Shown piece by piece: positions 1-64,000 of a stretch of 64,000 nucleotides of DNA (position 1 is the stretch's first letter; every line of letters begins with the position of its first letter). The stretch comes from an uncultured Candidatus Saccharibacteria bacterium. Lineage in GTDB: Bacteria > Patescibacteriota > Saccharimonadia > Saccharimonadales > CAZWFS01. The notes beneath the pieces were generated by a model. The model saw only the letters and a program-made list of their open reading frames with translations. It ran no database searches and was not told the origin of the DNA. The stretch spans positions 3,313 through 67,312 of the forward strand of contig CAZWFS010000005.1 of the NCBI GenBank assembly GCA_964633325.1, read 5' to 3'. The position numbers were made by a program, and so were the translations under genes.

Positions 1-78
1 TTCATTTTTATTTACAGCAATGGCGTTGCGAAGCCTTGTAAGCATATCAGCGATGGGGTCAGTGGATACCATAGACAT
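1..78 (-). CDS. rpsH: 30S ribosomal protein S8, N-terminal 26 codons only (gene runs off window start)
   Basis: Not in ORF track (<60 aa). Minus-strand ATG at 78..76, 8 nt after the rpsN stop, reads MSMVSTDPIADMLTRLRNAIAVNKNE, the conserved S8 N-terminus. It sits in the expected spc-operon position after S14. Confidence 0.8.
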   Translation of the reverse strand, partial: MSMVSTDPIADMLTRLRNAIAVNKNE

Positions 79-86
79 ATATTTAC

Positions 87-356
87 CTACCAGCTCGACT
101 TTGTTACGCCGGGTATTTCACCCTTGCTTGCATGTTCCCGAAAAGCCATACGACTTAGCCCAAACGTACGAAGATAACCGCGTGCCCGATGGGTTTCACT
201 GCAACGGTTTTTCCATCGAGTTGGGGATGAGTTGCGTGGCAGACGATGTAAACCATCTTGATCACCTAAATTCTTCAGCTCAGCCCGCTTTGCAGCATAA
301 CTAAGAATCATTTTCTGACGCTTGAGATCCCGGGCAACTATTGATTTCTTAGCCAT
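87..356 (-). CDS. rpsN: 30S ribosomal protein S14 (long, 89-aa form)
   Basis: C-terminal [33 protein letters not shown] signature. Start overlaps the rplE stop by 8 nt. Confidence 0.95.
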
Positions 357-948
357 TATTTACCTCCTTCATGAATGGCATGCCAAGCTTAGTTAGCAAT
401 GCCTTTGACTGATCTGGTCCGGTTGACTTGATTACGAATATTACCTGTAAGCCATGCGGGGTTGTAGTTTCATCAAATGTTAACTCAGGAAACACCGATT
501 GGTCAACCAACCCGATACTGTAGTTTCCCGACTTGTCGAAAGCTTTATTGCTTACCCCATGGAAATCGCGCAATCTTGGCATTACTATATTGATTAGACG
601 ATCGACAAATTCATACATGCGATCTCCGCGCAAAGTAACTTTAAGCCCAATCATATTGCCTTCGCGGAGCTTGAATGACGCAATGGACTTTTTTGCTAAA
701 GTCTCTATTGGTTGTTGTGCGGTAATCTTTCTTAGCGTGTTCCTGGCAGCCTCAATAACTTTTTTATCGTCTTTAGCTCTGCCGAGCCCTACGTTGATCA
801 CTAATTTTTCTAACATAGGGACTTGGTTGCGGTTGCTAAGGTTCAACTCTTTCTGTAGTTCATCCGAGTAAGTTGAGTAATATCCGTGTTTTAGCCGGGC
901 TTGGGAGGTTGTGTTCTCAACTGATTTTTGCGCTACAGGAGCCGTCAT
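349..948 (-). CDS. rplE: 50S ribosomal protein L5
   Basis: VINVGLGRA and [16 protein letters not shown] motifs. Operon order is L24-L5-S14. Confidence 0.95.
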
Positions 949-1304
949 TTGATTTCCTTTCCACTGCTTTTGAAAATACGGGTCTTATTACCTTTGGTGT
1001 CTAACTTATATCCAATTTTAGTCGGCTTAATCTTGTTAGCAGGATCGACAATGCCGACTTTAGATACCCAAATAGGTTTGTTTAACTCTACAATGTCTCC
1101 TTGCGGATGTTGCCGATTTGGCTTCACGTGCTTTTTAACTATATTGATACCCTCTACTGTTACCTTATTCATTACGGGATGGGTAGCTGTTACCTTGCCA
1201 GTTTTGCCCTTGTATTTTCCGGACCGCACCATAACAAAATCACCTTTTTTGAGTGCAATCTTGTATGGCTTAGTGCCAAATCTTAATACTTTGCTAGTTG
1301 TCAT
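945..1304 (-). CDS. rplX: 50S ribosomal protein L24
   Basis: KOW motif [18 protein letters not shown]. 4-nt overlaps with L14 and L5. Confidence 0.9.
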
Positions 1305-1669
1305 AGGACCTCCGGTGCCAGGCTGATGATTTTACCATATCCAAGATCACGCAGTTCACGGGGGACTGGACCAAAAATGCGAGTAGCTTTCGGGAGCTTA
1401 TCATCTCCAATAATTACAGCTGCATTTTCGTCAAAACGAATAGTTGAGCCATCTTTGCGTTTTATAGCGTAAGTGGTACGCACCACTACTGCGCGGACAA
1501 CGGATTTGCGCTTTACGCCCCCACTTGGGTTAGCCTGCTTAACCGTTGCTACAATGGTATCCCCTACGCGCGCATAGCGTCTCCCAGTTCCGCCCAATAC
1601 TCTGATACATAGGATTTCCTTGGCACCGCTATTATCACAGACAGCTAGTCTTGATTCTTGTTGAATCAT
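1301..1669 (-). CDS. rplN: 50S ribosomal protein L14
   Basis: [18 protein letters not shown] is the near-universal L14 N-terminus. Confidence 0.97.
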
Positions 1670-1986
1670 GGTTTTTCCTTGTCGGTAGCTTTGTCTTCTT
1701 CTGGTTCTGGTTGTGGTTCGTCAGCCAGGGTTTCCATTTCCCGAATCGCCGGCTTTTGGATTATCTTGTCTAGCGTGAATCGTTTTCGGGCGCTTAGCGG
1801 CCTTGTCTCGGTAATCACCACTTTATCACCCACCTCGGCTTCGTTATTCTCATCATGGGCCATAAACTTGGTGGAAACATGATACTGCTTCTTATAGATA
1901 GGATGCGTCTTTGAAGTCAGCACTGTCACAATGATTGTCTTATCTGGTTTGTCAGATGAAACCGTACCTATTAATGTTTTTCCCAT
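1666..1986 (-). CDS. rpsQ: 30S ribosomal protein S17
   Basis: [16 protein letters not shown] and [18 protein letters not shown] core. Carries an acidic C-terminal tail of about 25 aa. Confidence 0.9.
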
Positions 1987-2186
1987 CAGATGTTCTCCTT
2001 AGCGAATTGTTCGCTTAGCGCAGTAAGCATTCTGGCTAAATCTTTCCGTTTGCTGCGCAAAACCCGTACATTTTGCACTTCTCCGCTGTGTAGGCGTCGC
2101 CTAAGTTCCGTGATCTCTTCCCGGAGTTTAGTACTTTCAGAAGCTAATTCGCTGGTGGGCAGTTTGCGCATGTCGGCAATTTTCAT
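1986..2186 (-). CDS. rpmC: 50S ribosomal protein L29
   Basis: 66-aa helical protein (ITELRRRL) lying between L16 and S17. Confidence 0.85.
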   Translation of the reverse strand: MKIADMRKLPTSELASESTKLREEITELRRRLHSGEVQNVRVLRSKRKDLARMLTALSEQFAKENI

Positions 2187-2190
2187 TAGT

Positions 2191-2604
2191 TTAGCCCTCT
2201 TCCTTCAGCAAGAATTTGGTTTTGATCGGTAGTTTATGTCCGGCCAGGCGCATGGCTTCCCTGGCAACATCTTCGCTGACACCCTGCATTTCGAACAAAA
2301 TAGTACCCGGGTGAACCTTGGCTACAAAAAACTCCGGGTTGCCCTTGCCGCTGCCCATCTTTACGTCTTGAGGTTTGCGGGTAACCGGCGTATGAGGGAA
2401 TATCCTGATCCAGATGCGGCCGCCTCGTTTAATATAACGGGTCATTGCCTGACGCGCGGACTCAATCTGGCGGGACGTTATCCTGTCCATACCCTGAGAC
2501 TGCAGTGCGTAGTCGCCAAATGCGATGAATTCTCCGCGGGTAGCGACGCCCCGGATGCGCCCTTTACGTACCTTGCGGTACTTTTGTCGTTTAGGGGTCA
2601 ACAC
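2191..2604 (-). CDS. rplP: 50S ribosomal protein L16
   Basis: [17 protein letters not shown]-terminus; 137 aa. Confidence 0.97.
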
Positions 2605-3233
2605 TAGCTTGTCTCCCCCTTATAAATCCATACTTTGACGCCGATGATACCAGCCGGAGTCCGGGCAGGCACACAGGCGTAATCTATGTCCGCACGTAAG
2701 GTGTGGAGTGGTACTGAACCGGCGATTTCTTTTTCCCGGCGTGACATATCAGCTCCGTTCAATCGTCCTGCTATTTCAATTCTAACCCCTTTGGCACCGG
2801 CACGCATAGTAGCGGCGGAAGTTGACTTAATGGCACGCCTAAATGATATGCGTCGCTCCAGTTGATGGGCTATGTTCTCCGCAACGAGCTTGGCGTGTAG
2901 TTCTGACTTCTTGATTTCTTCTATGTTCACACGGGTCGGTATGCCATAAATTCGTTCAATGGCATTTTTCAGCTCTTGGGCGCCTGTGCCGCCGCGGCCA
3001 ATAACCACACCGGCCTTTGCGGTGTTGATAGTAACGGTAACAAGGTTTGGCGATCGCTCTATGTCTACCTTATTGATGGCGCCACGGGAACCGACTTGCT
3101 TTTGAATCATCCGGCGCACTTCCAGGTCATTGCCCAGAAACTTGGCATAATCTTTTTTGGAAGCGAACCATTTGCTGCGCCAATCCTTGTTGACTTGCAG
3201 GCGCATGCTGATTGGATTTACTTTCTGCCCCAT
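2604..3233 (-). CDS. rpsC: 30S ribosomal protein S3
   Basis: [13 protein letters not shown]-terminus and KH-domain [11 protein letters not shown]. Confidence 0.97.
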
Positions 3234-3619
3234 TATTTAGCTCCCTCAGGTGCTTTTTCTGAAGCGGTCTGCTTCTTAGTGGCACGTTGTTCACCATCTA
3301 CTATCACTCTTATGTGGGAAGTGCGGCGCTGGAATGGCAGTGCTCGGCCATGGGCGGCTGGACGATAGCGCTTCAGGCTGGGACCAGGGGTGACACTTAT
3401 TTCAGTGATTGTTAGGCTGTCCGGCTTGAAGTTGTGGTTATAATCGGCATTAGCCCTGGCTGACTGGATGACTTTCTGGACAGGCAACGCGGCGCGGCGC
3501 GGCGTGTGCTCCAGAATCGTCAGGGCGTCAGACACAGTGCGGCCGCGCACTAGGCTTACTACGGCACCGATTTTCCGTGGGGACATCCTGACCCCTTTGG
3601 CGATAGCTTTGACGCTCAT
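3233..3619 (-). CDS. rplV: 50S ribosomal protein L22
   Basis: AKGVRMSPRKIGAVVSLVRGRTVSDAL motif, with a charged C-terminal tail. Confidence 0.93.
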   Translation of the reverse strand: MSVKAIAKGVRMSPRKIGAVVSLVRGRTVSDALTILEHTPRRAALPVQKVIQSARANADYNHNFKPDSLTITEISVTPGPSLKRYRPAAHGRALPFQRRTSHIRVIVDGEQRATKKQTASEKAPEGAK

Positions 3620-3894
3620 TATTTACCTCCCTTGGCCAGTTTGCCGCCATGGGAGCGGAATTTACGTGTAGGCGAGAACTCGCCCAGCTTATGTCCCACC
3701 ATATTCTCGGTGATAAATACCGGCACATGAATCTTGCCGTTATGCACGGCAATAGTTCGCCCAACGAATTCAGGTGGTATAGAAGAAGCCCGCGCCCAAG
3801 TCTTGATGATGGTGCGGTCTTCATTCCCCAAAGCCGCAACTTTTTTAGCAAGCTTAGGATCCACGAACGGCCCTTTCTTCAGTGATCTAGACAT
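3619..3894 (-). CDS. rpsS: 30S ribosomal protein S19
   Basis: [12 protein letters not shown] and [25 protein letters not shown]. Confidence 0.97.
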
Positions 3895-4153
3895 TGTCGC
3901 CTCTAACTTGTTCCATGATAATACGTGATAGGTGAAACACGGTTCTTACATCGGGAGATGCTTCTTCGTACGGAGTAATAAGCCAAGTGTCTGGTTCTGC
4001 CGGAGATATTAATGCCCTAGTGTATACTACTGCTTCTTGAAAACCCAAAGGTAGCGGAATGTCCCTTTCTCGGCATTCTTCTACAAACCTTTCGTAAAAG
4101 GTTTGTAGTTGTACAAGGTCAAGCTCCATTTCCATATTACGTACATCGCTCAT
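3887..4153 (-). CDS. Hypothetical 88-aa acidic protein inserted between rplB and rpsS
   Basis: The ORF fills the rplB-rpsS gap exactly. Its ATG is 3 nt after the rplB stop and its TAG overlaps the rpsS start by 8 nt. I recognise no family. My hand count gives about 43% GC. Confidence 0.6.
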
Positions 4154-4156
4154 AAT

Positions 4157-5011
4157 TTATCTCCTCTTGGCCGCATGGCGGGTTCTTACTATAAGGTTAT
4201 TGGATGATTTACGGCGACGGGTCTTATAGCCAAGTGTCTTTTGGCCCCACGGCGTCTTGGGGGCTGTTCCGTGGTTCTTGCCACCACCTACACCGTGACG
4301 GCCACCATCGCCACCACCGTGCGGGTGATCAGCGGCGTTCATTACTACTCCACGGACGGAAGGACGGATACCTTTGCGACGGTTACGGCCGGCCTTGCCT
4401 AGTTTGATGTTCTGATGCTGTTCATTGCCGACAGAACCAATATGAGCCGTACAGTCGCTATTTATTTTCCGGACCTCGCCACTGGGCAGCCGTACCTGGA
4501 CATATTCACCCTCTTTGGCCATCAGCTGAGCTCGGTTACCAGCGCTACGCACCATTTGGGCGCCTTTGCCTGGCTGCAGTTCTATGGCGTAAATCACGCT
4601 TCCGGTTGGGATGTTCTTTAGGGGTAAGCGATTGCCGGTCTCTATTGCTATGTCATCTCCACTACTTATCTTTTGTCCAACCTTCATGCCGTTTGCAGCA
4701 AGAACGTAATGATACGTCCCTTGTCCGTCTTTGATGCGGGCTATGCGGGCTGAGCGGTTGGGATCATATTCTATTTGCTCAACGACGGCCGTTGATCCTG
4801 GGCTTAGCTTAAAATTCATAAGCCTATAAAACTTACGGGCTCCGCCGCCACGGTGCCTGGTGGTTATGCGGCCTTGATTGTTCCGTCCGCTTTTCTGGTT
4901 CTTGGTAATAAGTAACGAGCGCAACGGCTTTTTGGTGGTTATTTCGCTCATGTCCTGAGTGGTCATGCCGCGTTTGCCGGGAGTAGTGGGTCTGTAGGTG
5001 GTAATAGCCAT
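4157..5011 (-). CDS. rplB: 50S ribosomal protein L2
   Basis: MNAADHPHGGGDGG signature; 284 aa. Confidence 0.98.
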   Translation of the reverse strand: MAITTYRPTTPGKRGMTTQDMSEITTKKPLRSLLITKNQKSGRNNQGRITTRHRGGGARKFYRLMNFKLSPGSTAVVEQIEYDPNRSARIARIKDGQGTYHYVLAANGMKVGQKISSGDDIAIETGNRLPLKNIPTGSVIYAIELQPGKGAQMVRSAGNRAQLMAKEGEYVQVRLPSGEVRKINSDCTAHIGSVGNEQHQNIKLGKAGRNRRKGIRPSVRGVVMNAADHPHGGGDGGRHGVGGGKNHGTAPKTPWGQKTLGYKTRRRKSSNNLIVRTRHAAKRR

Positions 5012-5355
5012 TATTTCTTATCCTTTTTGGCAACCTTTGTCTCTGCGGCAGGCTGCTCCTGGGCGGCAAAGATCGGTATTGTGTCGCCTTCTTTTAGGGT
5101 CACGAAGGCTTTCTTCATATCGGATCGTTTGCCGTTGGCACCGCGACGCCCTTTACGCACCGTGCTCTTAGGTTTACCTTTGATGTTCGTAATATTCACA
5201 TCTGTTACGGTGACTTTGAACTGGCTGGCTACAGCTGCGCCTACTGTCAATTTATTAGCTTCGCTAGGCACTTGGAATACATATACGTTATGGGCCTGGC
5301 TGAGGGCGTAGGACTTTTCGCTTACTCGGGGTTTGAGGGTCAGAATCATACTCAT
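5011..5355 (-). CDS. rplW: 50S ribosomal protein L23
   Basis: Lies between L4 and L2. L23-like core (VYVFQVPSEANKLTV) with a Lys/Ala-rich tail. Confidence 0.9.
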   Translation of the reverse strand: MSMILTLKPRVSEKSYALSQAHNVYVFQVPSEANKLTVGAAVASQFKVTVTDVNITNIKGKPKSTVRKGRRGANGKRSDMKKAFVTLKEGDTIPIFAAQEQPAAETKVAKKDKK

Positions 5356-5356
5356 T

Positions 5357-6022
5357 TTAAGCGGCTTCCTTACTTACGGGGGCGGTTTTAGGCTTGCCGA
5401 GCCATTCGCTTAAGGTTTTTAATGCATCGGTTGTAATTACAATATGGTCGGCATTCAAAATATCGTAAACATTCAAATATGTCGCGGCCAATACATGAAT
5501 ATTCTGCAGGTTGTCTGTTGCCCTGGTAAGCTCCGTTGAAATATTATTTACCACTACTAGCGTATTCCTGGTAACACCAATTTTCGCGAAAAATTTAACA
5601 GCTTCGCTGGTTTTAAGCTCTTTAAAGCTTAGATCTTCTACTATGATAACTTTGCCCCGATCTGCGGCCAACGTAAGGGCTTGCCTGGTAGCTTGGCGCT
5701 TGGCATTGGTGCTTAATTTATGCTTATAATTTTCAATCCCAGTCGGTCCGAAAGCTATTCCACCACCGCGCCATATTGGATTTCGGGATGAGCCGAATCG
5801 TGCCCGGCCGGTGCCCTTTTGCCGCCACGGTTTCTTGCCACCACCGCTTACCAAACCCCGGGTCTTAGTACGTGCTGAGTTGCCTCGGCCGTTAGCTAGG
5901 TATGCCTCGTATGCCTGTTTTAATAAATCGTGGTTGCTGGTTTCCGTGCCAAATATTTGCTTATCCAGCTTGACGCTTGTAGTGGCTTTGTTGCCGCTCT
6001 TGGTGTAGGTGATAACAGGCAT
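5357..6022 (-). CDS. rplD: 50S ribosomal protein L4
   Basis: KKPWRQKGTGRARFGSSRNPIWRGGG motif. Confidence 0.95.
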   Translation of the reverse strand: MPVITYTKSGNKATTSVKLDKQIFGTETSNHDLLKQAYEAYLANGRGNSARTKTRGLVSGGGKKPWRQKGTGRARFGSSRNPIWRGGGIAFGPTGIENYKHKLSTNAKRQATRQALTLAADRGKVIIVEDLSFKELKTSEAVKFFAKIGVTRNTLVVVNNISTELTRATDNLQNIHVLAATYLNVYDILNADHIVITTDALKTLSEWLGKPKTAPVSKEAA

Positions 6023-6660
6023 TATCCAATGCCCCTGATGGTTACAATACTATCCCTGGGACCAGGAACGGCACCTTTTATTCCTATAACTCCTAGCTCA
6101 GTGTCTATCAAGGCTATTTTCAGGTTACGGACAGTCACTTGTTCTGCGCCCATCTGGCCGGCCATCTTTTTACCTTTAAATATACGTTGAGGGTACATGG
6201 AGCCAATAGATCCAGGACGTCGGTAGCTGCGTCCGCCATGTGTTTTTCGGCCACGGTGGAAATTATGACGCTTGATTGTACCGGCCCAGCCCTTACCTTT
6301 GCTGATACCAGTTACCTGAACCTCGTCGCCAATTGAAAAGACCTCGCTTGTTAGTGTTTCGCCAACTTTGAGGTCTTCTGTAATCTCTTCTACCCGGAAC
6401 TCACGCACCATCTTCGGCTGGGCCTTTGACCGCTTAAAGTGTCCGGTTAGGGCTTTGCCAAGCTTTTTAGTAGCTTCAAAACCGAGTTGTACTGCCTGGT
6501 AGCCATCATTATCAATAGTCTTAATTTGGGTAATGGTATTAGGCGAGGCTGACAATAAGGTTACGGCCTGAACAGTACCGTCGTCAGCGATAGCACTAGT
6601 CATGCCGACCTTTCTTGTAATCAAAGCTTTCAAGCCCTTATAAATCTCCCCGTAATACAC
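6022..6660 (-). CDS. rplC: 50S ribosomal protein L3
   Basis: GKGWAGTIKRHNFHRGRKTHG motif. The track start at 6660 is GTG, and the exact start is uncertain. Confidence 0.95.
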   Translation of the reverse strand: MYYGEIYKGLKALITRKVGMTSAIADDGTVQAVTLLSASPNTITQIKTIDNDGYQAVQLGFEATKKLGKALTGHFKRSKAQPKMVREFRVEEITEDLKVGETLTSEVFSIGDEVQVTGISKGKGWAGTIKRHNFHRGRKTHGGRSYRRPGSIGSMYPQRIFKGKKMAGQMGAEQVTVRNLKIALIDTELGVIGIKGAVPGPRDSIVTIRGIG

Positions 6661-6805
6661 CCCTAAGTAGGCAGCGCAATACTTATATTTCCAACGTCAA
6701 AGTTACTAAGCGTAACACAAAAACGCTTGGCGAATGGCGGTTTCTTCTCTGTTAAACGAGTAGACCTGCGCACGCACCAAGTGGAAAAATTTGCTATACC
6801 TCTAC

Positions 6806-6835
6806 AGATTATCATGACGCCTCTATATCTGTCAA
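6806..6835 (-). promoter_or_regulatory. Candidate sigma70-type promoter for rplC and downstream r-protein genes
   Basis: Gene strand reads TTGACA (6835..6830), an 18-nt spacer, then TGATAATCT (extended -10, hexamer 6811..6806). A leader of about 140 nt follows before rplC. Confidence 0.45.
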
Positions 6836-6933
6836 TCCGTTGAAAATTCCACAATGTACAGTCTTATTAGCTATAGCTTTCAGACTAGACAACAATCCAT
6901 ATTAATACGACTATTTAAACTAACGATTTAAAG

Positions 6934-7206
6934 CTACACAGAAATGCCCATTGGCAGCCAAAATCCTATAAACATAGCCATAAGCAGCAATGCATACTCG
7001 ATCTTACGATCAATCTGGAAATGTTCATGCCGTGCAAAAAGTAATCCAATTAGCAACCCAACCGGTATAGGAATTTGATATGTTATCTCCAAATCCGTTA
7101 TTCTAAGCCACTGTGTTCCGATAACTAAATAAAGAATTAGCTTCAAAAAGTATGCACTGTCCGGTTCCTGGGTAATTTTTGTTCTTTTTTGTTTTGTTTT
7201 AGCCAT
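6934..7206 (-). CDS. Hypothetical 90-aa membrane protein between rpsJ and rplC
   Basis: Basic N-terminus [10 protein letters not shown] followed by 2-3 hydrophobic segments ([38 protein letters not shown]). AT-rich (about 37-38% GC in the sampled lines). Confidence 0.5.
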
Positions 7207-7217
7207 GATTATAAAAC

Positions 7218-7559
7218 TTACATCTTGATTTCGGCGTCGCAGCCGGCCGGGAGGGAGAGATTCATGAGGGAGTCTATCGTCTTTGGAGTGGGATCCAGTA
7301 CGTCGATTAGGCGTTTATGGATACGCATTTCAAATTGTTCGCGGCCTTTTTTGTAAACATGCGGGCTTTTGATGACAGTGTAGACACTGCGCCTTGTCGG
7401 TAGTGGAATTGGTCCGGCGATTGTTGCGCCAGTCCTGAGGGCCGTATCGACTATCTGTTTGGCAGATTGGTCAATAACCTTGTGGTCATAAGCTTTCAGA
7501 CGGATACGTATACGCTGCTTGCTCTCGGCTTTCTTTGTGGGTGTAGATGTTTCAGCCAT
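7218..7559 (-). CDS. rpsJ: 30S ribosomal protein S10
   Basis: [23 protein letters not shown] core. Confidence 0.97.
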
Positions 7560-7795
7560 TAGTTACCCTTAGAACTTTCATCGCCTGCACTTAGTCTTCT
7601 CAGCAAAGCTGCCTTTGCTTCAGTGCTCATTCTTGGGCCTTCAATTGGTCGTTCACGTTCTCGTAAATTTGTGACATTATCATCACGCTCCTCAGGGTCG
7701 CTAGGTGGAATGAACCTTTGGCTTTCGTCAATTTTTCCGTCAAGCCAATCTTTGTCGGGGATATTATCGTAGTTGGTTGGTGCCGCATCCGACAT
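7559..7795 (-). CDS. Hypothetical 78-aa acidic, low-complexity protein upstream of rpsJ
   Basis: Its stop and the rpsJ start overlap as TAATG. The sequence is rich in D/E/P/R ([21 protein letters not shown]). No family recognised. Confidence 0.45.
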
Positions 7796-7832
7796 TATAT
7801 TTTTAGTCTCATACTAGTTATTTTATCAAAGA

Positions 7833-9017
7833 TTATTTTACAATCTTCGTTACTACTCCGGCACCAACAGTGCGGCCGCCCTCGCGGATGGCAAAGCGCA
7901 GGCCTTGTTCCATGGCGATTGGAGCAAGCAACTTAACCTTAAATGTAATGGTGTCACCGGGCATGACCATTTCCTTGTCGGCTGGAAGTTCGACTTCTCC
8001 AGTTACATCGGTTGTGCGGAAGTAAAACTGCGGCTTGTAACCTTTAAAGAATGGGGTATGACGACCGCCTTCTTCCTTGGTCAAGATGTAGACTTCAGAG
8101 TCAAATTCGGTGTGAGGAGTGATTGACCCAGGCTTGGCCAGTACTTGACCGCGCTCAATGTCATCGCGCTCAATACCGCGAAGTAGTATGCCTACGTTAT
8201 CACCAGCTTGTCCTTGGTCAAGGTTCTTTTTGAACATCTCCACACCAGTTACAACTGATTTGCGGGTATCGCGGACACCTACGATTTCGACTTCTTCGTT
8301 CACTTTTACTACACCCGTCTCAACACGGCCGGTCGCTACGGTGCCGCGACCTTTTATAGAGAACACGTCCTCTATGGCCATCATAAATGGTTTGTCCAGG
8401 TCACGCTTAGGCTCCGGAAGGTAGTCGTCCATGGCTTTGACCAGTTCCATAATTGCGTCTTCGTTGGCGCTGTCGCCTTCCAGCGCTTTGGTGGCGCTGC
8501 CTTTGACAATAGGCGCGTTTTCATCAAATTCGTATTTGCCTAACAACTCGCGAATGTCCATTTCTACTAGTTCTACCAGCTCCGGGTCGGCCAGGTCCAT
8601 TTTGTTCATGAAAACAAGAATTGAAGGCACGCCCACTTGCTTTGCTAGAAGTACGTGTTCGCGGGTTTGGGGCATTGGGCCGTCGGCGGCCGATACTACC
8701 AAGATAGCACCATCAATCTGTGCGGCACCGGTAATCATGTTTTTAACGTAGTCAGCATGCCCAGGCATGTCTACATGAGCGTAATGGCGCTTTTCGCTTT
8801 CGTATTCCTGGTGTGATGTGGCGATTGTAATACCCCGAGCCTTTTCCTCGGGAGCCTTATCGATTTCGTCATACTTGACTGCTTTGTTCACGCTGCTGGG
8901 TAGTCGCTTGGATAAGACAGCGGTAATTGCTGCAGTAAGCGTGGTTTTACCGTGGTCCACGTGTCCCATAGTGCCGACATTTACATGCGGTTTACTCCGG
9001 TCAAACTGTTCTGCCAT
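7833..9017 (-). CDS. tuf: Elongation factor Tu
   Basis: [17 protein letters not shown] and NKMD GTPase motifs. SD TAAGGAG lies upstream. Confidence 0.99.
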
Positions 9018-9089
9018 AATTCAAAAACTCCTTACTTATCTTGATAATACGAGCAAGTAAAAACTCCAACGCTCACATTTTACCGCTGT

Positions 9090-9119
9090 AGTATAAGGGT
9101 AACCATGTGCTTTTGTAAA
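9090..9119 (-). promoter_or_regulatory. Candidate promoter for tuf
   Basis: Gene strand reads TTTACA (9119..9114), an 18-nt spacer, TATACT (9095..9090), then a leader of about 70 nt ending in TAAGGAG. Confidence 0.35.
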
Positions 9120-9128
9120 GGGTTAAGA

Positions 9129-10694
9129 CTATTTAGAAGCGTTTTGGCGGATTTGTTCATGTAATTTATCTATAAAATATTCGCTTGCCAATGGATTGCG
9201 TTTTTCTATCCTATATTCATAGTAGGGATATAGCTTGTCTAGCTCGTCCTTTTTGTTCACTACACCAATCCTATTAATACTCCGTAAAATTTCCCCTTTT
9301 AAATTATTGGCCCAACCTGGTATTACTTCCCTTAGGGCATCCCCCTTATACATACGGCGCTGGGCTATGCCCATAATTGCGGAAATAGTCCATGCCTGCA
9401 TACGTTCCGGCCTATTGGTGCTGTGGATAGTAATGACGTCTTTTCCTTTCTTGGTGCTCTCAGGCCCAAGCAATACACGACCTTTTCCATCTACGTAAAC
9501 GAATTCAAAATATGATCCGCCCTGGTTAGCTACATTAACTATACGGTTTTCAAGTTCTACTGCTAATTCATCAAGGTACTGGCGATGTAAACCTCGCGCA
9601 ATTGCGAAAGTCTCCTTGGGCCACGTAACGAACGATCCATGATAATCCCAAAAAGGGACTAAATCCTGGTGCCGTAACGCCCTGCTGCGTACACCGGCAT
9701 CGGTTAGGAAATCCTGGCTAAAAATATGCCTTACTATTCCGCACGTATAACGGGATCGTTCGTTCTCATTCAAAGAGTCAAATATTGTTGAATCCAACAA
9801 GGCTGCGGCGTTAGCGGTTATAGTTTTAACTAGTCGGGGTTTTCCACCAGGGTCGCAATCCAAGCCAAGCGCGAAATATTCTTCATCTTCCAGCCATAAA
9901 TCATTCAACACTCGCCGTTGCACCTGAAAGGCTAGCTTACGAAGCTGCTTAGATTTTTTGGGCAGGAATTCGGCGGCAAGCTGTAAACTGTCATATACAA
10001 GCCCCTGAACTTCCACGGACACTACATCCTGTTTATGGTCTACACCTTGGCCGTTTTCGTGAATATAGAATTCTACGGAATCTTTCCAAGCTTGGTTCTG
10101 GATACCCCAGGGATTTAGTGCCCGATAGCCGAGAAGTCCGCTTTTAGATACTTGAAGTTTTTTTATTAACCAGTTAATGGCTTCTTCTAAGGCCTTCTTC
10201 ATGGTCACCACACTACCATCAGTTCGCTGGACTCTTTTTCTCAATAACTTATGGTTATGAAGGTGGCAGTATCGACACAGGACTCGGATAAACAACGGTG
10301 TGGAATCTATAGAACCATAGTAAATCATCTCCTTGCTATCACCGCCCCACTTCCGTGAAATTTCTTCGTAAAGCAGCTTTGTCGCACCCTCTCTGGGAAC
10401 GCCATCTATAAGATTGGTAGAGTACTGGTGCATGATTTTGCCTGGTTCTTCCTCGCTGAACATTTCGGTTTTCACGCCCTGGAAGCCAGCTAATATAATT
10501 AGGATTTGTTCTACAAGTTCCGGTTTGATTTCAAGCAAGTCTTCGGCGACCACCAATGAATCACGTCCAAATACAGAACCGTTAAACAGTACGTCAGCAC
10601 TGGCGTAAATTCCTTTTCCAGTCTTAGATGTCACATTGGCAAGGGCTTGTTCGGGTGTTGTTAAACCTTCTGCCACAAAATCTTGAATTACCAT
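9129..10694 (-). CDS. Amylo-alpha-1,6-glucosidase (GDE_C)-like (alpha/alpha)6 glycoside hydrolase
   Basis: The FGRDSLVVAEDLL and EEPGKIMHQY motifs resemble archaeal/bacterial glycogen-debranching-type enzymes. 521 aa. Assigned from memory of the family, not from a search. Confidence 0.55.
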   Translation of the reverse strand: MVIQDFVAEGLTTPEQALANVTSKTGKGIYASADVLFNGSVFGRDSLVVAEDLLEIKPELVEQILIILAGFQGVKTEMFSEEEPGKIMHQYSTNLIDGVPREGATKLLYEEISRKWGGDSKEMIYYGSIDSTPLFIRVLCRYCHLHNHKLLRKRVQRTDGSVVTMKKALEEAINWLIKKLQVSKSGLLGYRALNPWGIQNQAWKDSVEFYIHENGQGVDHKQDVVSVEVQGLVYDSLQLAAEFLPKKSKQLRKLAFQVQRRVLNDLWLEDEEYFALGLDCDPGGKPRLVKTITANAAALLDSTIFDSLNENERSRYTCGIVRHIFSQDFLTDAGVRSRALRHQDLVPFWDYHGSFVTWPKETFAIARGLHRQYLDELAVELENRIVNVANQGGSYFEFVYVDGKGRVLLGPESTKKGKDVITIHSTNRPERMQAWTISAIMGIAQRRMYKGDALREVIPGWANNLKGEILRSINRIGVVNKKDELDKLYPYYEYRIEKRNPLASEYFIDKLHEQIRQNASK

Positions 10695-10710
10695 GGTATG
10701 AATCTTCCTA

Positions 10711-10735
10711 TAAAACTAGTGCTTAAGCACCTAGT
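10711..10735 (-). terminator. Hairpin plus U-tract downstream of fusA (weak intrinsic terminator or attenuator)
   Basis: Gene strand reads ACTAG-G-TGC TTAA GCA-CTAGT followed by TTTTAT. The stem is 8 bp with one bulge and is AT-rich. Confidence 0.35.
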
Positions 10736-10760
10736 ATAGGCAGACGGGACACGAGGTCAA
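10733..10760 (-). promoter_or_regulatory. Candidate internal promoter for the glycosidase gene
   Basis: Gene strand reads TTGACC (10760..10755), a 16-nt spacer, then TATACT (10738..10733). SD AGGAAG lies before the ATG at 10694. Confidence 0.35.
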
Positions 10761-10772
10761 GAGGTTTAAAAA

Positions 10773-12857
10773 TTATTTCGAGGTTTTGGCTATGATGGCT
10801 TCGGTGACATTGGAAGGAACGTCAGCGTAATGGTCAAGTTCCATTGTAGAGCTGGCGCGCCCTTGGGTCATGCTGCGGAGGTTTGTGGTATATCCGAACA
10901 TTTCGCCAAGCGGCACAAAGGCTGTGATAACCTTGATTCCCATACGGTCGTCCATTGATTCCACCCTGCCACGTTTGCTGTTTAGATCACCGATGACGTC
11001 ACCCATATTTTCCTCGGGTGTCACTACTTCCACCTTCATTACGGGCTCTAAAAGGACTGGATTAGCCTTTTTGACCCCTTCTTGCAGTGCCATGCTAGCA
11101 GCGATCTTGAAGGCCATTTCGCTACTGTCAACGTCATGATAGCTGCCGTCGTATAGTTCGGCTTTGATATCCACTACCGGATATCCGGCTAGAACCCCAT
11201 TGTTCATGGCCTCTTTGATGCCCTGCTCTACGGGTTTAATGTATTCGGAAGGGACCACACCGCCTTTGATGGAGTTAATAAATTCGAACCCTTTGCCCTG
11301 TTCGTTCTGGCTAAGTCGCAACCATACATGTCCGTACTGGCCCCTACCGCCCGATTGCCGGATGAATTTGCCTTCTACCTCTACCGCATCTTTTCGTATA
11401 GTTTCTCGGTAAGCGACCTGAGGCTGGCCGATATTTGCTTCCACCGTGAATTCTCGTTTCATACGGTCAACGATTATTTCCAAGTGAAGTTCACCCATGC
11501 CAGATATGATTGTCTGGCCAGTCTCGTCATCCACCCTTATGCGAAAAGTAGGATCTTCTTCTGCTAGTCTTTGCAGCGCTATACCCATTTTTTCTTGGTC
11601 AGCCTTAGTCTTTGGCTCGATAGCTATACTCACAGGAGGTTCTGGGAAAGTAATACTTTCCATGGCGATGGGGTGAGCTGGATCGCACAGGGTATGGCCT
11701 GTAGTTGTCCCTTTCAAGCCCACGACAGCGGCTATGTCACCAGCCGAGACTTCCGTAACATCCTCTCGCTTGTCGGCTTGCATCCGGACAATACGGCCGA
11801 CTCGTTCTTTTTCTCCAGTGCTGGCGTTTAATATGTAGCTTCCAGCTAGTAATTTGCCAGAGTAAATTCGGACGAAACAAAGCTTACCAACAAACGGGTC
11901 AGTGGCGATTTTGAAAGCCAAGCCAGCTAATGGTTCACTGTCCTGCGGCTTACGCTCTATCTCTTCGCCTGTCTTAGGGTTAGTACCCCAGACAGATCCT
12001 TTTTCCATAGGTGAAGGCAGAAAGTCATTTACGGCATCTAGTATTTTCTCTACTATCACTCCGCGGCCATCACCGCCCGATACAGCAAAGAATTGTCCCG
12101 ATAGTACGGCTGCCCTTATGGCATGTTTTACCTCGTCTACTGTTAGGGAATCCTCGCCTTCTTCCAGGTATTTCTCTAGTAACGTGTCATCGTATTCAAC
12201 TGCCGCTTCGAGCAACAACGCCCGATAGCGCAGAGCTTTTTCTTTCATGTCTTCCGGGACTTCGCCTTCTATAAGCTCTTTGTCTGTAAAGTCTTTATAG
12301 GTGTAAGACTTCATAGTTATAAGGTCTACAACACCATTGATGGCCTGCTCAAAACCAATTGGCAAATGTATGGGTAGGGCCCGCTTGTTCAGCCGCGCAT
12401 GGATGCTGTCTAGTGATTTATAAAAGTCACCGCCAGTTTGGTTAATTTTATTGATAAAACAGATCCGAGGCACCCCGTATTTGTCGGCCTGGCGCCAAAC
12501 GGTCTCGCTCTGCGACTCCACTCCCATTTTGCCATCAAAGACTGTAACAGCACCATCCAACACCCTTAGGCTTCGCTCAACCTCAACCGTAAAGTCAATG
12601 TGGCCCGGCGTATCGATGATGTTAATTTTGTGCTCTTTCCAGTAGCACGTAACAGCCGCGGATGTAATGGTAATACCTCGCTCACGTTCCTGGGCCATCC
12701 AGTCAGTAGTGGTCTCTCCCTCGTGTACCGCCCCAATCTTGTGCTTCAATCCAGTTCGGAACAGGATTCCTTCAGTAGCGGTAGTCTTCCCCGCATCAAT
12801 ATGAGCAATAATCCCAATATTACGAACTTTGCCCAACGGTACTTTTTTATCAGCCAT
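10773..12857 (-). CDS. fusA: Elongation factor G
   Basis: AHIDAGKTT and DTPGHIDF motifs; 694 aa. SD AAGGTAGGTGA lies upstream. Confidence 0.99.
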
Positions 12858-12872
12858 TCACCTACCTTACAC

Positions 12873-13226
12873 TTATACGATTAAATTTATACCAAATTCA
12901 GCTTGAAGCGTGGAGGCAACCTCGCCCAACCTATCCGAACACTGGACTTCTGAAGGGCACTCTCTGCGTGAAGATAACACGACGCCATGTTGATTAGTGG
13001 CCGTAGCCCAAGGTACTGATGACTCATCCGCTACCACCTGAACAGCTTCAACAGCATCACGAAGCTCTGTTGGATCCACACCACTAAATTGGACCTGGAT
13101 TTGTCTTCTGCAGCCAGCACAGCCGACATTAACAACGGCAGATCTTGGCAGTACTTCTTTTGGGTGGGAGCGTGGAGGTAAAGCATCAATCCGAGTACTT
13201 GTAAAACTTTCTGTTAGTACGCTCAT
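12873..13226 (-). CDS. Hypothetical 117-aa four-cysteine protein between rpsG and fusA
   Basis: I trimmed the track ORF (12873..13328) to Met35. That ATG lies 4 nt after the rpsG TAA. Contains CAGC and CPSEVQC pairs. GC-rich (about 58% in the sampled line). Confidence 0.45.
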   Translation of the reverse strand: MSVLTESFTSTRIDALPPRSHPKEVLPRSAVVNVGCAGCRRQIQVQFSGVDPTELRDAVEAVQVVADESSVPWATATNQHGVVLSSRRECPSEVQCSDRLGEVASTLQAEFGINLIV

Positions 13227-13230
13227 ATTA

Positions 13231-13710
13231 TTAATACCTGGCGAAGTGAGCAAACGCCCTATTAGCGTCCGCCATCTTATGTGTATCTTCACGTTTCTTA
13301 ACGGCGCTCCCGGCGCTGTTGTAGGCATCGATTAGCTCCAGGGCGATGCGGTCTTCCATGCTCATGCCCTTGCGAGCCCTGGCAGCCGCCACGAACCACA
13401 TCATGGTCAGGTGGATTTGGCGTTGACCACGGACTTCAAATGGGATCTGATAGTTCGCACCACCTACCCTACGCGAACGAGTTTCCATATGCGGGCTGAT
13501 ATTCTTCATAGCCTGATCGAATACTTCCACAGGGTTTTGGACCTTGAGCTTATCTGCCGCCTGCTGCATGCCGTTGTACACCAACCGCTCAGCAAGCTGT
13601 TTCTTGCCGTCCAACATAACTCTGTTAATTAATCTCTGTACCATGACACTGTCATACAACCTGTCAGGCGCTATATCCCGAACTAGTGCTTTAGTCTTCT
13701 TGCGAGGCAT
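13231..13710 (-). CDS. rpsG: 30S ribosomal protein S7
   Basis: [20 protein letters not shown]-terminus and VGGANYQIPFEVR motif. Confidence 0.98.
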   Translation of the reverse strand: MPRKKTKALVRDIAPDRLYDSVMVQRLINRVMLDGKKQLAERLVYNGMQQAADKLKVQNPVEVFDQAMKNISPHMETRSRRVGGANYQIPFEVRGQRQIHLTMMWFVAAARARKGMSMEDRIALELIDAYNSAGSAVKKREDTHKMADANRAFAHFARY

Positions 13711-14123
13711 TATTTACTTTCTTTCTTGGCGCCATATTTACTCCGTCCTTGCTTGCGGTTGCTTACGCCCTGGAGATCAAGGCTTCCGCGAACTATGTGA
13801 TACCGCACACCAGGAAGGTCGGGAACACGGCCGCCACGGACTAACACGACGGCATGCTCTTGTAGGTTGTGGCCTTCACCACCTATGTAAGCCCAAACTT
13901 CATAGCCATTAGTTAGGCGAACCCGCGCCACTTTGCGTAGGGCAGAGTTCGGCTTCTTTGGGGTCTTGGTGGTAACCTTAACACACACACCGCGCTTGAA
14001 TGGAGCGGGCTTCTCGTAATTTCGGGTCTTAAGGTTATTGACAACGCGCTGCAAAGCTGGCGATTTTGACTTACTGTTCACCCTTACTCTTGGCTTACGT
14101 ACTAATTGGTTAATTGTGGGCAA
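13710..14123 (-). CDS. rpsL: 30S ribosomal protein S12
   Basis: [12 protein letters not shown] and [17 protein letters not shown] motifs. The start codon is TTG, with an AGGA SD upstream. Confidence 0.98.
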
Positions 14124-14238
14124 TTTAAATAGTTCCTTTCAGCTGAACGTGAATAAGTTGCTTGGGCGCTACTATTGATGCATCCCTAAGCACGTTTACA
14201 TTTTCCGTTTTCCAAAAATGTGTCAACATGATACTTTA

Positions 14239-17200
14239 TCAGGTTTCCTCATCTGTCGCAACATCATCATGCAACCTTTTATTGGGTAAATAGCCGGTAC
14301 CTACTGGAATCGGACGGCCAAGAATGACATTTTCTTTCAGACCGAAGAGCTTATCAACCTTCCCACTAGTAGCCGCTGCTATCAGCACACGGGTCGTGTC
14401 TTGGAAACTGGCTGCGCTTAGGAAAGAATCGGTACTTAGGCTGGCTTTAGTTATACCAAGTAATAGCTGGTTGTACTTCGCGGGCTGTTTGGCTGAACTT
14501 ACAAGTAGGTCATTTGCCTCTACAACCGCCAATTTGCTGACAATATCACCAGTTACAAATTCGCTTGATCCCGCATCTTCTATCTGTACTCGGCTAAACA
14601 TTTGTCGGACTATGACTTCCAGGTGTTTATCTGCAATCTTCTGGCCTTGGCTGGCAAAAATACGCAAGATATCGTTCATGATATACCGCTGGGTTTGCTC
14701 CACCCCCTGCAGGCGCATAAGTTCATGCAAGTTGATAGAGCCATTGGTCAGACGTTCACCAGCCTGTATTTGATCGCCATCTTTTACGGTTAACTGCTTA
14801 AAGCCAGGGATCTCATAACGCAGGACACTTTGTTCTGTTGGTGTAATAGTGATGGTTTTAGCGGTTACCTTGGCTTTGCCTGCCATAGTTGCAATCAATG
14901 GTTCTCCGCCGTCTTCATTTGACGCAACTACATCTCCTATAGCTACCTCTGTACCAGTTGCTACTTGGGCTTTACGCCCTTTTAGTGCAAGTTCAAGTTT
15001 CTCGTTATCGGCAGCCGTTACTTGTACAACATAGTGGTCGCCGTCTTCCCAGGCGCTTACCATACCCGAAATATCACTTATAAATGCCTGTCCCTTTGGA
15101 GTCCTGACTTCGAATAGTTCCTCTACCCGAGGCAAGCCAGTCGTAATGTCCTCTGACGCGACACCACCACCATGGAATGTACGCAGTGTTAGCTGCGTGC
15201 CAGGTTCCCCTATACTCTGGGCGGCAATTACGCCGACTGGATATCGTTCAGAAACAAGTTCACCAGTTGCCGGATCCAGTCCATATGATTTACGGGCAAT
15301 ACCGCGAGCGCTAGTGCAACTTAGTACACTCAGGATCTTTACTCCGTCAAGGCTTTCGTCGGCACCTATGGTTTCGGCCATTTCAGGCGTGATCAGGTTA
15401 TCGGCTTTGACGTGCTTGCCAATATTTTCGGCAGCGAACCGTCCTTGAAGTCTAGAGGCATAGCTTACCCCTATTTCTTTAGCGTCTGCACGGAAAATCG
15501 CAAAACCAGGATCTGTAACATCTTCTTCGTCCAGCGTGAATACGTCCTGGCTAACGTCTACTAACCTACGGGTCAGATAACCGGAGTCAGCTGTCTTAAG
15601 CGCAGTGTCAATCATACCTTTTCGGGCACCCCTAGTAGCTGTAAAGTACTCTAGCGGAGTCAAACCGCTCTTATAGTTTGACCTAATAGGCAGCTCAATA
15701 GCTTGGCCAGTAGCGTCTGTAACGACTCCCAGCATACCCACCGCGGTCATAACCTGGCCGATATTACCACGCGCACCAGAGATTACGGCTATGGACATTG
15801 AGGTATATTCCTCGGCGAATTGAGCACTTAGGGCTTTTTGCACGTTGGCGACAGTATCCATCCATGTATCTACAGTCAGTCTATATCTTTCCTCGTCAGT
15901 GATGAATCCTTCATCGAATTGCCCGCTTATATTCGTAGCCTTGTCTTCGCCTTCATCTATGATTTTGTCTAGTCCAGCGATGTCGCTGAAGTCGCCCATA
16001 CCCATAGACAGACCTGAGCGGGTAGCGTAATCAAAGCCGAGGTTTTTAAGCTCATCGGCTATTTCTGCAGTTTTAGCCTGACCGTAGCGCTGGTAAACAA
16101 GCGCCATAGCATTGGCTAGCTTCTTCTTGGTCATCGCTTCGTCTAAGAATGGAAAATCGTCCGGAAAAATCTCGTTGAATAGCGCACGACCGAGTGTTGT
16201 CTCCCTAATTTCACCGCGGAACGAAAGCCGGATTTGGTCCTGCAAACCGATCACGCCATTATCCATTGCCATCAGCGCCTCATCTAAGCCTAAGAACGAT
16301 TGGACATGCTTTCTAGTTGTGGGCAATTCATATGTCAGGTAATAGCAGCCCAAAACAATATCTTGTTCTATATGAAGAATTGGCGAGCCGTCGGCCGGTT
16401 TCAGCAAATTCTTGGCCGCTGACATAATGTTGCGTGCTTCATCCTGGGCTGCGTCAGACAACGGAAGGTGTACAGCCATCTGGTCGCCGTCAAAATCGGC
16501 GTTGAAACCTTTACAAACCAGAGGATGCAACTGAATAGCCTTGCCTTCTATTAATACTGGCTGGAAGGCTTGGATACTCAAACGGTGCAAACTTGGGGCC
16601 CTATTAAGAAGGACATATTTACCCTTGATGGCTTCGTCTAGCGCGTCCCATACGGCAATCTCACCTGTCTCTATCATTCTTGTGGCACTGCGTATGTTGT
16701 GGGCGTGTTCATTGGTGATTAAATAACCAATGACGAATGGTTTAAATAGTTCAAGCGCCATCATCTTTGGCAGGCCACATTGATGAATTTTCAGTTCTGG
16801 ACCAGCAACTATCACGGAACGCCCCGAGTAATCCACGCGCTTTCCCAGTAAGTTCTGTCGGAATCGACCTTGCTTACCTTTCAACATATCGCTCAGCGAC
16901 TTTAATCTTCGTCTTTGGCCGGTTGCCGCTACGGCTCGGCCGGATCGAGCGTTATTGTTATCAATAAGCGCGTCAACTGCCTCTTGTAGCATACGCTGTT
17001 CATTCCTGCATATTACTTCCGGAGCGTTCAGATCCATTAACTTCTTCAAGCGGTTGTTTCGGTTTATAACTCTTCTATATAGGTCGTTGAGGTCACTGGT
17101 AGCAAACCGGCCACCGGTTAGTTGCACCATTGGCCTTAAGTCCGGAGGGATGACAGGAAGGATTGAAATACACATCGAGCTTGGCTTGATTCCAGCGCGT

Positions 17201-18051
17201 TCCATACTTTCCAGAAGTCGTAGACGCTTCATAAGTTTCTTTTTTCGCTGGCCCTTTGCTTCTTCAGCCTCAAGTGTTAAATCTGTTATAAGTTGGCTTA
17301 GGTCTATCATCTCCAAGAGGTTTCTCAGGGCAGCGCCGCCCATACCTACCTCAATTAATGCACGCAGTTGATCCGGCAGGTTACGATAATCACCTTCATT
17401 GATCAGCCGTAGCTTCTCTAGTCCCTGGAGTTGCTCCTTAACGGTTTCGTACTCACTGGTGAGCTCTTCTAGTTCTTTGGTCTGCATTTCAACTAGTGTT
17501 TTGACATTTGCGTCTTTGCTTTCAGCTTCTTTTTCAAACCTTAGGCGAATCGCCTCCTTGGCAGCTGTGAACTCTGCTTCTTTATCTAATAGTATCTGAT
17601 CACGTTTTTCAGTTTTCACGCTCTTGATGATATAACTAGCGAAATAAGCAACCCGCTCCAGGTTCTTGACGGTCAAGCCAAGCAGCAAGCCTACTGCAGA
17701 GGGTGTGCCACGTAGAAACCAGATATGTGCTACAGGGACAGCTAGGGTAATGTGGCCCATTCGCTCTCGGCGTACTATGCTACGGGTAACTAATTCACCG
17801 TTTTTATCCACGGCGGCTTCACGAGAACGAACGCCTTTATACTTGGCGTCGTGAGGGTTTATGTCTTTGACTGGTCCGAAGATGCGCTCGCAGAACAAAC
17901 CATCACGTTCAGGCTTTTGGGTTCTGTAATTGATAGTTTCAGGCTTGGTTACTTCCCCGTAGCTCCACTCTTTAATATCATTGGGGCTAGCCACAGCCAG
18001 CCTAACGGCATCAAAATCTGCAATATCGGTTCCGTATGAGTATCTTCGCAT
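14239..18051 (-). CDS. rpoC: DNA-directed RNA polymerase subunit beta-prime
   Basis: NADFDGDQMAVH catalytic motif. I moved the start to Met16 (ATG 18051..18049), 1 nt after the rpoB TAA. The track start at 18096 would overlap rpoB by 44 nt. Confidence 0.98.
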   Translation of the reverse strand: MRRYSYGTDIADFDAVRLAVASPNDIKEWSYGEVTKPETINYRTQKPERDGLFCERIFGPVKDINPHDAKYKGVRSREAAVDKNGELVTRSIVRRERMGHITLAVPVAHIWFLRGTPSAVGLLLGLTVKNLERVAYFASYIIKSVKTEKRDQILLDKEAEFTAAKEAIRLRFEKEAESKDANVKTLVEMQTKELEELTSEYETVKEQLQGLEKLRLINEGDYRNLPDQLRALIEVGMGGAALRNLLEMIDLSQLITDLTLEAEEAKGQRKKKLMKRLRLLESMERAGIKPSSMCISILPVIPPDLRPMVQLTGGRFATSDLNDLYRRVINRNNRLKKLMDLNAPEVICRNEQRMLQEAVDALIDNNNARSGRAVAATGQRRRLKSLSDMLKGKQGRFRQNLLGKRVDYSGRSVIVAGPELKIHQCGLPKMMALELFKPFVIGYLITNEHAHNIRSATRMIETGEIAVWDALDEAIKGKYVLLNRAPSLHRLSIQAFQPVLIEGKAIQLHPLVCKGFNADFDGDQMAVHLPLSDAAQDEARNIMSAAKNLLKPADGSPILHIEQDIVLGCYYLTYELPTTRKHVQSFLGLDEALMAMDNGVIGLQDQIRLSFRGEIRETTLGRALFNEIFPDDFPFLDEAMTKKKLANAMALVYQRYGQAKTAEIADELKNLGFDYATRSGLSMGMGDFSDIAGLDKIIDEGEDKATNISGQFDEGFITDEERYRLTVDTWMDTVANVQKALSAQFAEEYTSMSIAVISGARGNIGQVMTAVGMLGVVTDATGQAIELPIRSNYKSGLTPLEYFTATRGARKGMIDTALKTADSGYLTRRLVDVSQDVFTLDEEDVTDPGFAIFRADAKEIGVSYASRLQGRFAAENIGKHVKADNLITPEMAETIGADESLDGVKILSVLSCTSARGIARKSYGLDPATGELVSERYPVGVIAAQSIGEPGTQLTLRTFHGGGVASEDITTGLPRVEELFEVRTPKGQAFISDISGMVSAWEDGDHYVVQVTAADNEKLELALKGRKAQVATGTEVAIGDVVASNEDGGEPLIATMAGKAKVTAKTITITPTEQSVLRYEIPGFKQLTVKDGDQIQAGERLTNGSINLHELMRLQGVEQTQRYIMNDILRIFASQGQKIADKHLEVIVRQMFSRVQIEDAGSSEFVTGDIVSKLAVVEANDLLVSSAKQPAKYNQLLLGITKASLSTDSFLSAASFQDTTRVLIAAATSGKVDKLFGLKENVILGRPIPVGTGYLPNKRLHDDVATDEET

Positions 18052-18052
18052 C

Positions 18053-21000
18053 TTAAGTTTTTTCCTCGCTGGTATTAGTTGTCGCATCAAAATCATCGTC
18101 GGCGGCTACTAAGGCCGGATCGTCGGTTGAAGCCCCGTCGTCAGCGCTCCCTGTACCCGCCGTTAGACCGTCTTCCAAATCTAGTACTACAAACTCATCC
18201 ATGGCTGCATCCTCGGTAACATCAACGTCAGACGCTGTCGGTTCGGGTACTGCAACTTCCGGTAAATGCGCTGCTTCGTCTTTAATGTTTTCGGCTAGTA
18301 CTGCTTCCGCATCGATGACGGCATTGCTAGTTATCAAATCTACTTTCAGGCCTAGCCCTTGTAGCTCCTTGACGAGTACGTTAAAACTCTCTGGTACTTT
18401 AGGCCCAACAATTTCCGTTCCCTTGATAATAGATTCATATGCCTTAGACCGTCCGTATACGTCGTCGGATTTAATGGTCAGCATTTCTTGCAGGGTATGG
18501 GCAGCACCGTATGCTTCCAACGCCCAGACTTCCATTTCTCCAAACCGCTGGCCACCATTCTGGGCCTTACCGCCCAATGGCTGCTGCGTCACCATAGTGT
18601 ACGGGCCGGTTGAGCGCGCGTGTATCTTGTCAGCTATCATGTGGTTCAGCTTGATCATGTACATGCTTCCCACGGTCGTACGTTCGCCAAAGCTCTCGCC
18701 GGTACGGCCATCATATAATTGCTGTTTGCCGTCTTCCGGCAGTCCTGCTTTTTTGAGTAACTCGCTGATTTGTTTCGGTGTCACACCATTAAAGGATGGG
18801 CTAGCGACCGTCATGTTTAAGGCACTGGCTGCCATACCTAAATGGGTTTCAAACAGCTGGCCAATATTCATTCTGGATGGTACACCTAATGGATTTAATA
18901 CTATATCGGTGGGGGTGCCGTCTTCCATGAATGGCATGTCCTCTACGGGCAAAATTCGGGCTATAACACCTTTGTTACCATGCCGGCCACCCAATTTATC
19001 GCCTACGGCAATCTTCCGCATTTGAGCCACAAATACCTGTATCTGCATAATGACGCCGGATTTTAGCTCGTGGCCGTTACTTCGGCTAAATATTTTAACG
19101 CCTACTACTTTACCGTGCTTTCCATTGCTCATCCGCTGGGAAGTATCACGCACTTCTTTAGCCTTTTCGCCAAATATTGCACGCAACAAACGTTCCTCAC
19201 TGCTTAGTTCTTGCTCACCCTTAGGGGTAATTTTGCCTACAAGTATATCGCCTGGGTGAACTTCGGCACCAATACGGACTATCCCATCATCATCTAGGTG
19301 CCTTAACGCCTCTTCTGAAACATTGGGAATATCACGCGTGACAATTTCGGGACCAAGTTTTGTTTCCCTAACCTCAGTCATAAAGTCCACAATATGAATG
19401 GACGTCAACGTGTCGTCTTCAACCAGCTTACGGGAGATGATTATGGCGTCCTCGAAGTTATAGCCTGCCCAAGGCATGAAAGCCACTACAAGGTCACGGC
19501 CCAGAGCCAGCTCACCACCGTCAATCGACATACCTTCTATTAGGGGGTCATTCGCCTTGACATTATCCCCGGTGCTGACAACTACTTTCTGGTTGATGCT
19601 AGTACCTTCATTGCTGCGGATAAAATGCTGTGGTTCATATGTAACTGACGTTTTCGCATACTTAACTACAACTTTCTGAGCATCAGCAGAGACAACCTTG
19701 CCAGCTTCCTCGGCTACAATTAACTGTCCGCTGTTATAAGCAGCTACTGTTTCTAGTCCAGTACCAACTAGGGGTGCGCGGGGCTTAATCAGTGGTACAG
19801 CTTGGCGCTGCTGGTTGCTACCCATAAGGCTTCTGTAAACGTAGTTTTTCTCTACAAAGGGTATAAGCCCGGCGCTAGAGCCAATAATTTGCTTAAGCGA
19901 AGCGTCCATATGTGTAACAGTGTTGGCGTCCACTTCACCTGAGACTAAGTGGCGACGGGCACTGACACGTTCGTTTATGTAATAACCGTTACTATCTATG
20001 CCTTCACCAGCACTGGCAATAGTCGCGCCTTCTTCGTCTGCGGCACCCATATATATGATTTCCGACGTAACCTTGGCTTTGACTGGCCAGGTAACTCGTT
20101 CTTTGACGCTAGCGAGCTTTTTAGCAGTTTCGGCAGTAATCCTGGAGCCTGTTTTGACAATAACCGTTCCTTTTTCATTCTTTAAGTCTTCGGTTGCGAT
20201 ATGGCCAGGAGCATCCTTTGCTGTGACAGCATTTATAACCTTTCGGTAAGGCGTCTCTATAAAACCGTAGTCATTGATACGGGCATAGTTGGCCAGGTTC
20301 AGCACCAGGCCGATGTTAGCGCCCTCGGGTGTCTCCACGGCACAGATTCGGCCATAGTGAGTGGAATGAGCGTCACGAACTTCAAATCCTGCGCGCTCCC
20401 TGGATAGGCCGCCAGGCCCCATAGAGCTAAGACGTCGCTTGTGGGCTAGTTCGCTCAAAGGATTAATCTGATCCATGAATTGGCTGAGCTGTGAACTAGC
20501 AAAGAATTCGCGCACGGCAGCCACGATAGGCCGGGCGTTTATTAGCTGGCCAGGGGTAACAGTTTCAATCTCTGACATGCTCATGCGATCTTTGGTATTG
20601 CGCTCCATCCGAAGCAGACCAATCCGGAATTGTCGCTGCACAAGCTCACCAACCAACTTGACTCTTCGGTTAGCCAGGGAATCAATATCATCTGCAGGTT
20701 CCTGGGTATTATTGAGCCTGATAATCTCCGCTATGATTGCCACTAGGTCGTCAAGCCGCATTATGCGGTTCTCTGTCGTATTCGGCACGTCCAGGTTGAG
20801 CCGCTTGTTTATCTTGTAACGGCCGACCCTGCTGAAGTCAAAGCGCTTAAAGTTGTAAAACATGTTTTCCAGTAATGCTCGAGCGTTGTCTACTGTCGCC
20901 AGGTCGCCTGGTCGCAAACGCCTATAAACACCTATCAAGGCATCGTTAGTTCCTCTAGCGGTGTCTTTTTCTAATGTCGCATCTATATGATTGATTTTAC

Positions 21001-21646
21001 CCTGGTCTACATGCTTGAAGGCGTCTTTTAGCTGAACGTCGGACAGGCCTAGGGCGCGCAACAGCGTGGTAACCGGAATTTTTCGTTTTCGGTCAATCTT
21101 TACATATATTGCACCAGAAGCGGCTGTTTCGAATTCCAGCCAGGCTCCTCGCCCTGGTATAACCTTGGCGCCGTATAGGTTTGTAGTACCCTTCAGGTCG
21201 GCAGTGAAGAACACGCCAGCTGAACGGATTAGCTGCGATACTACCACTCGCTCCGCACCGTTGATAACGAAAGTTCCTCTGGACGTCATCCAGGGGTAAT
21301 CGCCCAAGTATATTTCTTGGTCTTTGACCTCGCCTGTTATTTTGTTGGTCAGCTCTACTGTAGCTTTCAGCGGAGCATCATAACTAACGTTATTCTCACG
21401 CGATTCTGCCTCTGTCATTTTGGGCTTTTCAAAGCGATAATCTTTGAACCGTATGGATAATTTTGTGCCCGTGTAATCATCTACGGGGCTGACCTCGCTT
21501 AGTAGTTCCCCCAGGCCTTCTTCCACGAACCACTGGAAAGAGCGGTTTTGATGGTCGACCAAGTTTGGTAGTTCTAATATGTCTTCGGTGTCAGTGAAAA
21601 ATGTGCGTTTCTGCGAGCTTGCAATCTTGGACGAGCTTTTAGCCAT
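18053..21646 (-). CDS. rpoB: DNA-directed RNA polymerase subunit beta
   Basis: GDKLGGRHGNKGV and PESFNVLVKELQGLGL motifs. Carries an acidic C-terminal tail of about 92 aa. Confidence 0.98.
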   Translation of the reverse strand: MAKSSSKIASSQKRTFFTDTEDILELPNLVDHQNRSFQWFVEEGLGELLSEVSPVDDYTGTKLSIRFKDYRFEKPKMTEAESRENNVSYDAPLKATVELTNKITGEVKDQEIYLGDYPWMTSRGTFVINGAERVVVSQLIRSAGVFFTADLKGTTNLYGAKVIPGRGAWLEFETAASGAIYVKIDRKRKIPVTTLLRALGLSDVQLKDAFKHVDQGKINHIDATLEKDTARGTNDALIGVYRRLRPGDLATVDNARALLENMFYNFKRFDFSRVGRYKINKRLNLDVPNTTENRIMRLDDLVAIIAEIIRLNNTQEPADDIDSLANRRVKLVGELVQRQFRIGLLRMERNTKDRMSMSEIETVTPGQLINARPIVAAVREFFASSQLSQFMDQINPLSELAHKRRLSSMGPGGLSRERAGFEVRDAHSTHYGRICAVETPEGANIGLVLNLANYARINDYGFIETPYRKVINAVTAKDAPGHIATEDLKNEKGTVIVKTGSRITAETAKKLASVKERVTWPVKAKVTSEIIYMGAADEEGATIASAGEGIDSNGYYINERVSARRHLVSGEVDANTVTHMDASLKQIIGSSAGLIPFVEKNYVYRSLMGSNQQRQAVPLIKPRAPLVGTGLETVAAYNSGQLIVAEEAGKVVSADAQKVVVKYAKTSVTYEPQHFIRSNEGTSINQKVVVSTGDNVKANDPLIEGMSIDGGELALGRDLVVAFMPWAGYNFEDAIIISRKLVEDDTLTSIHIVDFMTEVRETKLGPEIVTRDIPNVSEEALRHLDDDGIVRIGAEVHPGDILVGKITPKGEQELSSEERLLRAIFGEKAKEVRDTSQRMSNGKHGKVVGVKIFSRSNGHELKSGVIMQIQVFVAQMRKIAVGDKLGGRHGNKGVIARILPVEDMPFMEDGTPTDIVLNPLGVPSRMNIGQLFETHLGMAASALNMTVASPSFNGVTPKQISELLKKAGLPEDGKQQLYDGRTGESFGERTTVGSMYMIKLNHMIADKIHARSTGPYTMVTQQPLGGKAQNGGQRFGEMEVWALEAYGAAHTLQEMLTIKSDDVYGRSKAYESIIKGTEIVGPKVPESFNVLVKELQGLGLKVDLITSNAVIDAEAVLAENIKDEAAHLPEVAVPEPTASDVDVTEDAAMDEFVVLDLEDGLTAGTGSADDGASTDDPALVAADDDFDATTNTSEEKT

Positions 21647-21893
21647 ATATTAAGTGAAACTCCCATATTAAATGATGTAAATTTAACTTTACTCTGTGCT
21701 GATAAGTTTGACTGAAGAAAACTAAGAGGGGTTTTTGGTGCTTTCTTATCTGTCCCAAACACAGCACAGCCCAGCTTACACTACTTCTTATTCTATAGGG
21801 TATAGAGCTTGGGCCATGGAGTCAAGGGTGTCTAATTTTTTAATTAAGAATTACGAAAATGAATTTCAGGAGAATTGGAACAGAAGATATTGT

Positions 21894-22661
21894 CTATATA
21901 GACCCCGATGGAAAATCTTCAATATCCACCTGGGTCGGGGAGAAAAACTTTTCTTGTCCATATCTTAACTCCTTCAATTTGCCATGCGAGCTCCGCCATT
22001 TGTAAACGAGCTGTGCGTACAGAGTACTCCGGGGTGGTATATGTCTATTGTCTTCATTATCTTCAAAACGTCGGGTTGCGATTTTAGCAAGGCCGCTCCC
22101 ACCGATTGCCCTATGAATATATCCCGGCGAGTCCACCGGTTCAATGGTCCATGGGCGTCGATCACAGTACGCCTCACTTTGAACTTTATTAACCAAAGCT
22201 TTATAAGCAGACGCCACTGTAGATTCCGGAGATTGAGTTAATGTGTTTAGATTTGGAGGGTAGCCATCTGTCCAGGCAAGCAAATTATGTGTAGCATATG
22301 GATAATCAACCCTGGTCCAACCCAAATAGCGGCCAATCCGCTCATGCTTAGGTATCCCAGCCGGCAACGGTAGACGCATGTTGCCTAGCGGAAGTCCCGG
22401 ATAAATTGTAGCTAAACCGATTACTTCGTCTTTTTCAGTTTCATCTATTACGGCGAATGTCTCTGGTTGATGCTTTTCATGGTTAATTTTTAAAGCCTCA
22501 ACCGATCTAACCGCATCATCTCCCGATCCTCCATAGCGTTGAGTTGGCCCCACGATATGTCTCTGTAATAGCAGACCACTATTATCACTTATCAGCGCAC
22601 GCAATCGGTCGACAAGATAGGCCGTGCCAAACTCGGTAACCGGTACTAGTATGTCGTTCAT
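21894..22661 (-). CDS. Hypothetical 255-aa protein (possible GNAT-like fold, weak)
   Basis: Full-length ORF with a TGATATAAT -10 upstream. FAVIDETEKDEVIGLATIYP and IHRAIGGSGLAKIA loosely resemble acetyltransferase beta4/motif A. Confidence 0.5.
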   Translation of the reverse strand: MNDILVPVTEFGTAYLVDRLRALISDNSGLLLQRHIVGPTQRYGGSGDDAVRSVEALKINHEKHQPETFAVIDETEKDEVIGLATIYPGLPLGNMRLPLPAGIPKHERIGRYLGWTRVDYPYATHNLLAWTDGYPPNLNTLTQSPESTVASAYKALVNKVQSEAYCDRRPWTIEPVDSPGYIHRAIGGSGLAKIATRRFEDNEDNRHIPPRSTLYAQLVYKWRSSHGKLKELRYGQEKFFSPTQVDIEDFPSGSI

Positions 22662-22785
22662 AATTTATCGTTCTACGAATTTTATTGCAAAATTATATCA
22701 TTTATATTCATGAAAACCATGAGCGTTGTTACAAAGTTAAATTAAGGGATAGCTCACTCGCTTTTTGACTCATTTCTCGTGTCTC

Positions 22786-23400
22786 TTAGCTTTTTGGGTG
22801 GATAGGGTTGGTAATGACGGCGTCTACTAAGCCGTATTTTTTGGCTTCTTCGGCTGTCATCCAGAGGTCGCGTTCCATGTCATTATGGATTTTTTCTGGC
22901 TTCTGGCCGGTGTTCTTGGCCATAACGTGTTCCAGTAACTTCTTAACTCGCAGGGCTTCCTTTAGGTCGATCTCTTGGTCGGTAACTTTACCCCGCGTGC
23001 CACTGGAGGGCTGGTGAATCATAACCGCGGCATGCGGTAGCAAAAAGCGTTTTCCCTTAGCTCCCGAGCTAAGCAAAAAAGCAGCTGCCGAGGCTTGAAT
23101 GCCTATACCCACGGTCTGTACATCGCTCTTCACGTACTGCATGGTGTCATAAATGGCCAAAGCGTCATACACGCTGCCACCAGGACTGTTTATGTATAAG
23201 TAAATATCTTTTGTCGAACTATCGTTGTCCAGGAAGAGTAACTGAGCCACAACCAGGTTAGCGGTATGCTCGTTAACATCATTGCCTAGGAAGATAATCC
23301 GGTCCTTAAGCAGCCGGCTATAAATATCATAGGCCCGCTCAACCCGCCCATCATTCTCTATAACAGTAGGTATTAATACCTGACTCTTCAAATCACCCAT
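22786..23400 (-). CDS. clpP: ATP-dependent Clp protease proteolytic subunit
   Basis: [14 protein letters not shown] (catalytic Ser) and MIHQPSSG (His). I moved the start to Met9 (23400), because the track start would lie inside the promoter/CIRCE. Confidence 0.95.
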
Positions 23401-23406
23401 AAATCG

Positions 23407-23435
23407 ATCATATAAAATTAGCACTCGGAAGTCAA
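23407..23435 (-). promoter_or_regulatory. clpP promoter (leaderless geometry)
   Basis: Gene strand reads TTGACT (23435..23430), a 17-nt spacer, TATGAT (23412..23407), a 6-nt spacer, then ATG at 23400. Confidence 0.5.
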
Positions 23436-23444
23436 GAGTGCCAA
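23418..23444. promoter_or_regulatory. CIRCE-type inverted repeat (HrcA operator) at clpP
   Basis: TTAGCACTC-GGAAGTCAA-GAGTGCCAA matches 17/18 of the consensus TTAGCACTC-N9-GAGTGCTAA. It covers the -35 and the spacer. Confidence 0.6.
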
Positions 23445-23505
23445 TCCAAATGTTCTATAGGGGTGCTTGTATGCGACTAGCCTGGCATTTCTTTCCGAAG
23501 CCCAG

Positions 23506-23535
23506 AGCTAGTTGTAGCTATAGCTACTACTAGCT
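23506..23535. repeat. 30-bp near-perfect palindrome
   Basis: AGCTAGTTGTAGCTA|TAGCTACTACTAGCT: 14 of 15 mirrored positions pair, with one T:T mismatch. The core GTAGCTATAGCTAC is perfect. Confidence 0.8.
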
Positions 23536-23614
23536 GGACTGGAGGAAAAAATATCGAGATAGGCGTATGCAAACAGGCCTAGCGATAATCTGGCGTTGGT
23601 ATTCTTGGCTTAGG

Positions 23615-24013
23615 TCAAGAGTGCGTGTCTCTGTCTTTCCTTCTTGAAAAGGTCGTGTCCAGTTGGACCTCTTGCGAGCGCTGGGATCGTCGTAATCGAA
23701 ATAGAATTATTCTTTCTAGCCATGGGTATGCACTAATTCGAGCTTGTTTTTCTCTTATCTGCCCTGGTGTCATTTCATGTCTTAACATTGCGTTAGCAAG
23801 TCGTTGAGAAAGTTCCCATTTACGATCACCTGCCGCATAATCAAACCAAGTTCTCATTTCTGCTGTTCGTCCGGGCAAAGTATCAGATAGTTCTAATCCG
23901 AATGAGGTAGGCGGCAGAGGCGTGTCAAAAGGAATAGTAGGAGCTACGTCAGTAGGCGGACGCATTAGCTCCTTATATAAAGTCAGATCTATTTCTGGGT
24001 GACTATCTGTCAT
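23615..24013 (-). CDS. Hypothetical 132-aa protein between tig and clpP
   Basis: Intact ORF with a TATAAT-like element upstream. No family recognised. Confidence 0.45.
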   Translation of the reverse strand: MTDSHPEIDLTLYKELMRPPTDVAPTIPFDTPLPPTSFGLELSDTLPGRTAEMRTWFDYAAGDRKWELSQRLANAMLRHEMTPGQIREKQARISAYPWLERIILFRLRRSQRSQEVQLDTTFSRRKDRDTHS

Positions 24014-24056
24014 AAGCTAGTTTCCAATTAGTAATATCAAAGTATATATTATACTA

Positions 24057-25340
24057 CTATTTGGATGAATAGCCAACTAGCTTCAGGACAGTCTTTTCAG
24101 TAAGTATTCGCGATGCGATGGACTCCCTTGCTTCGGGTTTATTTAGCTCTTCTTGCATCTTCTCGTCTTGGTACTGGGCCTTTGTCTGCTGAAGCCGTTT
24201 CTCTATTTCTTCATTACTTACGGATAAACGCTCTGATTCGGCTATTTCTGCCAAAATAAGCCCCGCTTTGACGCGTTCTTCGGCCTGTGGCGTAAGCACA
24301 TTCATACGATATTCTTCTTCTGTTGTTGCCTGGGCTTCCAAAAATTCCTGAAACGTTTGGCCGCGGTACGTCAGATTTTGCCGCGTATCTGTCATTAGCC
24401 GCTCAATTTGCTCTTCTATTAGCGCCTTGGGTGTCGCGACCTTTGACTTCGCCGTAATTTCTCTGACCAGTTCATTCTCGTATGCTTGATCCACCTCTCT
24501 TTGACGCTCTAATTGCAACTGCTTACTAATGTCTGCTTTCAGCTCTTCCAGCGACCTAAATGGGCCGGCATGTGTAGCGAACTCATCATCCACCTTTGGC
24601 TCATTTACTTGCTGTACTTTTTTGACCTTCACGTCAAAAGTAACTTTCTTACCAGCTAAAGTTTTTAATCCATATTCCTTAGGAAAAGTCAGCGTGAAAG
24701 TCTTATCCGCACCCATCTTGGCACCTATCAAATTTTTCTCAAATCCAGGAATGAACGTATCACTACCTAAAATTAATGGATAATCTTTACCGTCGGCACC
24801 TTTTATAAGTTCCCCTTTGGTGTCTTTACCGCTAAAGTCAATCCATACCTCGTCACCTTCCTTAGCAGCCCTGGACACTTCTTCCTTCTTAGCCAAACGT
24901 TTACGTAAAGCTCGGATAACATCCTCAACATCTTTTGAGGTTATTTTGGCTTTAGTCTTGGCTTTTTTAATTTTTTTATAATCAACTAACTCTATATGGC
25001 CCACCACTTCGATCTCCGCGTCAAATTCAAGCTCAGTAAAAGGAATAAACTTCTTTATATTTACCTGAGGCCTATCCACCGGCCTCAAACTATATTCTTC
25101 CAGAGCAGCAACATATAGCTGATTGACTATGTCATTTAAGAACTCGGACTGAAGTGTTGTTTGGTCTAGGTTTTTCTCTATAAGCCCTAACGGCGCTTTG
25201 CCGGGTCTGAACCCGGGCAGCTTTACTTGTCCACCCAATCTTTTGACCGTAGCCTCCTTGGCCGGAGTCATTTCGGGTTCACTTACAACTACAGTAAGGG
25301 TAACCTCCGTATCAGATCTATCGGTTTTCTTCACCTTCAT
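24057..25340 (-). CDS. tig: Trigger factor
   Basis: N-terminal ribosome-binding PGFRPGKAP motif, a central FKBP-like region, 427 aa. Confidence 0.93.
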   Translation of the reverse strand: MKVKKTDRSDTEVTLTVVVSEPEMTPAKEATVKRLGGQVKLPGFRPGKAPLGLIEKNLDQTTLQSEFLNDIVNQLYVAALEEYSLRPVDRPQVNIKKFIPFTELEFDAEIEVVGHIELVDYKKIKKAKTKAKITSKDVEDVIRALRKRLAKKEEVSRAAKEGDEVWIDFSGKDTKGELIKGADGKDYPLILGSDTFIPGFEKNLIGAKMGADKTFTLTFPKEYGLKTLAGKKVTFDVKVKKVQQVNEPKVDDEFATHAGPFRSLEELKADISKQLQLERQREVDQAYENELVREITAKSKVATPKALIEEQIERLMTDTRQNLTYRGQTFQEFLEAQATTEEEYRMNVLTPQAEERVKAGLILAEIAESERLSVSNEEIEKRLQQTKAQYQDEKMQEELNKPEARESIASRILTEKTVLKLVGYSSK

Positions 25341-25348
25341 GATTCATC

Positions 25349-25357
25349 AGTCTAACA
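25349..25357 (-). promoter_or_regulatory. Extended -10 element 8 nt upstream of the tig ATG
   Basis: Gene strand reads TGTTAGACT, then GATGAATC, then ATG (25340). No SD in the spacer. Confidence 0.4.
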
Positions 25358-25398
25358 CCCGACACATAATCTGTCATGCGATGCCGCAAAAAGAGGTT

Positions 25399-26706
25399 CT
25401 ACTTTTTCCTTTTATCTTTGACGATGCTGACCAATCTAGCTGCCCCATGCCTTTCTTCTTTGCCGGTCTTCAAGTTTTTCAGCATGAATTGGTTTTCCTG
25501 CAACTCTTTTTCGCCAATGAATAGAACATTATTAATCGACTTTTTTATAGCCGTTTTAATCTGTTTATCTACGCCTCGGCCAGATAAATCGACCGCCACC
25601 CTAAGTCCCATTTTTCGTAAATCCTGGATGATCGGTCTAGCCTGAGCTGATACATTGCCGACAACTATGACGTACAAATCTGTCTCCGGACGCAATCTGG
25701 GCAATAATTTGTGACAATCCAGAAAGTTCTGTACCGTTACGTCGCCCATACCAAAACCTACTGTCGGCACAGACTCCACACCAAATAGGCTTACTAAACC
25801 GTCGTAGCGGCCACCACCAAACATAGAACGGTTATTTTCTAGGTCAGTATCAAAGACCTCAAATACAATATCAGTATAGTAATCAAAGCCCCGCAGCGTT
25901 GTAATGTCAAATATAGCGTTTGATATCCCAGCTTGGCGGAGCTGATCTATAAGATACTGTAGTTTTATTGCCGCTTCATGACTTTGCAGCTCGATAGGCA
26001 GCTCCTGAAGTTCTTTAACTGTTAGTAAATTGAGTAGCTTATCAGCAATGCCTGCCTCCCGCTCTGATGGACTGAGGACTGCGCGCACAGCAGCTACGAA
26101 TTCGCCACGGTTCATCTTGTGCATGCGATCAATCAGCTTACTGACCGTGTGTGTTTGTACCTCTGTAAGTCCTAAATACTCCGTAAGCATTATCTGGATT
26201 AGCCGGCGGCTATTAAGCTTTATTACATACATATCACGCTTGGCCTTGAAAGACTGCATTATGTAGTCAACCAGCTCAATAGTTTCCAGCTCTGCTTCAA
26301 TCCCGGCTACTCCAAATATATCCACATTAAGCTGCCAGTGTTCCCGCAACCTGCCACGCTGTGGCCTTTCATAACGCCAAAGGTTTGGAATGCTATACCA
26401 ACGCACTGGATAGGCGAGTTCTTGTCTTTTGGCGGCGACCATACGGGAAACGGTAGGCGTCATTTCCGGACGGATTACGACTTGCCTGTCACCCCGATCA
26501 GTGAAGCTATATGTTTGCTCGTTGACTATTTCATCGCCTGTTTTGGCTAAATATAGTTCTAACGGTTCCAAAATCGGGGCGTCATACTCCTCATAACCAA
26601 ATTTTTCCGCAGATTTACGCATAACCCCAAAGATATACTTCTGCAAACGCTTATCCTCAGGATAGAAATCCCGCGCCCCTTTATACGGTTGTGTTGATAA
26701 AATCAT
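25399..26706 (-). CDS. hisS: Histidine--tRNA ligase
   Basis: Class II motifs RGFDYYTDIVFE and FGGGRYDGL. Confidence 0.95.
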   Translation of the reverse strand: MILSTQPYKGARDFYPEDKRLQKYIFGVMRKSAEKFGYEEYDAPILEPLELYLAKTGDEIVNEQTYSFTDRGDRQVVIRPEMTPTVSRMVAAKRQELAYPVRWYSIPNLWRYERPQRGRLREHWQLNVDIFGVAGIEAELETIELVDYIMQSFKAKRDMYVIKLNSRRLIQIMLTEYLGLTEVQTHTVSKLIDRMHKMNRGEFVAAVRAVLSPSEREAGIADKLLNLLTVKELQELPIELQSHEAAIKLQYLIDQLRQAGISNAIFDITTLRGFDYYTDIVFEVFDTDLENNRSMFGGGRYDGLVSLFGVESVPTVGFGMGDVTVQNFLDCHKLLPRLRPETDLYVIVVGNVSAQARPIIQDLRKMGLRVAVDLSGRGVDKQIKTAIKKSINNVLFIGEKELQENQFMLKNLKTGKEERHGAARLVSIVKDKRKK

Positions 26707-26916
26707 GGCTGCTCACATGATATACCAGCTCGACCCACCAAAGAAACTTTATAATTCCTCCTCAGTTAATTTTATGCTAATATAGGGGTGTATAAAATTA
26801 ATACAAAAAGGTTCAAAAATGTCTGTTACTGACATAAATCAACTGGCATCAGCCATCATGGGGGCTACTATAGCTGTTTTGGTAGCTGTAATGATGAGAA
26901 ATAAATCCACCGACTA

Positions 26917-35977: not shown

Positions 35978-38944
35978 ATGAACACCCCTAGACGGCAGCC
36001 TGGTAGTGGAGGTCCCCGCCGTCCCAAAAAGAATGTGTTTACCACTAAAAGCGGAGCCACTATTAAGATTCACCGAAGCTTGGGCGAACGCCTTAAAGCT
36101 CACAAAGACGGCAAGGCGAAATCTAAAGCTTTGCGACTGTCTGGCTTGCCCAAAGAACGTATACGACGCTTGATTTACAGATTACATCCTAAGAGAATGT
36201 ACAAATACTGGTTCAGCCGTGAGGGAGCGGTTATGGCACTGAAAATCACCGGTATAGGCCTAATTGCAGGTTTTCTTCTAATGGTTGGATTATTTGCTTA
36301 TTTTAGAAAAGATTTGCCGAATTTGCGCGACATATCAGGTAATAACATTGGTGGAAGCGTGCTTTATTATGACAAAACCGGCCAGACCCTATTATGGGAA
36401 GATGTTGACGGCGTTAAACGTATACCAGTAAAGGATGAAAATATTTCCCAGCATCTAAAAGATGCCACTGTCGCCGTAGAAGATAAGGATTTCATTAAGC
36501 ATAGCGGCTTTGATGTTCGCGGCATTATTCGTGCCGGTTGGAACAACGCCTCGGGCGGAACCAGCAAGCAAGGAGGTTCCACCATAACCCAACAGCTTGT
36601 ACGACTAACACAGACGGGTGTCGGCAAAGAACAAACATACCAACGTAAGATAAAGGAACTTATATTATCAATTGAGCTGGAACGTACCTATACAAAAGCG
36701 GAAATCCTAAATGGTTACCTAAACGCGGCCCCTTATGGGGGTATAGAATACGGCGCAGAGGCAGGAGCACAAGTTTACTTCAACAAGCCGGCTAAAGATC
36801 TAACACTTGCCGAAGCGACGATGTTAGCCGTAATTCCTAAATCACCATATTATTACTCCCCTTACAGCGGTGGATTTGATAAGCCGGCATTTATAGGTAG
36901 GCAGCACTACATACTTGATTTGATGGTAGATCAAGGCAAAATCAAGAGAGAAGATGCCGAATCGGCTAAAAAAGTGGATGTGTTAGCAACGGTGAAAATA
37001 CGAAAGAAACGCTATGAGGGTATCAAGTCCCCCTGGTTTGTGCTGGCGGCAAAAGAACAGTTAGAAGATAGGGCTGGCGCCCAAGGTATCAAAGCGGGTG
37101 GGTGGAAAGTCACGACCAGTTTAGACCTAAAACTCCAGGGAATTGCCGAAGAGCATGTCTCGAAAGGCTTGGCTCAAATACGTAGGCAGGGTGGAGATTC
37201 GGCAGCTTTCGTCGCTGAGGATGTAAAAACCGGTCACGTAGTTGCATTGGTCGGAGGCGCCGACTTTAACAACACTGAATTTGGACAAAATAATTATGCC
37301 CGGCTTCGGCTGCCGCCAGGTTCAAGCTTTAAGCCTTATGATTATCTGGCACTGATAGAGCACAATAACAATTTTGGTGCTGGTTCTGTGCTCTATGATA
37401 CTCAAGGTCCATTGGAAGGTTATCCGTGCGATAAGAAAGGCTTACCCCCACCAAAAGGCACAGGCAACTGCTTGCATGACTTTGATTTCCGCTTTCCCGG
37501 GCCATTGACACTACGTTATGCGCTAGGGGGGTCCAGGAACATCCCTGCCGTTAAGGCCATGCTTATAAGTGGCGTGGACAAGACAATCGAAACCGCCAAC
37601 AAGCTTGGGTTAAAGAGCGGGTATAAATGCTATGAGGATGACAATTTAACTAAGGAAGGTAAGTGTTTTGCTTCTTCGGCCATTGGTGATGGTGCGTATT
37701 TAAAACTAGACGAACATGTCCACGCCTTCACTAGTCTTTCGCGCAACGGACGGACTATCCCGCAAACCTATATATTAAAGATAGAAGACTCCAAAGGAAA
37801 AACAATTGACCAGTGGAAACCCTCTGAGGGCGAGCAAGTTGTACGGCCAGAATCAGCCTACATAGTTTCTGACATGCTTGCCGATCCGAACGCCAGCTAT
37901 TTCACAAACAAGCCGCACCGTTATAAGGGCCATAAGTTCTCTCTGAAAACCGGAACTACGAACGATGCCAAAGACGGTTGGCTAATGGGATATTCCACGC
38001 AGTATGCCGCAGGAGTTTGGGTTGGTTATCATACCCGTAGAGTAGAAATGCGTGGTTTTATGGAAACCATGACCCAGCCAATCTGGCAAGGTTGGATGCA
38101 GAAAGCCCATGATGGACTGCAGCCCGAGGAACGACAAAAACCGGCTGGTGTCCAAACATTACCTGCATTTGTGGTGCGAACTCATGTAGGCGTGGGCTCC
38201 GTAGAGCCAAGCCCCGCCACCGACCTCTTCCCTTCTTGGTACCAGCAAGCTAAGAAAGCCAGCGCCGCTAAGCGCACCATAGACGTGGTGTCCAATAAAC
38301 TGGCCACGGACTGCACACCACCCAGGGCGAGAAAAGAAATAACCGAAACAGCTGCTGATAGTTTCTCTGGAGATCGTTTCGTCAATCCCGGACAGGGTGC
38401 AGCTACGGACGCCAAGGATGATGTGCATAATTGCGGGGACGCACGACCCAGCGTTACCCTGTCCTCTGGAGGTAGCACACTCATAGCAACTGCCACCGCC
38501 GGCACCCATCCACTGTCTAGTAGTAGATATGCAGGCACAATTAACTTTTTAATAAATGGGCAAACCGTACATACGGCTCAGATAACCAACGAAAGTCCTA
38601 CCGCCAGCTATGCACCCACACAAAGTGGAGAGGCAACCGTCCAAGTTATCGACAGCGTACTTTACGATGCGGCATCCAATAGCGTGACTGTAAGCGGCCC
38701 TGATGGTGGCGGAGGGACTGCAACAATCAATCTGCAGGTCGCAATAGTAGCTGGAAATACCTATAAGTTCAGCTGGAACACAATTCCCACAGCTACGGCT
38801 TATGATATATGTGTTGATTCCAATTCCATACCCGAGACATGTACAGCAGGAAATTCTGGAGACCCCCGTACGGTTCCTGGCAGTGGACGCAAGGCATACA
38901 TAAAAGCTAACAATGGAGTAAAGTCGGATACCGAGAATTTTTAA
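35978..38944 (+). CDS. Class A penicillin-binding protein (transglycosylase/transpeptidase) with long C-terminal extension
   Basis: Basic cytoplasmic tail and one TM segment. GT51 motifs EDKDFIKHSGFD and GGSTITQQLVR. Transpeptidase motifs SSFKP (SxxK), SRN and KTGTT. About 250 extra C-terminal residues. Confidence 0.93.
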   Translation: MNTPRRQPGSGGPRRPKKNVFTTKSGATIKIHRSLGERLKAHKDGKAKSKALRLSGLPKERIRRLIYRLHPKRMYKYWFSREGAVMALKITGIGLIAGFLLMVGLFAYFRKDLPNLRDISGNNIGGSVLYYDKTGQTLLWEDVDGVKRIPVKDENISQHLKDATVAVEDKDFIKHSGFDVRGIIRAGWNNASGGTSKQGGSTITQQLVRLTQTGVGKEQTYQRKIKELILSIELERTYTKAEILNGYLNAAPYGGIEYGAEAGAQVYFNKPAKDLTLAEATMLAVIPKSPYYYSPYSGGFDKPAFIGRQHYILDLMVDQGKIKREDAESAKKVDVLATVKIRKKRYEGIKSPWFVLAAKEQLEDRAGAQGIKAGGWKVTTSLDLKLQGIAEEHVSKGLAQIRRQGGDSAAFVAEDVKTGHVVALVGGADFNNTEFGQNNYARLRLPPGSSFKPYDYLALIEHNNNFGAGSVLYDTQGPLEGYPCDKKGLPPPKGTGNCLHDFDFRFPGPLTLRYALGGSRNIPAVKAMLISGVDKTIETANKLGLKSGYKCYEDDNLTKEGKCFASSAIGDGAYLKLDEHVHAFTSLSRNGRTIPQTYILKIEDSKGKTIDQWKPSEGEQVVRPESAYIVSDMLADPNASYFTNKPHRYKGHKFSLKTGTTNDAKDGWLMGYSTQYAAGVWVGYHTRRVEMRGFMETMTQPIWQGWMQKAHDGLQPEERQKPAGVQTLPAFVVRTHVGVGSVEPSPATDLFPSWYQQAKKASAAKRTIDVVSNKLATDCTPPRARKEITETAADSFSGDRFVNPGQGAATDAKDDVHNCGDARPSVTLSSGGSTLIATATAGTHPLSSSRYAGTINFLINGQTVHTAQITNESPTASYAPTQSGEATVQVIDSVLYDAASNSVTVSGPDGGGGTATINLQVAIVAGNTYKFSWNTIPTATAYDICVDSNSIPETCTAGNSGDPRTVPGSGRKAYIKANNGVKSDTENF

Positions 38945-38973
38945 AGTCGGATCCTTGGAAACCTTAGACCCAA

Positions 38974-40323
38974 TCAATTTTTTTCTAAGAATTTATTCAG
39001 AGCGGTGCGTAAGTCTGGCACACCGGTTAAGAGCGACATCTTTTTTCCAGTTTTAACTGATGGTCCGATCGCGCTTGTAAAGCCAAGTTTTTTAGCTTCG
39101 GCGATCCTTTTTTCCACGTTTGGCACATGGCGTATTTCGCCAGATAAACCGACTTCTCCGAAAACTACGGAGTTACTTTTAAGTTTTAATCCTTTAGCTG
39201 CGGAGCCAATTGCTATGGCTACCGCCAGGTCGGCTGCCGGCTCACTTATCTTCACACCTCCTACTATATTCACATATATATCCATGTCCGCCAGATTAAG
39301 CTTAGTACGCCTTTCCAGGACCGCCACCAGTAGATTTACGCGGTTTAAATCTATGCCCACGGCAGTCCGTTTGGGATATCCGTAACTAGTTTTGTTAACT
39401 AAAGCCTGTACCTCCACTAGTAATGGCCGACTGCCCTCCATGGTTGCCAGCACCACCGATCCATCGGTAATTTGCCGTTCGGCGAGTAATGATGCTGAAG
39501 GATTGTCAACCGATTTTAGTCCTGTCGCCGTCATCTCGAAGATGCCCGCTTCATTCGTAGATCCAAAGCGGTTTTTGGCAGCTCGCAATATTTTGAACCC
39601 ACTATAGCGGTCGCCTTCCATATTCAGTACGACATCGACCACATGTTCCAATATTTTTGGTCCGGCAATTGAACCTTCTTTAGTAACATGGCCAACGAGA
39701 AAGATAGCCGTATCTGCTTGCTTGGCCGCCTGGGTCAAAACCTGTGTACTATTGGTAATCTGAGTTATACTCCCCGGTGCTGAGCTGATACCGCTACAGA
39801 CAACAGTCTGAATAGAATCAACAATGACAAGCTGAAACTTGCCGCTTTTTATTGTGGCGACTATATCATCCGTAACCGTGCTAGTCGCTAACTGTAAGTC
39901 GATGCGGTTAGTTCCTAGCCTTTCCGCCCGAAGGCCGATTTGATGCGCTGACTCCTCGCCACTTACGTAAAGTACGGAATGTTTAGCCGCTACCGCATAG
40001 GCTAGCTGTAGCAATAGGGTACTCTTGCCAATACCGGGCTGGCCAGCGATCAAGTTAACGCTGCCCGCGACAATACCACCACCCAAAACCTCATCAATTT
40101 CGGAAATACCCGTTAATAAACGCGTTTGGTCAGTCCTTACCCATACAGAAACATTTTCGGTTGGCAAAACCTTGCCGCCAGCGTGTCTTGAGGGGGTTTG
40201 GTCTAATATGACCTCTTCCTGTATTGTGTTCCACTCGCCACAAGTATTACAGCGCCCTGTCCAGTTGCTAGCCACTGCCCCACAGCTGCCACACACGAAT
40301 CTCACTGGTTGTTTTCTTGCCAT
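38974..40323 (-). CDS. radA: DNA repair protein RadA/Sms
   Basis: Zinc ribbon CGSCG...CNTCGEW, Walker A GQPGIGKST, KNRFG motif and a Lon-like C-terminal domain. Confidence 0.96.
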   Translation of the reverse strand: MARKQPVRFVCGSCGAVASNWTGRCNTCGEWNTIQEEVILDQTPSRHAGGKVLPTENVSVWVRTDQTRLLTGISEIDEVLGGGIVAGSVNLIAGQPGIGKSTLLLQLAYAVAAKHSVLYVSGEESAHQIGLRAERLGTNRIDLQLATSTVTDDIVATIKSGKFQLVIVDSIQTVVCSGISSAPGSITQITNSTQVLTQAAKQADTAIFLVGHVTKEGSIAGPKILEHVVDVVLNMEGDRYSGFKILRAAKNRFGSTNEAGIFEMTATGLKSVDNPSASLLAERQITDGSVVLATMEGSRPLLVEVQALVNKTSYGYPKRTAVGIDLNRVNLLVAVLERRTKLNLADMDIYVNIVGGVKISEPAADLAVAIAIGSAAKGLKLKSNSVVFGEVGLSGEIRHVPNVEKRIAEAKKLGFTSAIGPSVKTGKKMSLLTGVPDLRTALNKFLEKN

Positions 40324-40421
40324 GTCCCTAAGTTTACAGGAACGTTAAATTCTGAGCACGCACCCTTAACTTTTCTAAAACCTGTATTCTAAGTTACAGG
40401 TAGGGGCTGATAGCTTATAAT

Positions 40422-41396
40422 TTACTCTTCTGACTGGGGGGATATGCGACTGTCCAAAGCTTTTGCTAATTCTTGCTCTTCCAAAGCTACAGCATTTCTT
40501 TCTGTCACAATTTTATTATGCTGATCTATTAACTGCTTAGTAGAAGTTATCATACTATTGTAATTTCTTATCTGTTGGTTAAAGCCCGACACCGCGTTAT
40601 TGTAAGCGTCACTACGACCAGAGGCCAGCAGCTGATCTAGCCGATCGCGCTCACTGTTAATGTTAGCCGAAAGAGTCTCAAGCTCGCTTTGCGCCGTTTC
40701 TATACGCTGCTTTAAATCGCCCAATTGTGAATCGTATGCGGCAACTTTATTTTCACGTTCAGTGAATACTTGTTCATATTGTTCTGAAAAGGCAACTATT
40801 TTCAGACGATCATTGAAATATCGCTCGTAATAAGCCTCAAGGTCGGGTGGCAATTGCCGGACTTCTGTACCAATTATGGAATGTAGCTCATTAGGCACAA
40901 TGCCCGGGTCTTTAGTGCGATATGACTCAACAGTCTTTTTTATGCGTGCGTCACTTAACCCGTTAAGAAATTGCTGTAATGATGCGTCAATCTTATTCCT
41001 CTCATCATCGTTCAAACGATCATAAGCAGCATGAAGCATTTCATGGGCGGCAGTTACTTCGTGCACTCCCTGTAATCTTTCGTCAGGCACATCAAATATA
41101 TAAATTTTCCGGTTAGTTACATAGCAACCAAGAATAATGGACTGCTCTGCTCCCTGGCAGTGCTGACTAAAAGCAGCCTTATCGTCCAACTGTGGATGAT
41201 GGACATAAAACAAATGACGGCCTAAATCGTTCATGGTTGTCGCTTGAGACAACTGCACTACCCTGGCAGAAGGTTCATAATTACGCAGACGCCACCAATC
41301 ATAAATATCCTGCCGCTGTGAATACACAACAAGAGGCGATATCAGAAGCAAAAGACTGAACAAACCGCCAATTAGTTTACTTGTGTGATTCTTCAT
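40422..41396 (-). CDS. Membrane-anchored putative HExxH metallopeptidase with C-terminal coiled coil
   Basis: N-terminal TM segment (LIGGLFSLLLLISPLVV) and a HEMLH motif (TAAHEMLHAAY). The last 130 aa or so are heptad-like and rich in Q/E/L/R. Confidence 0.45.
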   Translation of the reverse strand: MKNHTSKLIGGLFSLLLLISPLVVYSQRQDIYDWWRLRNYEPSARVVQLSQATTMNDLGRHLFYVHHPQLDDKAAFSQHCQGAEQSIILGCYVTNRKIYIFDVPDERLQGVHEVTAAHEMLHAAYDRLNDDERNKIDASLQQFLNGLSDARIKKTVESYRTKDPGIVPNELHSIIGTEVRQLPPDLEAYYERYFNDRLKIVAFSEQYEQVFTERENKVAAYDSQLGDLKQRIETAQSELETLSANINSERDRLDQLLASGRSDAYNNAVSGFNQQIRNYNSMITSTKQLIDQHNKIVTERNAVALEEQELAKALDSRISPQSEE

Positions 41397-41455
41397 AACG
41401 CCAGTATACCAGTCATTAATCTACACGCGTTCCCATTAAATAGACTAATAAGCGA

Positions 41456-41540
41456 GCACCGTTGCTGAAAGTAGATCGGCTAGCGCCACAGACTGCGCGC
41501 TGAAGCGCACCTGTAAAGCAACTACTTTCGGTAAAGGTGC
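41456..41540. repeat. 85-nt imperfect inverted repeat enclosing a GC hairpin
   Basis: The 19-nt arms GCACCGTTGCTGAAAGTAG / CTACTTTCGGTAAAGGTGC give 16 Watson-Crick pairs, 2 G:U pairs (only if read as plus-strand RNA) and 1 mismatch. The inner hairpin is TGCGC-GCTGAA-GCGCA (41494..41509). Confidence 0.6.
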
Positions 41541-41546
41541 GAGCGA

Positions 41547-44033
41547 CTACTCCTGGTCCGTAGAGTAAACCAAATCTTTATTCTTAGCCGCAACTTGCAA
41601 TATATCGCCCTTACCAAAGTGGTTGTCTAGTAACTCCAATGCAACATGGTCTTCGATAGTATCTTGTAGTAACCTGCGCATAGGTCTCACCCCGTTATGG
41701 GCGTCGTAGCCGTTCTCCAGCAAATGCTGCTTTGCGGAGCTGCTAACCTCCAAACCAAGCCCATGCTTCACTAAACGCTGGCGCAGCTCGTTGATCTGTA
41801 GGTCTAATATCTTTAATACGTCTTTTTTGGTGAGGGCCCTGAATACAATGACCTTGTCTATTCGGTTAAGCAGCTCCGGTCGCATCATACGTTTCAGCTC
41901 CTCCAGGACCTTATCCTTATTGGCAGAGTGAAGTGCATCCAAATCCTTAAGCTCGCCGGGCCTTACAGCATGAAAACCGAAGTTGGCCTCCTTTTGTAAT
42001 TTCTCGGCACCAATATTGCTGGTCATGATGATTATAGTGTTGGTAAAATCAACCTTTCTGCCTTTGGTATCAGTAAGGACTCCGTCTTCTAATATTTGGA
42101 GTAACATATTAAATACTTCCGGATGTGCCTTTTCTATCTCATCGAATAGTACCAGACTGTATGGCTGTCGTCGGACCCTATCCGTAAGCTGACCGCCATC
42201 ATCATAGCCCACATATCCGGCCGGAGCGCCAATTAAACGCGACACAGTATGTCTTTCACTCATTTCGCTCATATCGATCTTGATAAGCGCATCACTGCTG
42301 CCAAAGAATTCCCGAGCAAGCACACGTGCTAATTCCGTTTTTCCCACCCCAGTAGGTCCTAGAAATATAAATGAACCTATAGGCCTTTGTCCGCCACTGA
42401 CACCGGAACGATTACGACGAACTGCCTTAGCAACGGCTGCCACAGATTCGCTCTGACCTATGACGTACTTACCAAGCTGTTTTTCTAAATTGAGCAGGTA
42501 TTTGGCCTCGGATCGTATAACTTTGCGGACAGGTACACCTGTCATGCGGGCGACTACTTCTGCGACATCATTACTAGTCATCACTAGTTTATCTGCTGGT
42601 TTGATTTCAGCCTGAAGCTTCTTTAGATTTTCACTGATCTGGCTAGCCTTGGTTTTCATCAGCGCGGCTTTTTCATAATTTTCGGTCTCAACGGCATCTT
42701 CAATCCGTGAGTTCATGAGTTTTAACTCGTTTTGAAGCTTGCGTACTTCGGGTGGTGTCTTACCCCTATCAACCCTTAGATGCGCGGCCGTCTCGTCCAT
42801 AAGATCGATGGCCTTATCCGGCATAAATCGGTCATTTAAATAGCGTTTTGCCAAGTTAACAGTGTCTTCGAGCACGTCGTCACCGACTTTTACCCCATGG
42901 AATGCTTCATAGTGCTTACGTAAGCCTTTAAGTATAGCCAGAGTCTCGGTAATTGTAGCCTCTGGCACCTGAATAGGTTGGAATCTTCTTTCTAGCGCGG
43001 CATCTTTTTCTATATGCTTTGTGTATTCGGTGGTGGTGGTCGCGCCAATGACTTGAATTTTACCGCGCGCCAAAGCTGGCTTAAGAATATTTCCGGCGTC
43101 CATAGCACCTTCCGCCGCGCCGGCGCCTACTATCAGGTGTAGCTCATCAATGAAGACTATAGACTTTTTATCGTTTTCCAGCTCAGTTATGACTTTCTTA
43201 AGCCGTTCTTCGAACTCACCTCGATATTTTGTGCCCGCAATCATACCAGCCAAATCAAGCATGATGATCCGCTTATCAAGCAAGCTGTCTGGTACATCCT
43301 CAGAAACTATTCGTTGCGCCAGCCCCTCTACGATTGCCGTTTTTCCAACTCCGGGTTCTCCAATCAGAACAGCATTATTCTTGGTACGTCGGTTAAGTAT
43401 AGTTACTACACGTCTTATCTGAGCTTCACGTCCAACTACCGGATCCAGCTTTCCTTCCCTAGCTTGTCCTGTTATGTCTGTGCCAAAGAAATCCAAGGCA
43501 GTTTTACGCTGCTTCTTGGCGCTCTTACGTCGATTTTCGGCCGTCGGCTCGCCACTGGTATCCTCATATTGCTGACGATTTAAAAATTGCTCCAGTTCAG
43601 TAATTAATTGATCTACGTCGACATTCATGTCCCTGAGTAAAATGGTTGCCCGGGCATTCTTTTGGCTAAGGATACTATAAAGTATGTGCTCTGTTCCGCA
43701 GAATTCTTGATTGAAGTCTTGAGCCACGTCGTACGCCATCTTCAACGTCAGCTTAGCTGTCTCACTTAAACCTTTATCGCCAAGATTGATAACTAATGTC
43801 TTAGGTGTAAGATTAAGTGCCAAGCGCGCCCGGTCAAGCGTAACACCTACGCCCTCAAGCAACTTTGCGCCCATACTACCTTCTTGGGCCAACACACCTA
43901 ATAGCAGATGCTCGGTACCGATGTACGCGCTTCCGAGCCCGCGAGCAATTGCGTTAGCTTGTTTCAGCCCCTGCAAAGCATTATCAGTCAGATGGTTTAA
44001 GAACTCTTGAAAATCAGGTGAATTTGGGATCAT
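41547..44033 (-). CDS. clpC: ATP-dependent Clp protease ATP-binding subunit ClpC
   Basis: Double Clp_N repeat, Walker A GEPGVGKT and GPTGVGKT, and a short UVR-like linker ([15 protein letters not shown]). Start moved to ATG 44033, 8 nt after a GGGGTGG SD. Confidence 0.92.
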
Positions 44034-44083
44034 AAAATGTTCCACCCCTTGTCTAGCGATTATCGTAAATGTACGCTACATCC

Positions 44084-44111
44084 ATTGTACCATTTAGCAC
44101 TCAAGCGTCAA
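44084..44111 (-). promoter_or_regulatory. clpC promoter
   Basis: Gene strand reads TTGACG (44111..44106), a 16-nt spacer, then TACAAT (44089..44084). A leader of about 45 nt with an SD follows. Confidence 0.5.
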
Positions 44112-44120
44112 GAGTGCCAA
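44094..44120. promoter_or_regulatory. CIRCE-type inverted repeat (HrcA operator) at clpC
   Basis: TTAGCACTC-AAGCGTCAA-GAGTGCCAA. The arms are identical to the clpP copy and match 17/18 of the consensus. It covers the -35 and the spacer. Confidence 0.6.
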
Positions 44121-44260
44121 GACAAAATACTAGCTTGTACCGGGGAAGAAAATAGCCAGACAGGCTGCTTTAGAGTGGCCAAGTAATAGGCCGAGTTGGC
44201 AGGCCTGACCCGAGTCAAGATTGCTATTGGACGAAAAATGAGTGACTTGAGTTAGAGCGC

Positions 44261-44602
44261 TTAGTCGCTGTCCATCATACTAAGAAAGCCCCGCACACGA
44301 CCAGATCGAAAATGTATACCCACCACATTTACTTCACTACCCCCAAGCATTACCTGGCCCACGAAATTAACTGGCCTTTCATCGTAAGATCCAGGTTGTT
44401 CTGCAGCCCTAGCTTGACTAACGGTGAGGTCGAGTGTAGTAAGGCCTTCAAAAAAATCTCTCGACGGATAAGGGCCACCATCACCAGTATAGGCTGGTGC
44501 GACCCGTAACCAACCTTCACCTGCTTGTCCATTATCATCTTCTACTAATGGAACATGACCACGAATTATTACCATTTCGCTCACGGAATTATTATCTGCC
44601 AT
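44261..44602 (-). CDS. Hypothetical 113-aa protein between nusA and clpC
   Basis: Intact ORF with a Gly/Val-rich composition. No family recognised. Confidence 0.4.
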   Translation of the reverse strand: MADNNSVSEMVIIRGHVPLVEDDNGQAGEGWLRVAPAYTGDGGPYPSRDFFEGLTTLDLTVSQARAAEQPGSYDERPVNFVGQVMLGGSEVNVVGIHFRSGRVRGFLSMMDSD

Positions 44603-44654
44603 AATGCTTATATATTATACACTATTATCAATATGAGTCAAAGTTTAGCCGAAA

Positions 44655-45839
44655 CTATTTAACTTTCTGCTCACTCCCCTCCGTACCGTGCTCCTCAATT
44701 GCTTCAAGTAAACTACTCTCTAGTTCAGACTTCTTCTTCAACTTTTGTACGACTGGCTTGGTATTTTCTTCCGGTGGCTTCTGTTCCTCGGTAGAGGCTG
44801 CCACATCGGCAGTGATATCCAGATCATAACCAGTCAATTTGCTTGCTAATCTGACGTTCTGTCCGCTTTTGCCTATGGCTATGCTCTGCTGATCATCTGG
44901 CACAATGACCGTAGCTTTTTTATTTTTTTCATCCAAAATTACCTTAGTAACCTTGGTAGGGCTAAGCGCGTTTGTGATATATGTTACTGGATCTTCAGCC
45001 CAGACTACAATGTCTATTTTTTCTTGCTCACCAATCTCGCCCATAACAGCATTCACACGGGTGCCGTGCCCACCAACAAAAGTTCCCACTGGGTCAACTC
45101 CCGGTACTGTGCTACTAACCGCGATTTTGCTGCGCACACCAGCTTCGCGGGCAATATTTTTGATTTCCACGGCTCCATTTTCCATCTCAGGTACTTCTCC
45201 ACGGAACAACCACTCTACAAATTCCGTATTGCCACGCGAGACAACCAGCTGCGGGCCGCGGAAACCGCGTTCTACGTCTTTTAAGAAAACCTTTAGCCTT
45301 TGCCCCGGGTAGTAACGCTCCCCTTGAATTTGTTCACTGGCTGGCATAATACCCTGCGCCTTCCCCAGCTCAACCCGTATCAGGCGGCCTTCTACGCGAG
45401 CAACTATGCCATTAATAACAGTACCAATCTTATCCTCATATTCAGCCATTACAATTTCCCGCTCAGCTTCTCGCAGTCTTTGCAAAATAACTTGCTTTGC
45501 AGTTTGCGCCGCAACACGTCCGAAATCTTTTACTTTTTCATGAACCTCTATTACATCTCCAACTTTAGCGTCTTTCTTCATGACACTGGCACTGTTTACA
45601 CTGATTTCAAACCGTTCGTCCTCCACCTTTTGTACGACATCTTTGCTCACAAAGGCATCTACATCACCGGTGTTTAGATTCATAGTAATTCGCACTTCTT
45701 GTTCCCGATCCCCGTAGTCACGCCTATAGGCTGCTGCTAGCGCTTGTTCAACCACCTCCTGCACTACTTCCTCAGGCAAGTTTTTTTCCTCGGCTATTGT
45801 TTTAATGGCCAAGGCTAGTTGTTTCATATCCAGTTCCAT
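44655..45839 (-). CDS. nusA: Transcription termination/antitermination factor NusA
   Basis: N-terminal domain, S1 domain and tandem KH domains (IGKSGQNVRLASKLTG). SD GGAG lies 7 nt upstream. Confidence 0.95.
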   Translation of the reverse strand: MELDMKQLALAIKTIAEEKNLPEEVVQEVVEQALAAAYRRDYGDREQEVRITMNLNTGDVDAFVSKDVVQKVEDERFEISVNSASVMKKDAKVGDVIEVHEKVKDFGRVAAQTAKQVILQRLREAEREIVMAEYEDKIGTVINGIVARVEGRLIRVELGKAQGIMPASEQIQGERYYPGQRLKVFLKDVERGFRGPQLVVSRGNTEFVEWLFRGEVPEMENGAVEIKNIAREAGVRSKIAVSSTVPGVDPVGTFVGGHGTRVNAVMGEIGEQEKIDIVVWAEDPVTYITNALSPTKVTKVILDEKNKKATVIVPDDQQSIAIGKSGQNVRLASKLTGYDLDITADVAASTEEQKPPEENTKPVVQKLKKKSELESSLLEAIEEHGTEGSEQKVK

Positions 45840-45895
45840 ATTTTTACTCCGTTCTGATTTACTTTTATTGATTGTGTTTGGGTGGTCTTCTCATC

Positions 45896-45921
45896 AAAAA
45901 AGTCGACCCGCTGGCCGACTT
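45896..45921 (-). terminator. Intrinsic terminator inside the nusA leader
   Basis: Gene strand reads AAGTCGGCC-AGCG-GGGTCGACTT followed by TTTT. The 9-bp stem has 8 Watson-Crick pairs and 1 G:U, which pairs only on this strand. It lies between the promoter and the nusA SD. Confidence 0.6.
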
Positions 45922-45935
45922 GATTTACGAACTCC

Positions 45936-45964
45936 AATATAACTCGTCAGTCCGATTGTGTCAA
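45936..45964 (-). promoter_or_regulatory. nusA promoter
   Basis: Gene strand reads TTGACA (45964..45959), a 17-nt spacer, then TATATT (45941..45936). Confidence 0.55.
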
Positions 45965-45988
45965 TGCAAGGCGCTTTTTAACCTCTCA

Positions 45989-45997
45989 TGTTAGAAT
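45989..45997 (+). promoter_or_regulatory. Extended -10 element 8 nt upstream of the pepN ATG
   Basis: TGTTAGAAT, then GTTTTCTA, then ATG (46006). No SD. The track ATG at 45988 overlaps this element. Confidence 0.4.
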
Positions 45998-46005
45998 GTT
46001 TTCTA

Positions 46006-48582
46006 ATGGGGAAAAAAGTAAAACGATTATTTGAACAGTTTCAGCCGCAGCATTATGTGCTAGAACTCCAGCCAGATAAGGAAAGTATGACATTTACTGG
46101 CTCAGTAACTATAATTGGCCAAAAGGTTGGGCAGCCTAGCCACAAGTTAATACTCCATTATAAGGATCTACGGATTTCTTCTGCGAACGTTATTAAACAC
46201 GACAAGAAGGGTGATCAGTCCTACATCGTAAATAGGGTTAATCACCACAAGTCATTTGACGAAGCCCGGATTCATACTAAAGACAAAATATATCCCGGCC
46301 GTTATACAATCCGTTTAGACTTTAGCGGCAAAATAACTCGTCAAATGAACGGTATTTATCCTTGTTTATTTGACCACGAAGGCCAAAAAAAGAAGTTGAT
46401 TGCTACTCAGTTTGAAAGTCATTATGCTCGCCAAGTTTTTCCATGCATTGATGAACCAGAGGCAAAGTCAACGTTTGAACTAACGCTAACTACCCCTGCG
46501 GGTGAGACGGTTTTATCTAATACCCCAATTAAAAATCAGAAGAAGGTTAAAACCAGCAAGACTAAAGGCTCATTAATTAAGACTACTTTCGAAACAACGC
46601 CCCGTATGCCTACTTATCTATTAGCATTTGTGTATGGTGAATTGAAATACAAGGAGGCTAAAACTAAGCAAGGGACAGTCATTAGGTCCTACGCAACTGC
46701 AGATAATGTTGATTTTACTAAATTTGCCTTAAATACTGCCGTTAAGTGCCTAGAATTTTATAATGAATACTTCAATATCCCATATCCTTTGCCAAATTGT
46801 GATCTTGTGGCACTACCGGATTTTGCCGCCGGTGCCATGGAAAATTGGGGCTGTATAACTTTCCGCGAACAAGCACTGTTGGTCGATCCAGCAAATACCA
46901 GCCTGGCAACGAAGCAGCACGTAGCCATGGTTGTAGCACATGAACTGGCGCATCAATGGTTTGGAAATTTAGTAACTATGCGATGGTGGACGGACTTATG
47001 GTTAAACGAGGGTTTTGCCAGCTGGGTAGAGCACCTGGCAGTAGACCATCTCTTTCCTGGGTGGCAAATGTGGACACAGTTCATAGTAGACGAGCAACAA
47101 AACGCGTTGAAGCTTGATTCTTTAGAACATACCCATCCAGTTGAAGTCGCAGTGGGGCATCCTGACGAGATACACACTATTTTTGATACAATCAGCTACA
47201 GCAAAGGTGCCAGTGTTATACACATGCTACAACAGCATTTAGGGGCTGAGACATTTAGGGATGGTTTACGTTATTACCTGAAAAAACATGAATACGGTAA
47301 TACAGACACTACGGATCTTTGGGCAGCCATGGAAGAAGTCTCCGACAAACCTGTCAAGGAATTTATGCATGGCTGGACATCACAAAGCGGATATCCTATT
47401 CTGCGAGTATCGGCCAACGAAAATGCAATAAAAATCGAGCAACAGCGTTTTCTAATGAATCCTAAAGCCAGACAAACTAGCGGCGAACAGCTTTGGCCCA
47501 TAGCCCTCCTGGACAACTCCGAAGAAGCACCGGAAGTGCTGACCAATAAACATAAGCAGTTTGTCCTAAATGATGCTAAGCGGTTTAAACTTAATGTTGG
47601 GCAAAGCGGTTTTTTTCGGACCATTTATAATGCTAGTCATCAACGTCGTTTAGGAGAAATAATTAAAAGTGGTAACATGCCGCCGCTTGATCGGCTGGGT
47701 ATATTAAGTGATGTTTTTGAGGCCGCTAAGGGTGGTTATATTGATACAACCGAGGCGCTTACTTTACTAGAAAATTATGAACACGAAGATAATGCAGCTG
47801 TTTGGGATATTATTGCGGCTAACCTGTCAAGCATCCGTGCGGTTATGGATGACGAAGAAATTCGCGAAATATTAAAGCCTTTCACGCGCCAATTAATTGC
47901 CGGACAACTGAAGCGTCTGGGTTGGGAAGAAAAGCCCGAAGAAGCCTATTTTGACAAATTGCTAAGACCCACGATGTTAGCCCTGGCGTCTGTAAGCGAT
48001 GAGTCTTCGATAGTTGACGAAGCGCTAGCTCGTTTTAAAAGGATGAAGAAGCCCGAAAATATACATCCTGATATCCGCGGTGTCATTTATGGAACGGCCG
48101 CCCGAAATGGAGGCAGGCCAGAATTTGAAAAACTGCTAAAGATGCATGATGCATCAATGTCGAGTGAGGAGCGGACTGTATTAGTCGGTGCTATCACCGG
48201 CTTTAGGCAGCCGGAGCTTATCAAACTCGCCCTAGAACAGGTCATGGGCTCTAATGTCCGGCTTCAAGATGTAACTTACTGGATAGCATATAGTTTTATG
48301 AACCGTCATGCAAAATCGCTAGCATGGGATTGGATGGTAAAGAACTGGAAATGGTTAGCCCATAATCTTGGTAATGATCTTAGTTTTTACCGTTATCCTA
48401 TATATTCAGCCCGTGGCTTCAGCGATGCCACTTTCCTACCTAATTATAAAAAGTTTTTTAACTCTGTCATGAGCCCAGCGTTTGACCGCTCTGTTAAACA
48501 AGGGATAGAAATAATCGAGTGCCAATCAGCGTGGAAAGCCCGCGATATAAAACTTATCAAGGCTTACCTGCAAGCTCAATAA
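46006..48582 (+). CDS. pepN: Aminopeptidase N (M1 family)
   Basis: GAMENWG exopeptidase motif and HELAHQWFGNLVT...WLNEGFA zinc site. Start moved to Met7. Confidence 0.9.
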   Translation: MGKKVKRLFEQFQPQHYVLELQPDKESMTFTGSVTIIGQKVGQPSHKLILHYKDLRISSANVIKHDKKGDQSYIVNRVNHHKSFDEARIHTKDKIYPGRYTIRLDFSGKITRQMNGIYPCLFDHEGQKKKLIATQFESHYARQVFPCIDEPEAKSTFELTLTTPAGETVLSNTPIKNQKKVKTSKTKGSLIKTTFETTPRMPTYLLAFVYGELKYKEAKTKQGTVIRSYATADNVDFTKFALNTAVKCLEFYNEYFNIPYPLPNCDLVALPDFAAGAMENWGCITFREQALLVDPANTSLATKQHVAMVVAHELAHQWFGNLVTMRWWTDLWLNEGFASWVEHLAVDHLFPGWQMWTQFIVDEQQNALKLDSLEHTHPVEVAVGHPDEIHTIFDTISYSKGASVIHMLQQHLGAETFRDGLRYYLKKHEYGNTDTTDLWAAMEEVSDKPVKEFMHGWTSQSGYPILRVSANENAIKIEQQRFLMNPKARQTSGEQLWPIALLDNSEEAPEVLTNKHKQFVLNDAKRFKLNVGQSGFFRTIYNASHQRRLGEIIKSGNMPPLDRLGILSDVFEAAKGGYIDTTEALTLLENYEHEDNAAVWDIIAANLSSIRAVMDDEEIREILKPFTRQLIAGQLKRLGWEEKPEEAYFDKLLRPTMLALASVSDESSIVDEALARFKRMKKPENIHPDIRGVIYGTAARNGGRPEFEKLLKMHDASMSSEERTVLVGAITGFRQPELIKLALEQVMGSNVRLQDVTYWIAYSFMNRHAKSLAWDWMVKNWKWLAHNLGNDLSFYRYPIYSARGFSDATFLPNYKKFFNSVMSPAFDRSVKQGIEIIECQSAWKARDIKLIKAYLQAQ

Positions 48583-48588
48583 AGCTTA

Positions 48589-48614
48589 GTTACTAACAAA
48601 AAGTTATTAGTAAC
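48589..48614. terminator. AT-rich hairpin between convergent pepN and yraN
   Basis: GTTACTAA-N10-TTAGTAAC, an 8-bp stem. The 3' arm overlaps the yraN stop codon. No clear U-tract. Confidence 0.25.
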
Positions 48615-48951
48615 AGTTCGGCACGAAGTTGGTAACTTCAAATTTATGACCGCTTACCTCAATCGCGCCTAGACTGGAATCCCCCGTCCACTTTCTGTCC
48701 TGAAGCCACATTTCGGCCGCAAAATGCATTTGTCGTAACTTATTGGGTGTAATGTAATCCAATCCCATTCCCTGCTTGGTGGTTTCACGATACTTTACTT
48801 CTATAAAGTAAGCGGTCCTGTCTTTGACGGCTATGATATCGATCTCGCAGTAACGTGTCCGCCAATTCTGTGCCAATATTTTATAGCCATGTCGCTTTAA
48901 AAATTCAGCCGCTTGAGCCTCTGCCTCACGACCCACGCTAAAATTAGTCAC
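48607..48951 (-). CDS. yraN: YraN (UPF0102) family endonuclease-like protein
   Basis: GYKILAQNWR...EIDIIA...FIEVKYR pattern. 4-nt overlap with rnhB, the usual partner gene. Confidence 0.8.
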   Translation of the reverse strand: MTNFSVGREAEAQAAEFLKRHGYKILAQNWRTRYCEIDIIAVKDRTAYFIEVKYRETTKQGMGLDYITPNKLRQMHFAAEMWLQDRKWTGDSSLGAIEVSGHKFEVTNFVPNCY

Positions 48952-49541
48952 GTGGCTGAAGTCTCTATAGCAGCCTTTACTGGAAGAAATGTACGTCTAT
49001 GCAAATCACAAACTCCATACTTGACTAACCTTTCACTATGAAGCTTAGTGCCATAACCGACATGCTTATCAAAACCATACAAGGGGTATCGTAATGCAAC
49101 CTCACGCATAAAATTATCCCTGGCTACTTTGGCAATGATGCTAGCCGCGCTTACCGCGGCGATAGTTGCGTCGGCCTTAACCAGCGTTTTGACGCTTGGC
49201 TTAGATGGCAAAAAATTAACGCTTCCATCAATGATTATCTCGTCATATGATACTTTTATTTGCTCCACAGCTCGTGCCATAGCCAACCCCACAGCCCTCG
49301 TGAGTCCTACATCATCAACTTCTTTGGAAGTCACCCAGCCAACACCTATCGCCTCAGCAATTTTTCTGATTTCAACGTCAGCTATATTCCTGTTTATTCG
49401 TGTAAGGATCTTTGAATCTGCCAACTTCCAGTGAGGTTCATCAGGCATTACGAAACTAGGCTTTAGTAATACGGCTGCCGCAACTAGCGGGCCCGCCCAA
49501 GAGCCCCTTCCTACCTCATCAATGCCAACCACTCTAACCAT
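48948..49541 (-). CDS. rnhB: Ribonuclease HII
   Basis: GIDEVGRGSWAGPLVAAAV and ADSK motifs. Confidence 0.93.
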   Translation of the reverse strand: MVRVVGIDEVGRGSWAGPLVAAAVLLKPSFVMPDEPHWKLADSKILTRINRNIADVEIRKIAEAIGVGWVTSKEVDDVGLTRAVGLAMARAVEQIKVSYDEIIIDGSVNFLPSKPSVKTLVKADATIAAVSAASIIAKVARDNFMREVALRYPLYGFDKHVGYGTKLHSERLVKYGVCDLHRRTFLPVKAAIETSAT

Positions 49542-49591
49542 ATTTCTAATGTTAGCAAATAACAGACACGTTTACCGATTATCAAGTTATT

Positions 49592-50152
49592 TTAGGTGAC
49601 TTTTTCGTCTGAATTCTTTGTGGCGTCGGGTTCAGACTTTTGAGCATGAGCCGCCAGCGCTGCCTGAGCTTTTAGTTCAGCCTTAGCATCTTCTTCCAAT
49701 TTCTTCTTTGCCTCGATCTCAGCTGCTGCTGCAGTTTCTTCCTTGAGTTTTTCCTCTTCTGCTTCAGCTTGTTCGTCCCTTACAGAATTAACGGCGCTTC
49801 TATCAAAATCTACACCACTTAGACGGGCCGCCTTACCTGTTCGCTCACGCATATAAGATAAATAGTTGCGTCGTACTTTGCTTCGTTTAGTAATTTCAAC
49901 CTTAAGAATAAGCGGGCTATGTAGTAGGTATGATTTCTCAACACCTACACCACTCGCCATACGCCGTACGGTGATAGAAGAAGTGTGGCTTCCTTTACGG
50001 TCAGTACGTATAACTAACCCCTCGAATATCTGGACACGCTCTTTGTTACCTTCACGGATTTTTTGGTGCACTTTGACGGTGTCGCCGGAACGTGCATCCA
50101 CTACCTGCGCTTTCTTATATTTGGCTCCAACTTTCTGAATGACAGATTCCAT
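49592..50152 (-). CDS. rplS: 50S ribosomal protein L19 with A/E/K-rich C-terminal tail
   Basis: GDTVKVHQKIREGNKERVQIFEGLVI core. Start set at ATG 50152 (SD TAAGG 11 nt upstream) rather than TTG 50161. Low-complexity tail of about 65 aa. Confidence 0.92.
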   Translation of the reverse strand: MESVIQKVGAKYKKAQVVDARSGDTVKVHQKIREGNKERVQIFEGLVIRTDRKGSHTSSITVRRMASGVGVEKSYLLHSPLILKVEITKRSKVRRNYLSYMRERTGKAARLSGVDFDRSAVNSVRDEQAEAEEEKLKEETAAAAEIEAKKKLEEDAKAELKAQAALAAHAQKSEPDATKNSDEKVT

Positions 50153-50241
50153 ATTGTTCAAGGCCTTATGTTACTTCTATTACTTCGCTCTTTCGTAAAA
50201 GTATACCATATCTGTTACAGATAATAAATATAAGAGTAATG

Positions 50242-51846
50242 CTAACCGATAACTCGATAAATTTCTTCAAGGGTAGTAATGCCTTCAATAGCTTTCCGAA
50301 TCCCGTCTTGTCGCATAGTGATCATACCGGCCTTAATTGCTGCGGTTTCAATTTCTTCCGTTGTAAGCTTATGGCCAGCCTGCTCCATCAAATGTGCTAC
50401 CATTTCTGTCATAAGAAATTGCTCGCGTAAAGCAACCTGCCCCCGGTAGCCATAGGGATTTTCAGGACTAACTCCGGGTTTATAAAGCTGGAGGTTGTCT
50501 AAATTTGGTTTCTCGATTCCTTCAGGAAAAGTATCAATTATTTTTTGCAACCGCTGCTTTGTCGATTCGTCCGGTGTGTAACTTTGCTTGCTAGTTTCAT
50601 CTAGCCGTCTAACCAAACGTTGAGCCATGATTAACCTTATGGCGGATAAAAACAGCGGGTTCTCGCCAATTACATCCATTAGTCTTGTAAGCGCGGCAGC
50701 GGCCGAAGACGCATGAAACGTAGAAAGAACTAGGTGTCCTGTCAACGAAGCCTGCAGAGCCGTTTTAGCCGTGTCTAGATCCCGGATCTCGCCCACCATC
50801 ACTATATCCGGATCAAGTCGCAAAACTGCCCTTAATTTTTCCGCAAAGCTCTTGTCGGCCACACCTTGGGTCGTGACTGAAATCTGGGTAATCCCTTCGA
50901 ACTGGTACTCAACCGGATCCTCGATTGTTATTATTTTGCGTTCCTGATTATTAAGGGAGTTAAGGATCGAGTACAGCGTGGTAGTCTTGCCGGAGCCAGT
51001 AGGCCCCACCGCCATAACCAAACCACTGGGTTTATCAATGATATCGTCTACAACAGCCCGCTCCTTTTCCGACAGGCCCAGACGGTCTAATTTGTACATG
51101 CCTTGCTTCATATTGAACAATCTCATTACGATATCTATACCATTTATAGCGGCTACGGTTTCCACCCTTAGATTAATGTCTACATCTGTACCCTCCGCCA
51201 TTTTGACCTTCTGGGCAATATGCCCTTGTTGTGGCTCGGTTGATGCGGTCGAGACATTAGCCGCGCTAGCGACAGCGGACAATAATATACGGTTCTTAGC
51301 CGGTGTTAGATGGGCTATGGGATGCAACACTCCATCTATTCGAAGCCTAATACGTGTGAAATTTTTCTGATTCTCGATATGTATGTCAGAAGCGCTCAAA
51401 CGGTGCGCTTGCTGCACAAGATAGGCGAGCATATCATCAGCTCGAACTTGTTCTAATGTTGCCGAGACCTTGGCTACAAGTTCTTCAGTGCCCGCGGTAG
51501 TAAGCTCTATGTTTTGATATTCAATTCTAGGCGGCGGATTGTATAGCCGCATATATTCACGAAAACCCGCCTCCGAAATCAATGAAAAACTTATCCTTTG
51601 CTCCAAGAAACGCTGACGTATACTCGCCATCGCCTGCTGTGAGGTTGTGTTCGTAACTCCAAATGAAATATTGTGTTCATCAGCATGGATAGGCGCAACC
51701 CTTAGGGTCGTTAATTCTTGGGGCGCAAGGATATGCTCATATAAAGGACGCTCTATTAGCGTTGAAGTATCAATATAGTTCATTCCTAGGATGCGAGCAC
51801 GACGCAGTGTCGCCTGCTCTTCGTCCAGCCTGGCATCTTGTGACAT
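50242..51846 (-). CDS. pilB: Type IV pilus / type II secretion ATPase (PilB/GspE family)
   Basis: Walker A GPTGSGKTTTLYS, Walker B VMVGEIRD, a His box and an N-terminal T2SSE_N-like region. No other pilus genes are adjacent. Confidence 0.85.
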   Translation of the reverse strand: MSQDARLDEEQATLRRARILGMNYIDTSTLIERPLYEHILAPQELTTLRVAPIHADEHNISFGVTNTTSQQAMASIRQRFLEQRISFSLISEAGFREYMRLYNPPPRIEYQNIELTTAGTEELVAKVSATLEQVRADDMLAYLVQQAHRLSASDIHIENQKNFTRIRLRIDGVLHPIAHLTPAKNRILLSAVASAANVSTASTEPQQGHIAQKVKMAEGTDVDINLRVETVAAINGIDIVMRLFNMKQGMYKLDRLGLSEKERAVVDDIIDKPSGLVMAVGPTGSGKTTTLYSILNSLNNQERKIITIEDPVEYQFEGITQISVTTQGVADKSFAEKLRAVLRLDPDIVMVGEIRDLDTAKTALQASLTGHLVLSTFHASSAAAALTRLMDVIGENPLFLSAIRLIMAQRLVRRLDETSKQSYTPDESTKQRLQKIIDTFPEGIEKPNLDNLQLYKPGVSPENPYGYRGQVALREQFLMTEMVAHLMEQAGHKLTTEEIETAAIKAGMITMRQDGIRKAIEGITTLEEIYRVIG

Positions 51847-51936
51847 ATTGTCTATATTTAAGCATAAGAGGCGCTCCTAATGATAGGCTTTAAATAGCCT
51901 TGGTAAGCCAAATCAAAGACTTTTTCCTCTCGGGTC

Positions 51937-51942
51937 TATACT
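51937..51942 (+). promoter_or_regulatory. -10 hexamer 7 nt upstream of the SpoU-methyltransferase ATG
   Basis: TATACT, then AATATAC, then ATG (51950). No SD. Confidence 0.4.
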
Positions 51943-51949
51943 AATATAC

Positions 51950-52453
51950 ATGCGCGACCGACACCTTGCACTGATTGCTCATAATTTGCGCAGTTGTTAT
52001 AACGTCGGATCATTACTAAGAACAGCGGATGGACTTGGCGTTAAGCGTGTTTTTTTAACCGGATATACGCCATATCCGATAAGGAACGGCGATACACGCC
52101 TGCCGCATATAGCAGACAATGTCCACAAACAAATCCAAAAGACTGCCTTAGGGGCAGAAGAGCTAATAAAATGGAGCCATTTCGCAACAATCGAACCAGC
52201 AATAAAAGCGTTGCGAAATGAAAATTACACAGTATTAGCCTTAGAGCAAACAACACATTCGATAATGCTGTCTGACTTTGTGCTACAGGATAGGATTGCC
52301 TTTATAGTTGGCAGAGAAGTAGAAGGACTAGAGCCCGAGGTTATAAAACTAGCGGATGACAGTGTTACTATACCCATGTTTGGTAAAAAAGAGTCATTCA
52401 ACGTCGTCCAAGCCGCCGCCATGGCCTTGTATCATTGCCGTTTCTTCTTGTAA
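51950..52453 (+). CDS. SpoU/TrmH-family RNA 2'-O-methyltransferase
   Basis: NVGSLLRTA motif 1 and the C-terminal IPMFGKKESFNVVQAAAMALY knot motif. Confidence 0.8.
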   Translation: MRDRHLALIAHNLRSCYNVGSLLRTADGLGVKRVFLTGYTPYPIRNGDTRLPHIADNVHKQIQKTALGAEELIKWSHFATIEPAIKALRNENYTVLALEQTTHSIMLSDFVLQDRIAFIVGREVEGLEPEVIKLADDSVTIPMFGKKESFNVVQAAAMALYHCRFFL

Positions 52454-52538
52454 TTTAATTGGGAGCCAGGCAAGTTATGGGATACTCAATATTGCGTAGC
52501 TTGCATTAGTAAATTAATGTGCGGGAAGTAAGCCCAAC

Positions 52539-52547
52539 TGTTATAAT
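52539..52547 (+). promoter_or_regulatory. Extended -10 element 6 nt upstream of the CAP-domain gene ATG
   Basis: TGTTATAAT, then ACGTTC, then ATG (52554). No SD. Confidence 0.45.
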
Positions 52548-52553
52548 ACGTTC

Positions 52554-53588
52554 ATGCTAAGACCAAAAAGGTCAATGCATCCATCGCACCGTAAACGTCA
52601 TGGATCGCATCAAAAACACACAAAGCCATTTATAAAAGTCTACTTGCCGTATTTGCCTCTGACGATAATCGTAGCAACGGGCCTAATATTAAGTACGGCC
52701 TGGCAACCAAGGTCTGATAAAGCGGTCCTGGCATATGCAACTAATGTGAGCACAGCTGGCTTACTTGAAGAGACTAATCAACAACGGACTACGAATGGCA
52801 AAACAGTCCTCGCACTGAATAGTAAACTCAATCAAGCCGCACAGGCCAAAGCAAATGATATGGCTACCCGTAATTATTGGTCTCATAACACGCCAGAAGG
52901 CAATGAACCTTGGATATTTATTAATCAGGTCGGATATGTCTATAAACAAGCGGGCGAAAATTTGGCTTATGGCTTTGACAACAGCAATGGTACTGTCAAC
53001 GGCTGGATGAATAGCCCCACACACAAGGCTAACCTGCTAGAAAATACTTACGCAGACGTAGGGTTTGGTTTTGCCAATTCAAGTGATTACCAAAGCACAG
53101 GTCCACAGACCATTGTCGTAGCCATGTACGGAACGCCCCAGGTTGCCGCTTCCACCACACCGGCAACACCACCTCCAACAGCCGCTGCCCCGGTTCAGCC
53201 CGCCACTAATCCTCCGCCTCCGGCACCCATAGCCTCGCAGGACGTTAGCAAACAGCCACTGTCCGTACCTTTTTCAGGCTCAGAATTAAAGACAGAAGAA
53301 GCCGAACCGGTTACCACTCTGCAAAGTCCTATCGCCGAGCCAAAACCACAAAAAGTATCCAGAATCCAGACCCTAACTGGAGGGAAGGCGCCTTGGAGCC
53401 TTTTTGTCTTAGGTATTCTTAGCGGTGCAGCTATTGTCTTCTTAGTACTGAAACATGGCCTAGGCTTACGGCGAATGCTGGTACAGGGTGAGCGATTCGT
53501 GCTTCACCACACCCTGCTTGACGTTACAATCGTAGCCTTTATAGCTTTATGTACAATTCTCACCCGCAGTGCCGGTGTCATTATGTAG
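52554..53588 (+). CDS. CAP/SCP (YkwD-like) domain protein with Pro-rich stalk and C-terminal TM segments
   Basis: N-terminal TM segment. CAP core: AQAKANDMATRNYWSHNTPEG, GENLAYG and VNGWMNSPTHKANLL. Then TPATPPPTAAAPVQPATNPPPPAP and two C-terminal hydrophobic helices. Confidence 0.7.
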   Translation: MLRPKRSMHPSHRKRHGSHQKHTKPFIKVYLPYLPLTIIVATGLILSTAWQPRSDKAVLAYATNVSTAGLLEETNQQRTTNGKTVLALNSKLNQAAQAKANDMATRNYWSHNTPEGNEPWIFINQVGYVYKQAGENLAYGFDNSNGTVNGWMNSPTHKANLLENTYADVGFGFANSSDYQSTGPQTIVVAMYGTPQVAASTTPATPPPTAAAPVQPATNPPPPAPIASQDVSKQPLSVPFSGSELKTEEAEPVTTLQSPIAEPKPQKVSRIQTLTGGKAPWSLFVLGILSGAAIVFLVLKHGLGLRRMLVQGERFVLHHTLLDVTIVAFIALCTILTRSAGVIM

Positions 53589-53672
53589 ATAAGTTAATTA
53601 GCGCGACTTTGATTCACTGGCAGAATATAGTCTCCGGTTTTTATGTTCTATTTACCATTCACACCTTAACTG

Positions 53673-56600
53673 TCAGTGTATTTTTACATTTTCCGCGCCG
53701 ACGATTTCATGCAGACGAGAAAGATTGGAATCATCATCATTAAACTTCATAGGCAAGCGTATTATCTGCTTTTTAATTGATTGACCTAATACCAACACAA
53801 CTTCAGTAGTCCCCAGACAATCGTCTATGACTTTTTTGAGTCTACCTAAAAGTTCCTGATCCCTGCCACTATCTAGACGAATATAAACCCTCTTAGGCGC
53901 TGAACTTTCGTCCGAGTCGGCGGCCATAATATATCTGCCATTTTTTTTAGTAGCCTTGGGAGGTGGCTTTTTTTTGCCCGTGGCCTGATAGGCTGTCGCT
54001 TGTTCGTATGTGATCTCTCGGACATCATCCACAAGCATTTTCATTTCACTAGTCGAATTACCAGCCTTGTCCGTACTATTTAGTTTACCTTTGGCAATAA
54101 TGACTCTGTCGCGATCCCATATCCCGGTGGTTTGCTGGTAAATAGTCGGGAATAAAATCAATTCAAATTCTGTGGCCTTATCGGCGATTTTAACAAAAGC
54201 CATCTTCTGCCCTTTTTTAGTAGTAATCTCGCGAACATCCATTATGGCCCCACCGATTGTTATTGCCCTTCCCTCTAATTCAGGCTTCAAAGCACTAAGG
54301 GAAACCGTTTGCTCACTTAGCAAAACCTCATACGAATCCAAAGGGTGCTGTGATAAATATATACCTATTAGTTCGCGTTCCCACTGCAGCTGCTCCGCCA
54401 CTGTACGCGAACCTCTTGCCTCTTTAAGCAATAGCTTGGGACGACCATCGGATGACCCGATTATGTTGCCAAACAAATCAGTCTGGCCACTACTTAATTC
54501 TTTCTGCATACGCGAAGCGAAAGCTAGCATGACGTCGAGGTTGTCTAACAGGTTGCCGCGCTCTCCAAAGCGGTCGAAAGCGCCGGCTTTGATTAAGCTC
54601 TCTAATGCTTTGCGGTTTACAGTCCGTACGTTTACTTTCGATAGAAAGTCTTCCAGGCTATTAAATGCCCCGTCTTGCTCCCTTGCTCGTAATACCTCCT
54701 CTACGGCTCCACGTCCTACATTTTTTATAGCGGCCATACCAAAACGAATTTGATTTACTCCCGGCACTACCGCGAACTCCACAAAAGATTCATTAACATC
54801 CGGCGGCAGTACATTGACGCCCATATGTTTGCACTCATTAATCTCAATCGCCAGTCGGTCAATATTGTCGTAATCGCTGGTCATGAGGGCAGCCATAAAG
54901 GCTGGCGGAAAGTTAGCCTTCAGATATGCCGTCTGGTAGGCTATCAGTCCATAACAGGCGGCATGGGCTTTAGGAAAACAGTAGGCTGCAAATGCTTCTA
55001 ATTGTGACCAAAACTTCTCCATTGTACGCTTATCGGCACCTACAGTCTTGATTGCTCCTTCTATAAATGCTGTTTTCATTTTAGCCAGTTCTTCAGGCTT
55101 CTTTTTGCCAATGGCCTTACGCAGCGTATCTGCTTGTCCACCAGAAAAGCCGCACATCTCTTTTGATATCTGCATCACCTGCTCCTGGTAAACTATAATT
55201 CCGTATGTAGATCTAAGTGCTGCTTCCATGGCCGGATGCAGATATTCTATTTTACGCTTACCGTATTTCCGAGCGATAAAATCTTCTATCCACTGCATAG
55301 GTCCGGGCCGATACAGAGCCACCATAGCAATAATGTCATCAAATACTGTCGGTTTAAGCTCCTTTAGATAACGCTTCATACCAGCGGATTCGAGTTGGAA
55401 CACTCCAGTTGTATCTCCGCGGCTAAGAAGCTCGAATGTCTTTTCATCCTCCATGGGAATTTCACCGATCGTAAGCTCTCGGCCATGTACTTTCTTGATT
55501 ATTCTAAGTGCGTTCTTTATTACTGTTAGGTTAGACAGGCCTAGAAAATCAATCTTCAACAATCCTAGGTCTTCAATTGGACCCATGGAATATTGCGTAG
55601 CGACTACGCCCTTCTGAGCCATTTCCAATGGAGTAAATTTAACAATGTCGTCTGGTGCAATCACTACACCCGCAGCGTGTACACCATGGGAACGTATCGT
55701 ACCCTCAAGCTGCACCGCCAGATCAAATACCTGTCTAGCTTGCTCGTTTGTATCGTACTCATGTTTTAGCTCAAAGTTGGCTTGTAGCGACGTTTTTAGT
55801 AGAATGTGGCGGCCCTGTACGGGAGGTGGAATCATTTTCGCTAGTCGGTCTGCGTCCGCATAAGGCACCTGCAAGACACGTGCGACGTCACGTACCGCGT
55901 TGCGTGCTGCCATCTTTCCGAACGTTACTATATTAGCGACGCGGTTGGCTCCATATTTATTTACGCAATATTCGATCACCTCGTCGCGACGGCTATCTTG
56001 GATATCAATATCTATATCAGGCATGCTGATACGATCAGGGTTTAGGAACCTTTCAAATAGCAAGTCATATTTCAATGGGTCTAATTCTGTTATCTTAAGC
56101 GCATAAGATATGATAGATCCTGCAGCACTGCCGCGCCCCGGGCCAAACACTATCCTGTGCCTTTTACCCCATCCAATAAAATCTGCAATAATTAAGAAAT
56201 ATCCGTTAAATCCCATGGCGTCAATCACCCCCAACTCGTACTGGGCCCTTTCCTTCACATGCGACGGTAAGGTTGCTATGGCTTCTTTCTCGCTTAGTAG
56301 TTGGGCCGGTTGCTCTTCGCACCCGCCATAACGCCAGGCCAATCCACGGTATACCATCTTATGTAGTAAAGTCATCTCAGTTTCTTGCTTGGGAACCGGG
56401 AATTTGGGAATTAGAATTTTGCCCAAATCAATCTCAACATTACATCTCTCAGCAATTTTCCGGCTGTTAATAATAAGCTCTGGGTTCGTTTTTCCCCACC
56501 GCTCTATAACTTCTGTTGGATCGTTTACATGAAGATCAAATTCTTTTAAGCTCATCCGCTTAGGGTCGCTCAAGAATGCGCCGGTTTGGACGCATAATAG

Positions 56601-57302
56601 AATTTCATGAGCCTGCTGGTCACCATGTCTTAAATAATGCGCGTCACAAGTTACGACGCAAGGTATTTTTAAATCTTCACCCATAGTTAGTAACTTCTTG
56701 TTCGCTTGTGTCTGGATGTCCCATCTGCTGGGGTGTTTGGGATGGCCGTGGTCTTGCAGTTCTAGGTAATACCTGTCACCAAAAACCTTCTTATACCATT
56801 TGGCTGTTTTGACCGCCTGGACATCCTGACCTTGCCTTAAAAGATCCCCCACCTCCCCTCCAATGCAACCGCTAAGCACGATCAAGCCTTCATGATATTT
56901 CTCGAGTAGCTCATGATCTATCCTAGGCTTATAGTAAACACCCTCTAAATTAGCTATGGTGCTTAAGGCCATCAGGTTCTGATACCCTTTGTTGTTCATG
57001 GCTAGAATAATCAAATGGTAGTATGTCTTATCTTTTACGGGGTCTCTTTCGGCGATCGTGCGTGATGCGATGTAAGCTTCCATCCCAATGACTGGATTTA
57101 TGCCTCTTGTCTTTGCTTCTTTATAAAATTCAATCGCTCCAGACAGGGTGCCATGGTCGGTAATAGCAACCGCGCCCATACCTAGTTCTGTTACACGATC
57201 CAGCAAAGCTGGTACTTTTGTAAGACCATCCAATAGGCTGTACTGGCTATGATTGTGCAAATGCACATAGTCTTTTGGCTTTAGCGTCTTAGATTCTCCC
57301 AT
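53673..57302 (-). CDS. dnaE: DNA polymerase III subunit alpha
   Basis: PHP motif HLHNHSQYSLLDG, polymerase core and OB fold; 1209 aa. Confidence 0.97.
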   Translation of the reverse strand: MGESKTLKPKDYVHLHNHSQYSLLDGLTKVPALLDRVTELGMGAVAITDHGTLSGAIEFYKEAKTRGINPVIGMEAYIASRTIAERDPVKDKTYYHLIILAMNNKGYQNLMALSTIANLEGVYYKPRIDHELLEKYHEGLIVLSGCIGGEVGDLLRQGQDVQAVKTAKWYKKVFGDRYYLELQDHGHPKHPSRWDIQTQANKKLLTMGEDLKIPCVVTCDAHYLRHGDQQAHEILLCVQTGAFLSDPKRMSLKEFDLHVNDPTEVIERWGKTNPELIINSRKIAERCNVEIDLGKILIPKFPVPKQETEMTLLHKMVYRGLAWRYGGCEEQPAQLLSEKEAIATLPSHVKERAQYELGVIDAMGFNGYFLIIADFIGWGKRHRIVFGPGRGSAAGSIISYALKITELDPLKYDLLFERFLNPDRISMPDIDIDIQDSRRDEVIEYCVNKYGANRVANIVTFGKMAARNAVRDVARVLQVPYADADRLAKMIPPPVQGRHILLKTSLQANFELKHEYDTNEQARQVFDLAVQLEGTIRSHGVHAAGVVIAPDDIVKFTPLEMAQKGVVATQYSMGPIEDLGLLKIDFLGLSNLTVIKNALRIIKKVHGRELTIGEIPMEDEKTFELLSRGDTTGVFQLESAGMKRYLKELKPTVFDDIIAMVALYRPGPMQWIEDFIARKYGKRKIEYLHPAMEAALRSTYGIIVYQEQVMQISKEMCGFSGGQADTLRKAIGKKKPEELAKMKTAFIEGAIKTVGADKRTMEKFWSQLEAFAAYCFPKAHAACYGLIAYQTAYLKANFPPAFMAALMTSDYDNIDRLAIEINECKHMGVNVLPPDVNESFVEFAVVPGVNQIRFGMAAIKNVGRGAVEEVLRAREQDGAFNSLEDFLSKVNVRTVNRKALESLIKAGAFDRFGERGNLLDNLDVMLAFASRMQKELSSGQTDLFGNIIGSSDGRPKLLLKEARGSRTVAEQLQWERELIGIYLSQHPLDSYEVLLSEQTVSLSALKPELEGRAITIGGAIMDVREITTKKGQKMAFVKIADKATEFELILFPTIYQQTTGIWDRDRVIIAKGKLNSTDKAGNSTSEMKMLVDDVREITYEQATAYQATGKKKPPPKATKKNGRYIMAADSDESSAPKRVYIRLDSGRDQELLGRLKKVIDDCLGTTEVVLVLGQSIKKQIIRLPMKFNDDDSNLSRLHEIVGAENVKIH

Positions 57303-57381
57303 CGATAATGTTTATTTTAATGAATAACCTCATGCATAGCGATGCTTTTAATTACAACGCTTGGCTTTTATAAAGGTTGCC

Positions 57382-57654
57382 CTATTTGGGTGAGCTGGAT
57401 TCTATGGTGCCTCTCAGGTTATCAAAAATGCGGCCAATAAGAGGTATGTCATCGAATAAAGATAAAGTCCAAATCAGTAAAGCCAAGATCACGGTAGCTC
57501 CGATGGCTCCCCCCAAACCGCTTAGTAGACCCTTAATTAGACTCATCTTATAAGTCTGGTTACGATTTATATAGCCACTTTCGTAGATACTGACCAACAT
57601 CTGGCCAATCTCCTCATAACTTTTTTCTTTATTTTTTGCTTTTACCCGGGCCAT
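57382..57654 (-). CDS. Small membrane protein (resembles DUF5665)
   Basis: LIKGLLSGLGGAIGATVILALLIW TM segment followed by PLIGRIFDNL. The start overlaps the upstream gene by 26 nt and could be later. Confidence 0.5.
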   Translation of the reverse strand: MARVKAKNKEKSYEEIGQMLVSIYESGYINRNQTYKMSLIKGLLSGLGGAIGATVILALLIWTLSLFDDIPLIGRIFDNLRGTIESSSPK

Positions 57655-58063
57655 TTTTTGGACTGGTCTTTATAAACTTCTTTAAATGATTTATAGCTTT
57701 CTTAGATTCTGTTACTGCTTTTTGCAAATCCTTGTCTTCAGCTTCACCATCATGAAGGGCACTTAACATTTCCCTGGCTTTGTCTTTGGCTACGCTGCCT
57801 TTTTCGACCGCAGCTTGCAACTCTTCTCTTGTCTTACTTTTAAGGCTTTTGGCTTTTGCCTGGCCTTGGTTGACCAACTGACTCAGCTCGCTATGCAAGT
57901 TTTTTAAGTTTCGCTCAGCTTCAGTCTTTGCCTTGTTAGCCGTATTCTTTATATCCTGACGAGTTTCTTTGCCGCTTTTTGGTGCGGTCAAAAGGCCAGT
58001 AATAAATCCAGCTATGGCTGCGAACAATGTAGTAGCCGCAAGTTTTTTTACGTTCTTTCCCAT
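57629..58063 (-). CDS. YtxH-domain protein
   Basis: N-terminal anchor FAAIAGFITGLLTAPKSGKETRQDIK followed by a long Lys/Ala/Glu helix. Confidence 0.7.
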   Translation of the reverse strand: MGKNVKKLAATTLFAAIAGFITGLLTAPKSGKETRQDIKNTANKAKTEAERNLKNLHSELSQLVNQGQAKAKSLKSKTREELQAAVEKGSVAKDKAREMLSALHDGEAEDKDLQKAVTESKKAINHLKKFIKTSPKNGPGKSKK

Positions 58064-58065
58064 GC

Positions 58066-58332
58066 TTAACGATCCTTCTTTCCTCTACGCTTACGTTTAT
58101 TTACCGACTTCACAAAATTAGATACATAACGGCCAAAAGCTACCGGTCCTGCTGTTTTGCTGAAAAACTCGCCTACAGTTCCGACTTTGTCGATTACGTC
58201 ATCGGCTTTATCGGTTATCCTACGTACTTGTTTAAGTATTTTTATCAGTAATATAATAAAAATACTCGATATTATCAGTAATATACCCAACATAATTGAC
58301 AATATGATCACCAATATCTGATAAGCGTCCAT
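58066..58332 (-). CDS. Small membrane protein (resembles DUF948)
   Basis: N-terminal TM segment ILVIILSIMLGILLIISSIFIILLI followed by a helical segment. Paired with a YtxH gene, as in Firmicutes. Confidence 0.5.
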   Translation of the reverse strand: MDAYQILVIILSIMLGILLIISSIFIILLIKILKQVRRITDKADDVIDKVGTVGEFFSKTAGPVAFGRYVSNFVKSVNKRKRRGKKDR

Positions 58333-58403
58333 GTATTCGAGTCCTCCCTGTTTGATGGTACAGTCTTCAGTATAGGCTACCAGTGTCTGTAGTCAACTAG
58401 AGC

Positions 58404-59333
58404 TTATTTTTGCAACAATGATTGAATATATGAATAAAAGTCTTGATTTATGTCTTTGTCTTTTAGTGCAAAGTCTACCACGGTCTTTAAGTACTCAAGT
58501 TTGTTGCCGGCATCATAGTATTTACTATTCATGATTTCGCAACCTATGATCTGTTTTCTATCCGCTATCATCAGCTTTAAAGCGTCATTGTATAGTAGTT
58601 CTTGGCCGTTATTAATATCCATAATGTCCATCTGTTTGTATGCAATGTGTAAGTATTTAAAAAAGTCAGGGGTAAGTAAACAACCGCTCACAGTAGCTAA
58701 CTGAGAGGGTGCCTTACTTTTACCAGGCTTTTCTATAATTGTGTCGATATTTATTAAATTCGAGCTTAGTTGTTTTCCTCCGGCAAAACCGTATCTCTTG
58801 TAATCTTCATCATTCTCAGACCTAATTAAAGACATTACGGGTGTTTGGTATTGGGAATAAACATCGATCATTTGCTGAAAGCGTGGTGGGTCAGCAAGAA
58901 CAAAGTCGTCTCCAAAAGTGAATATAAAGGGTTCGTCCCCGATTAAATGCTCTGCGTTAAGCAGCGGCGTGCCATTACCGCGTGGCCCTTTTTGGCGTAC
59001 ATATATGAAGTTCGCCAAATCAGCGATTGCATTAACCTGCTCAAGTAGCGGTTCTTTGCTTGGGCCACCAGATTTAAGAGTCGATATAAGATCGGCGTTT
59101 GGACTATCGAAATGGTCTTCAATACTGCGCTTTGAGTAACCTGTTACAATTACAATATCTTCAATTCCCACCGATACCAGTTCTTCCACGATGTATTGAA
59201 TTAAAGGTTTATCTACCAACGGAAGCATTTCCTTAGGCATCGCTTTAGTCTGTGGTAAAAAACGAGTCCCAAACCCCGCCGCCGCAATTACGGCTTTGCG
59301 TATGGATTTTTTATTACTACTCATCGACGACAA
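58404..59333 (-). CDS. galU: UTP--glucose-1-phosphate uridylyltransferase
   Basis: AAGFGTRFLPQTKAMPKEMLP motif. Track start is TTG 59333, directly after the gatB TAA. ATG 59324 is an alternative. Confidence 0.9.
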   Translation of the reverse strand: MSSMSSNKKSIRKAVIAAAGFGTRFLPQTKAMPKEMLPLVDKPLIQYIVEELVSVGIEDIVIVTGYSKRSIEDHFDSPNADLISTLKSGGPSKEPLLEQVNAIADLANFIYVRQKGPRGNGTPLLNAEHLIGDEPFIFTFGDDFVLADPPRFQQMIDVYSQYQTPVMSLIRSENDEDYKRYGFAGGKQLSSNLINIDTIIEKPGKSKAPSQLATVSGCLLTPDFFKYLHIAYKQMDIMDINNGQELLYNDALKLMIADRKQIIGCEIMNSKYYDAGNKLEYLKTVVDFALKDKDINQDFYSYIQSLLQK

Positions 59334-60815
59334 TTATACACCTAGTCGTTTTTTAATAAGTTCTTGGGCAAGAGCTGGGTTAGCCTTGCCTAAAGACTTC
59401 TTCATTACCTGTCCTACCATGAAGCCGACAGCCTTCATTTCGCCGTTTTTTATATCTGTTGCGGCCGCTGGGTTAGCTTTTAACACTTCCTCGATTATCT
59501 TTGAAATTTCTGCTTCATCAGTCACCTGGGTGTAGCCTTGTTCTTCGGCGTATTTTCCCATGTCATCCGGTATCGCCCCGCTTTTTAGCAAATCGCCTAT
59601 TAGGTTTTTTGCTGCGGTAGAACTGAGCTTGTTTGCTTCGCACAGGTAATAAATCTGTTTATACGCTTTCTCACGACTACTGTTGTCTATTTCGCTTCGT
59701 ACTTCTTGCTGGCCACGTCGAAACGGTATTTCAGTATTCACAAACCAGTTCGACAATGCCCTTGCTAGTTCTGGCTCCTCGAGATTTGACTCCAACAAAG
59801 ATAGGTAATTAACATGATCATCTTCAATCTCTGCCTCAAGTAAAGTATCAGTCTGACTTATATCCATACCAAGGTAGCCCAAACGCTTCCTCCATTCGCC
59901 AGGCATGATTGGCATAGTCCGCTTGGTTTCTTCAGTAGCTTCTACGGTGATGACAACTGGCGGTAAGTCCGGATCTGGAAAATAGCGGTAATCATGAGCG
60001 TCTTCTTTGTCACGCTGTGAAAAAGTTTTTTGCTTGGCATCGTCCCAACCTCTGGTTTCCTGAACTATACGTTCGCCCTTTTCCAGTAGTTCAATCTGCC
60101 GGTTTATTTCGTAATCTACCGCTTTTTCTACACTTCGGAATGAATTCAGGTTCTTAGTCTCACTGCGTGTGCCTAACTTTTCAGGGTCTTGGCTGACAGA
60201 AAGGTTGACATCAAAACGCATATTTCCATGATACAAATCAGCATCTGACACGTCAGCGTAACGCATCAAAAGGTACAATTCTTTCACGTATGCCTTGGCT
60301 TCAATAGCGCTGTGCATTTCAGGCTCCGACACAATTTCAAGTAATGGTGTGCCTGCTCGATTCAAATCAACTAGGCTGTAATCTTTCCCGGCTGGATGAG
60401 TGCTTTTACCGGCGTCGGCTTCCAGGTGGGCATGGGTAATGCCAATAGATTTTTTCTTTCCGTCTACTATTATTTCAACCTGGCCTCCGACAATAATTGG
60501 TTGTTCGAACTGCGTAATTTGGTATCCCATCGGCAAGTCAGGGTAGAAATAGTGTTTACGATCAAATGTCGAGAACTTTGCCGGCAGCGAGCCAAGTGCC
60601 AGCGCGGCCCGCATGGCATATTTAATAACTTCTTTGTTTAGGTACGGCAAAGCGCCGGGCATTCCAAGGCAAATATGGCTTATGAGCGTATTCGGTTTTG
60701 CGTCTCTTGCGTCATTTTCTACCGCAGCAAATAGTTTTGTTGCCGTCTTAAATTGCACATGGCACTCTATTCCAATTGTAGGTTTGTACTTGCCACGAAC
60801 TTCAGGACTAATCAC
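59334..60815 (-). CDS. gatB: Asp/Glu-tRNA amidotransferase subunit B
   Basis: IGIECHVQ N-terminus and a C-terminal GatB/YqeY domain. GTG start with an AAGGTG SD. Confidence 0.97.
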   Translation of the reverse strand: MISPEVRGKYKPTIGIECHVQFKTATKLFAAVENDARDAKPNTLISHICLGMPGALPYLNKEVIKYAMRAALALGSLPAKFSTFDRKHYFYPDLPMGYQITQFEQPIIVGGQVEIIVDGKKKSIGITHAHLEADAGKSTHPAGKDYSLVDLNRAGTPLLEIVSEPEMHSAIEAKAYVKELYLLMRYADVSDADLYHGNMRFDVNLSVSQDPEKLGTRSETKNLNSFRSVEKAVDYEINRQIELLEKGERIVQETRGWDDAKQKTFSQRDKEDAHDYRYFPDPDLPPVVITVEATEETKRTMPIMPGEWRKRLGYLGMDISQTDTLLEAEIEDDHVNYLSLLESNLEEPELARALSNWFVNTEIPFRRGQQEVRSEIDNSSREKAYKQIYYLCEANKLSSTAAKNLIGDLLKSGAIPDDMGKYAEEQGYTQVTDEAEISKIIEEVLKANPAAATDIKNGEMKAVGFMVGQVMKKSLGKANPALAQELIKKRLGV

Positions 60816-60933
60816 AGTTGAGCACCTTCATATATAAAAGAATAGCCGTAGATGCTGATTGGGCCAGTGTAAACAGTACTACTTCTGATCGTTGCCATCA
60901 GACTAACAGCTATTAGTCTCCAGCTACTGTCGC

Positions 60934-61377
60934 TCATAACTTTTGCTTATCAACTTCGACGTTATCTTCATCAAAGGCGCCTAGATCTTTGAGTGCTTGC
61001 CTTATGCCTAGCAATGCTCTTTTAACGTCGTCTTTCTTTAGCTTTAGCGTGTCGTCATCTGCTATTTTTTTCTTTAAATTATGCGCATACCATACCGCAT
61101 CGTTATTTGATAATTTGCGCTGGGCATCTACCAGACGCTCACCCATGGTCTTGCCCTTGAATCGACGTTTTTTGAGCGCCTCATTAAGTAGCCTGTCTGC
61201 TTCTGTCACTGCCCAAGGCCAGGTTTCCTGATCCTTACAGTACCCCTGCAACTCCTTCCATTTAGATGAGAAGTAATTGTTTTTTAGCCGTCTAGGCACT
61301 CGTTTAAATATAGCGCCTCCTATACTCGCCATAATCAGCACACACAAAGCAACTCCGAAAATAATTTCTAAGCTCAT
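60934..61377 (-). CDS. Hypothetical 147-aa single-pass membrane protein between gatA and gatB
   Basis: ATGA overlap with the gatA stop. N-terminal TM segment IIFGVALCVLIMASIGGAIF followed by a Lys-rich helical domain. Confidence 0.5.
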   Translation of the reverse strand: MSLEIIFGVALCVLIMASIGGAIFKRVPRRLKNNYFSSKWKELQGYCKDQETWPWAVTEADRLLNEALKKRRFKGKTMGERLVDAQRKLSNNDAVWYAHNLKKKIADDDTLKLKKDDVKRALLGIRQALKDLGAFDEDNVEVDKQKL

Positions 61378-62807
61378 CTTAAAATTCCCTCTGTAGTTGA
61401 TGCTAGTTCCAGTAATTCACGATCTTGCCTTTGCTTACCCATCAGCTGAATCCCTACCGGTAAGTTATCACTCAACCCCGCAGGCATACTTATAGCGGGT
61501 ATGCCCACAAGATTTACAGCCACAGTCATAATGTCGTTTAAGTACATCTGTAGTGGGTTATCTGTGTGGTGGCCTATTTTAAAAGCGGTAGTCGGGGCAA
61601 CGGGCCCGATTAAGAAATCGACATCCTTAAAGACATTTTCAAATTCTCGTATAAGTTTGGTGCGTACAGTTTGTGCTTTTCTGTAATAAGCATCGTAGTA
61701 GCCACTACTTAAAACATACGTGCCAATCATAATTCGCCTTTTAGCCTCGTTTCCAAAGCCGATGGAGCGTGACTTTGAGTAACTTTCCTGTATGTTACTA
61801 GCCTCTGGATAACTATAACCATACCTTTGCCCGTCATAACGGCTTAAGTTACTGCTGACTTCCGCCGGGCATACTATATAATAAACCGCTAATGCCAGCG
61901 GCAAGGAGGGTATAGTTACCTCTTTTATCTCTGCCCCAGCCGATCTTAGCTTATCTATGGCAACCTCTATGAGTCCTTTGACGTCCGCGTCGACTCCTTC
62001 GGCCATATATTCCTTTATTACACCGATTTTCCTTCCATATAAATCGATCGGACTATCCGTAGACACGTAGCCTTGTTCTTGCCGGTCGATCATGGTGCTA
62101 TCCAATCCATCTTTGCCTGCCATGATATCCAAAAGTAAACTTGCCTCTGTTACGTTGCGTGTTAGTGCGCCTACCACATCGGTACTGCTTGCCATAGCAA
62201 CCACTCCAGAGCGTGAAACAAGCCCGTAAGAGGGCTTCAGCCCTACCACACCGCAAAAACTGGCAGGTTGCCGTATGGAACCACCAGTGTCGGTGCCGAT
62301 AGCAGCAGGGGCCATTTCTAATACCACGGCAGCAGCCGAACCGCCTGATGAACCACCTGCTACCCTGGTTTTGTCGTGGGGATTTAAAGTCGTGAAGAAA
62401 TCGCTGTTTTCTGTGCTCGAACCGTGCGCAAACGCATCCAAATTAGCTTTTGCTACACATATCGCACCCTCGGCTTCCAGACGTTCAATAGCAGTTGCTT
62501 GATACGGGGCTTCAAATCCTTTTAAGATATTACTCGCTGCAGTTGTCTCACATCCGAATGTCAGAAAATTATCTTTGGCAATAAACGGTACCCCTGCCAA
62601 CCGTCCTATTTTTTCACCTTTCGAGGCAAGCACATCTATCTCCCTGGCCCTTTGCCTTGACCGGTCCTGGATGGTCGAAATAATTGCCTGATATTCTTTC
62701 TTTTCGTTAATAATTTTTAGAGATTGTTCCACCATTGCAGATGCCGTTACTTTGCGTGCCTGCACGTCATCAGCAATTTCAGAAATTGGTTTCCAGAGGT
62801 TAACCAT
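61374..62807 (-). CDS. gatA: Asp/Glu-tRNA amidotransferase subunit A
   Basis: Amidase signature GGSSGGSAAAV. SD GAGGTAAATA upstream. Confidence 0.97.
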   Translation of the reverse strand: MVNLWKPISEIADDVQARKVTASAMVEQSLKIINEKKEYQAIISTIQDRSRQRAREIDVLASKGEKIGRLAGVPFIAKDNFLTFGCETTAASNILKGFEAPYQATAIERLEAEGAICVAKANLDAFAHGSSTENSDFFTTLNPHDKTRVAGGSSGGSAAAVVLEMAPAAIGTDTGGSIRQPASFCGVVGLKPSYGLVSRSGVVAMASSTDVVGALTRNVTEASLLLDIMAGKDGLDSTMIDRQEQGYVSTDSPIDLYGRKIGVIKEYMAEGVDADVKGLIEVAIDKLRSAGAEIKEVTIPSLPLALAVYYIVCPAEVSSNLSRYDGQRYGYSYPEASNIQESYSKSRSIGFGNEAKRRIMIGTYVLSSGYYDAYYRKAQTVRTKLIREFENVFKDVDFLIGPVAPTTAFKIGHHTDNPLQMYLNDIMTVAVNLVGIPAISMPAGLSDNLPVGIQLMGKQRQDRELLELASTTEGILR

Positions 62808-62873
62808 TATTTACCTCGACTATGGCAAAAGTTGTAAAGCAAACCTTACGGTGAGGGTCGTATTTACCTCTTG

Positions 62874-63167
62874 TCATTCCAGTATTCTCTTCACTTTTAT
62901 ATGTCTACCCTCTCTAGATGGTACGTTTTTTAGAAGTTCGTCAGGCGTGGCTCCATAATCCTTAACCACGTCCTGACGCATGACATTCACGAGTCCTGTA
63001 ACTTGGCTTGTCGGCTCAAAGCTACTCGTTTCAGTCGCGTGCAACTGCTCAACGTATTCCAGAATTGAGCTTATTTCACCCTTGAACTGCTCGACTTCTT
63101 GGTCGGTTAGGCTAAGCCGCGCTAATCGGGCCAAATGTAATATATCCTCACGTGTAAGCTTCGCCAT
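62874..63167 (-). CDS. gatC: Asp/Glu-tRNA amidotransferase subunit C
   Basis: 97 aa; ILHLARLARLSLTDQEVEQF pattern. Lies upstream of gatA. Confidence 0.9.
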   Translation of the reverse strand: MAKLTREDILHLARLARLSLTDQEVEQFKGEISSILEYVEQLHATETSSFEPTSQVTGLVNVMRQDVVKDYGATPDELLKNVPSREGRHIKVKRILE

Positions 63168-63204
63168 TTCTATCTATAAGTATAGCAGAAAACAGGGTTG
63201 ATGC

Positions 63205-63918
63205 TTAACTGGTCAGGATCCATCTCACCACCATATCACGAAGTTTTTTATACTCTGCTTCCTCGTATTGCATATTGGCTATGCAATACTGTTTTCCTTT
63301 CATATTGGTACAGAACATACTATCCTGCATGTCGCCAGTATCATGCATGAATAAGCAATTAGTCAGCCTGCCGCACCAGCTGACACTGAAGCAGTTGGAG
63401 CATTCGCCACTGTCCTCCAACCTTATACAAAATGTCGAATCTCCAGAACGCTGGCTTGCGACCATGAACTCGCAGCCAGCTAAACCATCGGAGAACAAAA
63501 TATTCTTACAAGTCCTTATGTCCTGTGAACGATAAACATTTTCCGAGCGTGTGATGTTATCTGACTTACTTATATTCAGTGAATCTTCATATCTTTCGGT
63601 AGTCGTAAAGTTAATTTCGTTCCAGGCAGCTAGAACGTCCTGAATATTTTGCAATGGCCGCTTTGGCCGTAAATAATCAGTAGCCTCGCTAGCGCCCGCT
63701 ATTTCTATACCTCTGGCATTTTCCATTTTCATGAACTTCGTAGGGTTAGTTGACTGGGCCCAGGTCTGGCTACCATCGATAGCATCAGTCACAACCTGCG
63801 GCAATCTCACATCAAATGCAAATTTTTGCATAAATTGTTCCAAGCTCAAGGGGTTTTTGTAGCCAAATACCTGGCCGACAATCTTGTCGAGTAACTGCTG
63901 AGCTTCATGCTCTGTCAT
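63205..63918 (-). CDS. Hypothetical 237-aa protein with Cys-rich repeated C-terminal half
   Basis: 10 Cys residues within about 90 residues, in quasi-periodic 12-15-aa units (CKNILFS, CEFMVAS, FCIRLEDS, CSNCFSVS, CGRLTNCLF, FCTNM, YCIANM). ATGA overlap with the upstream ORF. Confidence 0.5.
   Translation of the reverse strand: MTEHEAQQLLDKIVGQVFGYKNPLSLEQFMQKFAFDVRLPQVVTDAIDGSQTWAQSTNPTKFMKMENARGIEIAGASEATDYLRPKRPLQNIQDVLAAWNEINFTTTERYEDSLNISKSDNITRSENVYRSQDIRTCKNILFSDGLAGCEFMVASQRSGDSTFCIRLEDSGECSNCFSVSWCGRLTNCLFMHDTGDMQDSMFCTNMKGKQYCIANMQYEEAEYKKLRDMVVRWILTS

Positions 63919-64000: not shown

Follow-up and report, generated by a model that had tools for sequence, protein, structure and literature searches.

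The usual controllers of clpP and clpC are CtsR in Firmicutes and ClgR in Actinobacteria; ClgR is an activator and HrcA is a repressor. In Bacillus, the clp and hsp20-type genes belong to CtsR or to other classes. The clpP gene of S. salivarius is reportedly preceded by a CIRCE and controlled by HrcA, and Mycoplasma is not known to have ClpP. We know of almost nothing that has been described about transcriptional regulation in Saccharibacteria and other CPR bacteria, which have genomes of about 1 Mb and few regulators.

Previous studies established the GroEL-dependent model of HrcA in B. subtilis, and it has been applied to Mycoplasma and Chlamydia (PMC7737663; PMC8762339; PMC12154930). The only constant HrcA target is groESL, with dnaK operons and occasional extras besides (PMC545781). 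In Mycoplasma pneumoniae, lon, clpB, pepA and pip are under HrcA control and a CIRCE is located between tig and lon (PMC7737663), clpL of L. gasseri was reported as HrcA-regulated (PMC3192767), and S. salivarius clpP, as summarised in a later paper, falls into a class of stress genes that answer to CtsR as well as to HrcA (Chastanet & Msadek 2003, J Bacteriol 185:683; cited in PMC3842655). Our literature search for HrcA and CIRCE turned up nothing relevant for either Saccharibacteria or Patescibacteria, and for Saccharibacteria no report of HrcA binding or of clpP expression under heat.

Here we compare with these systems a stretch of 64 kb (64,000 nucleotides, called the window below) from an uncultured Candidatus Saccharibacteria bacterium, which carries one CIRCE on the predicted promoter of clpP and another on that of a gene read as clpC. 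The operator sequence and the 9-nt spacer, together with an apparently autoregulated HrcA and the targets dnaK, dnaJ and groES in relatives of the lineage, are those of the classical HrcA/CIRCE system, whereas the predicted targets in Saccharibacteria add clpP and the clpC-type gene, and also clpB and hsp20 in relatives. Moreover, the operator overlaps the -35 element and the promoter spacer, whereas that of B. subtilis lies downstream of the promoter, and, in contrast to the classical system, several mRNAs of the regulon look leaderless and HrcA is about 100 residues shorter. The Mollicutes (M. pneumoniae, M. genitalium; dnaK, dnaJ, groESL, clpB, lon, pepA, pip) are alike in having a reduced genome with an HrcA/CIRCE system that reaches an ATP-dependent protease and clpB, and in having a CIRCE between tig and a protease gene (tig-CIRCE-lon there, tig-CIRCE-clpP here). 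However, the protease is Lon there and ClpCP here, the Mycoplasma regulon was experimentally tested while that of Saccharibacteria is predicted from sequence, and the expansion was probably independent since the phylum is a different one. CtsR co-regulates clpP in S. salivarius, whereas there is no CtsR box at clpP or clpC here and HrcA would appear to act alone. Co-regulation of clpP and clpC by one stress-responsive transcription factor would be shared with the CtsR and ClgR regulons, but the operator differs from that of the CtsR regulon.

Results

CIRCE elements on two clp promoters

The window (46% GC) carries a ribosomal-protein/tuf/fusA/rpoBC cluster followed by clpP, tig, hisS, radA, clpC, nusA, dnaE and gatAB. 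The product of clpP is ClpP by its profile matches (PF00574, E=2e-77; NF001368, 291 bits, cutoff 249), its nearest homologues carry the names Candidatus Saccharimonadales, Saccharibacteria or Patescibacteria, and the exact protein is on record solely on a 5.7-kb Logan contig. The window is accordingly assigned to Saccharimonadales (TM7/CPR). The ATG start (Table 1) is backed by the N-termini of relatives (MSNTKSQILIPTVIE, MSKLTSQILVPTVIE), and a mechanically called GTG start at 23424 would sit within the operator. The called clpP start of the related locus L208 lies within the operator.

The sequence-only reading had observed that clpX is not next to clpP and that an orphan ORF separates tig from clpP, and both observations stand. 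Downstream of clpP there is a 255-aa ORF without a Pfam match and then rpoB; upstream, an ORF of 132 aa (23615-24013) lies between tig and clpP, and both it and tig are co-directional with clpP. As a gene, this ORF is putative: it has no Pfam match, tblastn in relatives found only the identical contig, and it is not conserved in relatives, where the gap between tig and clpP holds ORFs of 79 aa (L206), 116 aa (L208) and 99 aa (L210), unrelated to it and to one another, or no ORF (L003, L202). In some relatives tig adjoins clpP directly. The synteny (hisS)-tig-clpP-rpoB is common to all clpP loci examined.

The CIRCE at clpP reads TTAGCACTC-GGAAGTCAA-GAGTGCCAA on the plus strand and TTGGCACTC-TTGACTTCC-GAGTGCTAA on the gene strand. 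It had been described as near-consensus, and on re-reading the sequence it indeed matches the consensus TTAGCACTC-N9-GAGTGCTAA at 17 of 18 positions, with one mismatch and a spacer of exactly 9 nt. The interval given for it, 23407-23444, does run from the -10 hexamer to the far arm of the CIRCE, but the operator proper takes up only 23418-23444. On the gene strand, GAGTGCTAA is followed by TTTTA-TATGAT-CGATTT-ATG, with the ATG of clpP at 23400-23398, and the promoter-proximal arm occupies the first half of the spacer between -35 and -10. A generic promoter consensus scan independently chose the same pair (TTGACT-17-TATGAT, 10/12), in agreement with the earlier placing of TTGACT in the CIRCE spacer, 17 nt from a TATGAT that is itself 6 nt from the ATG. 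This 6-nt gap implies that the clpP mRNA, from its predicted start, would be leaderless, and since transcription is predicted to start only after the operator, the latter would work at the level of DNA and would have no part in the mRNA. The Rfam search found nothing at the clpP CIRCE (sole match in the window, a tRNA at 27629-27709), and the intrinsic-terminator scan called no terminator there.

At up to 3 mismatches, the 64-kb window contains two CIRCE matches, each with 1 mismatch, against 0.06 expected from dinucleotide-preserving shuffles; one of 100 shuffles gave two matches, at the looser 3-mismatch threshold. Both matches fall on predicted promoters of Clp genes (Table 1).

Table 1. 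Features of the window, with positions counted from its first nucleotide, and first genes behind a CIRCE in related loci (among the matches listed; strand "." means not assigned to one strand)
Feature	Position or loci	Strand	Basis or description
clpP coding sequence, 204 aa	22786..23400	-	Pfam/NCBIfam match; start = ATG at 23400
-10 hexamer TATGAT of predicted clpP promoter	23407..23412	-	17 nt from -35; 6 nt to clpP ATG
CIRCE inverted repeat (candidate HrcA operator) on clpP promoter	23418..23444	.	sequence match and conservation
-35 hexamer TTGACT of predicted clpP promoter	23430..23435	-	within the 9-nt spacer (loop) of the CIRCE
Long imperfect hairpin	23445..23600	-	about 150 nt, centred on 23506-23535; between relic half-site and live operator
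Probable relic half-operator	23614..23624	.	GTCAAGAGTGC, identical over 11 nt to the arm and -35 portion of the clpP CIRCE
ClpC-type double-ring Clp (Hsp100) ATPase, 828 aa	41547..44033	-	Pfam domains and motif
Predicted clpC promoter	44084..44111	-	-35 TTGACG 44111-44106 in CIRCE spacer; 16-nt spacer; extended -10 TGgTACAAT 44092-44084
Second CIRCE (candidate HrcA operator), on promoter of ClpC-type ATPase	44094..44120	.	plus strand TTAGCACTC-AAGCGTCAA-GAGTGCCAA; 1 mismatch (17/18), 9-nt spacer
First gene behind CIRCE: hrcA	L091, L112, L114, L120, L132, L141, L193, L195		at least 8 loci
First gene behind CIRCE: dnaK	L088, L091, L112, L114, L132, L141, L176, L186, L188, L196		at least 10 loci
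First gene behind CIRCE: dnaJ	L132		at least 1 locus
First gene behind CIRCE: groES	L124, L133		at least 2 loci
First gene behind CIRCE: clpC-type	L095, L108, L155, L159, L164, L165, L180		at least 7 loci
First gene behind CIRCE: clpB without N-domain	L116		
First gene behind CIRCE: hsp20	L191		
First gene behind CIRCE: clpP	L084, L152, L182, L201		at least 4 loci

The second CIRCE, which is absent from the sequence-only reading, lies about 20 kb from the clpP site and reads TTGGCACTC-TTGACGCTT-GAGTGCTAA on the gene strand; the clpC leader is about 44 nt long and contains the Shine-Dalgarno sequence AGGGGTGG. The ATPase behind it has the Pfam domains Clp_N (twice), AAA, AAA_lid_9, AAA_2 and ClpB_D2-small. 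The ClpB model aligns to it in two stretches that omit profile positions ~450-531, which makes its middle domain about 80 positions shorter, and a tripeptide FGF (residues 685-687), which follows SNIG within residues 672-687, is located at the position of the ClpP-docking loop of ClpC, ClpA and ClpX. In relatives this position is taken by LGF or FGF, and the ClpB-like paralogue at L116 is without the motif. We read the ATPase as a ClpC-type partner of ClpP on the basis of the Clp_N repeats, the short middle domain and the FGF tripeptide, NCBIfam having no ClpC-specific model. With a CIRCE at clpP and a CIRCE at clpC, both subunits of ClpCP would be under the same operator. Orthologous CIRCE sites at clpC were found, among the matches listed, at the seven clpC-type loci of Table 1, and the synteny nusA-clpC-hyp-radA is common to all clpC-type loci listed.

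Control of clpP and clpC by CtsR was considered and rejected, neither clp promoter having the CtsR heptad repeat RGTCAAANANRGTCAAA. A scan of the window for CtsR boxes gave matches only with 3 mismatches, 10 of them where chance would give 6.7, and no promoter held one.

Upstream of the clpP operator, the 11-nt half-site listed in Table 1 lies 183 nt from the live CIRCE and is without a partner arm; it is probably what is left of an operator that was once duplicated or split. The same layout was found in L004, and in L007 and L212 an upstream CIRCE is interrupted by an insertion, which suggests that operators near clpP were duplicated or broken up and that others later took their place. The hairpin between half-site and operator folds better than expected (z = -3.95, 0/200 shuffles equally good) and has a homologous segment in L004. 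It may insulate clpP from tig read-through.

Conservation at clpP promoters

We picked clpP promoters by similarity of the ClpP protein alone, so that the sample is unbiased as to the operator. It consists of the window, the metagenome loci L002, L003, L004, L006 and L007 (75-85% ClpP identity) and the loci L202, L206, L208, L210 and L212 from assemblies; metagenome locus L005, with only 44 nt upstream of clpP, was left out of scoring. A CIRCE with 0-2 mismatches was present in 11/11 of these promoters, 18-110 nt before clpP, and all eleven had TTGAC inside the 9-nt spacer. In the operator-anchored alignment the arms were essentially invariant, with wobble only at the third position (A/G with mirror T/C), and the 60 nt upstream of the operator contained no conserved column. 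The geometry proposed by the sequence-only reading, in which a repressor on the predicted HrcA operator would occlude the promoter, holds at clpP, and the site is conserved at the orthologous promoters across Saccharimonadales, their flanks having diverged. The same scan of clpP loci of other phyla, covering up to 8.5 kb each, found a CIRCE with at most 2 mismatches in 0/74. The pattern scan described below gave further clpP sites among the matches listed (L084, L152, L182, L201), with tig-clpP-rpoB synteny as well. The gap between -10 and ATG is 6-7 nt at clpP in the window, L002 and L004, and the gap between -10 and the start is also 6-7 nt at hrcA (L085, L091, L112, L141) and at clpC (L095, L155).

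CIRCE elements in related genomes

The genome collection was scanned with GCACTC-N0-4-TTGAC-N0-4-GAGTGCYAA, a pattern that allows spacers of 5-13 nt and is biased to spacers with TTGAC, and at least 120 loci matched. The regulon derived in this way is a composite of many MAGs, among the matches listed, and not a census of one genome. The sequence-only reading had expected CIRCEs at groES and dnaK and an hrcA gene; in Saccharibacteria relatives a CIRCE was indeed found before hrcA at no fewer than eight loci, before dnaK at ten or more and before groES at two or more, and dnaJ, clpC-type, clpB, hsp20 and clpP genes also come first behind a CIRCE (Table 1). The identities of the DnaK, GroES and ClpB products were confirmed by NCBIfam/Pfam. 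The dnaK gene usually has tandem CIRCEs, the second about 45 nt downstream of the first. The spacer is 9 nt at both sites of the window and, among the matches listed, at all but one related site. At the promoters of the regulon, the operator covers the -35 hexamer and the adjoining half of the spacer, with the -10 located 16-19 nt from TTGAC. Across about 170 kb of Saccharibacteria loci together with the window, each CIRCE of at most 2 mismatches lies directly upstream of one of the listed regulon genes.

None of hrcA, groES/EL and dnaK lies within the 64-kb window, so the presence of hrcA in this genome is read from its relatives, and we infer from them that the gene is there, hrcA being abundant and conserved in the order. 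In MAG P-B-M_MAG_00013, two contigs carry CIRCEs at hrcA and dnaK (L114) and at clpC (L164). The proteins OGL29375.1 (ClpP) and OGL34658.1 (HrcA) come from the RIFCSP MAG series, and their pairing in one MAG was not assumed, the accession numbers being too far apart.

In other CPR phyla (Moraniibacteriota, Paceibacterota, Falkowbacteria, Komeilibacteria, Wildermuthbacteria), CIRCEs were found at hrcA, dnaK or clpB among the matches listed. Lachnospiraceae, Fervidobacterium, Raoultibacter and a Tenericutes MAG are also listed with a CIRCE ahead of clpB or clpC, and Clostridia with one ahead of htpG and hsp20. The sequence-only reading had taken CIRCEs in front of clpB and lon to be known mainly from Mollicutes. 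For Clp ATPases this does not hold, as sites at clpB or clpC are listed for other CPR phyla and for bacteria such as Lachnospiraceae, Fervidobacterium and Raoultibacter. A -35 in the loop of the CIRCE is not unique to Saccharibacteria, being found among the matches listed at Streptomyces groES sites too.

The short HrcA of the lineage

The HrcA of the lineage matches TIGR00331 (E=3e-51), and PF01628 and PF03444 pass their gathering scores. Its TIGR00331 match is in two stretches and scores 175 bits where the equivalog cutoff is 197, a shortfall attributed to a single internal deletion of about 100 residues, which was mapped by sequence alignment against Lachnospira and Streptomyces HrcAs. HrcAs of Saccharibacteria and other CPR bacteria are about 235 aa long and are without one contiguous block of about 100 residues. 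The best 120 database homologues have 81-100% identity and 231-252 aa, and the named members among them are Saccharibacteria, Saccharimonadales or Patescibacteria; the HrcA of L195 closely resembles that of L091. By these matches, the repressor of the lineage is classed as a member of the HrcA family in an atypical short form.

A PDB sequence search aligned only the winged helix of this HrcA, to 1STZ (E=3e-17), and an AlphaFold2 model made from 20 close homologues was of too low quality outside the winged helix to be used (mean pLDDT 49, pTM 0.38). Contacts of the chlamydial HrcA homodimer were placed at residues 152-230 (preprint, PMC12154930), and the deleted block overlaps this dimer interface approximately. 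A literature search on the HrcA 'dimerizing domain' gave no match. With this truncation, dimerisation on a palindrome and the sensing of GroEL become questions of HrcA mechanism.

Discussion

We consider it highly probable that the two CIRCE sites are functional HrcA operators that repress clpP and clpC. At normal temperature, an HrcA dimer on the clpP CIRCE would shut out RNA polymerase from the predicted sigma-70-type promoter, and the clpP transcript, predicted to be leaderless, would be kept low; under stress, unfolded proteins would draw GroEL off HrcA, HrcA activity would be lost and the promoter would open, by analogy with Bacillus, Chlamydia and Mycoplasma. The twin operator would act likewise at the promoter of the ClpC-type unfoldase, so that the subunits of ClpCP would be co-regulated. 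HrcA binding, repression and the dependence on heat and GroEL at the clp promoters are deduced from these comparisons. In this scheme, Saccharimonadales would have an expanded HrcA regulon of hrcA, dnaK, dnaJ, groES(L), clpB, hsp20, clpC and clpP, which joins the folding and the degradation arms.

Three other explanations of the element were weighed. It could be a chance match, or a decaying relic without present function, in a region that also holds relic or split copies (in the window at 23614-23624; upstream in L004, L007 and L212) and where operators consequently turn over. However, the window has two matches where 0.06 are expected, both on clp promoters, and an intact copy is kept in 11/11 orthologous promoters while flanks and neighbouring ORFs change, whereas 0/74 control loci have a CIRCE; conservation effectively refutes this explanation, to which we attach a negligible probability. 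A role mainly at the RNA level is also very improbable. It would make the repeat a weak terminator or a stabiliser at the 3' end of read-through from tig and the orphan ORF, with a 9-bp stem followed by TTTTAT: TTTTATAT comes after the repeat on the gene strand, the site comes after tig and the orphan ORF, both of which run in its direction, and a larger hairpin is located just upstream. In other bacteria a CIRCE, once transcribed, also influences mRNA stability. Yet the terminator scan calls none and the loop has 9 nt, the AT-rich promoter spacer and the -10 account for the T-rich tail, the identical element stands before hrcA, dnaK, groES and clpC in unrelated upstream contexts, and the -35 in the loop places the element outside the clpP transcript. 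The two roles are not exclusive, and an RNA-level role of the hairpin would be compatible with that of an operator.

The repeat might, alternatively, be the target of a different regulator, or of HrcA acting jointly with a second factor, its likeness to CIRCE being convergent or inherited and the clp genes not being under HrcA. The HrcA of the lineage is truncated and without the segment that holds the canonical dimer interface, its binding at the sites is predicted, and, the -35 being in the loop at all sites of the lineage, a constraint unrelated to HrcA could add to their conservation. But it is the arms that are nearly invariant and not just TTGAC, 16-18 of their 18 positions agree with the CIRCE consensus of bacteria at large, and the same element precedes hrcA itself, dnaK and groES, the classical autoregulated HrcA set; moreover, the winged-helix domain of HrcA is well conserved (1STZ, E=3e-17) and the clp promoters have no CtsR box. 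We hold such a regulator to be a very unlikely explanation, and the reading of the sites as HrcA operators is retained.

Since protease and Clp targets of HrcA were already known, these sites are therefore regarded as a lineage-specific extension of the regulon, in which a known operator and repressor are found at the new targets clpP and clpC, apparently without CtsR. The known logic of the HrcA/CIRCE system is unchanged by them. More tentatively, and with somewhat less than even confidence, we suggest that in Saccharibacteria, and perhaps in much of CPR/Patescibacteria, the whole proteostasis network may have one master regulator, this minimal HrcA of about 235 aa. In such a network chaperones (DnaK/J, GroES/EL, ClpB, Hsp20) and ClpCP would be switched together from operators in the -35/spacer region of largely leaderless promoters, replacing layers of CtsR, ClgR or sigma-32. 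If this were true, proteolytic capacity would be a direct read-out of GroEL load, and HrcA would have to dimerise, or to depend on GroEL, in a different way.

For annotation, clpP, hrcA and some clpC genes of the group are probably on leaderless mRNAs, and some gene starts are mis-set by gene callers. Further, the analysis provides a defined and testable regulon with an operator sequence, a promoter architecture and a target list, which is order-wide and includes oral and animal-associated lineages with cultivable members. In bacteria in which regulators are scarce, HrcA appears to take over the ClpCP protease arm of protein quality control.

Operators at the clpC and dnaK promoters

In addition to the clpP operator described by the sequence-only reading, we found a second near-consensus CIRCE (17 of 18 positions) in the promoter of the ClpC-type ATPase gene, where the -35 lies within the loop in the same design as at the clpP site, and this clpC-promoter CIRCE is kept in at least seven related genomes among the matches listed. 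The dnaK promoters of Saccharibacteria carry two tandem CIRCEs about 45-49 nt apart (at least five loci among the matches listed); the loop of the first holds the -35, and the second lies downstream of it, probably in the leader. As a separate observation, in OX335598.1, a complete Saccharibacteria chromosome (locus L132), dnaK is followed by a dnaJ that consists of two overlapping ORFs, owing to a frameshift or to an error in the sequence; this dnaJ has its own CIRCE.

The region around clpP

The intact clpP CIRCE is preceded, at a distance of 183 nt, by a relic half-operator, the exact 11-nt copy GTCAAGAGTGC, and between the two lies an imperfect hairpin that spans about 150 nt (fold z = -3.95). 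The same layout of relic and hairpin was observed in L004, and in two further loci from other genomes, L007 and L212, about 90 nt of inserted DNA, with inverted ends, splits an upstream CIRCE. The relic copy in the window and L004, together with the split CIRCEs in L007 and L212, suggests that the clpP operator has been repeatedly duplicated or disrupted and then replaced.

The 132-aa "orphan" ORF between tig and clpP had no family match and no homologue among the relatives compared, and may be no real gene; in the relatives, this gap has either no ORF or small ORFs unrelated to that of the window. The stretch between tig and clpP is thus variable among these genomes. On the other side of clpP, an ORF of 216-259 aa before rpoB is kept in the window and several relatives, and gave no Pfam match; possible co-transcription with clpP would make this ORF a member of the predicted HrcA-controlled unit. 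Elsewhere in the window, a 521-aa ORF, likewise without a Pfam match, is inserted between fusA and tuf in an otherwise classical str/S10 ribosomal gene cluster, and the sole Rfam match is a tRNA gene (59.5 bits).

Table. Positions of operators, genes and ORFs in the window and in loci (L numbers) from other genomes or metagenomes
Feature	Locus	Position (strand)
CIRCE, clpC promoter	window	44094-44120
ClpC-type ATPase gene	window	41547-44033 (-)
Relic half-operator	window	23614-23624
Imperfect hairpin	window	23445-23600
Relic and hairpin	L004	~3370-3560
Interrupted CIRCE	L007	~3850-3950
Interrupted CIRCE	L212	~1380-1450
tig-clpP ORF, 132 aa	window	23615-24013 (-)
tig-clpP ORF, 79 aa	L206	1009-1248
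tig-clpP ORF, 116 aa	L208	1113-1463
tig-clpP ORF, 99 aa	L210	1133-1432
clpP-rpoB ORF	window	21894-22661 (-)
clpP-rpoB ORF	L202	10642-11325
clpP-rpoB ORF	L208	2169-2834
clpP-rpoB ORF	L212	2164-2943
521-aa ORF	window	9129-10694 (-)
fusA	window	10773-12857
tuf	window	7833-9017
tRNA gene	window	27629-27709 (-)
Tandem dnaK CIRCEs	L088	171 and 219
Tandem dnaK CIRCEs	L091	1284 and 1330
Tandem dnaK CIRCEs	L112	3370 and 3419
Tandem dnaK CIRCEs	L114	6965 and 7010
Tandem dnaK CIRCEs	L132	4120 and 4165
Split dnaJ	L132	963-2076 (-)
CIRCE of split dnaJ	L132	2097-2123
hrcA	L085	5208-5912
hrcA	L091	3432-4142
hrcA	L120	3834-4562
hrcA	L156	943-1602
hrcA	L193	
hrcA	L200	

Short HrcA proteins

The HrcA proteins of Saccharibacteria and other CPR are only 219-245 aa long, score below the TIGR00331 cutoff and, compared with the HrcAs of Streptomyces and Lachnospira (340-357 aa), lack one internal block of about 100 contiguous residues. 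This block lies approximately where residues of the dimer interface have been reported in chlamydial HrcA; the AlphaFold2 model of the short HrcA was of too poor quality to analyse. In L083, L096, L138 and L111, metagenome-assembled genomes labelled as Proteobacteria or Bdellovibrionales (L083 Bdellovibrionales, L096 and L138 Gammaproteobacteria), hrcA also encodes the short protein of the CPR type (230-245 aa) and follows a CIRCE whose loop contains TTGAC. These assignments may be mistaken; alternatively, the short form may be distributed more widely than CPR.

Predicted transcripts and operators outside CPR

Since the end of the -10 hexamer lies only 6-7 nt from the start codon of clpP and hrcA, as well as of some clpC genes (window 23398-23412; L002, L004, L085, L091, L095, L112, L141 and L155), we predict that mRNAs of the HrcA regulon in Saccharibacteria are leaderless. 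The gene caller set the clpP start of L208 and L209 inside the operator. Outside CPR (L140, Polynucleobacter; L171 and L172, Acetatifactor and Oscillospiraceae; L113, Oscillospiraceae), the operator-in-promoter pattern was found before an rpoH-like sigma factor gene in Polynucleobacter, before htpG in Clostridia, and 170 nt before a topoisomerase-I-like gene, all three genes being named from their N-termini by eye only. These sites would represent further lineage-specific extensions of the HrcA regulon.

Follow-up and report, generated by a model that had tools for sequence, protein, structure and literature searches.

A putative CIRCE operator embedded in the clpC promoter of a Candidatus Saccharibacteria genome, with a sister site at clpP

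The DNA analysed here, called the window throughout, is a stretch of 64 kb with a G+C content of 42-48%, in which clpC and clpP both lie on the minus strand (Table 1). The clpC product is a double-AAA+ protein in which two Walker A motifs are present and residues 685-687 form an FGF loop, and it is 77-84% identical to the ClpC proteins of 80 species-representative genomes, nearly all of which are labelled Candidatus Saccharibacteria or Saccharimonadales. Its ATG, at 44033, is preceded by the Shine-Dalgarno sequence AAGGGGTGG (44050-44042). Downstream of clpC follow an ORF with coiled-coil character and radA. The 324-aa coiled-coil ORF, which has weak Pfam matches, is kept between clpC and radA in 86 related loci at ~50-57% identity, and the gene order nusA-clpC-coiled-coil ORF-radA is conserved, with the synteny 3' of clpC kept in 83-86 loci. 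Neither a terminator-like site nor a strong promoter-like site was found between clpC and the 324-aa ORF. The two downstream genes may share a transcript with clpC, a prediction that we regard as uncertain.

Upstream of clpC the window differs from its relatives. In most of these, nusA ends ~50 nt 5' of the clpC operator described below, whereas the window has an extra ~530 bp (44121-44654) holding a 113-aa ORF on the minus strand (44261-44602). This ORF is absent from those relatives, lacks homologues in a set of about 200 related loci and matches no Pfam or NCBIfam model. A near-consensus promoter-like site, TTGACT-16-TATAAT (44641-44614), stands before it. The ~530 bp upstream of the clpC operator look like a lineage-specific insertion.

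Table 1. Features of the clpC and clpP regions, in window coordinates.
Feature	Position	Strand	Remark
clpC-type Hsp100/Clp ATPase gene, 828 aa	41547-44033	-	predicted target of the operator
Coiled-coil ORF, 324 aa	40422-41396	-	between clpC and radA
radA	38974-40323	-	identified by Pfam
Small stem-loop TAGCG-N15-CGCTA	44054-44078	-	start of the predicted clpC leader, just 5' of the Shine-Dalgarno sequence
TG-extended -10, TGG then TACAAT	44084-44092	-	hexamer 44089-44084, 16 nt from the -35
CIRCE promoter-proximal arm GAGTGCTAA	44094-44102	-	perfect match, within the -35/-10 spacer
CIRCE spacer TTGACGCTT, 9 nt	44103-44111	-	first six bases are the clpC -35 hexamer
CIRCE promoter-distal arm TTGGCACTC	44112-44120	-	one mismatch to TTAGCACTC, position 3
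clpP gene	22786-23400	-	ATG at 23400
clpP CIRCE TTGGCACTC-TTGACTTCC-GAGTGCTAA	23418-23444	-	on the clpP promoter

The plus strand at 44094-44120 reads TTAGCACTCAAGCGTCAAGAGTGCCAA, which in gene sense (minus strand) is TTGGCACTC-TTGACGCTT-GAGTGCTAA, an inverted repeat with a 9-9-9 layout. The same element was returned by a repeat search as two arms of 9 nt each that are 89% complementary and 9 nt apart. When the 64 kb were searched with the CIRCE consensus TTAGCACTC-N9-GAGTGCTAA, allowing up to 3 mismatches, two sites only were found, one at clpC and one at clpP, with 20,676 bp between them. Both deviate from the consensus at one position, the same in the two, and the chance expectation is 0.06 matches; of 100 shuffles of the window, one had at least two matches within 3 mismatches. 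At clpC, 17 of 18 arm positions agree with CIRCE and the spacer is exactly 9 nt long. A preliminary description of this DNA had claimed a second CIRCE over the clpC promoter, ~20 kb away from the one at clpP, with identical arms, the same deviation and the same orientation relative to the gene. The consensus search and the repeat search agree on the element, and the remainder of the description is equally accurate, as the mismatch falls at the same position in each copy and both copies lie 5' of minus-strand genes with the G-deviant arm on the gene-distal side.

An independent promoter scan placed the clpC -35 hexamer, TTGACG, at 44111-44106 and, after a spacer of 16 nt, the -10 hexamer TACAAT with its TG extension at 44089-44084. 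The -35 hexamer is therefore made up of the first six bases of the operator spacer, and this is the same pair of hexamers that had been read from the letters earlier. The operator overlaps the -35 and the promoter spacer, and the promoter lies 50 nt 5' of the clpC ATG. At clpP, the -35 TTGACT (23435-23430) is separated by 17 nt from the -10 TATGAT (23412-23407), and in gene orientation TTGAC occupies spacer positions 1-5 at both window sites. Only 6 nt separate the clpP -10 from the ATG (TATGAT-cgattt-ATG), so that the clpP mRNA is probably leaderless. Gaps of 6-10 nt from -10 to ATG with no Shine-Dalgarno sequence are found at the window clpP, at clpC in the related loci L025, L030, L046 and L075, and at clpP in L212, which suggests leaderless mRNAs at several clp promoters. 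A separate 30-bp near-perfect palindrome, AGCTAGTTGTAGCTATAGCTACTACTAGCT, with arms that are 94% complementary, lies at 23506-23535, ~60 nt 5' of the clpP operator and between clpP and a small unannotated ORF (23615-24013).

The comparison of clpC covered 80 species-level loci, 1.52 Mb in all, and three of these come without upstream DNA and stand outside the counts. In 76 loci there is a single CIRCE each (up to 3 mismatches), invariably just 5' of clpC, and a further locus (L016) carries it with 4 mismatches, which gives 77 of the 77 loci having upstream DNA. Elsewhere in the 1.52 Mb, no further CIRCE site was found. The 76 clpC sites were collected in a position table, in which arm positions 2, 4-9, 19, 20, 22-24 and 26 never vary and 75 sites (99%) have G at position 21. 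Transitions account for the variation at the outer arm positions 1, 3, 25 and 27: A and G alternate at position 3 (G in 11/76), and C is found at position 25 in 22/76. The weight that the preliminary description had laid on the shared C-for-T deviation was thus an over-reading: the position varies among relatives, and the deviation is not special in itself because it falls at one of the four freely varying outer positions. Within the spacer, positions 1-5 are TTGAC in 61 of the 76 sites and begin with TTG in 71, while positions 6-9 and the 20 nt upstream show background conservation (30-46%). A TA...T hexamer resembling a -10 follows the right arm at a spacing of 16-18 nt in 67/76 relatives. 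Judged from these positions, the clpC site bears a textbook phylogenetic footprint, that of a protein-binding palindrome joined with a promoter.

For clpP, six orthologues were picked by protein similarity alone, blind to the DNA motif, and CIRCE with 0-2 mismatches stands 5' of the gene in all six. Two of them share contigs with CIRCE-bearing clpC loci, namely JANWIN010000004.1 (L212 for clpP, L030 for clpC) and CAZDQS010000003.1 (L213 and L033, respectively). The cassette pattern scan described below contributed at least 10 further clpP loci, with products 62-80% identical to the window ClpP, and no clpP gene without CIRCE was found in any locus examined. Co-conservation upstream of both orthologues had been named beforehand as the check on the operators, and it is complete for clpC (77/77) and for clpP (6/6). 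The earlier argument that the two operators reflect selection rather than chance gains from the same counts, together with arm cores that stay invariant while the flanks drift. The view that both palindromes arose by chance or neutrally from a promoter sequence they share (TTGAC and flanking bases), and have no part in regulation, could draw on the one shuffle in 100 with two or more matches. Against this stand the single mismatch at each window site, the recurrence at every clpC and clpP locus compared despite randomised flanks, and zero off-target sites in 1.52 Mb; on the strength of the conservation data we exclude chance, leaving it a practically negligible probability.

Operators within one genome can be compared in three cases. 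On CAZDQS010000003.1, the operators of clpC (L033 225-251) and clpP (L213 935-961) are identical 27-mers, spacer included. The two operators of the window have both arm variants in common, spacer positions 6-9 being the only ones that differ, and on JANWIN010000004.1 (L030, L212) the arm variants differ between clpC and clpP. Arm variants may tend to agree within a genome, whether through concerted evolution or through co-adaptation to the HrcA of that genome, but three genomes are a small basis for such a judgement. Five contigs in the clpC set (L031, L035, L043, L060 and L078) were deposited as Chlamydiae, Nevskiaceae and Limnocylindria/Limnocylindrales, and their ClpC proteins are ~79-80% identical to that of the window. 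With their Saccharibacteria-type operator, these are probably mis-binned or mislabelled MAG contigs.

The reading that we favour, with a probability of roughly 0.85 on the sequence evidence, is that the clpC site is a functional HrcA operator of the CIRCE type, fused with a sigma-70-type clpC promoter and repressing clpC. The 27-bp palindrome would extend from about -46 to -20 relative to the predicted transcription start. Because the -35 lies within the spacer and the proximal arm fills the interval between -35 and -10, an HrcA dimer bound to both arms would block sigma-factor access to the -35 and exclude RNA polymerase. In this way clpC would be kept off without stress, and the conserved ORF and radA perhaps with it. 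Under proteotoxic stress HrcA activity would be lost, and clpC would be derepressed along with clpP, hrcA-grpE-dnaK, dnaJ and probably groES/EL. In other bacteria, HrcA is inactivated by unfolded proteins that titrate GroEL, or directly by heat. Titration of GroEL is the textbook model of this inactivation (PMC7737663, PMC3842655). HrcA binding, promoter occlusion, the inducing signal and the heat inducibility of clpC are steps that we infer for the present locus from its sequence.

The palindrome could also function mainly in RNA and not as a DNA operator, forming a hairpin by which transcripts reading through from upstream are terminated or destabilised. Transcription entering from the promoter-like site at 44641-44614 could let the RNA fold into a 9-bp stem with a 9-nt loop, and no terminator-like site was found in the 140 nt that separate the palindrome from the ORF upstream. 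However, no T-run follows the stem, and the element lies 5' of the predicted clpC start. Across 76 species the arm cores do not vary, and compensatory arm changes are absent, as expected of protein recognition, and in most relatives the insertion with the 113-aa ORF is absent and nusA ends shortly upstream. Rfam covariance models gave no match in 43900-44700, on either strand, at E up to 1. The CIRCE of B. subtilis has been described as an RNA-destabilising element; the clpC operator, lying 5' of the predicted start, would not be part of the clpC mRNA and therefore would have no such role. Taken together, we consider an RNA hairpin very improbable.

Even with an HrcA site at clpC, that site might be just one input, while a second control, by the leader stem-loop or some other factor, dominates the expression of the gene. 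The small stem-loop at the start of the predicted leader does recur in many relatives. Its motif, TAGCGA-N10-16-TCGCTA, is found at the same leader position in 22/77 relatives vs 1.6 expected, and other relatives have different but pairing sequences there. The 5-bp helix is paired in 84% of cases vs 28-46% when it is slid, and there are 9 double changes. Dual control of clp genes is also known in Firmicutes, for example by CtsR and HrcA at clpP of Streptococcus salivarius. Nevertheless, the window stem-loop alone is weak (-4.2 kcal/mol, z = 0), its spacing is variable and it leaves the ribosome-binding site uncovered; RNAalifold found no consensus structure in 42 clpC leaders. Furthermore, there is no CtsR box at the clp promoters and no second protein-binding motif of fixed geometry. 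A dominant second control is hence unlikely. The leader stem-loop is probably an accessory feature and not part of the operator, and it may serve as a 5'-terminal mRNA stabiliser.

Known regulators other than HrcA were considered as well. The CtsR box (A/G)GTCAAA-NAN-(A/G)GTCAAA, searched with 3 mismatches, gave 10 weak matches in 64 kb vs 6.7 expected, which is chance level, and none in the clpC or clpP promoter regions; CtsR control is unsupported because the clp promoters carry no such boxes. The operator spacer and right arm together spell CTTGAGT, which we take to be a HAIR half-site of HspR. This candidate was rejected, since spacer positions 6-9 are unconserved and there is no second half-site. 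A sigma-54 reading of TTGGCAC was rejected too, as no TTGC stands at the required spacing and most relatives have A and not G.

The repressor itself has to be sought in the lineage. The 64-kb window contains no hrcA, and the HrcA look-ups placed the gene in the assemblies DATKGW01 and CAYYQZ01, both outside the set of the clpC loci. We therefore infer by extrapolation from the lineage that the source genome carries hrcA. Proteins of 226-245 aa encoded directly 3' of the operator/promoter cassette match the Pfam HrcA model PF01628 with 56-79 bits (cut-off 22.2), and two of three such proteins tested also match the HrcA winged helix, PF03444, with 27 bits (cut-off 21). Their N-terminus aligns to residues 16-99 of Thermotoga maritima HrcA, 1STZ (E = 5e-19, 2e-22), and their close homologues are named as Candidatus Saccharibacteria proteins by NCBI. 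The genes stand in the neighbourhoods lepA-adk-hrcA-grpE-small ORF-dnaK-dnaJ or gmk-hrcA-grpE. Each of the three HrcA look-ups shows hrcA behind a CIRCE that has 0-1 mismatch and carries TTGAC in its spacer. From the HrcA matches and the CIRCE before hrcA, the lineage appears to have a cognate, autoregulated HrcA whose canonical targets share their cassette with clpC and clpP. The leader of hrcA holds a second, degenerate CIRCE with 3 mismatches, 3' of the promoter-embedded one (L201 9973-9999; L219 1473-1499), and hrcA therefore appears to have tandem operators. Such an arrangement has been reported for hrcA of Lactobacillus plantarum (PMC3842655).

These HrcA proteins, from Saccharibacteria and other CPR lineages, are short (~235 aa, range 226-245, vs 338 aa in T. 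maritima 1STZ; L081, L084, L122, L168 and others; P0001-P0120; L201 10001-10708). They cover only positions ~82-215 of the 215-position PF01628 model, so that ~80-100 residues of canonical HrcA are missing. Dimerisation, GroEL dependence and even DNA specificity could differ from those of characterised HrcAs. An AlphaFold model of the short HrcA was unusable (pLDDT 41.5), the alignment being shallow with all rows at least 69% identical.

The reduced length of the lineage HrcA, and a 64-kb window without hrcA, would fit a different reading, in which the clpC and clpP elements are operators for a non-HrcA regulator whose target is this inverted repeat or one like it, with HrcA acting on the chaperone genes only. 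However, the clpC and clpP sites are indistinguishable from the sites at hrcA, dnaK and dnaJ of this lineage in arms, spacer length and promoter register, and their arms are those of the textbook HrcA operator TTAGCACTC-N9-GAGTGCTAA (PMC3842655). A second regulator of identical specificity would be unparsimonious because hrcA itself carries the same element, and we judge this reading to be quite improbable. The HrcA-controlled Clp regulon put forward in the preliminary description thereby finds comparative support, in the conserved sites and in a cognate, CIRCE-preceded HrcA in Saccharibacteria. That the Clp protease genes of this lineage share a repressor with the classical chaperone genes is a prediction supported by these comparisons.

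Metagenomes were scanned for the combination of operator and -35 with the pattern TTRGCACTC-TTGAC-N4-GAGTGCYAA, which returned at least 121 cassette sites in at least 120 loci. The genes directly 3' of the cassette include at least 37 hrcA (226-245 aa when full-length), at least 20 dnaK, at least 9 clpC and at least 10 clpP. Also found there were at least 2 clpB, at least 4 groES, at least 1 groEL, at least 3 hsp20 and at least 1 dnaJ, as well as at least 4 genes for zinc-ribbon proteins on high-GC contigs and a few singletons. Among the matches listed, nearly every target of the cassette is a gene of protein quality control. Viral contigs were scanned too and contained no copy of the cassette. 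The zinc-ribbon proteins are ~100-110 aa long (PF09723, tested for L085), and their contigs (L085, L088, L121 and L153) are probably not from CPR because their G+C content is 62-69%. It is possible that the zinc-ribbon protein gene is an unrecognised member of the HrcA regulon in another phylum.

A wider reading, which we advance tentatively and rate at a little under even odds, is that Saccharibacteria, and apparently much of Patescibacteria/CPR, would place the whole cytoplasmic proteostasis network under one truncated HrcA of ~235 aa. In this joint proposal the network would comprise hrcA-grpE-dnaK-dnaJ, groES/EL, clpB and hsp20 together with ClpC/ClpP, and the repressor would work on a standardised operator-in-promoter cassette whose CIRCE spacer is the -35 box. 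If the missing HrcA segment serves dimerisation or GroEL-dependent activation, stress sensing would differ in this lineage and might, for example, involve an intrinsic thermosensor. If the proposal is true, no simpler heat-shock circuit than this minimal-HrcA one would be known in bacteria.

Members of the Saccharibacteria, like other CPR bacteria, live as ultra-small epibionts that are for the most part uncultivated, and to our knowledge their gene regulation is almost unstudied. A full-text literature search returned no paper linking HrcA or CIRCE to Saccharibacteria or CPR. The clpC and clpP sites yield a testable prediction for the phylum, namely that one repressor controls both the chaperones and the Clp degradation machine. 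The invariant cassette of arms and embedded -35 is also a marker with which promoters and stress genes can be annotated in CPR metagenome bins, and it could be used as a stress-inducible promoter for the few cultivable TM7 strains.

Among known systems, the CtsR class III regulon of Firmicutes (ctsR-mcsA-mcsB-clpC-radA, clpP, clpE) shares with the present locus the clpC and clpP targets, the clpC-radA neighbourhood and a stress-relieved repression of Clp genes, predicted in our case. The operator differs, CtsR boxes being tandem direct repeats of a heptad, which were not found at the clp promoters of the window, and ctsR, mcsA and mcsB do not stand 5' of the window clpC, which is preceded by nusA instead. 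HrcA would fill the role that CtsR holds in Firmicutes. The clpP gene of Streptococcus salivarius is reportedly under dual control by CtsR and HrcA with the involvement of CIRCE, as Chastanet and Msadek are said to have described in 2003 (J Bacteriol 185:683, cited in PMC3842655). A CIRCE at clpP is common to both cases, but there CtsR acts too, whereas here clpC is included and HrcA appears to be the sole recognisable input because no CtsR box lies near clpP or clpC.

Mycoplasma pneumoniae is similar in combining a small genome with a single HrcA over chaperones and ATP-dependent proteases or disaggregases. Its HrcA regulon includes lon, clpB, dnaK, dnaJ and groES/EL, with a CIRCE 5' of lon (PMC7737663), and so parallels the single regulon proposed here for proteostasis as a whole. 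The proteolytic branch differs, as Mycoplasma uses Lon and ClpB and its regulon is listed without ClpP or ClpC (PMC7737663), while here clpC and clpP bear the operator. The two cases also belong to different phyla, the window being of patescibacterial origin.

With the class I dnaK/groE system of B. subtilis, the paradigm of HrcA-CIRCE regulation, the present sites share the operator consensus (PMC3842655) and the PF01628/PF03444 repressor family. As in class I systems, hrcA heads a predicted autoregulated hrcA-grpE-dnaK-dnaJ cluster in Saccharibacteria. In contrast, the targets here include clpC and clpP, neither of which belongs to class I in B. subtilis, and the repressor of the lineage has ~235 aa vs ~340 aa in the B. 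subtilis paradigm. The CIRCE elements of B. subtilis lie 3' of the transcription start, whereas here the -35 sits in the spacer and one arm lies between -35 and -10. The operator itself is an ordinary CIRCE, and what is unusual compared with B. subtilis is the targets, the strict fusion of operator and promoter, and the short HrcA. Collectively, our results do not overturn the known picture of HrcA, and instead extend a well-known system to new targets and a new lineage.
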